Of a stretch of 64,000 nt of DNA, positions 1 through 64,000 are shown in pieces (positions within the stretch are counted from its first letter, which is position 1; every line of letters starts with the position of its first letter). The notes beneath the pieces were generated by a model, which ran no database searches, was not told where the DNA came from, and saw nothing but the letters and a program-made list of their open reading frames with translations. Made by a program: the position numbers and the translations under genes. The DNA comes from Eledone cirrhosa (Eukaryota): the NCBI GenBank assembly GCA_964016885.1, contig OZ024743.1, forward strand, positions 259,036,001-259,100,000. Direction: 5' to 3'.

Positions 1-1034
1 TTATCTTTTCAGGATTTGTGGATTACATTGAGTTCTTCATACGGAATGGATACTACCGTACATTTTGGTAGATTTATCTACACACACACACACATTTATA
101 TATATATATAAGCATTATGTAGCAAGGACTACATTATCCAATGTTTCTTACTTTTTAAAGTGTAATTTGAGGTTGATTTGGCTGCCATCTCATGTACGTA
201 ATTCGACCACATAGAGTTTCTCTAGAAGATGTAGTGAGTTCTGCTGTCATGCTGTCAAGTCTGATGTCTCACCTAGCCACAACGTGTATATGTAATGAAA
301 ATGTGTATTTAGTATTGCTTATCTTTTTCTCAAACGCATAGGTGGCATAAGGGAAATTAACTGATTATAATCTAGAATTAAGCCTTTGCTGTATGTATAT
401 CTCACAGAACAGAGTATGTGCATGCATTCATGATTGGCAGGATGAGGGACCTGTTGAGACTTTCTCATTGATTCATATGCTTTTGTAATGGCTAACAGTG
501 CCATGATCTTTTTCATGACTTTCAGGCTTTGTGGAAGGAAGGGTGGATATTATCCTCAGACAAGAGACTTGACCTGAATGTTTGCAACAGAATGAACTTC
601 ATTAAATGCATTTTAAGTCGGGTGGTGGTATTAAACCGGATGACCAATTGCTTATCTTTGTCTGTATCTATGCATGTGTGTACATATGTGGGCGTGTATG
701 TATGCAAATAAGACCGTCAAGAAAACACATTCAGAAAATACCATTAAACTAACCTCTGATCCACACTCATAATTCCTGCTTAACCAACCACTGATTCACA
801 TTCATATATCTGTAAACAAACTACAGACCCACATCAGCCACTGGAATGGGGAAAACAGACGTTATCAATCTGAAACTATTATTACACAGTTTTGTGAAGT
901 TTACCGACAGAAATGTTAAGACTCTTTTCTAACTTAAAAGAGTTGTATTGTGTTGTTTTCTGCTATTGATTCTTTCCATGTTTTTTTTTTACTTATTTTA
1001 TATGATTTAATTCTGAATACTATGGTTGTTATAG

Positions 1035-1300
1035 GAAACAAGCTGCAGGGAACCAATGCTGTTATCGAAAGGACAGGACGCTTTTATATAGCCAAGACTC
1101 TCATTTTGGAAGTACACCAGACAAAGCAGCTGCTTTTGGTACTTATCCTTACGCCAAAATAAATCATGTTCCAACTCTATCTCATTGGGTTTGGGATGTG
1201 ATTCCTTACTACCATTGTTGCATCTGGTCATCTAACTGCGAAACTTACATGAAACTTCGTCCCACCAAAAATTGTAATAATTATAAGCCTCCATCCACAA
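1035..1300 (+). CDS. mesh/SUSD2-like gene, exon encoding C-terminal part of AMOP domain
   Basis: AG acceptor 1033-1034, GTAAGT donor 1301; translates KQAAGNQCCY...STPD...SHWVWDVIPYYHCCIWSSNCETYMKLRPTKNCNNYKPP (AMOP QCCY/CC..C..Y..RP..C..Y.PP pattern); ends in phase 1, matching next exon. Confidence 0.92.
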
Positions 1301-3139
1301 GTAAGTTAATATTCTATAAAATCTTCAAACACCATTCATTTAAAAGATTAACACTGATACTATTCTCGTGTTATTTTCCTTGTTTTACTTTCGGGGTTGA
1401 TAATAAAGTGTCATCCATAATAATTCTTTCTAGCATGAGTGCAAGGCCGGCAATTTAATGGAAGAGGAAAGTCGATTATATCGACCCAGTTCTTGACTTA
1501 CTTTATCGAATCTGGAAGTATTAAAGGCAAAGTTTATCCGGAGAGTATTTGAACTCAGAGTGAGGAGAGCTGGAATGAATAAGGCAAAGCATTCTGCCTG
1601 TTGCTCTAACGATTCTGCCAATTCACCGCCCTAAATACTAATAGACAAAGATAATAATTTCAATTATATTTGTATAGTAATACTTACTCGATCTAGTGAA
1701 TATAGAGAAAATCATCCTTTGCAAAAGTGTTTTCATTTTCAAAATGGAGATGTATCGATGTCAGTGTTGAAATTAATTGACAAGGCAGATAGTTAGTAGC
1801 AGGATACAATATATATATATTAAGAGATAATTAAATAAAAGAGTGAACTTAACTGACAAAGGTTAGAATGATAATAGAAAATTCAGAATAGAAATTGAAC
1901 ATCTTGCCAAAATGAAATGATTGGTGCTGGAATATGCTGTTGCAATCGCATACAGATAGGTGATTAAGAATAGTTGTTAAAGAAACGCTTTGTATACTGA
2001 TGTTATGCTTGAAAAGAATTGTTTACAATTGGTGGAGGCTTGCAGAAACATATCCGATATATGTTGATACTGATAAAGACAGCCAGCATATGAGCGGCAT
2101 CTCTGCACGAGACAGTATTTCTGCCAGCTTATACAATTGAAAATAAATAAATATGCACACACACATAGACATAACTTAATGGTACTTCACTATATGTCAT
2201 ATGTAGTAAGAGAGAAGCTATGTATACATACTATACATCGATATTTGTGTTTGTGATGCTATTTACGCAAGTGTCTAAGAAATACCAGATTCTATAATGT
2301 TCAATGTTTTTCTGAAAGCTCAAAGAGGAAACAAATATTTTTATTGGGATTTAAAGAGAACAAAAGGAATTGATACCCAGAATACAGGATTAGTTAAACA
2401 TATCATAGACAATTCCTATGAACCTTTGTAGAAGTATGTCAAAAGCTGGGGCAGATGCCTAGCCACAATAAGAGACAAAGTAGCAGCAACGTAAGGAGTA
2501 GGCATAAAATGAGAGTAACAAGCTGTTGAGAAACCCTTTACTTGGTCGTTAGAGCTGTTAGCAATTACATTTAAATTTGTATCTAGTGACATTTTGAGAG
2601 TGGAAAGGAAAGATCGTAAAATATATTCCTATATATGCGCCCAAAATGGTTGTAAGCTCTTGATGATAGGTCTGTGCAAACAGGTCTGATCCGTAGTTAA
2701 AGAGCAACAACATCACTACTCCTCAACATAGTCTTACGTCTCTAAGAACATTTGTCGAAAATACATGGGTCCAAAGCTTATGGATCGAAAGATAAATTAA
2801 CCAAAAGATATATATCCGTAGAAACAGAACTGTCACTACTACTAAGGCCAATTAAGCAGATGCTTAGAGCATTGATCTTAGGGAGGCGAATTACTAAACC
2901 TTAAAGGATCACAGTTTTATACAAATTCGAATAATTGAATTAAATATTCGTAATAAGAAGTCCTCCTCTATACCTGCTACCAGGAACGTGTCTCGTGTTC
3001 TCTCTTCAAAGAGGTGCATCCCTGAAGATGGAGAGTATGCTTTACTGGTTTCCTAAACCCTATCGTAGCAAGATCTGGTATACACCAGGTACATCTGTGA
3101 GCAATCATGATTTTTGTTTTCCTTCTTAACATTAAAAAA

Positions 3140-5500
3140 CTATGTTTTTAAAGTTATGTACATGGGTCTGCATTTGAAGAAGCCAAATCTATCCTTAGAA
3201 ATGGTGACAATACTGGAAATGTTGAAAAATAGACATTTGAATTTGTGAAAAATCTTGACACGACAGAACAAAATGGATTTCATTTTTGAAATCAGCACCC
3301 CCAAATTACCAGAAAACATCTTCAACACCAGACAGTAAAAATCATTTTCCCCATTATTGTATATAACTCTGGTAAACAAAATTAAATGTATTAAACTCAT
3401 TATGAATGCAAACCAACTTTTTTAGACTAATTTTTCATGCTGATTTAAAAGATTCACTCCATTTTTATGCAACGCATATCAGTTTTTCAGTAGATACATG
3501 CAAATATTTACATATTTGTATATATGAAATCATTAACGTAATAAATAAGGACCTATTATTTTTAGAAAGTAAATGAGTTTATTCAGTTAAAAATTATCAC
3601 TATCATTCTACAAAGAGTGAATACATAAAATATGGGTCAGACAAAACAGACAAAGTAAGAACAACAGACTCGGATTTCCTGCGGTATTCCTTATCTGGTT
3701 GATTACGGTAAAGTTTCCAGCAGTAGTCAGCCAGCATATTGTCATTCCAGAAGCCTTGGTACCGTTTCTCCATAGCACTAATGTCCTGGTGAAATCTTTC
3801 ACCATGTTCATCAGACACTGCTCCAAGGTTATCTGCGAAGAAATCCAGATGGAAGTCCAAGAAGTGAACTTTCAGTGACATGCGACAACTCATTGCTGAG
3901 TAACATTTCAGAAGATTCTTGATGCCATCCTTGTAGCTTTCTTGTTGCCCAAGAAAATTCTCACAGATCCAATTGAAAGCATTCCAGGCAGGCAGTTCCA
4001 GTTCATCCAGTGTTGTCTTGCAGTTGACATTTTTGAGTACTTCTCTAATTTGGGGTCCGACAAAGATATCCTCTTTCAACTTCGCCTGTGTAATTTTGGG
4101 AAACTTTTCTACAATATACTCAAACCCTCTGGCATTTCTCTTCCCTAGTATCTTTACAAACTGTTTCACCAGTCCAAGCTTTATGTGCAAAGGAGGCAAT
4201 AAGACATTACATAGATATACAAGAGGTGTATTCTTGATGATAGACAGTCCTGGCTGGTATGATGTTCTTGTCTGCCAGTTTGATTCCGAATAATGTCTGT
4301 CAGTTGCCCGACTATCCCATAGACACAAGAAACAACAGTATTTTGTGAAACCTGACTGCATTCCCATTAACATTCCAATGACTTTTAAATCTCCACATAA
4401 TTTCCATGAGTATATTTCATAGGCAATGGCATGAAGTATAAGTTCCATATTCTCATGAAGATGAAGGGAGTGTGCAATAGGAATGGAGGGCTTCAAATTA
4501 CCATTAAGGCGAAGTAGAGCTTTTAAACTTCGTTTTGAAGAGTCAATAAACAAACACCACTCTGCAAGATCATGATTTTGTGATAAACATTCGAAAAGTC
4601 CATCGATGTTACTGCAAAAGCAAAGAGGACCTTCAACAGTAAAACACGTTTGTAGAACCACATTTCTCTGCCGAAAATAAGTTATACGAACACCGTGCTC
4701 TAGCAGATACTTCTTCTTCAGTCTTGATGCCAACAGTTCTGCTTTATCTTTTGAGAGGGATAGGTCTCTAACAAGGTCTTTCAGTTCAGCTTGGGAAAAT
4801 TTCTGAGGTTCAAAGTTATCGTCATCAGCCACGTAATCTTCCTCGGTAGCAAAATCGTGACCGTCAGCATCATCATCTGATGTTTCAATATCATCATTTG
4901 GTGGAACTGGAATTGGCAGACATCCATTGTGAGGCACAGGTCTCATTGCAGAATCCAAATTGGGATACACAATTTTGTGTTTATTCTTCATAGAAAATCC
5001 TGTGACATTTACTTTGCAAAAATAAGTCATTAAAATGGTGTTTCGGCCCCCTCCATATCATTGGAATGGCAAAAGGCATGGACTTCTTCTTATTGAACGA
5101 GTCACGTAAGCCATTTGAGCAAGCTGAGCAGATAAAATGTGGTGCCCATAACTTGTCCTGATCTCCAAGAGGACAGTCAAAGTATAGCTTATAAATCTTC
5201 TTGATATCTGGTGTTATTGTACGTTTTTGAGCTTTCACAATAAATTATCGACAGACATAAAAAAACACACCAGGACGATTTCTATACTGACATTGTTAAC
5301 ACTGTAAAACAAGTAAGGAAATAGATACAAACGGTTATATATACTTATATTGAATTTGAGATGATGAAATATTTCATCAGACCAATTATGACTGGACAAT
5401 TTGAGATGTTGAAATATCTATTTCATCAGACAAAACTTGATGATGAAATATTACATCTTAACTATGCAGCAACGAATAGGCTTGTGTCTCAAAGGAGTGG
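3140..5500 (-). mobile_element. Chapaev3-like (CMC) DNA transposon with frameshifted transposase (ORFs 3603-5030 and 4981-5238)
   Basis: Motifs LGDQDKxWAPHxxCxxC, CGDLKV, CCFLCLWDSR, LPPLHIKLG, SDEHGERFHQDI; subterminal GCTGATTT/AAATCAGC motifs; family name recalled from motif knowledge, boundaries approximate. Confidence 0.75.
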
Positions 5501-5574
5501 TCGTTATGTTTTTCCAAAAGTATGAAGAAAAAGAAACCTCCCAAAACTTATTTTATGTTATAATCTATTTTCAG

Positions 5575-5718
5575 GTGTTCTATTCGGGGACCCTCACGTA
5601 ATTACATTTGATGGCAAGAATTACACAATGCAGATGCTTGGAATGTATTGGCTCCTCATAACTGATGATAATAAATTCCTGCTGCAGGGAGATTTTGACA
5701 TCTCCACCAACACTGCAT
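5575..5718 (+). CDS. mesh/SUSD2-like gene, exon encoding start of VWD domain
   Basis: ttttcag acceptor; SVLFGDPHVITFDGKNYT is the VWD GDPHxxTFDG motif; 144 bp, phase 1-1. Confidence 0.92.
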
Positions 5719-5989
5719 GTACAGTTTAAACGTTTTTCCTTCTATAATTTTGAAATCAAATTCTTATTTTTTTTGTTTTTTTCTTACTAGTAGGCAAGAA
5801 CCATTTCAAATCAGTTCAGATGTAAATGAGTGAAATATCTTTACATAAAGTATCTAATGATTGAAAGTTTGCAGAAAGCAATCAGAGAAAAACAAATTGA
5901 AAACAAACAAACAAACAAGCACAAAGGATATAAAATGAAGAAAAAAAATGTGGGAGAAAACAAACACTTAATCACACATAAAGAGAGGG

Positions 5990-6330
5990 GAAGCTGGAGT
6001 TACCCCTAATCTTCTGATTACAGAATGCCAAAGCTGGCGCATTACTGCATCAGCTCCTGCAATTCTTGCACTTAATTCAGCCTCCTGTCTTCCATAATTC
6101 AAAATATTGAACTTCTCCAACTGCTTCAGTGGAACTATATTCACATGTAGAGTGCACTGCGCAGGCTTTCTTGAGAAGACAAGTGTCTCAGTTTTCGCAG
6201 CCTGATTCTCATTCCAGCCATGTAGCACACGGCATCAGACCTATCAAGTGCAAGTCGGAGATCACCTTCTGTCGATAATACCTTCCCTATTTAAGGCTTT
6301 TAACATCGTGGGCCGGATTTCATCTTCGCC
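5990..6330 (-). mobile_element. degenerate RTE-like LINE RT fragment
   Basis: VPLKQLEKF...ELSARIAGADAVMRQL, typical post-RT region; related to 35930-36540. Confidence 0.55.
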
Positions 6331-6683
6331 GTTAATTTTAAATATATTTACAGAAAATATTAGAGTAATTCACAGTATTACTCTAATAGACACACATGCA
6401 CACATACACACGCACACGCACACGCACACGCACACGCACACGCACACGCACACTGACACACACACAACTGAGGATTATTTTCCAACATAGTTGCTTGAAG
6501 GAAACAATGTAGTTATTAATAAGGAGTTGAAATCCATGCAAAATTTCACAGCTCTAACAGCACTCCTTTATTGTCAGCATATTGGTTTTAAGAAACGTCC
6601 CTAGTGATTTAGATATTTGAATACTAATTAGTTATTGCTTATGTAGTGGCAGACACATCATAATTATGTTATATATTTTGCAG

Positions 6684-6857
6684 CTCATGTAACCTCAAAA
6701 TTCAGCTCTTTGGTAGCAGTCGCTCTAAGATGTAAAGTGAGTAATATTGAAATAAGAATACGGCATCCTTACACCAACGAATATGTTCTAGATGTTTCCT
6801 TGAACAATGAATACTTACACTTCAATGAAGAAAATGGATTTACTCAAGATCATAGAG
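6684..6857 (+). CDS. mesh/SUSD2-like gene, VWD exon
   Basis: ttttgcag acceptor, GTAATG donor, 174 bp phase 1-1; SHVTSKFSSLVAVALRCKVSNIEIRIR...FTQDHR. Confidence 0.85.
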
Positions 6858-6940
6858 GTAATGCAATTCTTTTATTAAATCACTCTTGTTTTGCACTAAT
6901 TAAACCACATTAAATGCAATGTTAATCACTAACCACTTCC

Positions 6941-6967
<27 letters not shown>

Positions 6968-6971
<4 letters not shown>

Positions 6972-7800
6972 ATAATAATAAATTTGAAGACTAAAATCCA
7001 AAGAGGGCTCGATAAGGATAAATATATATCAAATATATAAGAACCGTAGAGCAAATATTTATTAAAATAACAGATTAAAGTTTAAGCAAAGAATCGCTGC
7101 TTTCACCCTTAACGGGATCTTCTGAAACTAACAAAGTCAATCTGTAAACGCAGAAGTGGATATTTCAAAAAACGTTGCAACCGGAGGAAGACAGGAAGAC
7201 GATACTTTGGTTCGTGGAAACGTTCCCTGGCAAAGAATGGGAAAAAACGAATATAATACGTCATTATTTGGAGCGGTGAAAGGGCGGTGGATTGGCAGTA
7301 TCGTTAGAGAGTCGGACGCCATGCTTTCCAGCATAGTTACGTCCCTTTACGATCTGAGTTCAAATCCCGCCGAGATTGACTTTGTCTTTCATCCTTCCGG
7401 GGTCGATAAAATAAAGTACCAGTGATGCACTGGGTAATTGCTGGCCTTGTGCCTAAAGTAGAAACAATTATTTGGAGCGGTGAAAAACAATTACACGCAA
7501 AGACAGAACCACGTTTATGGTATAAAAGAAGTCGTAGACTAATCTTCTCTTAGGTGGTTCATAGAGACGTTCTCTGGCAAAGAACGGAAAAAACGAAGAT
7601 AATACGTCATATGTGGTGCCTGGATAACAATTGCACGCAAAGACAAAACCACGTAAATGGTATAACTGAAGTCGTAGACTAAAATTCTAACTAGGAAACC
7701 GAATGAATCTCCGCTTCAGAGTTAAGAATAAAGTAAATAAAATACAATAGAAAATAAATAAATACATACACGCATGCAAATACGTACATACACAAGCATA
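6968..7800 (-). mobile_element. PLE-type non-coding terminus with internal ~140-bp direct repeats; terminal ~94 bp recur inverted at 28250-28343
   Basis: Abuts (TA)n; direct repeats 7208-7264/7554-7610 and 7486-7545/7626-7685; decayed HHR-like CAGAAGA-tccc/gggt-GAAA on - strand near 7098-7122. Confidence 0.5.
7282..7468 (+). mobile_element. tRNA-derived SINE (octopus-type) with target-site duplication
   Basis: A/B-box-like TGGCAGTATCG...GAGTTCAAATCC, core TTTCATCCTTCCGGGGTCGATAAA; TSD ATTATTTGGAGCGGTGAAA on both sides. Confidence 0.85.
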
Positions 7801-7861
7801 CGCGAAAACACTTGTCATAAGTATACAAAACCACGCACATATAAATATGTGTGTGTGTGTG

Positions 7862-9989
7862 TGCGAGATCGTCCCAGGTTTTTCTGGGTCTACCTACTCC
7901 GTAACTACCATCAATTTTAATCGCCCTGCACTTTTTTATACAGCTGTCGTCTTTCATGCGCATCACGTGGCCATACCAACGCAGTCTTCTCTCAAGTAAA
8001 CACCATCTGATCCCTCTTATTCCTAATTTCTCACTTAGTTCAATTATGCTTTGCCGTTCACGTATATTACTATTACAATTCCAACGGAGCATGCATGCTT
8101 CGTTCCTTTGCAGTCTGCGCAGGGCCTCTGCACACAATGCCCAATACTCAACGCCATGTAACATTGCTGTTCGTATATAGGCATCATACAATCTGCCTTT
8201 CATTTTTAGAGAGAAACCGTTTGTGGCCAACAGTGGAATAAGCTCTCTGAACTTTTTCCATCCTGTTCTGACTCTGGCGACTGTACTTTCAGAACACCCT
8301 CCACCACTGCTGATTTCGTCACCCAGGTAACGGAAAGTGTCCACTATTTCTATAGAACCATCTGGGCAATAGAAGGAGCTAGTATCCTGTGGGCACTTGC
8401 TACTTATTGCACCTGAGCATCGGTAATATATAAAGTCTACGTTCTTAGATAGTTTACCTGTGATCCCACTACACCTTTTATGTACCCATAGTTTGTATTT
8501 GGGACATAAAATGGAATTTCTGGCTACTCCTTTCCTACACACTGAGCATGGCCATTTCCCCGAGGGCACCTGTGCCCTATTTTCCTTTCTACAAACTAGA
8601 ACTTTAGTCTTAGACAACTTAACTTATAGGCTTTTTGATTATAGGCCATGCTTCCATGTTTGGAATTTCTTCTCTAGTTCAGCCATAGATTCAGCTATGA
8701 GAGTTAGATCATCTGCGTATAGGAGTTCCCATGGGAAGCCGGTTTTGACCTCCTCTGTTATAACCTGAAGTGCAATAATAAATAGGAGGGGGCTAAGGAC
8801 AGAGCCTTGATGAACACCAACTTTTTCACTAAATTCTTCACAATATTCATTGTTAATTCTAACCTTACTGACTGTTTCTTTATACATAGCTTGTATAGCT
8901 CTCACAAGCCATTCATCAACACCTAGTTTTCTAAGAGCCCACCGGATAATGGAGCGGGGGACTCTGTCAAAGGCTTTCTCCAGGTCTACAAAAGCTAAGT
9001 AGGGGGGTTTACTTTTAGCTAGGTACTTCTCCTGTAGTTGTACAAGGAAAAGAGCGTCTGTGGTACTTTTAGCTGACACAAACCCAAACTGCATTTCATC
9101 TAGCTCAATTCGCTCTCTGATTAGTTGCGCTATAACTCTTTCTGTGACCTTAATGACCTGGTCAACTAACTTAATGCCTCTATAGTTTCCCCTGTCTAGA
9201 GTATCCCCTTTACCCTTGTAGCAGTTAATGATGCTGATGCTACGTCAGTCTTTTGGTATGACCCCATTCTGTATTACTTGGTTAACTATATGTGTGACCA
9301 TAGTATGTCCCACCATTCCAGATGCCTTCAACATCTCAGCAACTATCTCCGAAGGCCCAGCTGCCTTGCCTGTCTTCAAATCTTTGATTGCCTTACTTAT
9401 TATACTACCTTTAACTTGCACCGCTGGTCGTTCTATTGGATCGAATTGGGGCAGACTATCTTTTTCCCATTTATTCTCCTCATTTAATAGTCTCTTGTAG
9501 TGACATTTCCAGGCTATCTTCTTATCAGTATCAGTGAGGGCAAGTACACCGTTATCATTACGGACACACTTCTCTACTATAGGTCTGCTCCAGCCACAGA
9601 TTTCATCCGTTGCTATCAGCAGGTTCACTTTCAAGAATTGCCACTGTTCCTCTATATTGCACGTCTCTAATTGCTCTTCCTTATTGTCAAAGGCATTAAG
9701 TAATAAGCTTTTAAATTTGTCAATGGCTATGGGGTCCTTCAACTTTCATATTCTTCTCCTCAAGGTAGGCCTCCTCTGTCGTCGAGTACGTCTATTCCTG
9801 ACTATGAGGCTATGTTGTCACTAACTACTAGGCTATGTTGGGAGGTGCATTCTTCACGGGGGAGGGATTTAGTGTTTACAACAGACACTTTGTCACATCT
9901 TCTAGTAAGGATATAATCTATCTGGCTAGCGTGTTCCCCTGATCTATAGGGGATCAAGTGGTTTTCTCGTTTTTTGAAGTTTGTGTTAC

Positions 9990-9990
<1 letters not shown>
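7862..9990 (-). mobile_element. RTE-clade LINE, degenerate (RT plus internal Cys-rich insert)
   Basis: QFGF, AFVDLEKAFDRV, GVHQGSVLSP, LLYADD, RLRWYGHVMR, GRPRKTW; several stops and frameshifts. Confidence 0.9.
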
Positions 9991-10028
<38 letters not shown>

Positions 10029-10127
10029 ATATATATATAATGTGTGTATATATATATATGTAATGTGTATATATATATGTAATGTGTATATATATATGTA
10101 ATGTGTGTATATATATATATATATATA

Positions 10128-11608
10128 TACCAGATAGAAAAATGCGTACAGCAAAAAAAAGTAATATTGTTGGAATATAAACCTTTAAAAATACAGGACA
10201 AGGAACTAAAATAAAACTTTAAAAGAATAGGACAAGAAACTAAGATAAAACTTTAAAAGAATAGGACAAGAAACTAAGATAAAACTTTAAAGAATTGGAC
10301 AAGAAATAAAAAATTTTACAATAATATTAGTGGCAAAATTTTTATTGGTAAAAAATCGAGTTCCACATTCATAGGCTTTGGGTTCCACATTCAGAGGTCG
10401 TCGTCAGACCGGGGGGGATCATTTGATCCTGGTTTGAACACCAATTGGGCCATAAACATACCCCTATTTCATCATTCGGCGACACGCCTCATGTGTCATG
10501 CATAATGTGAATGGACCCATGGGCCCATGAGCACAGATCTTGAGCAGCAGCGGACGGTCTTGTCGTCCCGCTCATCCTTGATCTTGACCAACCCGTCCAT
10601 CTTCTCCTTGCATCTTGTCCTTGAGTTCAAGTCCGGCAGTCCAGATGAATGCGTGCCACAGCTGTCTGGTACAGGAAGGGGAGCAGGAGGACTGGAGGGA
10701 TGACGGGACAGAGGGAGGGAGGACCGGTGGTTGAGGGAGGTGCCGTAGTCAGTGGTCAGAGTCGACATCTTGTCCCGGTCGTCTTCTCTATCTTCGTCTG
10801 GTGTTGCGGGACCAGAAGTGCATTCTTGGAGGAGACCTGCAGCTGCATCGGCCAATTCTTCTTGCAATGGTCATTCTGACGGAGCAGAACTGCTCAGCCA
10901 ACCAACCCCAACCAGAATCAACCGCTCAGGGGCAACGCACAATGAGAGCATGACAATTATTATGCACTAATCAAGAAAATACTGGGGCATAGCACAGGAA
11001 ACGAATAAAAAAATTTTGCCACTAATATTATTGTAAAATTTTTTATTTCTTGTCCAATTCTTTAAAGTTTTATCTTAGTTTCTTGTCCTATTCTTTTAAA
11101 GTTTTATTTTAGTTTCTTGTCCTGTATTTTTAAAGGTTTATATTCCAACAATATTACTTTTTTTTTGCTGTACGCATTTTTCTATCTGGTCTACTATTTT
11201 TTAAGGCAATGCAAGCAACAACTATCTAATAATTAAATGATCATAGTGAATTACTGACAAGTGATTGACATTTTAAAGTTCTTTTGAGTATAATTGCAAT
11301 CTAGTTGAGGCAACTGGCTTAATGACAAAGCTACGTCATTTCTGGATTACCTCCCCTAGCGTCACGCTTACTACTCACTCACTTGAACACAAGATTTATC
11401 AGCAAACTTTGATTATAAACTTTTTCCCGCTGGACCAAATTTCTAGATTTTTAAACCAAAAGATGCGTAATGATCTACTGTTCCTGCTCATATAAGTTTT
11501 ATCTCAGTTAAATAAAGTAGAGCCGCGCTGTACTGTCGTAAACAGACGATTGCCAACGAAAACACGACCACAACAATATTACTAAACGGACTACCGTCCG
11601 TTTAGGAT
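10128..11608. mobile_element. fold-back element: ~200-bp inverted arms (10128-10347 / 11008-11190) around a GC-rich insert
   Basis: Arms are near-perfect reverse complements with ~30-bp internal subrepeats; flanked by (TA)n; terminal hairpin TAAACGGAC-tacc-GTCCGTTTA at ~11583-11604. Confidence 0.7.
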
Positions 11609-11737
11609 ATACAATATATATATTGTATATATATATATACAATATATATATAATGTATATATATATATATATATATATATATGTAATGTGTATATATATA
11701 TATATGTAATGCGTATATATATATATATGTATATATC

Positions 11738-12510
11738 TTCATCATCATCATCGTTTAACGTCTATCTTCCACGCTAGCATGGGTTAGACAGGAGTTGTCC
11801 CAATTTGAAGCAAGGTTGGTCGGGTGACCGTGTCTCGCTCATATAGGACTATCTGGCAGGTTTTCTACGGCTGGATGCCCTTCCTAACACCAACCACATT
11901 TACAGTGTGGACTGGGAACTTTTTACCTTGTTACCTACACGACCACATTACAGCGTGGACTGTGTGTTTTTTTGTCGTGACACCTACACGATCTCGATCT
12001 CATTATCTCATTTATTTGGACTGGATGTTGTGGTACCAACTTTACAGAGAGAGGGTGGTGGTGGTGGGAGTGGGAGGATAGCGTAGGGGTAGTGGATTGG
12101 GGTGTATATTTGGTTAAGAGGTGCCTACTGACTGTAGGTTTCGCTTTGTACATAGGCAAGGCGTGTCTTCTGTATTACTGCGTGGCGCCAAATATCTCGG
12201 TCCAGTGACATTGTCTTAGAGAGGTGTTCAATTCTCAGACCGGGTGATGTGTTGTTTCCTTCAGCAAGACACTTTATTTCACATTGCTCCAGTTTACTCA
12301 GCTGTAGAAATGAGATAATAAGGGCTGGGGTCCATATCATTCCACTGCAAAGTGGTCGTGGAGGCGCCACGGAAAAAAAGCACCCACCACTCACTGTAAA
12401 TGAGGTTGGTGTTAGGAAGGGCATCCAGCTGTAGAAATCAAGCCAGAATCAGTTCCCGTCCCACCCTTGCAAGCAGGGAAAAGCAGACGTAAAATGATGA
12501 TGATGATGTG
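11738..12510. mobile_element. cluster of RTE-tailed SINE/LINE 3' fragments in opposite orientations
   Basis: Shared GGCTGGATGCCCTTCC motif on both strands; (ATG)n/(CAT)n tails. Confidence 0.6.
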
Positions 12511-12581
12511 TATATGCTAGCATGGAAGATGGAAGTTAAACGAAGATGATGATGATGATGATGATAATATATATATATATA

Positions 12582-12612
<31 letters not shown>

Positions 12613-12639
12613 ATGTATCTATCTATCTAAGGGTAAAAT

Positions 12640-12983
12640 TTCCGAGATCCATGGACGAGTTCTCTTCAGCGGTCTCTGTCCCTCATTATCGCTGCCATGT
12701 CCTGCGTCTCCAACAGACCAGTGTCTGTCCTTAGGGCATCAACATACGTTAACCTTGGTCTTCCTCTTCTAGTGTGTCCATGTAGGGGCTCCCAAAGGAG
12801 CACTGAGTGCAATGTCAACTCTGGATGTCGGTGAGCATGTCCAGCTAACCTCAGTCTCCTCTGTGTCACTTTTGAGCTGACTTTTGGGATGCTCCCATAC
12901 AGCTCTGAGTTTTTCATCCTCAGTGTATACTGATTAATGTTCAGAGCCATCCTCAGCATTCTCGTGTAGCACCCATCCACCAT
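12640..12983 (-). mobile_element. RTE-like LINE 3' fragment
   Basis: DGCYTRMLRMALN...RRLRLAGH...RGRPRLTY. Confidence 0.8.
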
Positions 12984-12984
12984 A

Positions 12985-13044
<60 letters not shown>

Positions 13045-13061
13045 TACATATATATATAATG

Positions 13062-13094
<33 letters not shown>

Positions 13095-13116
13095 TATATA
13101 TATATAATATATGTGT

Positions 13117-13185
<69 letters not shown>

Positions 13186-13316
13186 AACATAATATATATA
13201 TATAATAAATATAATATATATATATATAATAAATATAATGTGTATATATATATATATATATATAATATATAATATATATAAGGTGTATATATATAATATA
13301 TATATATAATATATAT

Positions 13317-13364
<48 letters not shown>

Positions 13365-13409
13365 GTGTATATATCATCATCAATGCATATATACACATTA
13401 TATATATAT

Positions 13410-13962
13410 ATTCTTTAGGTCGTTTTGGAAGCCTCAACAATGCAGATGGGCAATTCTTCGGGTAACAAGATCCGGTGGTGAAGAGAGAGATGTAAGTGAA
13501 TGTAGAAGAGCATAGGAAACAGCGTAAAAAATAAAAATAATAACACGAGATAGAGTTACCTTGGGAGAGATTTAATTGTCCCTATATTTCGGAATCACAT
13601 CCATGAACTGGGGGGTTTTCCGGGGGGGGGGGTTATCTGTCGGATAGGGGCGATACGTGTCCTCTGCTGTTCGTTGTTCGTTATTTTGAAAACCCCCAAG
13701 TTGATGGATGTGATATTCCGAAATAATAGGACAAATCTCTCCCTAGGTAACTCTATCTCGTGTTATTATTTTTCTTTTTTACGCTCTTTCCTACGCTCTT
13801 CTACACACTATACATCTCATTCTACATTCACTTACATCTCCCTCTTCACCACCGGATCTTGTTACCCGGAGAATTACCCATCTGCATTGTTGAGGCTTCC
13901 AAAACGACCCAAAGAAAATATATCTTATTATTCCACAATGCTTCAAGCAAACTTCAATACTC
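13410..13962. mobile_element. fold-back PLE-type non-coding element with decayed HHR
   Basis: 13411-13620 is the reverse complement of 13689-13916; (TA)n flanks. Confidence 0.65.
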
Positions 13963-13977
13963 TTATATATATATATA

Positions 13978-15281
13978 CAGGGTGGGGAATAAAAACTGTT
14001 ACAAAATAAAATGCAAATAGTTCTTGAAAAAAACATTTATTTCAAGATCTGACTTCAACAAATAGTAAGTAATATACTATTAAACAACTGCACACAAATT
14101 TATTCGAAATGCTTTCTTCTAGCTCTCACTACCGCTTGAAGTCTTCTAGGAAAGTCTTCGATGGCTGCACGAACAGTTTCCATGGGTATTTTCTCCCATA
14201 CTTTATTCAGTTTTGATTTTAGAGTTTCAATATTTTGGCTGGGAGTAGAGCAGACTTCACTCTCAAGAATTGACTATACAGAAAAATCGAGAGGGTTGAG
14301 ATCTGGTGATGTGGGAGGCCACTCTTCCTTACTGGTCCATGTAGGACAATGGTCTCTACACCACTGTTGTGTTACGCGAGCAGTATGGCTCGTTACTCCA
14401 TCTTGTTGGAGAGTCCAAATATCATCGCCATAAACAGATGTGCACCATGGCATCAGTGCTCCTTCGAAAATATTCTGTATGTAAAGTTCTTTGTTAATTT
14501 TAACTCCTTGAGGCACAAAAATCAGAGGAGACTTCCCTCTTTCAGAAATGCTGCCCAAACCATCACTGATGCTGGTTTCTGTGTTCTGAACACTTTTCCT
14601 ACACTTGAAGGAATTGATTTGACACTTTTTGCAAGTGCTCTATCATTTTGATGATTGTGAGACTGCTGCACAGTGAATAACTTCTCATCTGTAAGGATGA
14701 TGTTTTGCAGCGTGCCATCCGTGATACGGTTCAATAACAGTTTACTTCTGGAGAGCCTCTTTTCAATTGTGGCTGCAGAAAGAAGCTGCCTCTTTTGGAA
14801 CTTATAGGGTGACATCCCCAGATCATCTCGACATATCCTCCGCATAGTTCTCGGCGATGTTTCTGCTTCTTTTGCCATTTTTCTCATGGACCTTCTTGGA
14901 TTACGCCTTATTTTTCCCCTCACATTTTTAACGAGTTTTGGTGTGCTTGAGGTGCGAGGGCGTACAGATCGAGGTCTGTCTTTGGTCGAGGAAGTTTCTT
15001 TAAATTGATCGATTGTCCTTTTGATCAACATTCGATTGATCTTAAGAGTTTTCCCCAGTTTAATTATCTCAGGTGGATTCAGGCCCTTTTCATGCTTCTC
15101 TGTTATGAACTTTCTTTTCAATTCTATGGAGATTGCAAATTGTTAATGGCGTAATGTTCTGAAAAATAGTTAATATGGTTATAGTGCATGGATTTGATAC
15201 AAATATATTAGTTATATTAGCAACATAATATATTTTTAAAATTGATTTAAAACCTTGTAACAGGAATTATGCCCCACCCTG
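13978..15281 (-). mobile_element. Tc1/mariner DD37D (maT) transposon, inactivated
   Basis: TIRs CAGGGTGGGG..TAA...CTGTTACAA, TA flanks; TDEKLF, QQD-37 aa-D (SPDLNPLD); frameshift near 14550 and premature stop at 14274. Confidence 0.92.
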
Positions 15282-15350
<69 letters not shown>

Positions 15351-15358
<8 letters not shown>

Positions 15359-16027
15359 AGGAATAACCAAAGAGTGCTTAAAAATACATTGTTTTATTAG
15401 CTAACAGTGTTTCATCCATACCCTATTGCAGAAATCATCAGAGCCTATAAACAAGAGTATATCAATAGTTGCATGCTCCATCAAGCTGCGTCACCAGAAC
15501 AAGGTTAAAGGACCAGCAGGGGGTCCCAAGGCCAGCGCTATATAGATAAAGACACAATACATGACGCACATAATGTCATAAAATGTCATAAAAAATTACA
15601 TCAAAAATTACTTGCTACCTCTCACAACCTCCTTATCATCTATTGCACCATTTATCTGATAAATTTTTTATGTAATTTTTTATGACCTTTTATGACATTA
15701 TGTGCGTCATGTATTGTGTCTTTTTCTATATAGCGCTGGCCTTTGGACCCCGTGCTGGTCCTTTAACCTTGTTCTGGTAACGCAGCTTGATGGAGCATGC
15801 AACTATTGATATACTCTTGTTTATAGGCTCTGATGATTCCTGCCATAGGGTATGGATGAAACACTGTTAGCTAATAAAACAATGTATTTCTAAGCACTCT
15901 TTGGTTATTACTAAAATTATAACGGCTCTGTAGTATACTAGTTATCCTACAATGAGCTAAAACCACACTGTCATACCAAGGGCAATATATCTGCGTGTCT
16001 GGGCACATTGATATACTTGTCAATGAA

Positions 16028-16033
<6 letters not shown>
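15351..16033 (+). mobile_element. non-autonomous PLE-type fold-back element with paired HHRs
   Basis: 15351-15610 is the reverse complement of 15670-15920; (TA)n flanks. Confidence 0.8.
15826..15872 (+). ncRNA. type I minimal hammerhead ribozyme (inverted copy at 15399-15445, - strand)
   Basis: GGCT-CTGATGA-ttcc...ggat-GAA-ACactGT-T-AGCT; stems I-III pair. Confidence 0.7.
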
Positions 16034-16077
<44 letters not shown>

Positions 16078-16079
16078 TA

Positions 16080-16151
<72 letters not shown>

Positions 16152-16153
16152 TA

Positions 16154-16223
<70 letters not shown>

Positions 16224-16225
16224 TA

Positions 16226-16269
<44 letters not shown>

Positions 16270-16271
16270 TA

Positions 16272-16301
<30 letters not shown>

Positions 16302-16302
<1 letters not shown>

Positions 16303-16500
16303 GGAACCAGTAAGACCCCGACAGCTGAGCTCAAGCCGTTTCGACGGCTAATTCTGAATTAGCCAGAAATTAGCCGTCGAAACGGCTTGGGCTCAGCTGT
16401 CGGGGGTCTTACTGGTTCCTATTACCCACTCTACTACCTCAAGTATTGAGTACTTTGGTGCGTTATGGTCCACCTGGTTCCTTACCACATTTCCTTCGTT
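16302..16500 (+). repeat. ~120-bp palindrome plus tail; contains only the 3' half of an HHR
   Basis: 16302-16352 mirrors 16369-16421; GAA-ACGGCT..AGCTGT-C-GGGG; tail carries TATTGAGTAC, also seen at ~34571. Confidence 0.65.
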
Positions 16501-16704
16501 ATATATATATATATTTTTATATATATATATATATATATATAGAATTCACAAGAATCAAAGCTATGTTCAAAGCATTTATTCACTTACAATTGTTTCATCC
16601 AAACCTAGGCTTGGAATCTTCGGACCATTTTTCAATGTTTGTACACATAATTGACCTCCTTTTCAACGTAAGAGACATACAGATACACACACACACACAC
16701 ACAC

Positions 16705-16795
<91 letters not shown>

Positions 16796-16887
16796 ATGTG
16801 TATATATATATATATATGTATATATATACATAATGTGTATGTATATATATATATAATGTATATATATATATAATGTATATATATATT

Positions 16888-16918
<31 letters not shown>

Positions 16919-17107
16919 ATTTATATATATATATATTTATATATATATATATATGTATATATATATGTATGTATATATATATGTATATATATATGTATAT
17001 ATATATGTATATATATATGTATGTATATATATATAATATATATATATGTATATATATATGTATGTATATATATATAATATATATATGTATATATATATAA
17101 TATATAT

Positions 17108-17153
<46 letters not shown>

Positions 17154-18139
17154 AGAAAAAAAGAGAATTAGTGTTGCGACGAAAGGAATTTATTGGACAT
17201 ATTACAATTGTTTCTCGGGCGACCAGCTCGAGGCACATCGACATGGTGATCAAACCTGACTCTGAAATCGCGCGGTCCTCGGATACGTCTCGATTCTTGT
17301 AAGCAGATTTTCCTATTGTCCTTAAACATCGAATTCCTTCGTTTGTTGATTTAGATCCTGTTGTTGTCATTCCATGAGTGGTCAAGAATTGTACACGTCA
17401 CCGGTATTTCTAGCCACCCATGGTTGCTCACTGCTTGATTCTTCTCGTTCTCCACCTGTCAATCAAATTTTTTTCATGTATCAGAATTACTACTGTGGTG
17501 GGAGAGGGGCTGTAATCCTGAACGGCTGGCATCACCTCGACATCTTCATTGTCCCTAGACGCCTTAGTCCACAGCGGTCAGGTACACACCCGCAATTATG
17601 CTGTATGCGGCAGTCATTGTAAATAATGTTTGGCGGGAATTAAAAAAAACTAAACAAATCATAGGGATATTTAGCATAACTTTTGTAGGACACAGCCCTA
17701 GAATACCCTCTGACATACATATTTCAAAAAGAAAAAGATAAAGTACAAAACCTGTATTAAGAACGTTTTAAAATGAAAGCTTGCAACAGCCTTTCAAACA
17801 GAAAGGCTATATGAGAGGTGTTTTCAACAAATACACCCAATTCTACACTCACACACTGGACTCAGCGAAGCGCGCATCGCCAAGACGCCGCACATATATA
17901 GACAGATGAGAAAAGAAAAATCCATAGATAGTCATCCGTACCCCCACGCAGACATGCTCAGACAAATACATCGACCCAGGCATGCGCACACCCGTGCTCA
18001 TGCATGTCTGTGTGGATACACATACATACATGCACCCACGTGCTCCCACACCGGAGGCATATACCTGATGAGTACCCCCTCATCCGTCCCCACACGCGCA
18101 GCTGCGCAGATGGTGCACACAGTTTGTATGAGACAACGC

Positions 18140-20350
18140 TTTTGAGGCTTTGCCCTGCTTGCAAGGGTGGGACGGCTCCTAGTCAGCACACCGTCTCTCC
18201 ACTTGTCACGGTCCTTTGTCATTACCTCCGTGAGTTTCAGCGATCTGAGGTCTGCTCTCACCACCTCCGCCCATGGTTTTCGTGGTCTTCCTCTACTGCG
18301 TCTTCCTTCTACTGGGATTTCTTGGCACTTCTTTACCCAACGGTCATCCTCCATGCGCATCACATGTCCATACCATCGCAGGCTTCTCTCCTGCACACCA
18401 CAACTTATCCCTCTTATACCCAGTTTCTTTCTCAACTCATCTATGCTTGGTTGTTCACGCACATTGGCATTGCACATCCAACGGAGCATGCTTGCTTCAT
18501 TTCTCTCCATCCGTCGCATATCCTCTGCAGTTGCTGCCCATATCTCACTACCACGCAGCATCGCGCATCTCACACAGGCATCATATAACCGTCCTTTCAT
18601 ACGCAGGGAGAAACCCTTCTTTGTCAACAGAGGAAGCAGCTCCCTAAACTTCTTCCAACCCGTCCTTATTCTAGATACTATGGCCTCGAAACAGCCCCCC
18701 CCCTCCAATACTAATCTGATCACCTAGGTACCGGAAGTTATCAACCACTTCTATAGAACCCACCTGCATTGGAAAAATGTGTCTATCACTGCGATTACTA
18801 CTACCAACTTTCCCTGTACATCTACTGCATACGTATTTTCCCCTACCTGTTAGTTTGCCTGCTATCCCACTACATCTCTTGTGTACCCAAGATCTGCATT
18901 GCGTACATTGTATGGAATTTATGCCAGTTCCTTCTCTACATTTCGAACACGGCCATTTCCCTGATGGAATCAGAGTATTGTCCTCCCTTATACTTATAAT
19001 AACTTTTGTGTTAGTTATGTTCACTCCCAGTCCTCTTGATTCCAACTGCTGTTTCCATAGCCAGAATTTATTCTCTAGCTCCTCTACTGATTCTGCTATA
19101 AGAACCAGATCATCAGCATAAAGAAGTTCCCATGGGAATCCAGTCTTAAACTCCTCTGTTATGACTTGGAGGACTATAATGAACAAGAGCGGGCTGAGAA
19201 CTGAACCCTGATGTACACCTACTTGTATCTGAAATTCCTTACTAAACTCCATTCCTACTCTCACTTTACTGACAGCACCCATGTACGTAGCTTGCACTGT
19301 CCTCACATGCCATTCCTCTACACCTAGTTTCCTCAGGGTACCCTATCAAAGGCCTTCTCTAGGTCAACAAAAGCTAAGTATAGTGTTTTATTTTTCTCTA
19401 AGAACCTCTCTTGTAGTTGTCTCACTAAGAAGAGGGCATCTGTTATACTTTTCTCAGGCACAAAACCAAACTGCATCTCATCTAATTTGACGCTTTCACT
19501 AATCAGTTGCGCTAATATTCTCTCTGCCACTTTCATAACCTGATCCATCAACTTCATGCCCTTATAATTGTTCCTCTCTAGAGCATCCCCTTTAACTTTG
19601 TAGCAATCGATGAGAATACTGCTGCACCAGTCTTTGGATATGACACTACCATATATAGCCTGATTGATGATGTGTGCAATCTGTTTAGTGCCCACATCTC
19701 CTGATATCTTCAGCATCTCAGCAACTATCCCCGACGGTCCAGCAGCCTTACCATTCTTAATTTCCTTAATTGCCTTTTGTACCCTATATTCATTAATCTC
19801 AATAGCTGGTCCCTCTGTCGGGTCTACTGGGGGGTAATTTCTCTCTCTCCCATTCGTTCTCCACATTCATTAGTCTTTCACAATGACATTTCTAGGCCTT
19901 CTTTGTTTGATCATTCGTGACACTATGTTCACTCTGGCATCATTCCGCACACACACCCATCTCCAACAACATGCTGATTTGCACTGACACACTGCCTTGC
20001 AATGCGGAACACCGCATGTCTGTGATCTCCCCGTCGCAGAACATTGGCAAACCTCCTACTCTCAGCCTCCCTGCGTGCTAAGTACACCTGACGTCCAGCT
20101 TCTCTCTTAGCAGGCTGTGTATCCTTCTCTACTCCGACCATTTTTCCAAACCTTCCATGCCAGTCTTTTGTCTCTAATGGCCCTATCTACAGTGCTGTTC
20201 CACTACCAGGTCACTCTCTGTCTGGTTGAAGCTTTGCCCCAGCATCAAGTTTCTTCAGTAGCCTGCAGTAAGTTGTCACCCAAGAAATTCCAGTTATACG
20301 TCTTCTTTTTCGTCATACACATCTTGAAGGGCTTTGCTAAATTTATATTT
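18140..20350 (-). mobile_element. RTE-clade LINE, degenerate; same family type as 7862-9990
   Basis: QFGFVP, AFVDLEKAFDRVP, GVHQGSVLSP, LLYADD, LRWYGHVMR, RGRPRK. Confidence 0.9.
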
Positions 20351-20399
20351 TAGTGAAAGGTCTTTTAGTTTAAGATTTATATATATATATATATATATA

Positions 20400-21300
20400 T
20401 AAAAGTTTACATATATATATATACATACATATACATATACGCGTTTTGCAACTGGTCACTTTGTGGCTCAATGAAAAATTAATAAATTAAACAATCAGAG
20501 CTATATATCATAAAACATGTCTATAGAATCACAAGATAAAATATATACTATTTCCTCTCCCAATTAGCATAATTAACCATATAAAAAATCGAATAGACCA
20601 GGCTATACGAATGAGGCTTCTATGAAGGAATCTCCGACAAATAACCGAAAATAGCGCTTCGCGTCGGCCGTAGCGGAATATTTATCGAATATTTCGACAG
20701 CGTAATCGCCCAGATATAGTCAACTAAACAGAATTAGGTGTAAAATAAACTAGGAGAAAATAGAATACATTTAAATACCTCTACCATGGTTTCGTCCGTA
20801 TTTTGAGTTTTCCAATAATTATGTAATAATTATATAAACTCGAGAGCCGGATTCATCAGGAAGCTCGCTCTTATCTTGACACTAAATTTTCCAAAGTGAT
20901 CGCGCCAAGAAATTCATTTCAAAATGGCTAAAAATCGTGACGTAGTCGCGGTCAGGTTGGAAAGGGTGTGATAGTTGCTTACGACTGGTGGCATTTTTGC
21001 TAGAAAGCACAGCACAATACAGCCAAATTTGTATCTCAACCTAATGGGAGATTATTACATATAAAAGTTTACATATATATATACATACAGATACATATAC
21101 GTGGTCTATTCGATTTTTTATATGGTTAATTATGCTAATTGGGAGAGGAAATAGTATATATTTTATCTTGTGATTCTATAGACATGTTTTAAGATATATA
21201 GCTCTGATTGTTTAATTTATTAATTTTTCATTGAGCCACAAAGTGACCAGTTGCAAAACACGTATATGTATATGTATGTATATATATATGTAAACTTTAC
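20400..21300 (-). mobile_element. non-coding PLE/retrozyme-like element: ~660-bp unit with direct ends plus 200-bp inverted tail
   Basis: 20400-20441 repeated directly at 21062-21101; 20405-20600 inverted at 21102-21298; internal HHR. Confidence 0.75.
20778..20863 (-). ncRNA. type I hammerhead ribozyme with long stem II
   Basis: Minus strand: CTTC-CTGATGA-atccg...cggac-GAA-ACCATGGT-A-GAGG; palindromic stem III. Confidence 0.7.
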
Positions 21301-21301
21301 A

Positions 21302-21333
<32 letters not shown>

Positions 21334-21334
21334 C

Positions 21335-21457
<123 letters not shown>

Positions 21458-21463
21458 CATATC

Positions 21464-21554
<91 letters not shown>

Positions 21555-21560
<6 letters not shown>

Positions 21561-23509
21561 GTGAGGTTTTTTTTACAAAATGAAAAATAACCGAGGTGTC
21601 CTACACGAGTGAAAGTATAAAGAAAAAGAGATGAAATCGAAAATGCAACTGGAGTCTTATTTTAAAAAAAAATATATATATTTATTTGGTTCCTTTACCG
21701 GTTTCGCAGTTCTTCTGCTTTTCAAAAGCTGAGTTGAGATGGAGTGTCTGTGGTTTTTCTCACATCTGGTTGGTCTCTGAATGTTACTTGTTTTATATGG
21801 AAAAATGGCTCGAAATGCCAGCTTTTTCGAGAAGTAATTTGATTGGTTTGTCAATAATTATAATAAATTTCGCGCCAGTTCGCGTTACAATAGTTCTTCA
21901 AATAAGAGGGGGGGGGGGTTGTCACAGGTTGATTTTTCATATATGAGTGTTTGAATATTTATCAGAGAATTGGAAACGCTACTTGGATGATTGCCTCATT
22001 CTTTGGTCCCACACACTCGATCAACTGAAGGATTTCAAAAACTTAATAAACGGCATCAATAACCACATCCAATTCACAATGGAATACAGCCAAGATCAAC
22101 TCCCATTTCTGGACATCTTAATCTTAAAAAAAGACACAAATATCGAAACTGACATACACTACAAACCAACAGATTCCAAACAATATCTGCTATTCACCTC
22201 CAACCATCCAAAGCACACGAAGACGAACATTCCTTTTAACCTAGCAAGAAGAATTTGCACAATTGTCTCCAATTATGAAACGCGAAATAAAAGACTTCAA
22301 GAATTAAAGGAAATTCTACTCGAGAGAGAGTACCCACTATTACTAATAAATAATGGAATAGAAAGGGCTAAAGCAATAGGCATTGATGAATTACGGAAAC
22401 CGAAACAAATTCAAGGTACGTCCAATATTCTATCATATATCTCAACACACAACCCAAGAAATGCGGAAGCTTACAACACTATTCACAATAACATCTCACT
22501 ACTAAAATAAAACCCAAGAATGAAAAAAGCCCTTGAAACACACAAAATAATCAAAAGCAAGAGACAACCAAAATCACTGAAAACATTACTCACCAATGCC
22601 AAATTACCTACCACAAACCCACAACCAAGTATCAAAAAATGTGGTCGCTCTAATTGTGGAACCTGCACTCACCTCATTGAAGGCAACACGTATACATTTA
22701 AATCAGGACAAAATTTTACTGTAAAAAATCACTTCACTTGCTCATCAAAAAATCTACTTTATGCCATTAAATGTAAAGGATGCAATGAAGATTATATAGG
22801 ACAAACTAAACCCACACTCAGAAACAGAATGACAGTTCATCGCCAACAATTACGAGATCCAACCACGAGACAGATACCACTAAGTGCACATCTAGACATT
22901 TGCGCAAGTAATAAGACACCCAAATTCCAAGTCTTCCCATTTTACCTTTGCGCTAACAATACAACAGAACAAATGCGAATAAATAAGGAAAATATGTTTA
23001 TTCAAAAATATAGACCAACATTAAATAAGGTTTAATATACATTATGTCAACACCACAATATGACATACACACACACATAACCTTCTACTTTAGAAAATAA
23101 AAACCCGAACTAAATAAACCTTAACATACGTTTGCACTGACAATACAACAGCAAACACGAATAACTATGGAAAATATGTTCATTCAAAAATATTCCTACT
23201 AAAGGAATCACTTTCCTACACACACACATACACACACACAATATATATATATATATATATTCTCTTCATCTTAACATGCTAACCATACTCCCACACACAT
23301 AACACCCATACACACATATAACAACCCCCACACCCACAACTCCCTCCCCATTTCTACTAATAGAACCACTTTCCTACACACATATATATACACACACACA
23401 AAAAATATATATTCTCTCCATCTTAACATACTCGCACACACACACATAACACCCATATACACACACACACAACTCCCTCCCCCATTTCTACTAATAGAAT
23501 CATCTTCAA

Positions 23510-23597
<88 letters not shown>

Positions 23598-24554
23598 GCA
23601 CACAAATAAACATACATATCTTCACTTCAATAGAAAATCTGAACTCTGACACCCCAGCGAACTAACCATATTCACTGAACCAGAACAATTCTCCCAATCC
23701 CTTTTCTCTTGACCACTATCTTTCCATTGTCATAACATTCGCTATAAAGACTACAGAATAATTTTCCAAATAAGGGCGCAAAAATGTAATGAAAACTTGT
23801 TCACGTGACAGCCAAATTTCATTTATAATCAATCAAATCACGTTTATTAAAAAAAAGCCTTCGTGAGCCACCTTTTTTTAAAGTAAAGAAATTCACACAC
23901 GCACACGCACACGCACACGCACACGCACACACACAAGCACACAAATAAACACACATATCTTTACTTTCTTTATTCAATAGAAAATCTGAATTCTGACACC
24001 CCAGCGAACTAACCATATTCACTGAACCAGAACAATTCTCCCATCCCTTTCTCTTGACCATTATCTTTTACTTATCAAAAAATTCTCTAAAAAGGCTACA
24101 GAATGGATTTCCAAATAAGGGCACAAAAATTTAATGAAAATTTGTTCACGTGACAGCCATAATTTCATTTATAACCAACCAAAAAAAAGCCTTCGTGAGC
24201 CTCCTTTTTTCAAGTAAAAAGAAATTCAAACACTCATATATGAAAAAACAACCTGTGACAACCCCCCCTCTTATTTGAAGAACTATTGTAACGCGAACTG
24301 GCGCGAAATTTATTATAATTATTGACAAACCAATCAAATTACTTCTCGAAAAACCTGGCATTTCGAGCCACTTTTTCCATATAAAACAAGTAACATTCAG
24401 AGACCAACCAGATGTGAGAAAAACCACAGACCCTCCATCTCAACTCACCTTTTGAAAAGCAGAAGAACTGCGAAACCGGTAAAGGAACCAAATAAATATA
24501 TATATTTAAAAAAAAAATAAGACTTCAGTTGCATTTTCGATTTCATCTCCTTTT

Positions 24555-24560
<6 letters not shown>
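21555..24560 (+). mobile_element. Penelope-like element (Neptune-like), 5'-truncated, with inverted pseudo-LTR
   Basis: RT C-terminus WKRYLDD...LPFLD...YKPTD (21947-22510); CxxxxCxxC linker and GIY-YIG LLYAIKC..C..YIGQT (22520-23035); 21620-21955 is the inverse of 24225-24560. Confidence 0.9.
24448..24485 (+). ncRNA. minimal HHR with U3-A8 core variant (inverted copy 21692-21729)
   Basis: CCTT-TTGAAAA-GCAG aagaa CTGC-GAA-ACCGGT-A-AAGG; all stems pair. Confidence 0.75.
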
Positions 24561-24617
<57 letters not shown>

Positions 24618-24984
24618 CATAAATGTCTATATATATATATATATATATGATGGCTGCCCCCTCGTTATCGAGTATGGCCATTACACGAGGGGAAATAAAA
24701 AAAAATAAAAAAATATTAATAATAATAAATAAAAATTAAATAAAAAAAAAGAAAAAAAAAGAAATATATATATATATATATATACATATACATAATATAT
24801 ATACACACACACACACATACTCACACACACATATACACACACACATACATTAATAACAATAATAATAATAATAATAACAACAATAATAATAACGACAACA
24901 ACAATAATAATATACATATACATATATATATACACACACACGCACACACATAAGCATATCTACACACACACACACACACACGAT

Positions 24985-26594
24985 AGAAACTAACAGCGCT
25001 GCGATCGAATGTGGCTTTTTAGCCCAGCCAATGATCTAAAATGTCTTGCACAGAGTCGGCAACCAAAACATTTACTGGGAATAGTCGGCTGTGGTTGGAG
25101 TTCGTGTACTTTTGCATGTCGCTTGAGCCCTCCTGCTGATTTACATTCTCTACCACATGTTTGGCAATCATGATGAGTAGCATCTCCAACAGCAGCCTAG
25201 TAGTCAACCACTGGTCTTACTTTATGACTGCGAAGATGACTTTCGAGTCCAGCTTTGCTTAGGCTGAGTCTCGCACATACGTTGCATGTCAGCACCATAG
25301 GAGGACCCTCGCCGTCTGGAAGTGCAACAGCAATGCCCTTCCTCACATCCCGCTTTACTTTCTCGTATGCGATTCGAGATGCCTCAAAGGCAACTTTTCC
25401 CTCATAGACAGTCTTTCTCCATTTATTACGATCAGCAGCAATATTCTCCCATGTATCAGCAGAGATGTTAGCGTCTTTCAGAGAGGCTTTCAAGGAATCC
25501 TTATACCTCTTTTTTGGTTTATGTGGCGGTCGTTTTCCTTTAACCAACTCTCCATAAAAGAGTTGTTTTGGTATTCTAGAATCCTTCATCCTGGCAAGGT
25601 GACCACTCCAACGGAGTCGTTGCTTAAGCACAAGAGCTTCTATACTGTCACACATAGAGCTTTCCAAAATCTCGACATCACTGATGTGGTCCCTCCAGTG
25701 AACGCCATGGATCCGTCTGAGACACATCTGATGGAAACGCTCCAATTGCTTAAGGTGGTGTCGATATGTGACCCAGGTCTCGCAGGCATAAAGAAGACAA
25801 GAGAGCACACATGCCCTGTACACCTTTACCTTTGTCCTCCTGCATATGTCTCGCCGACCCCAGAGTCGCCTTTCTAGCTTTCCGAAAGCATCACTTGCTT
25901 TCCTAATCCTAAGTGAGATTTCACTGTCAAGGTTGCTGTATCGATTGACAGTGCTTCCCAGGTAGACACACTGATCAACCACTCCAAGTCGTTTGCCATA
26001 CACATAGATGTTTGGTTCAGTGTACTGCTTACCAGGGGCAGGTTGGTACATGACGACGGTTTTCTTGAGACTGATAGTCAGACCTAGGGCAGTGCAAGCG
26101 TCCGAAAATGCATTCAAAATGTGCTGCATATCACTCTCTGTGTGCGCTACAAGATCGCAATAATCTGCATACAAGAGGTCACTTATGATTGATGTAAATA
26201 CTTTTGTCTTCGCAGCAAAGCGCCTGATGTTAAATATGCTGCCTGAGGTTCGATATCGGATGTAAACACCATGCTCGCAATTGCTGAATGCAATACAGAA
26301 AACCATTGCTAAGTATATGGCAAACAGGGTCGGTGCTGGAATATCCCCCTGTTTCACTCCAATTTTTACTGAGATAGGCTCCGACATGTTACCCCGACAT
26401 TAACCCAAGCCTTCATGTCGTCATGGAAAGACCTAACTAAAGCAAGGAACTTATCAGGGCAACCAAGTTTCTGGAGAACCTTCCATAATGCATTTCTGTT
26501 AACAGTATCGAAAGCTTTTGTCAGATCGACAAAAACCTGATACAGATCCAAGCCTTGTTCCATGCACTTCTCCTGGAGCTGTCTAGCTGAGAAG

Positions 26595-26598
<4 letters not shown>
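24985..26598 (-). mobile_element. RTE/BovB-like LINE 3' part (RT plus C-terminal C2H2-like motif)
   Basis: [32 protein letters not shown]...H..SH; 5' truncated at (TA)n. Confidence 0.9.
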
Positions 26599-26660
<62 letters not shown>

Positions 26661-26758
26661 TGTATGTATATATATATATATATACATACATATATGTATG
26701 TATATATATATATATATATACATATATGTATGTATATATATACATACATATATGTATG

Positions 26759-26790
<32 letters not shown>

Positions 26791-26801
26791 TATACACACA
26801 C

Positions 26802-26844
<43 letters not shown>

Positions 26845-27030
26845 CATATATGTACATATATATATATATATATATACATACATATATGTACATGGTGCCC
26901 AAATCCTGAATTGAAAGACTTCGCCAGGTGGTGCTATTAAGTTAGACATGGCCTGGGCCAATACTGGCCAAAACATTTCAAAGTTATTCAAAGTTATATA
27001 TATATATATATATATATATACATACATATA

Positions 27031-27070
<40 letters not shown>

Positions 27071-27076
27071 CATATA

Positions 27077-27146
<70 letters not shown>

Positions 27147-27494
27147 CATATATGTACATATACATATATATATATATATACATACATATATGTACATATA
27201 CATATATATATATATATACATACATATATGTACATATACATATATATATATATATACATGCATATATGTACATATACATATATATATATATATATACATA
27301 CATATATGTACATATACACATATATATATATATACATACATATATGTACATATACATATATATATATATATACATACATATATGTACATATACATATATA
27401 TATATATACATACATATATGTACATATATATATATATATACATACATATATGTACATATATGTACATATATATATATATATATACATACATATA

Positions 27495-27571
<77 letters not shown>

Positions 27572-28205
27572 ACTCGTTTTCGAGTACGGTCACTACTTTA
27601 TATCCATGTAGGAGAACGCCTACCGATGCGCTGAACAAGTGTGACTTTTTAGTCCAGCCAGCGACTTGAAAACTCTGGTACAAACACTACACTTGTGACA
27701 ATTATTGACACATAGTGCTGGGTCCATGGTACCATGTGACGACAAGTGCATAGAGATCTCCAGATACAAAGCAATGCCTGTGCCATGAAGCTTTTATAGT
27801 GAGCAAAAGCACTGCACAAAGCCAGTCCCACTCTCTTAACCAAGATGATATTTACCAAAATGAAGAACAAGTCAACATCATTGGATACCATCAGGGTTGC
27901 AGGTGTTATATCAGAGTTTTCCTTCACCTAGAATTCTGCCTTGACAAAGGCTAAGGGGTCATCTCTCCCAATGATTTTGGATGGCCATTGACTCTTAAGA
28001 GCTCCTTTGCCCTTTGACAGGTTTTGTTTTTAGTCCTGCAGGATGTCAAAAGTCACCCTCCTCACCAAGAAACCTTGGTGGGGTTGCCAGTTTAGTCGCC
28101 AACGACCCGACCATGAGACAGGTTGTACTGGGATACATGTTACCAGTAGCACCAACTGGTGACCTGACATAATATATATATACATACATACATATATGTA
28201 CATAT

Positions 28206-28246
<41 letters not shown>

Positions 28247-28338
28247 TTAAAATATTTGCTCTACGGTTCTTATATATTTGATATATATTTATCCTTATCG
28301 AGCCCTCTTTGGATTTTAGTCTTCAAATTTATTATTAT

Positions 28339-28394
<56 letters not shown>

Positions 28395-28635
28395 GTTAAA
28401 AAAATTAAGTTAAAAAAAAGTTAAAAAAATTACATCTACATATGCATACTGAAATACTAGTGTGTATATGAATACACACACGTATACATATGTATATGTA
28501 ACAAGTCTTTCACTGGTTGCTTTACTGTGAGCACCCAGCTATTCTGTATGTAAACACACAGACAAACCGGTTTTTAGAGTCATACTGGTTTTTGAGGGAA
28601 CACCTTCCCTCTATTCTCCAGAAAGCCAGACAAGG

Positions 28636-28680
28636 AATATTGAACTAGTTTCGTTGTTGTTACAACTCATCAGCAATATT
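28636..28680 (-). ncRNA. type I minimal hammerhead ribozyme, array copy 1
   Basis: AATATTG-CTGATGA-GTTG taacaa CAAC-GAA-ACTAGT-T-CAATATT; 7-bp stem I, 4-bp stem II, palindromic stem III. Confidence 0.88.
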
Positions 28681-29102
28681 TACCTATCTACCGGCCCTTC
28701 TGGAGAATTGTAAAAGCACATATCGTTATATGCTTTTTCTATGAAAATTAGTAGTGGGCAGACTAATTTGCATATAGTGTGAGTACGCACCGGTTCAGCG
28801 GAGACGATAAAAACAAATAACGAAACGAAATTAAATTTCGTTTCGTTTGTAACTCACTTTTGTATGACTGACGCTTAAACAATTAAGTTAAAAAAATTAC
28901 ATCTACATATGCATACTGAAATACTAGTGTGTATATGAATACACACACGTATACATATGTATATGTAACAAGTCTTTCACTGGTTGCTTTACTGTGAGCA
29001 CCCAGCTATTCTGTATGTAAACACTCAGACAAACCGGTTTTTAGAGTCATACTGGTTTTTGAGGGAACACCTTCCCTCTATTCTCCAGAAAGCCAGACAA
29101 GG

Positions 29103-29147
29103 AATATTGAACTAGTTTCGTTGTTGTTACAACTCATCAGCAATATT
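29103..29147 (-). ncRNA. type I minimal hammerhead ribozyme, array copy 2
   Basis: Identical to 28636-28680. Confidence 0.88.
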
Positions 29148-29569
29148 TACCTATCTACCGGCCCTTCTGGAGAATTGTAAAAGCACATATCGTTATATGC
29201 TTTTTCTATGAAAATTAGTAGTGGGCAGACTAATTTGCATAGAGTGTGAGTACGCACCGGTTCAGCGGAGACGATAAAAACAAATAACGAAACGAAATTA
29301 AATTTCGTTTCGTTTGTAACTCACTTTTGTATGACTGACGCTTAAACAATTAAGTTAAAAAAATTACATCTACATATGCATACTGAAATACTAGTGTGTA
29401 TATGAATACACACACGTATGCATATGTATATGTAACAAGTCTTTCACTGGTTGCTTTACTGTGAGCACCCAGCTATTCTGTATGTAAACACACAGACAAA
29501 CCGGTTTTTAGAGTCATACTGGTTTTTGAGGGAACACCTTCCCTCTATTCTCCAGAAAGCCAGACAAGG

Positions 29570-29614
29570 AATATTGAACTAGTTTCGTTGTTGTTACAAC
29601 TCATCAGCAATATT
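29570..29614 (-). ncRNA. type I minimal hammerhead ribozyme, array copy 3
   Basis: Identical to 28636-28680. Confidence 0.88.
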
Positions 29615-29983
29615 TACCTATCTACCGGCCCTTCTGGAGAATTGTAAAAGCACATATCGTTATATGCTTTTTCTATGAAAATTAGTAGTGGGCAGACTAA
29701 TTTGCATAGAGTGTGAGTACGCACCGGTTCAGCGGAGACGATAAAAACAAATAACGAAAAGAAATTAAATTTCGTTTCGTTTGTAACTCACTTTTGTATG
29801 ACTGACGCTTAAACAATTAAGTTAAAAAAATTACATCTACATATGCATACTGAAATACTAGTGTGTATATGAATACACACACGTATACATATGTATATGT
29901 AACAAGTCTTTCACTATATATATATATATAAATTAATAAAACAATGAATAAACAAAGAAACATTTCCTTATATTAAAAAAATT

Positions 29984-30123
29984 CATCATTTTACGATCGT
30001 TTCTAGGATATATATGTGTTAGAGTTGGTATGCATATTCTATAGATCTATGTACAATATTTATACAAACTATCAGAGGGAATATACATACCTACACATAT
30101 ATATGCTGTCTTCAGAAATAATG
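29984..30123 (-). ncRNA. type I HHR with ~100-nt stem II region (partly decayed)
   Basis: CATTATTT-CTGAAGA-..atatatatgtgt...acacatatatat..-GAA-ACGATCGT-A-AAATGATG; 8-bp stem I; mismatches at base of stem II. Confidence 0.65.
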
Positions 30124-30754
30124 ATATTTGTTTATTGAAAAAAACAAAGATTCAATACAATAGGTCTGTTTGGGAACAGGTTTTGAATTGACCAATAGAG
30201 GGATAGTGAGGGTCAGGATAGTAATATATTAGTAGAAGAACCTTAAATTATGGGTAGAGGAAGGTAGATTTCAGTTTTGGATGGAAAAGAATATTATGAA
30301 TGAAGGATTATTTTAGGGAAGAAATAGGTCTTATGTTGACCTCAGAAATAATTTTATTTGTTCATTGAATAAAACCAACAAAGATCTAATATATTCTGTC
30401 TGTTTGGTAAGAGGTTTAGAATTAACCAATAGAAAGTTAATAATTGGCCAAATGGTAAAATAGTAGTAATTGAAGCTTATTTTAGGGGTGAAAATAGGTC
30501 AGGTGGTCAATAAAAGGTATACAAGCAGTTGCTGTTATAAAATAGTAATGCCAGTACAAATATCTAAGGTGACTAAAGTTTTAAGATAAGAATGTTAGTG
30601 AAAAAAATACATCTATGAAAAGAATATAAATTAATTTAATTGATGGGTATATTTATATTGATAAAATTATACTAATACATATAGATATGATAAATAAGAG
30701 TTAGATGCAGTTGAGAAGTGTTGTTAAAGATGAGGGGAAATAAAAGAATATAAA

Positions 30755-30787
<33 letters not shown>

Positions 30788-30818
30788 CTTATACATATAT
30801 ATACATATATATACACAT

Positions 30819-30883
<65 letters not shown>

Positions 30884-30928
30884 TATACACTTATATATAT
30901 ACATATATATACATATATATACACACAT

Positions 30929-30964
<36 letters not shown>

Positions 30965-31513
30965 ACATATACACATACATATATATATATATATATATAC
31001 ATAGATATATACATGCATACATACATACATACACATATATATACACACACATATACACTTATATATACATATAATTATTGGGGGGGGGGGGGGATTAAAT
31101 TTATTAGTGAGAAATAGTAAATATATATAGTTTTCAAGGAACATAGAGTCATAACCTGAAGTTAAAGCATTATATATGTTTACTTAATGGTATCAGTTTT
31201 AGGAAATGATATTTGTAAGAAGGAAAGCAAAATTATGTAGTTCATCAGTAGTAGAATATTAATTATAGGTTAACTAAATTAAAAATAGTATTATATTAAT
31301 TTCTAAAGTGTATATTAATTAGGTTTATAATTTTTAAAGCAGAATTATGTAGTTCATCAGTAGTAGAATATTAATTATAGGTTAACTAAATTAAAAATAA
31401 TTTATAAATTAATTTCTAAAGTGTATATTAATTAGGTTTATAATATTTAAAGGTTTTTCTCAGTTTATGATTACACGATATTATTAATTCCTGTCGCTTA
31501 TTTAATAGGATAT

Positions 31514-31551
<38 letters not shown>

Positions 31552-31563
31552 TTAATATAGATG

Positions 31564-31614
31564 AGATTCTACAGGACTAGAACTGTTTCATTCATTAGAA
31601 ATCATCAGGAATCT
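31564..31614 (-). ncRNA. type I HHR
   Basis: AGATTC-CTGATGA-tttc taat gaat-GAA-ACAG ttctagtc CTGT-A-GAATCT. Confidence 0.78.
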
Positions 31615-32339
31615 GGGCGTCAAAAAATAAATATGGTATTTATAGGTCTCTACAAGTGGTAGGAGAGGGTGGGGAGTGGGATGGGTGCAGGTCATTGGTT
31701 GATAGAAAAGGGAATTCATTAAAAGCTAATTCTACAAAGCTATAGTTAATTTTTATTTATATTTATTTATGTTTTTAGAGTAACAAAGGCAGACAGAATT
31801 CTATAAACAGGTTCCGGATGGCATACCATTCCTTGTCAATAAGTTTCTCTTAAGCTAACAGATGTCTATAAAATCAGTGGGGGGTCAGTCATGCTCGATA
31901 GAATTAAAGAAAAGGGAGATTCTTTAAAAGCTAAAGTCATTAAGGTTCTACTAAGTGACAAAGGTCTAGAGAATTCTGCAGACAGATTCAAAATACTGAG
32001 TGCATATCTTACTATTATCTTCGAACTTCTCTTAAACTAATCAACAATATGCCAAAAATCAACAGACACATTCACAAAAAAACAAAAAAACAAAAAAAAA
32101 CAGAAAAACAAAAAAGCAAAAAAACACACATAAAAAACAAAAAAACACACATACTCACTCACACACTTACGCGCAACCATAAACACACACACAAACACAT
32201 ATACACACATAAAAACACACACACATATATAAAAAAATATATAAATATATATAAATATATATTCATGTACACACACATACATACACACATACATACATAC
32301 ATATATAATACATATACACATATACATACACACACACAC

Positions 32340-32422
<83 letters not shown>

Positions 32423-32435
32423 CATACACACACAC

Positions 32436-32486
<51 letters not shown>

Positions 32487-32607
32487 GATACACACACACA
32501 TACACATACATACACACACACACACATATATACACAAATAAATACACTCACACGCATACATACAAACACGAGTATACATATGTATAAATATCTATACACA
32601 CACATAT

Positions 32608-32711
<104 letters not shown>

Positions 32712-32850
32712 ATACATATACATATATATACACATATATATATATATCCATACATACACAAACATACACAGACCTATACATAAATATACACATATATATA
32801 CAGACATATAACGCACATATACACACACATATACATATACATATATATAT

Positions 32851-32917
<67 letters not shown>

Positions 32918-33035
32918 TACACATACACATACATACATACATATATACATATATATATACACATACACACGCGCATACACACATACACACACCCACACAC
33001 AAAATATATATACACACACTCTCTCTCTCATGCAC

Positions 33036-33096
<61 letters not shown>

Positions 33097-33127
33097 CATA
33101 TACATATATATATATATACACATATAT

Positions 33128-33166
<39 letters not shown>

Positions 33167-33233
33167 CATACATATACATACATACATACACATACATATA
33201 CACATATATATACACACACATATATACACACAT

Positions 33234-33264
<31 letters not shown>

Positions 33265-33276
33265 CATACATACATT

Positions 33277-33318
<42 letters not shown>

Positions 33319-33429
33319 CATGTATACATATATACATACATACACATATACACACACATACACATACACATACACATATATATACATATATATACATATA
33401 TACACATACACACACACATATATATATAT

Positions 33430-33460
<31 letters not shown>

Positions 33461-33553
33461 CTCACATTCATATACATACATATACACACACACACATAGA
33501 CGCATATACATATATACATACAAATACACACACATACACATATATATATATAT

Positions 33554-33601
<48 letters not shown>

Positions 33602-33659
33602 CTGCCCACACAATCATATACATATATACATATATATATACACACACACACACACGCAC

Positions 33660-33690
<31 letters not shown>

Positions 33691-33711
33691 TACATATACA
33701 TATATACATAT

Positions 33712-33789
<78 letters not shown>

Positions 33790-33815
33790 ATACACACATA
33801 CATACATATACATGT

Positions 33816-33856
<41 letters not shown>

Positions 33857-34007
33857 TATATATATATACATATACACACACATACATATACACATATATA
33901 TACACACATATACACACACATACATACATACACACATACACATACATATACATAAACATACACATACACACATATACATACATACATACATACACATATA
34001 TACACAC

Positions 34008-34058
<51 letters not shown>

Positions 34059-34134
34059 CGTACATATACACAAACACATACATACATATACATACATAAA
34101 TATACACACATAAAACACATATATACTCAAACAC

Positions 34135-34201
<67 letters not shown>

Positions 34202-34275
34202 CATACATATACACAAACACATACATACATATACCTACATAAATATACACACATAAAACACATATACACACAAAC

Positions 34276-34324
<49 letters not shown>

Positions 34325-34487
34325 TACACATATACACATATACAAACAAATATATACACATACAAGTAAATAGGTACTCAATAAATATACGCATATACGC
34401 AGGCACATAAAGACACCTCTACAGGCAGAAAATGTAGATACGAAAGAGGTACTCACATAACCAATTTTTTGATATTTTTTGATACCC

Positions 34488-34538
34488 AGATTCCTGATGA
34501 TTTCTAATGAATGAAACAGTTCTAGTCCTGTAGAATAT
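34488..34538 (+). ncRNA. type I HHR (same family as 31564; further copies 34935-34984 on - and a weakened 34995-35041 on +)
   Basis: AGATTC-CTGATGA-tttc taat gaat-GAA-ACAG..CTGT-A-GAAT. Confidence 0.75.
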
Positions 34539-34643
34539 CATCTATATTAAAACTGTTATACTCTGCTATGTATTGAGTACCTTACTTACTGTGGTTACCT
34601 CCGATTCAACCCGGAATTACGTATATATATATATATATATATA

Positions 34644-34785
34644 TATTAATAAAAGGAATTCCAACTTTGTCTGATTTACTCGTTTTATTTACAATCCCTT
34701 AAAATTTATAATGGTATTAGAATTTTAAAGGATTGTAAATAAAACGAGTAAATCAGACAAAGTTGGAATTCCTTTTATTAATATA
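34644..34785. repeat. near-perfect hairpin with ~60-bp arms at the centre of a larger inverted repeat
   Basis: ATTAATAAAAGGAATTCCAACTTTGTCTGATTTACTCG... and its reverse complement ending near 34783. Confidence 0.85.
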
Positions 34786-35043
34786 ATCTTCTATACACAA
34801 TCATACACATCCGTGTATATTTATCTATCTATCTACATATATATATATATACGTTATTCCGGGTTGAATCGGAGGTAACCACAGAAAGTAAGGTACTCAA
34901 TACATTGCAGAGTATAAAAGTTTTAATATAGATGAGATTCTACAAGACTAGAACTGTTTCATTCTTTAGAAATCATCAGGAATCATTAGTAATCTCCTGA
35001 TGATTTCTAAAGAATGAAACAGTTCTAGTACTGTAGAATCTCA

Positions 35044-35111
<68 letters not shown>

Positions 35112-35125
35112 TATATATATATATA

Positions 35126-35167
<42 letters not shown>

Positions 35168-35178
35168 CATATATGTAC

Positions 35179-35254
<76 letters not shown>

Positions 35255-35929
35255 ACATATATATATGTATACATATATATATATGTGTGTGTGTGTGTAC
35301 ATTCATACATACATACAACCATGTAATTGTACAGACGTCCATGCATACGTAAAGTCGTCTAAAGGAAATAGGAGTATGAGGTGATTTTTTTATAAATGCA
35401 GAATTGATTCATTTCTTTTAATTGAATAAATATTTGTTTGGAAAATTCAAATTTAAGTTACCAATGGCTACAATATTAAAATAACGAAGTCTGAGATTCC
35501 AAACTAAGATATCAATTGATATTTACCTTTACTTTGAAACATACAATCTGTCACCCACTAATTACTCTGTTATGATAATTATATGAGAAGAAACCATGTA
35601 AATTATCACGAGCGTCACTTAATATTTAAATAAGAACAAGAAAATAATTATGTGTATTTTATAATATATTCTTATTATAAATCAGTTAATATGTGATTAT
35701 TATTCTCTATTCTTTACTTTTGATGCCTTTGTATTTCATACAAATTTGCAATATTTAATTGTTATATTTAGGAAATCAGTGATAATTATACATTAACAGT
35801 ATTAGCAGAAAACCGCCAATCGGGCGGTTTTCTGCTAGCATATGTAGTGTGCATATTGGTATTATACGCAAATATATATATGTAAATTGAAAAGTAAATT
35901 GACAATATCTTCTTCGCTCACTTATTTCT

Positions 35930-36540
35930 GAGAGGGTCTTGTGGGGTAGAGTCCTTCTCAAACACTCCTTCCAGCGAGTCTGTCAGAAGCAAACACCTCT
36001 AACGGATGCAGCTGGATCCCAAAGTGCGACCAGCCAAGGTCATGGATGTTATCCAACTATCTTGCTCATGGTGTACCTCTGGGTCCCTTGACGGTTGGTT
36101 TTGTCTGTAAAATGTGTCCAGTGATTCTTTACTGAGACATTCTAACCACATGCTCATAATATTGGAGTTGTGATCTCTCAATTCGGAGAAGTAGCGGCTC
36201 TACCAGTTGTGACTCTCTGGTCTCTGAGCTATGCACTTTATCGAGTAACGTCACTCCAAAGACCCTTTGGAGGAATCCCATTTCTGCCGCTTTTATTTGC
36301 AATTGTATTCGTTTGGTCATTACTCAAGATTCATGATCCTCAGTAAAGGTTGGCAGGAATACCAGGAAGACAGCGAGTTTGGCTTTATACCTACCCCCTT
36401 CTTCTGATTGCTGAACGCTGAAGCTGGCGGATTACTGCAATTCTTGCACTTAATTCAGCCTCCTGCATTCCATCACTCATGAACACGGCTCCAAGATACT
36501 TGACCTTCCCTAACTGCTACAGTAGAACTCCATTCACATG
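35930..36540 (-). mobile_element. degenerate RTE-like LINE 3' fragment
   Basis: IKAAEMGFLQRVFGVTLLDKV..EPLLLRIERSQL..HVVRM. Confidence 0.75.
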
Positions 36541-36732
36541 TATATAAATTTGAGGGACTTCTGACCACCCGTCCATCACACAATGTGTATGTGTGTTTGT
36601 GTGAATGTATCTGTGTGTAAAAGGAAGGAAAGGGATACACACATATATGTCTCTAACTTAAAAACAGTGACACGCACACACATGTCTCTAATTTAAGAAC
36701 ACCGACAAACTCGCGCGTGCACATACACAATT

Positions 36733-37440
36733 TTGGAACCATCTGGGTTGTCCAGAATTGATGGGAAAAGACTTGACGGTCTTACTCTGTGCTCCTGGTC
36801 AAGAGGCAGGTGCCTTACTTGGGATGTCACAGTTAGTGACTCATTTGCTTTTTCTCACATCCTGGATACAGCGGTAAGGGCGAGAGCTACAGCATCTGCA
36901 GCTGAATGCAACAAAATCCTAAAATACCGTGTTCTATCAGCTAACTACATTATCCAGCCTGTGGTGTTCGAGACGTTTTAGTGGAGTCGGGCTACTGACA
37001 GCGAGGTTCTTATCTTCACTGGCGGCTCAGCAAACAGAGGTAACTGGTGATGCTCATGAGGGCACTTGGTTGTTCCAGCACCTCAGCCTCGCCATTACCC
37101 CAGGTAACGCTGTGAGCCTGCTGGCTTGCCTCAAAAATTATTGGAGAGATTCCCCAGTGCTCCTCGCTATATTGCTATCTTTTGCTCTGGTAGCGTCTCG
37201 TTTCCATTCTTTCGCCTGCATATTGTTCTATGGGGTCTAAGATGTGGGTATTACGTGCTTGTGTATTTTTTCTCTTTCTTTTTTTCCTTTCCCTTTCCTT
37301 TGTATATATTATATTTGTTAGTGTTTTCGTTCTGTAATCATTATATTAAATTTTTATACAAATGAGTTTAAAAAAAAGTTAAACTGTGTTGTTAATAAAT
37401 CAATAAAAAGTTGTACTTTTACCCTCACATTTCCAATTCA
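36733..37440 (+). mobile_element. CRE-like non-LTR retrotransposon 3' end (restriction-like endonuclease); partial duplicate at 37536-37915
   Basis: EPSGLSRxDGKRxDGLTLxxWSRGRCLTWDVTVSD...K..KY...P..FET...AIxxGNA. Confidence 0.75.
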
Positions 37441-39169
37441 CCGAACGCTATCATGATTGTATGAGGGTATTTATGTAAATGTATATGTGTGAATGTATAT
37501 ATGTGTTTGTGTGAAAGTATGTGTATTTGTGTGAATGGGACGTCACAGTTAGTGACTCTTTTACTTTTCCCCACATCCTGGATGCAGCGGTATGGGTGAG
37601 AGCTACAGCATCCGCAGCTGAACGGAAAAAATCCTAAAATACCGTGTTCTGTTAGCTAACTACATTATCCAACCTATGTGGTCTTAGATGTGTGCATTAC
37701 ATGCTTGTGTATTTTTTTCTCTTCCTTTTTTCAATTTCCTTTCCTGTGTATATATTATATTTGATTGTGTTTTCGTTCTGTAAGCATTATATTAAATTTT
37801 TATACAAATGAGTTTAAAAAAAAAAAGAGTTAAACTGTGTTGTTACTAAATAAATAAAATGTTATACTTGTTTTATCCTCCCGTTTCCAATTCCCCGAAC
37901 GCTATCATGACTGTATGTGTGTGTTTGTGTGAAAGTATGTGTATTTATCTGAATGTTTGTCCGTGAGGGTGTACTTTTATAAGTTTGTGTTTGCGCGAAT
38001 ATAGTTATATACTCATAATAATTATACGATTATAGTTATATACTCATACATATAGATGTATGTATGTGCAAAATCATACGCGTTTCTCTATCTCTCTCAT
38101 CACAAACTCTCTTTTTCTATATACATGGTAGTTGAAGTGGTGGTGGTGGCGACGATATATCAGAAGTGTAGAAATTTGTAACTTTGAAAAGAAGTCAATT
38201 TTAAATTATTTATAAATACGAAATTTAGTTACGAAATTATGTAATATTCATTCATTATTTATTCAAAGTAATCGAACTTATTATACAAACGGGATAAAAA
38301 AAATTATTCTGGATGGAGTCCCGCACTCCTTACTTTATTATAGTTTAGATTTGGTTGTAGTGAAACAATAGACTTCTGGAATAGAATGGACCGCTGTTGG
38401 TTTCGGCGATGAGTGTTCCAGTTATTCAATCATCGGATTAGTTTACTCATGAAATTAACGTGGAAGTGATTGAGCATTCCACAGACGCGTGTGTATTTAA
38501 AGTAATTCAGCATGGTAATATGTGACAATTACAGGTGCAGTTCATCTGACATGCTTTTAAACAGTTTCTATCTACCCAACTTACCTCACAAGGCTTGGGT
38601 CGACTCGAGTCTATGGTAAATTACACTCGATCAAGATGCAACGCAAAGGATCGAGCCCAGGACCTAATGATTGCGAAGCAAAATTAACCATTGCGTCATA
38701 CTGTCTCCATAACGCCGGTGTAAGTGCACACATTCTTGTTGGGTATGCTGAAACGTTTTGTAGTGAATACTGAGGAGTAGAGGTTAGGTTGCAGTGATTT
38801 TTACCCACATCCCAGTTTCGAATCCTAGTTAGACACATTTTGATATCGAGAGAACCTAAATGTCATACACTGAAAATATGAATATATTGGCTTTGTACTT
38901 TAGAAATTGGTGACATGGTGTGCTGAAAACAACCACCTCTGTGCTGAACATTGAGAAGATTTAAGGATTTAATTGAGGGCTAGTGTAGGCTGAGAGGTCT
39001 CATAAATATTCTCCTTTCTCTACGTGAAACACATCTTCAGCTTAAGTTTTCTTTTGACTTGAATATTTCTGAGATTCTTTCATGGGTCTAAATTTCCAGT
39101 CCTGCAGCATCTGTACTATCTTAGGACACACACGCACACGTACACGCACACGCACACGCACACACACAC

Positions 39170-39175
39170 ACATAT

Positions 39176-39274
<99 letters not shown>

Positions 39275-39428
39275 CATATATATACATATATATATATATG
39301 TATATATATATACATATATATATGTTTATATATATGTATATATATATATATATGTATATATATGTATATATATATATGTATATATATGTATATATATATG
39401 TATATATATAAATATGTATATATATATG

Positions 39429-39475
<47 letters not shown>

Positions 39476-39588
39476 GTATATATATGTATATGTATATATG
39501 TATATATATGTATATATGTATATATATGTATATATATATATATGTATATATATGTATATATATATATATGTATATATGTATATATATG

Positions 39589-39619
<31 letters not shown>

Positions 39620-39992
39620 GTATATATATGTATATATATATGTATATATGTATATATGTATATATATATATGTATATATATGTATATATATATGTATATA
39701 TGTATATATGTATATATATATATGTATATATATGTATATATATATATATGTATATATATGTATATATATATGTATATGTATATATATATGTATATATATA
39801 TGTATATGTATATATATATGTATATGTATATATATATGTATATATATATGTATATGTATATATATATGTATATATATATGTATATGTATATATATATGTA
39901 TATATATGTATATATATGTATATATATATATGTATATATATATATATGTATATATATATATGTATATATATATATATGTATATATATATATG

Positions 39993-40023
<31 letters not shown>

Positions 40024-40499
40024 GTATATATATATATGTATATATATATGTATGTATATATATATGTATATATATATGTATATGTATATATATATGTATA
40101 TATATATATATGTATATATATATATGTATATATATATGTATATATATATATGTATATGTATATATGTATATATATATATGTATATATATATATGTATATA
40201 TATATATGTATATATGTATATATATATATGTATATATATATATGTATATATATATATGTATATATATATATGTATATATATATATGTATATATATATATG
40301 TGTATATATATATATGTGTATATATATATATGTGTATATATATATATGTGTATATATATATATGTATATATATATATATGTATATTTATGTATATGTATA
40401 TTTATGTATATTTATGTATATGTATATTTATGTATATTTATGTATATATATATATATGTATATTTATGTATATGTATATATATATATATGTATATATAT
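39170..40499. repeat. compound (TA)n/(TATG)n microsatellite
   Basis: Direct inspection; source of spurious YI-rich ORFs. Confidence 0.95.
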
Positions 40500-41380
40500 C
40501 ATCATTGAACACAACAGAATATCTAATACACAACCACCCACTAATAGGCAAACAAAACGTAACACACTTGTACAGGCATCGCAGCCCACCAATAATGCCA
40601 AAGTTGCCCATGACAAGAATTGTAACTGCCACCTACCTGAAACCTGTCCATTACATAATGAGTGTATGCAGTCTAACCTGGTTTACCAATGCACAGTGGA
40701 ATCAGACAACCAGAAATGGTATTACATCGGAGAGACTGGGAATACATTTAAAGCCCGTTGGTATACACACCCTTACGCAATGAAACATTCCCAGCATCGT
40801 TATGTAACTACCCTTGCAAACAAGACCTGGCAACTGAGGGAAAGTAATCATCAATACACTCTGAAGTGGAAAAAATTATCGAACGCGCCCCCATATCGGA
40901 GTGGTATGAGAAGCTGTCGATTATGTGACCTTGAGCTGTTCCATATTTTGAGTTCGAAGAATAAGTTACTCAACAATAAAATCGAAAGATCAATTTATTG
41001 TAACCATATACTCGAAGAAAAGTTTTCGCACTACAAGTGCAAATCGAACCCTTAACCTCTTACTACCAACTGACCAACTGCATATACTTTATATCCTCTT
41101 ATTGTATCTAAACCCTTTTAATTACCCACAAAAACCAATACCTATATTCATTCCTCTTCTATTTCTTCGTTTTCTTCCTTCCTTCCCTCCCCTTTTTGGC
41201 TATCTTTACTTTTCTTCTTTCTCCCTCTTCTTTGCTTTTATTTTTGTCATTATTATCTTTATCTTTATTTTTTTATATATATATTTATCTCTTTATATCT
41301 CCTCCCCCTCTCTCTATATATATATCCATCCCACCCACTATAATCAATTTAATTCTCTTTAACTCACTACATTCCACGAC
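40500..41380 (+). mobile_element. Penelope-like element 3' fragment, GIY-YIG endonuclease (Naiad-like)
   Basis: CNCHLPETC (CxCx5C) PLHNEC...LVYQC...[15 protein letters not shown]...CRLCDLE; ORF ends 41055. Confidence 0.8.
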
Positions 41381-42015
41381 ATGAAGTCTACATGTCAAAG
41401 GATGAGGATGATAAGAACAATAATAATAATACTTGTTTCTACTTTAGGCACATGGCCAACAATTCTTTGGGGAAAGGAAAGTCGTACATGTTATTGTCAC
41501 TAGTGCTGTTGTTCTGTCACCGATAATCTTGCGTTGTTGTATTGGTGGTTGTGATGCCGGTGATATTGTTTCCTTTGTCATTTATCGAAAGTATATTTTC
41601 TCTTCCGTTCAAAAAAGAGAAGTTTTTGTTTAGGTCCATTTTGCTTTTGGTAGGTTTTGTTGTTGTTTTGGCAGTACTAATAGTGGAACTATTGACATCT
41701 TCTGACTGTGATAGAAAAAGGGCCGTTATTATGGCAAGGAGAGGACTGCAAAAGTGGTGTTAGCTCTCTGCCCTATTCTTCTCCATGTTGTTCGTTTGAC
41801 TCCATTTTGAAAACAAATCTCTGATAAAACAGAACATTTCAAATGAAAAAGTAAAAGAAATACGCCCATTAGGGCCAGAAATTTAGGGTCACTTCATTTA
41901 AACAAGCAATAAAACTCTGAATATCTGGTAATAATTTCCAAAACAAATCTCCAAAGACAGATTACTAGAGACAAAACTCAGGAGCTGTAATAACACAGAC
42001 ATAACGAGTACTGTA

Positions 42016-42202
42016 ATAATTGTTTCTACTTTTGGCACAAGGCCAGCAAATACCCAGTACATTACTGGTACTTTATTTTATCGACCCCGTAAGGATGAAA
42101 GGCAAAGTCAACCTCGGCGGGATTTGAACTCAGATCGTAAAGGGACATAACTATGCTGGAAAGCATGGCGTCCGACCCTCTACCGATACTGCCAATCCAC
42201 CG
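42016..42202 (-). mobile_element. tRNA-derived SINE, same family as 7282
   Basis: Reverse complement of the 7282 element; flanking CTGTAATAAT duplication. Confidence 0.85.
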
Positions 42203-42634
42203 CTGTAATAATAATAGTCATTAAGTATTCTAAATTGAAACTAGTGATGGCAGTATTGTTTGTAATGCAAGAGGGTAATGTAAAAGTGATACCAGTTGTG
42301 ATCGGAGCACTAAGGTCGATCTCATTTATACTTTAAGACTTCTTAAAGCGGTTAGAAATTCTATGCAATATTGGTGACATACAAAAATTCAGCCTAGCTA
42401 GGTACTGTGTCCATTTTAAGGAAGCTATTATTTGTCTGAGGTCCTTGGTGTGACTTGACAGATGACTAACATCTCCGGTGCATTAATTATATTCACTGCG
42501 TCACAAAGTGATAATGATGATATTGATGATGATGATGATGATAATGATGATGATTATCATTATTATTTACTCATTGTTTTTGTGTAAGTTGTTTAAGTGC
42601 GCTACAATTCTTTGTTGATTCTATTTATTTTCAG

Positions 42635-42771
42635 ATGTGACTATTTTTGATAATAATCGTAATGGTAAGCAAGAAAATCTCACTATCTTAACCAGTTCTG
42701 GTATTGGAGTTCAAGTGTCTGCTAAATATGGTATGATGCAACTGGTTGTAGTCACACCACCAAACTATAAA
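42635..42771 (+). CDS. mesh/SUSD2-like gene, VWD exon (after 35.8-kb intron)
   Basis: ttttcag acceptor, GTAAGT donor; DVTIFDNN...LTILTSSGIGVQV...VVVTPPNYK; phase 1-0, continuous with the 6857 donor. Confidence 0.88.
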
Positions 42772-42807
42772 GTAAGTATAATTCTCAAACATCCTATAAA
42801 CACTCTC

Positions 42808-43282
42808 ATGGGTAATAGACTTAATTCATTACCAGGTGTACAACTATCAACTGACCATGGGTGGGAGACTTAATCCATCGCTAGGTGTACCACTATCAAC
42901 TGACCCTTGGGTGGGAGACTGAATCCATTGCCAGGTGTACCACTATCAACTGACCCTTGAGTGGGAGATTTAATCCATCGCCAGGTGTACCACTATCAAC
43001 TGACCCTTGGGTGGGAGACTTAATCCATCGCCAGGTGTACCACTGTCAACTGACCCTTGGGTGGGAGACTTAGTCCATTGCCAGGTGTACCACTAAGCCT
43101 CCCACCCAAGGGTCAGTTGACAGTGGTACACTTGGCGATGGATTAAGTCTCCCACCCAAGGGTCAGTTTATAGTGGTACACCTGGCGATGGATTAAGTCT
43201 CCCACCCAAGGGTCAGTTGATAGTGATACACCTGGCAATGGACTATCAACTGACCCTTGGGTGGGAGATTTAATCCATCGCC
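42808..43282. repeat. 50-bp minisatellite with an internal inverted block
   Basis: Unit GGTGGGAGACTTAATCCATCGCCAGGTGTACCACTATCAACTGACCCTTG at 42860, 42910, 42960, 43010, 43060; inverted units ~43095-43242; forward again 43243-43282. Confidence 0.92.
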
Positions 43283-44158
43283 TGCTTTATCACCACCACT
43301 TGGCCGTTATATCATACGATTATAATCCGTCGTCATGTTGACCATAGGGTGGTAGACTTAATTGGTTGTCTGGTTTAACATGCTCCCTAGTTCTCGTGTC
43401 CCTTTCGTAGAGTTCATTCTGTTGCAAGCATTCAGGCCAGATCTTTGGTTTGAGCAAACTTCTGCGTTCATCTTCCCTCCTTTCTAACAGTCTTGGAGGC
43501 ACTGAAAAGGGGTCATGTGCACTGCTCTTCCCTCCGTAACTAAACAGTGAAAAAAAAAAAAACAGAACAAAAAAAACGAACAAACAAAAAACAAACAAAC
43601 AAATACAGAGGCATAAAGTAGTACAAAGCACACATGCTCGTCAATCATATATGAGCATAAATACCAGGTACTGTGTGAACTAAGGGAATCTTTTCCTAGT
43701 ATTTACTGCAAACATTTAAAGGTTGCAAGAGTAAAACTTATAGTCTGTTGTATAAGGTTTTCGTGGATTCTCTGACTTCAAATCCTGCCGAGGTCGACTT
43801 TGCCTTTCATCCTTTCGAGGTTGATAAAAAATTACCAGTCCAGTACTGGGGTGGATTCTTCCTCTATATCTCCTTCTCATTTCCTCTCTCTCTTTCTATC
43901 TTTCTCTGGAAGAAATCTGCTGTACTCAGGCCTGGAGAAGGATGGCGTCCACCAGGTTTTAAATGGCCAAGAAACGTATGTCAATATGTCGCCCCTATGA
44001 CTCCCCCAGGAGTTACGGGACCATACATATATACATAGAGACATATGACTGACGCTGATATATTCATGCGTTCTTCAAATTTAATTTAATTTAATATTTG
44101 TTCTCTCGAAAACAACGGACTGAACTCTGTAAATTTTGTATTTTTTTTTATTGTACAG

Positions 44159-44231
44159 AATAGCATTCAGGGATTGTTAGGATCATGGAATGACAAGCCC
44201 TCAGATGATAAACCTCAAAATATCACTTACT
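44159..44231 (+). CDS. mesh/SUSD2-like gene, VWD C-terminal exon
   Basis: NSIQGLLGSWNDKPSDD matches VWD GLLGxWNxxxxDD; AG/GTAAGT; phase 0-1. Confidence 0.88.
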
Positions 44232-45615
44232 GTAAGTTCTATCTCTTTGTACCTTTTCTTCTTACTATATTTATTCATTTATTTTTATTGCATGTTAAAA
44301 AAACGGGTATTTAATTCAGTATATGTGCAAAAGCTGTAATGAATTGAGGAGAAAATGCTCCGCAGGATGTGTAATGCTTGCGTGCTTGAACATCATGTTA
44401 TTGACATGTTGAGTAAAGAAGTGCTAAGAGATCCGATTGGAAGGAAACAGTGGAAAAGGACAGCTGAGAAAGTCACGGGAAGTGGTGAAGACTTATCGCA
44501 GGGGGTTGAAGCCCACATAGATGACTATAAAGGACTGCAATAAGTGGTGGGGCTGATGAAGACTCGTCCGCGTCAAGCAAGCAAGGAAAACGGGCGCAAA
44601 ATGATGAAGTTAATAGAAATGATATTATTTAAATTTTAATAGTTAAATTGAAAAAAGACAGATGGAAATACACATTTTTAAGGGGTTCTTTTTCTGTCTG
44701 TTTTCCTTTTTTGTAGCTGTCTGTCTGCCTCTAGTTGTCTGTTTGTCAGTCTGTCTGTATACCCTAGCTGCTTACCTGCGTGTATATCTCCGTTTCTATC
44801 TGTCTCTAGCTCTCTTTCTGACTGTGTCTTTGTATGTTTCTGTCTGTCTATATGTATATCTGTTTGTTTGTCTATAAATATGCCTGCAATGGCGGCAAAT
44901 TGGCTGAGTCGTTAGAACGTGGGATAGTGCTTTGTGGTATTAGTTCCGACTCTCTGCCCTCTAAATTCCAATCCCACCAAGATCAACTTTGCCTTTCATC
45001 TATTGGAGGTCGAGAAAAAAATGTCAGTCTTGTACTGGGGTTGAGGCTTCCTCTATATTTATTTATCACTTCCCCTCTGTCACTTTCTATCCTTTTCTGG
45101 AAGAAATCAGGTGTATTTGTCCTGGAGATGGATGGGCTTCGCTAAGCCCAAGAAACGCCGTATGTCATTACGGCGTCCCTACGATTCTATCAGGAGTTAC
45201 TGGAACGTACTATATATCTGCCTGTATGCCTATCTGTTTGCATGTATATATGTATGTGTATCTGTCTATATGCATATACATCTGTCTGATTCTCTATATA
45301 TCTGTCTGTATGTATGCATAACTAATTGTCTGTGTATATATCTGCCTGCCTGTCTGTTTGAATGTATATATGTATATATCTGTCTATATATCTGTCTGTA
45401 TGTGTATATTTTGGTCAATCTATATATCTATCTATTTGTCTATGTATCTGTTTGTCTGTATGTATATCTATTTGTCTGTCTATATATCTGCCTATATGTC
45501 AGTGTGTCGATCTATATATCCCCCCACTCCTTTCTCTGCCAATATGTTTAGAAATATGGTCTACAACATTTCTCTTGCTGTTTCTGATGATTTTCTTTGT
45601 TATTGTATTTACCAG

Positions 45616-45852
45616 GGGCCGTACTGAACAGAAAAAAAAGCTTGTTTTTGCATTTCAGAAAAAGTGACACATCCTTTGTAGAAACTAGTGTGGAGAATAT
45701 AACTTCTCCTTCAGATATAGAAGAGGTATGTGGTAACGGACGTTTTAGTGACTTTTGCAAATATGATTATACTGTCACTGGAAACAGAAACATCTCAGAT
45801 ATAAGTCAGAATATTATAAGCGTATACGAACATCTTGTAAAAAGCCAAAAAA
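45616..45852 (+). CDS. mesh/SUSD2-like gene, post-VWD exon
   Basis: WAVLNRKKSLF...EEVCGNGRFSDFCKYDYTVTGN (C..CxYDYxxTG motif of mesh/SUSD2); 237 bp phase 1-1. Confidence 0.85.
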
Positions 45853-46148
45853 GTACGTATATTATATTTATTATTATTGTTAGAAATCTGGCAGAATCGT
45901 TGGAGCGTCGGACAAAATGATTTGCTGCATTTAGTTACTGCCCTTTACGTTCTGATTACAAATCCTGCCAATGTTCAACTTTGCCTTTAATCCCTCTGGT
46001 ATCTATAAAATGAAATACCAGTACTGTGTTCAATCTAACCTACTGTTCTCATTCCTCCGAAATTGTACCAAATTAGAAATCAATAGTTTTGCAAAACTAG
46101 ATGTGATTTAATAGATCTGCCGAGTTTAAAATGGATTAATTAAAAAGA

Positions 46149-46340
46149 TAATTGTTTCTACTTTTGGCACAAGGCCAGCAATTACCCCAGTGCATTACTG
46201 GTGCTTTATTTTATCGACCCTGTAAGGACGAAAGGCAAAGTTAACCTCGGCTTGATTTGAACTCAGAACGTAAAGAGCCGTAACTCTATGCTGCAAAGCA
46301 TGGTGTCCGACGCTCTACCGATACTGCCTATCCACCACCC
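46149..46340 (-). mobile_element. tRNA-derived SINE
   Basis: Same family as 7282/42016. Confidence 0.85.
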
Positions 46341-46964
46341 TTAAACCCCCCCCAAAAAAAAACTTGGTGCAGTTAGCCAAGTACTTTAGGTATCAGCCTG
46401 TTGCTTGAATATTGCTGATTCATATTACGACTTCAGCCATGGCAATAACGTTGATAAACAAGACTTTCATCCACTCCGTCCATTCCTGGTGATACTGTGT
46501 ATAATTGACACATGTTTCGTTAGCTTACATTATTGAATTCCATCTATTTCACATGGAAATTTTTTCATATCGTGAGATATAATAATTTAAAGATATTGAA
46601 ACTATATTTGGAACTGGGTTTGTAAAAATTAAAACAAGTATCACCTCTCAGATGACCCCCAAAACTGGACGGTAAACTTAATTCTTTGGTCATTTTAACA
46701 CCTGGCCATTGGTTGACTTTAGTAGTAACCATTCTGTTACAACCAATTGCATCAAGACACTAGTCTGAGAATAAATTCTTCCACGTAAATTCTGTGCCTT
46801 GAAAATGAGTAGCGGATGCTCCCTTTCTTTCCTATCACAACAAAAATAGTTATTCCCAGCGTAATAAAAATTGTTAGCTTTTGCTATAAATTTTACTTCC
46901 AAGTATGTTGGGGTTGTTGGTTCTTAGCAGTTGTAAATGTTTTTTTAATGATGAATTTTAACAG

Positions 46965-47156
46965 CAAACTCATGTGGCCATGTTGATGTGGACAATGCTA
47001 TCATTGATAACACCAACTACACAGTGGGGAATGTGGTGAAGATAACCGGATGTAAAAAGACTTATTTCCTGACGGGCCATACTACCTATAAATGTGTAGT
47101 AAAATCTCAGAATTCTCACCCTCAGTGGGAGCCAGAAGTTGATGCTAAATGTGTTC
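46965..47156 (+). CDS. mesh/SUSD2-like gene, Sushi/CCP exon
   Basis: SCG...YTVGNVVKITGCKKTYFLTGHTTYKC...QW...KC: four Cys plus Trp Sushi pattern; 192 bp phase 1-1; AG/GTAAGT. Confidence 0.9.
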
Positions 47157-49034
47157 GTAAGTATATTAACTGCCTTTATTCAATCTTGTATAAATTTGAT
47201 CTATTCATTTATATTTTAATTGTTTGATTCAAGGAAGAACATCGTCCATAATTTTGTAGGATTTCCCTGGTTGGGGAGGCCAATAAAGCTGAAGGATCTT
47301 TCAAGGAAAATATTGTTGTTTAGCTCCAGGTCAGCTCCGATAGAAAAGATCTATAATAAAAGCCATTCCAATTGAAATGATCAGCGTTGGCTTGAGACAT
47401 CCTCGTTGGCTTGAAGCTCCCTGGGAGCAAGAAATGAGACTCTACATAACATTGCAACACTACCGGAAGCATACACATTCATTATGCTTCTCTCTCATGG
47501 CAACATTTTCATTAATACATATATATTTATTAACATGACACCCTTCATGATGAGTTGTTGGAGAATTAATTAACGTTAGCCTAGAGCTTTGATTGTCAAC
47601 TTCAAAATCACCATAAAAGCATTTACACCATATGTGGCATGGCCATAATAGGTTGATGAAGATCAAGGGCTATGTCTACAAAGGCATTGTTCTCCTGTAG
47701 CCAGTGAATACTTTGACACTAAATGAAATTCTTGGTCTGGATTTTTGACATATTTCATGTCTTGACTATAAAGAATTTCTGAACTTTCCTGGTTTATAAA
47801 GGTTACGAACAACACCATCTTCATTCAGTGCAAGTTGAGCAGGGATAGAAAACCTCTTATCAAAGTCGAAATTTAATAAATCGACCACATAGTGTATATG
47901 AAGAAAGCCAGAATATCAATTCTGTATGTACGGTTTGTATCCTATCAAGAAATGCTAATACTTAAAAATCACAACCTTTCCTTTATTAGCTCAGTTTACT
48001 TAGATGTACAGTTCACATAATATTCATACAGTGTATGAATATTCTGATAGAGTTGTAGGGGCACCTACGGACTTACAGCGTTACTTGAGCATTTTTAAAA
48101 TCTAGCAAAGACCATCTTCTCTCCAGATCTGAATATAGCCGATTTATTCCAGAGAGAGAGAGAGAGAGTGTGAGAGAGAGAGGGAGGAATTGATCCGAAT
48201 ACTGGATTGATACTTTTTTTTATCGATGATGAAGGGATGAAAGATAAAGTTGACCTCAGCGGGAATTGAACTCAGAGTACAGAGAGCCCGGACCGAATAC
48301 CACAAATCATTCAATGTGACATTCTAATAATTCTGCCAATTCGCTGTCAATATTCGTTCAATAGCAGTCAATTAAAAACGGTTGACCCCTTTTCTCTGGA
48401 TTAGAAAATACTTAAGTTGCATATAGTTGTTAGACCTGTACAAAATAGGAACAATACGCTACTTCCCAAAATATTGTAACGATTGCAGATAAGGACGAGT
48501 GCATGTGCAATGGGTATAGGATATCCCAGGAAATATAACTGATTCAATAAACAGGTCTACAGATATTAGCATTTTAAACTTTGTCTACTCTTAAACACTG
48601 TCATATCTAGCATATCTAGGGATTTACAACCACTACTATAACACCTTATGCTCCTCTAAACTGATTTCGCGGATTGTTTCATTAAAACCTCCTTCAATTC
48701 CCTTTTCTGCCTTAAAACTCGATGTGTTTTAACACTTTTCAAACCATACATTTTGTCAAACCCTCTTCCCTAGATCTGCTTGCTTTTTGAGAATACTTCC
48801 TCTTTAACTACTAGTCTGCCACGGAGCCAACTTAACTGATTTATTCCTATGGTCTTCAAATCAATAAAACATTAGTGGGCATTGTATCTCATCTTTGGTT
48901 AATCAGAGAAAAAAATCTTAGCATAAATTGTACTAATATATAAGTTATTAAATTATTCACAACACAAATTTGATATGACTATGTAAAATAATTTCATTTT
49001 GACCCCACTCTTATTGTTTTCTTTCTTTTTTCAG

Positions 49035-49161
49035 ATCGAGAAAAAGTAATAGCTCATATGGCATTAATAATAGGTGTTGTTGTTGGTGTTGTGGTATTAA
49101 TAGCTTTGATAATTGGAATTGTCTGTTATGTCAAGAAGAAATCTTCAAAGAAAGACAAGCC
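49035..49161 (+). CDS. mesh/SUSD2-like gene, transmembrane exon
   Basis: ALIIGVVVGVVVLIALIIGIVCYV followed by KKKSSKK stop-transfer; AG/GTAAGT; phase 1-2. Confidence 0.9.
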
Positions 49162-49708
49162 GTAAGTCAATATATTGTTTGGAATATTTAATATTACATC
49201 GTATGTTTCCTTTAACACTGAAAATACTCAATTATTTTGAAAATATGACGTCAATCTCCCTGGAAAAACATGAACTGAGTGGATTTATATCTTATCAATG
49301 CAGAATTGAGTAGGATATTCCTTGAAGAACATTGTTATTAACGTCAGCGATTTTCTTATTGTAATTCCAATAATTTAAACATTGTCCTTGACTCAAAACC
49401 AAAACACTTGTAGTCAAAACTGATTCATTTAGTAATATTTTATCTATGTTAATTACGTATCAATCCATAGAGATTATTACCTAAATCATACCGGAATATA
49501 TTTCTAGATTAGCACAAATAAAATTTCGGAATTAAAACAATACTTAATGCTCTTTCAAAATTTACTACTCAAAGTTCTCAGGATTGGAGAGAACTAGAAT
49601 TTTTTTACAAAATATATATTTTTTTAATGAAAGGTAGCCACAATGCAAAAGAACTACAAATAATGTTCAAATGCCATTGGAGAGGGAAAACGTGGACAGA
49701 ACCATCTA

Positions 49709-49812
49709 CGGGCATCGAACTAGGCGCCTGTTATATAACGCGCGGGGATCGAACTAAGCGCCTGTTGTATAACGCACGGGGATCTAACTAGGCGCCTGTT
49801 GTATAACGCACG
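49709..49812 (-). repeat. three tandem 34-bp units with a tRNA T-loop/B-box-like motif
   Basis: Unit GGGGATCGAACTAGGCGCCTGTTGTATAACGCAC; reverse strand reads GTTCGATCCCC. Confidence 0.75.
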
Positions 49813-51107
49813 CAATTTTAGAAGTTTTAACTATTCAAACTAGAAATATAAACGTTGGTTTGTTTTTAAAACAGTGGGGGAATTAAAAAATATATTTGCA
49901 AAGATGTTTCATATTTTCTCAATGCTACAAAAATGCTTATAATTCTACTTTTTGTAGTGTTGATTCATCCAAGAAAAAATATATACTGTTCATATTCTAT
50001 ACATTATATATTCTTCACGTTTTATTTCAAATTATCGTTTATGTGGTGATATGATAATATTTATCATAATTACAGCGTGGAAGAATCATTTTAGTCTTTA
50101 AAAACATTCAAAACCTGTTAACTTTACTTTATATTTATCACTTATTACTTGCTGTTTCCGTCGCATTATCTGCGACTGTCTCACTGCAGTCAAGAAATGA
50201 ATATAAAGTAACAGTTTTAGTGTGTTTTTAAATGATTAAAATGACTCTTCCACGCAGTTTGTTGTTAGTTTTAATACAGAGTCTCTGATCAAGTCACTTT
50301 CCAAACATGTACAACTCGTATGTTTTGCTGCTGTGGTAACTGTTGTTTTGCTTTAGGTTAAACATAATTAAACACATTTGTGATCAAAGATGTTCCAGTC
50401 GTGACCTTTCTGTTCTCTCCTCAAGCTCTACTGAGTATCGATGATTATATTATCTAATGTTTATTTCCTTCTAACGCTTTAAAGAAAATGAAGAACGTTT
50501 GGCTGATATTTCTTGCAAGTCAAGCACAACATAAAGGCATCTTTCATAGTAATTGTCTTTGTGGAAAGAGGGTGGTGTAGATGAGCATATACGAGCACGA
50601 AAGTATACAAGTAGGTGGCAAATTGGCAGAGTCGCTAGAATGTCGGATAGAATGATTTGCAGTATTCGTTCTGCTTCTCAAATCGTACCGATGTCAAATT
50701 TACCTTTCATCCTTTCATGATAAAAAAAGTACCATTCCAGTACTGGAATCGATTCTTCCTCTATATCTTTTTCTCACTTCCACTTTCCTTATTCTTGAAG
50801 AAATTGGCCACATTCAGACCTGAAGAGTGTATGGGTTCCGCCAGGTTTAAAAAGATGCCCTCCAAAATGCTGTATGCCACTACATCGCCTGTACGACTCT
50901 ACTAGGAGTTACCAGTACATACATACATACATATATATGCATTTGTATACACACATATGAGTATGTATACGTGTGTGAAGGCGCGTGATTTAGAGGTTAG
51001 TGTGTTCGGCACAGGATCGTAAGCTTGTGAATTCAATTTGCGACGCCGCGCTGTACTCATGAGCAAGACATTTAATTTACATTGCTCCAGTTCACACAGC
51101 TAGAAAA

Positions 51108-51295
51108 ATAATTGTTTCTACTTTTGGCACAAGGCCAACAATTACCCAGTGCATTACTGGTACTTTATTTTATCGACCCCGTAAGGATAAAAGGCAAAGT
51201 CAACCTCGGCGGGATTTGAACTCAGATCGTTAAGGGACGTAACTATCCTGGAAATCATGGCGTCCGACCCTCTACCGATACTGCCAATCCACCGT
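51108..51295 (-). mobile_element. tRNA-derived SINE abutting a second SINE type (50975-51100, +)
   Basis: Same core as 7282; the adjacent element begins GTGAAGGCGCGTG.. Confidence 0.8.
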
Positions 51296-51528
51296 TGTAT
51301 CCTTAATTTAAAAAGCCAGCCTTGTCACGCTGAATTTCCAAGAGAACTACAGGCTGTTCCATTGATCGAATCAACTGGAACATTCGTCATGGGATATGAC
51401 AGAAGGCCAAATACATGTATATGTGTGCCTGAGTGTTTATATGTATGTATATATGGATCTACGCATAGTATCTTTGCTTATTTTCCTCTTTGAATTTTTA
51501 CAATATAATATACTGTCTTTATTTTCAG

Positions 51529-51625
51529 ACAAACAATACAAGAAAAAAAGGAAGTAGAAAGAATGGTCCCACAAGAAGAGGAACGAGTGGAAATAAGTGG
51601 AACAAAATGCCAATATTCAAAGTAA
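51529..51625 (+). CDS. mesh/SUSD2-like gene, terminal coding exon (short cytoplasmic tail)
   Basis: attttcag acceptor, phase-2 entry fits; QTIQEKKEVERMVPQEEERVEISGTKCQYSK* with TAA at 51623-51625. Confidence 0.78.
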
Positions 51626-51639
51626 TACAAATGCACTAA

Positions 51640-52625
<986 letters not shown>

Positions 52626-52659
52626 TATATATATGTGTGTGTGTGTGTATGCATATATT

Positions 52660-52706
<47 letters not shown>

Positions 52707-52854
52707 ATGCATATATTTATATGTGTATATATATATATACATATATATATACATGAATATATATATAAATACATATGTATATATATACTACATATATATG
52801 TAGTATATACATGCATGAATATATATATATAAATACATATATATATACTACATA

Positions 52855-52909
<55 letters not shown>

Positions 52910-52948
52910 GCATATATGAATGTATATACATGCATATATGTATGTATA

Positions 52949-52986
<38 letters not shown>

Positions 52987-52991
52987 TATAG

Positions 52992-53022
<31 letters not shown>

Positions 53023-53302
53023 GATATATATATATACGTGCATATATATATATATATATACACGTGCATATATATATATATATACGTGCATATATATATA
53101 TATATATACGTGCATATATATATATATACATATATATATATACATACACACATATAGGTGTTTGTGTGTGTACATATGTACGTATATATATATATATATA
53201 TATATGCGTGTATATGCACACATATACATATGTGTGTTTACCTATGAAAGAATGTGCTTGTGTGTATACGTATATATATATATATTATATATATATATAT
53301 AT

Positions 53303-53334
<32 letters not shown>

Positions 53335-53636
53335 ATAATGTGAAAGGAATGAGTACACCCGATGTAAAGAGGTAAGCCCCCGTTACATTAATTGCTCAAC
53401 ATAGTACCGAAGTAAACTGTAAAACATTTTTAGGTTAAAAATACGTTTGAGTTTTGGAAATACATTAAAGCAAGGAATTCGAGACATAATATTTTAGATA
53501 GAATGAGAAATTAGAAGAATGGTGCCAAACAACTAGTGTAGGAACCAGGAGTAAATATTTGAAAAAGAAACGAAGAAAAAGAGACAAACTTTGTCAAAAT
53601 AGGGGTTCTGTGTGTATGTGTGTTGTGTGTGTGTGC

Positions 53637-53705
<69 letters not shown>

Positions 53706-54829
53706 CGTGTACGCAGCATGACCAAATGATTAAAAAGTTTGCTTTGCAATCAGAAGATACTGAGTTTGATACTATGTCTTGAGCAAGTGTTATTTGCAAT
53801 AGCCTTAGATTCATCCCAAACCTTTGTGACTGTAATTTGGTAGACGGAAACTGTGTAGAAGCCCGTCGAATGAACTGCACCTGTAATTCATAAGGCCACT
53901 CTTGTGACATACTGTGTCACGCTGAATCTACGTTAATGGTGCACGTGTTTCTTGAATGATCATCAACTTCAAGAGAAGGCTGTTCGAGTGATTGAATAAC
54001 TGGAAGACTTATTGTCGAAATCGACGGAAGTGTGTGTGTGTGTGTGTAAGAGTGCGCGTGCTTCAGATATTGTGAGAAAGAGAGAAGAGAAAGGTATTTT
54101 TTAGAAGTAAATAAAAATAAAAATTAAATTGCATTATTATATTTTTTTAGCTTTGCCTTTCATCATTACGGGGTCGATAAAATAAAGTACCAGTAACACA
54201 ATGATTTCAATTTAATCGACTTTCTCCCCTCCACCAGAATTGCTGGCCTTGTGCTTAAATCAGAAGCCACTTTTATAATTTTTTAAATCTAGATTCGAAA
54301 CCCGTCACGCAGGAACAGACCCATCTACACCACCCAATTTTGTTATATTAGTTCATCATTATTTCGGTGGTTTTATTTCTATTGCGTACGTCCACTACAC
54401 GGATGCACGCTGCTCTGTATGCTTTGGATACATACAGTGTTCTTTGTTTTTTTCGTATTGCATTGAAAGAACTCTACGTAATATGTAAGCCCTTACAGTG
54501 TAGTTGTATTTTATGAATGTTGTATATATGGTTTTATTTGTTTACTCTTCCACTGGTTTCAGTCGTTAAACTACGGTCATGCTAGGGCACCGCCTTGATT
54601 AGTCGATTATATTGACCTCAGCTCTTATTTTTTCATATCCGGTACTGATTTTATCGATCTCGTTTTTATCAGGCAGTTAAATTATAAGACACAAACACAG
54701 ATACGCAAACACAAACGTAAATACGCACACACACACGCATATATATATATATATCTACAGGAACGATCGACCGAGGGAACAATGTTTCCGTTGGTGTTTC
54801 AAATTGTTAATACTATCTATCGGTCGCAA

Positions 54830-54963
54830 CTCCAGGTAGAAGGAGCAACGTGAAATAAAGTGTCTTGCTCAAGGACATAACGCATCGCCTGGTCCAGGAA
54901 TCGAACTCACAACCTTACGATTGCGAATCCAATTCCCTAACCACTCAGCCACACGCCTTCACT
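54830..54963 (-). mobile_element. tRNA-derived SINE (second family)
   Basis: Minus strand GTGAAGGCGTGTGGCTGAGTGGTTAGG...GAGTTCGATTCC...CCTTGAGCAAGACACTT. Confidence 0.8.
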
Positions 54964-55248
54964 ATATATATATAACACCAAATTATGCTCTAGATAAAGT
55001 CTATTGAGTTTACTTATTGAGAAACACAAAATTCTAAACATATTTGATGTTTTGATTCACCTTACACCCCCCCCCCCCCACACACATATATATATCCGGC
55101 GGGCTTCTACAGTTTCCGACAATCAAATTCCACTCACATAGCATTTATCAACCGTAGGCTATAGGTGTTGCACAGCAGGACTGAACTGTTTTCGGTGCCG
55201 AAATGTTAAGCATTTTGCCTGCCTTAGAAATCACAATTACTTTTGTTT

Positions 55249-55790
55249 ATTGGCAGTATCGGTAGAGGGCCGGACGCCATTCTTTGACGCATAGAGTTAC
55301 GACCCTTTCTATTCTGAGTTCAAATACCGCCGAGGTTAACTTTGCCTTTCATCCTTACGGGATCGATAAAATAAAGTACCAGTTATGCACTGGGTATTTG
55401 CTGGTCTTGTGCCAAAAGTAGAAACAATTATTTTTGTTTGTGAAGTGACAGAAATAGTAGCAACACTATACTAAATTAACAGAAAACCTCACCAAAGTTA
55501 GCTTTGCCTTTCATCCTTATAGGTCAATTTTTCGACTTTCCCCTTCCCTTCAAATTGCTGACATTGTGCCAAAATTAGAAACATTTATTATTTCTGGTAT
55601 TTAGAGCGGTGGATTGGCAGTATCGGTAAGGGGTCCGACAAAATACTTTGTAGTATTTAGTTATGGCAGTTTACGTTCTGAATTCAAATTCTACTGAAGT
55701 CATTTTTGCTTTTCACCTTCCGCGATCGATAAAATAAAGTACCTGCCTAGCACTGGGGTAGATATAATCGATTCACCACCCACCACATCA
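55249..55790 (+). mobile_element. cluster of SINE copies of the 7282 family
   Basis: Repeated TTTGCCTTTCATCC..GATCGATAAAATAAAGTACC cores. Confidence 0.8.
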
Positions 55791-56086
55791 AAATGCTGTA
55801 CCAACTGTAGACATCATTACTGTGCCTAACACCGTTGAATTATTTTTATTTCCCTTTTTTCAACAAATTTAAGTGATAACATCACGGATTTATTAAACCA
55901 GCCGGTGTTTTATTTTTAAATTAATTTTATGACTATTTTGATGTTTTTAGATTGCTTATTTTACTAATAAAACCATTTTGAATCTATTCTTGAGCCTTCC
56001 ATTCATCAATACATACACCCATCCATCCATTCATACCGCTATCAATAAGCAAAAAGAAGCCAATCGGCAGAACAGATCATGAAAAA

Positions 56087-56250
56087 TATTTCCCGGCGCC
56101 GAAGACGCTCCATCCTCGAGGACGCACCCTAATTTTGACATCCAAAAATTTGAAAAAAATAATAAACAACCTTTGGCCTCCAGGACGCATGGGAGATTTT
56201 TTAGACTTATTTTAGGAAAAAAGTAGCGTCTTCGACGCCAGGAAATACGG
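56087..56250. mobile_element. pogo/Tc2-type MITE
   Basis: TIR TATTTCCCGGCGCCGAAGACGCT / AGCGTCTTCGACGCCAGGAAATACGG-TA. Confidence 0.7.
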
Positions 56251-56441
56251 TACATATTTCCATTAATCTCTTTGTTAACAATATCAGCCGGTCGCAACTC
56301 CTGGCTGAAGGAGTAACGTGAAATAAAGAATCTTGCTTAAAAATACAACAAACCACTCGATCCAGGAAGTGCATCTCCGACTTTATAATATTTAGTCCAA
56401 CACCATAACCAGCAGGCCACGTCCCTAAACAAATCAATATT

Positions 56442-56806
56442 TAGAATTAGGATTTAGCTTCAGGCATAGCTGTATACAGATATGTATTGGAATTTCGTAT
56501 TTCTATAGAAATACGGTATGTTTACAGGTAAACATTTAGAAAGCCGTAGCTATGCAAAACACCGGGGCTAATGCCCTCTGGTGGTGTCCAGCAGAAGCAA
56601 GGGGGACAATCGTCGATGCATTTCGAATCTAACTAGTTCTCATCAGAACGATCCCTCCCATACTTGCGACTGCTGGACTTGAAAACAGGCGAGAATATAT
56701 GGTTTTCTCGTCTATGTAAATGAGGTGATTAATCTCATTTGTATATAAAGCTGCTTAAGTTGGCTCAACTTATTATAGAATAGAATTAAGATTTAGCTTC
56801 ATGCAT
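56442..56806 (-). mobile_element. 339-bp HHR-containing monomer with direct terminal repeats: candidate retrozyme
   Basis: TAGAATTAgGATTTAGCTTCAgGCAT (56442) repeated at 56781; central HHR; hairpin order shared with the 467-bp unit. Confidence 0.78.
56609..56652 (-). ncRNA. type I minimal hammerhead ribozyme, AUC cleavage triplet
   Basis: ATCGTT-CTGATGA-GAA ctagttaga TTC-GAA-ATGCAT-C-GACGAT; enclosed by TCCAGCAG..GCAAG / CTTGC..CTGCTGGA. Confidence 0.85.
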
Positions 56807-57247
56807 CGAACGTTGTAGATCAGAAGTTAAGCAAGCTAATTATGGGATGTGGTTTCAATCTCTACTTAAAAATTTCATTTGGTCTCTGATTCTTACATGG
56901 GTTAAAGGCTATGTTGTGGTATTAGTAACTGGAAAATTCCCATCGACGAGCATGCACTGACTTTCAATCAACAATATTTAATTCATAAAGCTTTCTTAGA
57001 ATCTAGGCTTTATAGTTCAAACAGCCGCGAAGCAATGTGACCGATGGTGTAGGACAGAACAAAGGAGAGACACAAAATAAGAAACCAGTCACTGAGAAGT
57101 CATAGAATATGTGACGAAAGAGCTTTGACAATATATAAACAACTACCCGGTTATTGAACCAACCAACCGGAAATTTATAATAATAAATTGAAGTGAAAAC
57201 CAACAGGTGTATATGTTTTTATTGGCAGCATGACCGGCCCAAAGTAT

Positions 57248-57288
<41 letters not shown>

Positions 57289-57293
<5 letters not shown>

Positions 57294-57654
57294 ACAGGGA
57301 GAAAAAGACGATTAATAGGAAGAAAAATTTTTTTTTTTCCTTTTTATTTTTTTCTCTCTTTTTTTCTGGGTTAGAAAATGATTAAAACGAAATATTTTAC
57401 TTTGTGTGAAGTGTTAAGTTATTAGTTGATTTATTTATTTAAAACAATGGCATTTATTTATTTATTTATATATTTAATAATTGTCTATTACCGGTTTCAG
57501 CATTTTAAATAAATAAATAAATCAAGTAATACCTTAACACTTCACACAAAGTAAAATATTTCGTTTTAATCATTTTCTAACCCAGAAAAAAGAGAGAAAA
57601 AAATCAAAAGGAAAAAAAAAATTTTTCTTCCTAATAATCGTCTTTTTCTCCCTG

Positions 57655-57660
<6 letters not shown>
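57289..57660. mobile_element. fold-back element with ~160-bp arms and an HHR 3'-half remnant in the loop
   Basis: 57290-57445 is the inverse of 57503-57659; TACCGGTTTC (reverse GAAACCGGTA) at 57489-57498; (TA)n flanks. Confidence 0.75.
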
Positions 57661-57685
<25 letters not shown>

Positions 57686-57711
57686 CCTAACTCGTGTGCT
57701 TCCTCTCCACA

Positions 57712-57745
<34 letters not shown>

Positions 57746-60700
57746 GGCGACCTACGTAGTAAATCGTATCATCGTGAGCTCCGCAAAGGTTTGTTATTTT
57801 CAGTTGTTTAAAATTGCCATTCATGGAAATTTTTTATTGTTAACTGTATATAAGTGCACATACTTTGTTATCTGAAAAGGACACCCAAAAAGATTGGGGC
57901 CTTGAGCCCAAAATTTAAACTTTTATAATTATCAAACAAAAAGTTTTCTTTGAAAAATCATGGCTGACTCAGGGTCACTCCTTTCTCACAAACTAACACC
58001 TCACACCGACACCACCATTGTAATTATTACTACGTTTGCCAACACTAAAAATATAAGCAGTAGCAATATTTTAAATTTGTCTCAGGCAGACATTCATTTC
58101 CCGCCATTACCAATGACTGATGTGTTAAAGCCGCCACCACCACCACCACCACCGCGACAACCAACACCCCTACTACCACCGCGACAACAGAAACAAAAGA
58201 AAAAAATAAATTAACTCGTGATATCGAAATGAATTCAACCAAAATGAACTCTTCCACACCGAACACCACTGACGCCACCACCACCACAACTGAAACTAAA
58301 ATTAATAATAACAAAAATAACGATAATAACAACAGCAACAATGACATTAAGAAAACCACCCTGAGTTTTGCCAGAGTAGCAAAACAGTGCGAAGCATTTC
58401 AGGTAACTCAGGAGGAATTAAAGAAGCAAAAAAATGGGAAAGAAAGATGGGTACAGGGTCAGCCCCCCCCCCCCCAATAACAAAATGGAACATCGGCACC
58501 TATGCACCGTGTCTTATCGAGCAATTAATATAAAATCGCGCCGAGTGGAACGGGCATCCGAGTCCCAAATCCAAAAAGCTTTGGGACATGTGTGGGCAAA
58601 AAAACCCCACATCAGACGTGGGCAGAAGTATGGAACCGTGGACGTGTTCTTTGAAACAGCACAGGAGGCTAGAGAATACTCCATGGCCCCATTAAGAAGT
58701 GACGACTTCACACTCGTCGCAAGCTATTGTGGCCAGAGACTCGTAAAGATCAGGGTCACCCACGTTCCACCGGCCATCGAAATTCCCTGGCTAATAGCTG
58801 CCGTCCTCGCCAGCATCGAAGCCAGCACCAAGATAATCGAAATAGCGAAAGAATAGCAGGAGAACTGTCCGGATCTGGGATGGAGCTCCTGATCCAAGTG
58901 GACCAAAATAGCATTGAGGAGATCCCAGAGGTAATAGACCTCACTGACGGCGTAATTGTCGAGCTCAGAAAGCCTAGGTGTGTCGTTTGTGGTGAAGGAA
59001 CCCACCTAAGGGCTTTCTGCCCTCAGGCTAAAAGGTTGAGGCCACCTCTCCTACCCACCCCAGTGACTCAACCATCAACACCACCAGCAGCAGAGATGGC
59101 AGCAACAACTGTAGCAGCAACAACAGAAGCAACTGTAACAGCAACAACCTCAGCAACAGTAGCAAAACCAACACCACCACCACCCAACGCGCCAGAACTA
59201 GCAGTAGCGCCTACACCATCCACCACGCCACAACCAAAACTAACGCTTGTGGAGGATTTTCCACTCCCCGGCCTATCACAACTGGAGACAGATTGTGACG
59301 ACGAGGAGTAGGAAACGGTATCAGGAAAAAAGAAAAAAAGAAACCAAAAAAGAAAAAATTCTCTTCCTTCCCCCTCCAAAAACAAAATACAGAGGGAAAC
59401 AAATAAACTATCAAACAAAAAAATTAGGACAGATATGCCACCATCCACTCCAGCATCACCAACCCCATCACTCTAAACACCAACACCATCACCATCATTA
59501 ACCCCAACACCACCATCAGCTACACCACAAAAGTCACCAAAAAGCGAAACAGAAACAGACCCATAACAAACGCAAACAAAACAAAACAACCAAAACGATA
59601 CACACTACACAGCATTAAATTTGAACAACAACCAATTATTACACTACATCTAACACAACACCAGCATCACAGAAAAAGACTACACAACAACCCAAAAGTT
59701 CACACCACCTCCACACATACAAATCACTCGCATCACACAGAAAACGTACATGACACTAAAACAAAAATTCCCCAAAGACATCGGAGACTTCCGACAAGCA
59801 CTCTCCAGGAGGATTTATAAGGACATCCTTCCTGAGGAGGCCACAAGCAGTGAAAAGGATGGAGAAACCATCCTTCCTCTACGGAAAGTACGGTAAGTGG
59901 TCTTTCCCATCTTTTCCACTCCATTTCAACATGACCTCACTCAGAATAGGCAGCATAAATGCGCGTGGCTTGGGTTCGTCAAGGAAGCAGGGTCACCTGC
60001 TCAACGACCTCAGGTCACTAAACATAGATGTAGTGGCCACCAGCGAGACCAGAATCTCCGAAGCACGGGCCTTCGCACCGATCTTCGGCGGCTACGATGT
60101 GTACGCATCTCCCAGCCGTCAGGGATCGGAGAGAGGAGTTGCTGTGCTTTTTCGGAGAGGTTTGGATCTCGTCATACGGGCCATCTTCCTGGACCCAGAA
60201 GGTAAGTTGGTGGTGCTGGACGTGACCAGCGGAGACGGGCAAGCTTTCAGGCTAGTAGCCGTCTATGCCCCGACAGGAGCAGGGCGGCCTGATTTCTTCC
60301 AGCATCTGGAGACCTTTCTTGGACCGTCCCGCTCTTTAGTGTTAGTGGGCGACTGGAACGGGATATTAGATGCACGCTGGGACTGTGTGGGATTAGCGGA
60401 TAGGAGAGGAGGGTGCAAGAGTCTCACCAACCTGCTCAGGCGTTTTGAACTGTCTGACAGGTACCGATTGGATTTCCCGAATGTGCCAATGTGGACTTGG
60501 ACAAATCGCTTCGGGTCATCCAGATCATATCTAGATAGAGTATTTTGTAGGGAAATAGATAGGTCTAGCATAAGCTGTCTACAATTCAAGATAGTCAGCT
60601 ACACGGACCACAAATTCGTGATCTGTGTGCTTGACTTAGATAGGCTTCATGGACGAGGACCCGGCTACTGGAAGCTAAATGCGTCCTTACCAGCGCGTAA

Positions 60701-63593
60701 GGCCTACAGAGACCGGATTAGCGAACTAGTTAAGCGGGCGTTGACGGGGGCCATCGTCAACAACAAGTGGTGGTTTGCTCTGAAAAGAGCGATTAGAATA
60801 GAATCCATTAGGTTTAGTAAGGCTTTAGCAATAGAGAAAAATAGAGCAGAGGGAGAACTAGTTAAAAAATTAGACGAGGCGCTTAGCAAAGGCATCGCGA
60901 CCGACGTGCTTGCGGCGAAATTGGCCCTTGACCAATTCTTCAATGCAAAGCACGAAGGCTGCGTTGTCAGAGCTAGGGGGCGTGCTCTCAGACACGAGGG
61001 GACGAAAACCGTTCAATGGGCCCGAGTGGCGGAGGCGCGTCGTGGCAACAAAGCCACGATCCGGTCTTTGGTGGACCACGACGGGCGCATGCTACTCGAT
61101 CCCGGGCAAATGTGTAAAGCTTTTCAGCGACACTTCGCTCAGCTGTTCGGGGGCAGCAGTGGGCCGGGTTGAGGGATGGACTTTAGTGTCTACTTCGACG
61201 GACTGCCGCGGCTCTCGCCACTGAGGCGGAGTGTTACGAAAAGCCGATAACAGCCGCTGAAGTACGGGAGGCAATGACTGACTGCACAAGGAGTAAATCG
61301 CCTGGTTTGGATGGTCTGCCCTATGAACTTTACGTACAAATGCCAGACTTGTTCGGAGGCCTCTTGGCGGACGTCTACTGCAACTGGAAACAGAACGGGA
61401 GAATTCCCAGCTCTGTGAGCCGAGGAGCGGTGGCGCTGCTGAGAAAGGATCCGAACAAGGGGGATAACATAGATAATTTTAGGCCCATAACTCTGCTAAA
61501 CACAGAGTTCAAGATTTTGGCCTAGGTGCTAGCAAAGAGGTTGGCGCTTGTCGTTGGTGGTCTGGTGGGAGAGGCACGGGCATGCGCCATTCCCGACAGA
61601 TCCATCCACGACAACCTCCACCTCATGCGATACATCGTAGAGAGGGTAGCTAGGGAACCTGGCACGGGTGGGTCTTTGATCAATTTAGATCAGTCGAAAG
61701 CCTTCGATAGGGTCGACCATCGTTACCTAACGGCAGTCCTGAGGGCGGCTGGCTTTGGGCCCGTCTTCAGAGGCTGGATCGCTGCCATGCACAGCGACAT
61801 CTGCTCTGTAGTGAGAGTGAACGGTCACCTTTCGGAACCGTTCAACATCATGCGCTCGGTCCGCCAAGGATGTCCCCTCTCGTCCCTATTGTACGTATTG
61901 ACTCTCGAGCCATTACTGCACAAACTGGAGACGTTGAGGGGGGTCCCGCGCGAACTAGGATGCGGAAGATCCGTGTCAGCATATGCCGACGATGTCACCG
62001 TAGTGGTGTCGAACGCCAAACACATCGAGGCGATAGGCACTACACTAAGAGAATACGAAGCGGTGACAGGAGCAATGATCAACCAGGAAAAGTCAGTGGG
62101 CCTGCAGCTCGGCACCTGGAGAGGCAGGTCCATGCCGTCCAACAGCGTCGTCGGGCGCTGGACGGACGGACCGGTTAAATTGCTAGGGGTCTGGTTCGGT
62201 CCAGACCTCCAGACGGACAAAAACTGGGACGAGGTGACGAGCAGGGTGGCTTCTCTCACCCAGAAATGGGCCGAGAGGAAGCTATCCCTGAAAGGTCGAG
62301 CGGAGGTGGCGAATGCGTACATCGCATCCGTCATCTACTACCGCCTGACCGTCGTACCTTGTCCTAAGCCCCGCCTGACTGCGCTGGAGCGTTTGCTCTT
62401 TCGCTTCTTGTGGAAGGGACGCGCTCCGATGGTCAGGCGGTCCATCTGCTGTCAACACCCGCTACGTGGAGGGCTGGGCATGCCGTGGCTGATGATGCGC
62501 AGACACGCGCTCAGGCTACGACATCTCCACCTCTTCCTCGACGGTGATCAGGTGTGGTCGCCGTTTGCAAGACACGTTTTTCCCCAGCTCGTCTCCTTGA
62601 CGGAGCTGCAGTCCTGGGTCAAGCGAAGACCCAGAGGGAGCGCTTGGAGACTGGAATGTCTTCAGGCGCTCACAGCCCTCGGCCAATCGGGCAATGTGAT
62701 CGGTGGAAACTCCACCTTGGCGTTCTATAGGGGATTAGTGGAGGGGAAGAGCGACGACGTACTTGGAGAAACTCTAGGCGTCGACGAAAATCAACTAGCC
62801 AATCTCTTCGGAAGGACTTTCGGGCCGGGGCCTATGGACAACTTCCAGAAATCCCTGGCCTGGCAGTGCTACCGAGGAGCTTTGCCAGTTCGGGATAAAC
62901 TCTACAGGCATGGAGGTGCCGTCAGCCGGGCATGTCCGAGATGCGCGCAGGGCGACGAAACCGTCATGCACGCACTCGTCCAGTGTCCGAGCATTGCTGA
63001 CTTGTGGGTTTATGTCGAACACCTGCTGTCACGTGTAGGACGGATCCAGCTATCAGCTGAGTCCATCGTGAGGATTGCCCCGCCCCCTTCCTTTAGCCTG
63101 GAAGGGCAGGCAGTTTTTATCTGTCTGGTGGCCATGGCGAAAGAGATAGTATGGTGGACACGTTTGAAAGGGCTGAAAACGAGCACTTACCTCTTCGGTG
63201 ATGCCCTGATTAACTTTTTCAAATTTCATTTGAAAAGGAAAATCAGGGTAGAGAGGGAAGTGCTCTCTTCCCAGCATTTTGTTGAAAGATGGGTGAGAGA
63301 AGCAAGTATGGCCCGAATGAATGGGCCTTCTCTGAGTATGTGTCTGTAAATTAAAGGTGGAAAACTGGGAGAGGGCACTTGCCCTGGTGGTCAGGGCCAC
63401 TGTGGTCTTTTAATGGGCTTTCTCCACAAATGTCCCTTGGAAGTCTCCCCCCTATTGGGGAATTTTTCTTTGTTATTTTATTTCAACCTCTGTTTTTTTT
63501 TACACGCAGAAATGCCCATTTGTACCGTCCTGTATTGTCCTGTACTGTCCTTAATGTCTACTTTACGTGAACCCTTGTGGTTAATAAAGAAAA

Positions 63594-63595
<2 letters not shown>
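57746..63595 (+). mobile_element. near-full-length L1/Tx1-clade non-LTR retrotransposon, mildly disrupted, inserted in (ATT)n
   Basis: ORF1 pieces 58229-59311 with CX2CX4HX4C knuckle; ORF2 from ATG 59931: APE (SINARGL, GDWN, YLDR, TDH), RT (KSPGLDG, DQSKAFDRV, QGCPLS, YADD), C-terminal CPRC..H..C; stops at 61172 and 61525; AATAAA at ~63583. Confidence 0.93.
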
Positions 63596-63669
<74 letters not shown>

Positions 63670-64000
63670 GTGTGTGTATATATACGCATTAATATAATGG
63701 TTGCATCTCTGTTTCGATAATAAACCCAAACACATACTTAGAATATACACAACAAATACGAAGACAAAAAATTTCATCATTAACACACAACAACAGGCTG
63801 GCAAATCGTGGAGTGTACTGCAAATAACCAACGTAATATAAGGAGTCAAATGTAAACTAAGAAATTTGCAAACTTCATGTCCCAAATTGCTTCATTAGCA
63901 GACCTGTTGACTTTCATCCACTTTGGGAGCGGGTGACACATGTCTTCTCTTGTGAAAATGGGTATAGCTTTCATTTTGCCCCATTTCTCCCCGTTTTGGG

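Follow-up and report, generated by a model that had tools for sequence, protein, structure and literature searches.

Two related families of hammerhead-bearing repeats in Eledone cirrhosa, probably non-LTR retrozymes, share a conserved hairpin upstream of the ribozyme motif

The window analyzed here, 64,000 nucleotides of Eledone cirrhosa contig OZ024743.1, contains members of two families of short repeats that carry a hammerhead motif. Family B is represented by a single insertion of 365 bases and family A by a tandem array (Table 1). The units measure 339 bp (B) and 467 bp (A), with GC contents of 0.44 and 0.38, respectively, in the modelled parts. The longest ATG-initiated reading frame was 26 amino acids when the unit was read as a concatemer, and no larger one was found in either unit. 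The two ends of B repeat each other at 24 of 26 positions with a spacing of 339 bp, which bears out a first-pass annotation of this DNA that had described 26-bp direct ends, a period of 339, and about a 1.1-mer. No target site duplication flanks B, the longest word common to both flanks being 4 nt. The four hairpins and stems of that annotation were all found in the sequence, at the places claimed and in the same order in both units. The hammerheads of both units, however, lie on the minus strand, and thus the order of parts in the RNA is the reverse of the order first given. When folded as a linear molecule, B was more stable than its dinucleotide shuffles on either strand (z of -5.3 for the plus strand and -5.4 for the minus strand; 0 of 100 shuffles equally stable). 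With the minus strand folded as a circle, z was -6.1 in B, and the 467-bp unit reached -9.3.

Table 1. Coordinates of the two repeat families in the window and of the parts of unit B; 3' and 5' refer to the hammerhead sense.
Feature	Position	Strand	Remarks
Family A, 3.2 tandem copies of the 467-bp unit	28418..29915	-	99% match; between (TA)n tracts
Family A hammerhead cores	28673, 29140, 29607	-	Stem III is a palindrome; cleavage predicted after GUU
Family A perfect octamers	28766, 29233, 29700	-	123 nt from the cut site
Insertion B, whole	56442..56806	-	Non-coding 1.08-mer made of a 339-bp unit and its 26-bp terminal redundancy
26-bp redundancy, 3' copy	56442..56467	-	56442 is a start point common with other copies
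Predicted 3' multibranch domain, three AT-rich hairpins	56464..56555	-	Homology to the 467-bp unit undetectable (273/2000 shuffles match the score)
P4, GC hairpin 3' of the long stem	56560..56583	-	
P3, long stem with UCCAG/CUGGA base, presents the hammerhead	56586..56678	-	Outer 9 pairs compared with unit A: 6 same, 2 compensatory, 1 single-sided
Type I hammerhead motif	56608..56653	-	Stem-and-core scan, covariation
Parts of the B hammerhead	Stem I 56647-53/56608-14; core CUGAUGA 56640-46; stem II 56625-39; GAAA 56621-24; stem III palindrome 56616-21		
P2, short hairpin	56688..56712	-	Position common with unit A, pairing register not
P1, sequence-conserved imperfect inverted repeat	56713..56745	-	Octamer position 56737-56744
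5' small hairpin	56756..56772	-	1-2 extra pairs in other copies
26-bp redundancy, 5' copy	56781..56806	-	Family records continue to 56794, 56801

Each unit carries a type I hammerhead of the dimer type, in which stem I has 7 bp and stem III is a palindrome of 6 nt. The features expected of type I are present: a CUGANGA...GAAA core, stems I to III, a NUH cut site, and an open stem I. Cleavage of B is predicted after AUC, between positions 56615 and 56614. Stem II has 3 bp in the window copy, and most other copies have 4 bp. When both strands of the window were scanned for stems and core, a 7-bp stem I together with a 6-nt stem III palindrome occurred only in the B core (56646) and the three A cores; stem I of the remaining candidates was 4 to 5 bp. 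An Rfam scan of the window gave 0 matches at the gathering threshold. The stem III palindromes could form 6-bp dimer duplexes with a computed stability of approximately -4.7 kcal/mol, and a palindromic stem III dimer arrangement has been described for metazoan type I hammerheads (PMC4209133). The motif is predicted to self-cleave, but such predictions are often not borne out in vitro: only one of nine predicted dimers cleaved in the experiments described by Li, Clavereau & Pollet (bioRxiv 10.64898/2026.07.22.740005).

Other copies of family B were sought in contigs from four of seven public sequencing runs, aligned on positions 56100-57100 at 80% likeness; two of the runs, X1 and X3, represent one sample. 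Summed contig depth, which is not a copy number, was 15,000 to 150,000 in the bins covering 56440-56779 and 8,436 in the last bin. Outside the element, it was 6.7 on the right and 27 to 85 on the left, and at this locus depth dropped approximately 1,000-fold left of 56442. Family B is very large, present in high copy, and bounded exactly as the first-pass annotation said, and the claim that this is not a one-off repeat stands, as contig depth is thousands of times that of the flank. Relatives of B were also found in a run labelled as a second organism (16 records in total, with 8 pieces listed). Among the records listed, X1 records 1 and 2 and X4 record 18 start exactly at 56442, and X4 record 19 starts at 56443. 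The family has a fixed 3' end at 56442. We note that an AATTAAG-like word occurs near the 3' ends of both families (56442/56781 in B); it is possibly a common start for reverse transcription, and chance occurrence in AT-rich DNA is possible. The 3' end of array A (28389-28427) shows three short reiterations of its first bases beside (TA)n, reminiscent of a stutter.

Among the joints listed for X1, two are head to tail: one runs from 56798 to 56465 with 5 letters between (period 339), and the other runs from 56800 to 56471 (period approximately 335). Their depths are 14 and 11, and only 10 of 12,118 X1 records fit two places. With so few head-to-tail joints listed, and at such low depth, the majority of B copies appear to be monomers or truncated fragments. 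Because other copies begin at 56442, overrun to 56794 and 56801, and rejoin at 56465 and 56471, the 26 bp are element sequence at both ends. Moreover, depth at 56786 was 10,818, compared to 6.7 in the right flank. A target site duplication was rejected as the source of the 26 bp, as the 26-mer is at family depth on both ends and sits at tandem joints, and no such duplication flanks the insertion; the direct ends are a terminal redundancy of the element. Four of the 15 X1 joints listed, and one in X4, connect opposite strands inside the unit. They resemble the inverted 5'-truncated copies described for Penelope-like elements (PLEs) (PMC8557442), and they could be assembly artefacts of hairpin-rich DNA. 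A MITE-like element with 23-bp terminal inverted repeats lies nearby at 56087-56247 and has very high depth in the same contig alignment.

Of 23 differences listed inside the element, the majority ones sit in loops or repair pairs, save that at 56714, which improves P2 and breaks one P1 pair. Majority letters convert C.A to C-G in stem II (the fourth pair) and U.G to C-G in stem I, add pairs to P2 and to the 5' hairpin, and restore a perfect octamer at 56742. Among the listed differences, one carried by a minority in X1 (56651 A>G) would disrupt stem I if no hidden change in the partner offsets it. Because the majority letters of other copies repair its pairs, the window copy is a decayed member. 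Degenerate pattern scans for homologs elsewhere matched 2 loci in viruses, 28 in metagenomes, and 21 in prokaryote genomes; the upstream hairpin and a hammerhead occurred together in none of them, and all were judged to be chance matches.

On sequence comparison, units A and B are homologous. They run collinear over the stretch between the P1 hairpin and the long stem's base, with near-identical spacing and 78 of 157 positions identical, and the "little primary identity" of the first-pass annotation was too weak a statement. Six anchor words common to both units occur at offsets of 27503 to 27506, that is, within 3 nt over 150 nt, and the spacing P1-34-UCCAG-26-core is found in both. Aligned locally over the stretch between the shared hairpin and the core, the units scored 40, compared to 24 ± 3 in shuffles, of which 1 in 1,000 reached 40. 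The part upstream of the hammerhead alone scored 36, which was reached by 2 of 2,000 shuffles and 5 of 2,894 random segments of the window, and similarity in the downstream part was not significant (Table 1). Identity varied by segment: 21 of 25 positions in the P1 arms, 13 of 18 in the outer stem of P3, all 11 in the core, 10 of 28 in P2, and 6 of 27 in inner P3, with 57 of 132 in the aligned block beyond the P1 arms. P2 had been put forward as a short hairpin common to both units, and its position is indeed shared, but its pairing register is not.

Pair counts were made without the MAFFT alignment of the units, which was out of register 3' of the core. In the hammerhead, 14 pairs could be compared: 5 were the same in A and B, 7 were compensatory, 1 was single-sided, and 1 was broken. 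Pairing was kept in eight of the nine changed pairs (permutation p=0.003) and in all nine when the majority letters of other copies were used (p=0.0005). The 27 pairs outside the hammerhead, taken from A's own fold, comprised 16 same, 3 compensatory, 1 single-sided, and 7 broken, the broken ones falling mostly at helix ends; changed pairs were kept in 4 of 11 cases (permutation p=0.42), a comparison of two families that has little power. The first-pass annotation had inferred an old family under structural constraint and proposed a search for covariation beyond the hammerhead. With two families, significant covariation was confined to the hammerhead, and constraint on structure outside it was not borne out. 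The change from TAG/CTA to GAG/CTC to which that annotation pointed is real, but it is the sole compensatory change among the hairpin's 14 pairs. What was kept outside the hammerhead is sequence and spacing more than covariation. G.U pairs were divided 5 versus 6 between the strands, which is uninformative.

Covariance models derived from A alone, using its three copies, and then run against the window recovered B end to end: the full structure gave 28.9 bits (E 6.5e-6), the pairs outside the hammerhead by themselves 18.4 bits, and the sequence without pairs 7.7 bits (E 0.16). With A-derived models, however, a palindrome at 16247-16424 that is unrelated scored 34.4 and 25.2 bits, and TA tracts scored up to 23. 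Thus, the score of B is not proof of covariation outside the hammerhead, as equal or higher scores are obtained by unrelated palindromes and TA tracts. The top non-self match, at 16302-16424, is a near-perfect GC-rich palindrome of approximately 120 bp with nested internal hairpins, bordering a TA tract.

Two families at approximately 50% identity show what is kept beyond the ribozyme, and P1 is the best-conserved non-catalytic part. The 5' arm of P1, in the hammerhead sense, contains the octamer ATGCAAAT, which we take to be of the POU type. The octamer has one mismatch in the window copy of B, is perfect in approximately 98% of summed X1 contig depth at 56742, and is perfect in A. It lies 122 nt from the cut site in B and 123 nt in A. 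Four exact octamers occur elsewhere in the window, and we estimate the chance of one at approximately 3% per unit, for a feature noticed post hoc. Because P1 is kept in sequence and spacing without covariation, we infer that it is a signal read by a protein, and it may be a promoter or an enzyme recognition signal upstream of the ribozyme. P1 is a short, mutable target for open questions about retrozyme transcription and about recognition by the mobilizing PLE protein.

A and B are probably two families of animal non-LTR retrozymes, a known class of elements that PLEs likely move. The units are short and non-coding, with GC below 50% and one type I hammerhead each. A is organized in 3.2 tandem copies, and B is a monomer at this locus with two head-to-tail joints elsewhere among the joints listed. 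B is multicopy and dispersed, and the window contains a PLE GIY-YIG fragment at 22511-23035 (PF01541, E 4e-7). As described in PMC7229834 and bioRxiv 10.64898/2026.07.22.740005, animal non-LTR retrozymes resemble A and B in being non-coding units, tandem or monomeric, some hundreds of bp long, with GC below 50%, and in having one type I hammerhead per unit, a weak palindromic helix III, and a highly self-paired predicted circle. In those descriptions an LTR is not seen, PLEs co-occur, and monomer derivatives are known. The 467 bp of A is at the upper edge of the 150 to 450 bp given in PMC7229834, and a range of 51 to 972 bp is given in bioRxiv 10.64898/2026.07.22.740005. What sets A and B apart from animal retrozymes as described there is that a hairpin conserved in sequence and a UCCAG/CUGGA stem are common to both, at a fixed distance from the core. 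Newt satellite 2, Dolichopoda pDo500, and Schistosoma Sm-alpha are tandem satellites with dimer-type hammerheads and compensatory stem changes, and cricket satellites show the same hammerhead-centered conservation as A and B (PMC2837043). B, unlike the first three, is mostly dispersed. Literature searches on hammerhead, cephalopod, and Penelope and on retrozyme, promoter, and octamer returned no description of the family or of a shared module; the supplement of PMC7229834 may list the family, and the available text of PMC13282606 does not mention "ribozyme." The B family is apparently undescribed for this lineage, although the retrozyme class itself is known.

How such elements might spread can be drawn from the cycle of transcription, cleavage, ligation, and PLE copying described in PMC7229834, PMC7761336, and bioRxiv 10.64898/2026.07.22.740005. 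Tandem masters would be transcribed, paired hammerheads would cut monomers from the tandem transcripts through dimeric self-cleavage via the palindromic stem III, and a host ligase would close the B monomer into a 339-nt circle. A PLE reverse transcriptase/endonuclease would likely copy the circle into cDNA longer than a single unit and reinsert it. Reverse transcription would start at the fixed site 56442 and overrun the unit by 26 nt, giving the 1.08-mer, and array A would represent 3.2 turns of a circle placed in a (TA)n tract. Unit size, low GC, a helix III that is weak and palindromic, and cDNA exceeding one unit fit the accounts in PMC7229834, PMC7761336, PMC4209133, and bioRxiv 10.64898/2026.07.22.740005. 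The features that we compare with PLE-type insertion are the fixed 3' end at 56442, the extra 26 bp, the opposite-strand joints (possible artefacts), and the TA flanks of A. For an anole element, the PLE protein has been shown to start at fixed internal sites and to leave a tail of 30 to 40 bp (PMC11167929). We infer the mobilizing partner, since no sequence was found to link either unit to a PLE reading frame in the window and no loose ends fall at 56442 among those listed. The window copy of B, with only one hammerhead and a weakened stem II in it, is likely a dead-end monomer that probably cannot release a circle. Cleavage, expression, and circles are predictions of the retrozyme reading, made from sequence.

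Alternatively, B might be a solo or truncated pseudo-LTR, with tail, of an autonomous PLE. In that case a partial tandem would have left the 26 bp as its PLE "tail," and A would be a pseudo-LTR amplified locally as a minisatellite with no circular RNA stage. PLE pseudo-LTRs as described in PMC4209133, PMC11167929, and PMC8557442 do have type I hammerheads, tails of 30 to 40 bp, a 3' end that is fixed and carries a short additional stretch, truncated copies in inverted orientation, and AT-rich or (TA)n targets, and 24 of 57 Xenopus retrozyme families match transposable elements, nearly all at PLE termini (bioRxiv 10.64898/2026.07.22.740005). Moreover, tandem joints of B are few and inversions several among the joints listed, and PLE fragments are present in the window. 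We nonetheless consider this origin improbable. The joints return to the unit start at approximately 339 with no reading frame between, depth collapses left of 56442 at this locus, and no RT-GIY-YIG reading frame was found beside the A or the B locus in the window. Neither unit has a reading frame longer than 26 amino acids, whereas the PAc hammerhead overlaps the start of one (PMC11167929), and the 6-nt stem III palindrome and 7-bp stem I are fuller than the minimal pseudo-LTR form (PMC4209133). Unit-length head-to-tail repeats also set A and B apart from PLE pseudo-LTRs as described. Far less probable still, and already largely refuted, is the idea that the units are unrelated beyond the hammerhead, their hairpin order being coincidental in a genome rich in palindromes and the 26 bp being a target site duplication. 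It could draw on the scores of up to 34 bits that unrelated palindromes and TA tracts obtain with an A-derived model and on the nonsignificant covariation outside the hammerhead, but the near-constant anchor offsets, the rarity of comparable upstream similarity in shuffles, and the position of the 26-mer at both ends and at tandem joints argue against it.

Perhaps P1 works as DNA, a reading that refines the retrozyme explanation and does not exclude it. The inverted octamer/POU pair would be an internal promoter or enhancer of the snRNA type, by which the elements would drive their own transcription. Newt satellite 2, likened to A and B by description and not by sequence, is cited with an internal snRNA-type Pol II promoter (PMC2220036), and octamers are parts of the DSE in human snRNA promoters (PMC3499247). 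The P1 arms are far better conserved than the remaining aligned block, and the octamer, without mismatch in A and in the majority of other B copies, is nearly constant in its distance from the cut and scarce elsewhere in the window. The pair opposite the octamer is mismatched on the hammerhead strand in both families. We regard a DNA role as rather doubtful, however. The octamer was noticed post hoc in an AT-rich genome, no PSE was identified, and a literature search for the extended POU consensus gave primer matches only and no confirmation. Moreover, A forms 12 of the 14 pairs, and a hairpin recognized as RNA by a PLE protein would look alike. We speculate, somewhat less doubtfully but still tentatively, that retrozymes of this lineage carry a conserved cis-module beyond the ribozyme, made of the inverted octamer/POU pair 122 to 123 nt upstream of the cut and the UCCAG/CUGGA clamp, and acting either as their own snRNA-type promoter or as a handle for the Penelope reverse transcriptase. 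If true, the module would be the conserved signal that metazoan retrozymes lack according to a review (PMC7761336), which describes them as without a conserved motif pointing to a mobilizer and seemingly without promoters.

The window also contains other repeats and remnants. The 5'-truncated end of a Penelope-type reading frame with one stop occupies 21947-23035 and includes the GIY-YIG domain; its reverse transcriptase part had no Pfam match, and no hammerhead downstream of it passed. A reading frame remnant at 40498-41055, after a long TA tract, looks by eye like the end of a PLE endonuclease and had no Pfam match. A foldback of approximately 590 bp beside (TA)n (15345-15930) has one hammerhead-like core word per arm (15441 minus, 15830 plus); it failed the type I stem test and may be an inverted pair of PLE ends. 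Another CUGAUGA...GAAA word occurs in four copies, arranged as inversions, beside (TA)n at 31540-31620 and 34480-35050 (31608 minus, 34494 plus, 34979 minus, and 34997 plus), a candidate third small family that is hammerhead-like by core word. To the right of insertion B, a foldback with 117-nt arms lies between (TA)n tracts at 57245-57690, and a nearly intact LINE ORF2 at 59760-63349 has Pfam endonuclease, RT, and zf-RVT domains and an (ATT)n tail at 63595.
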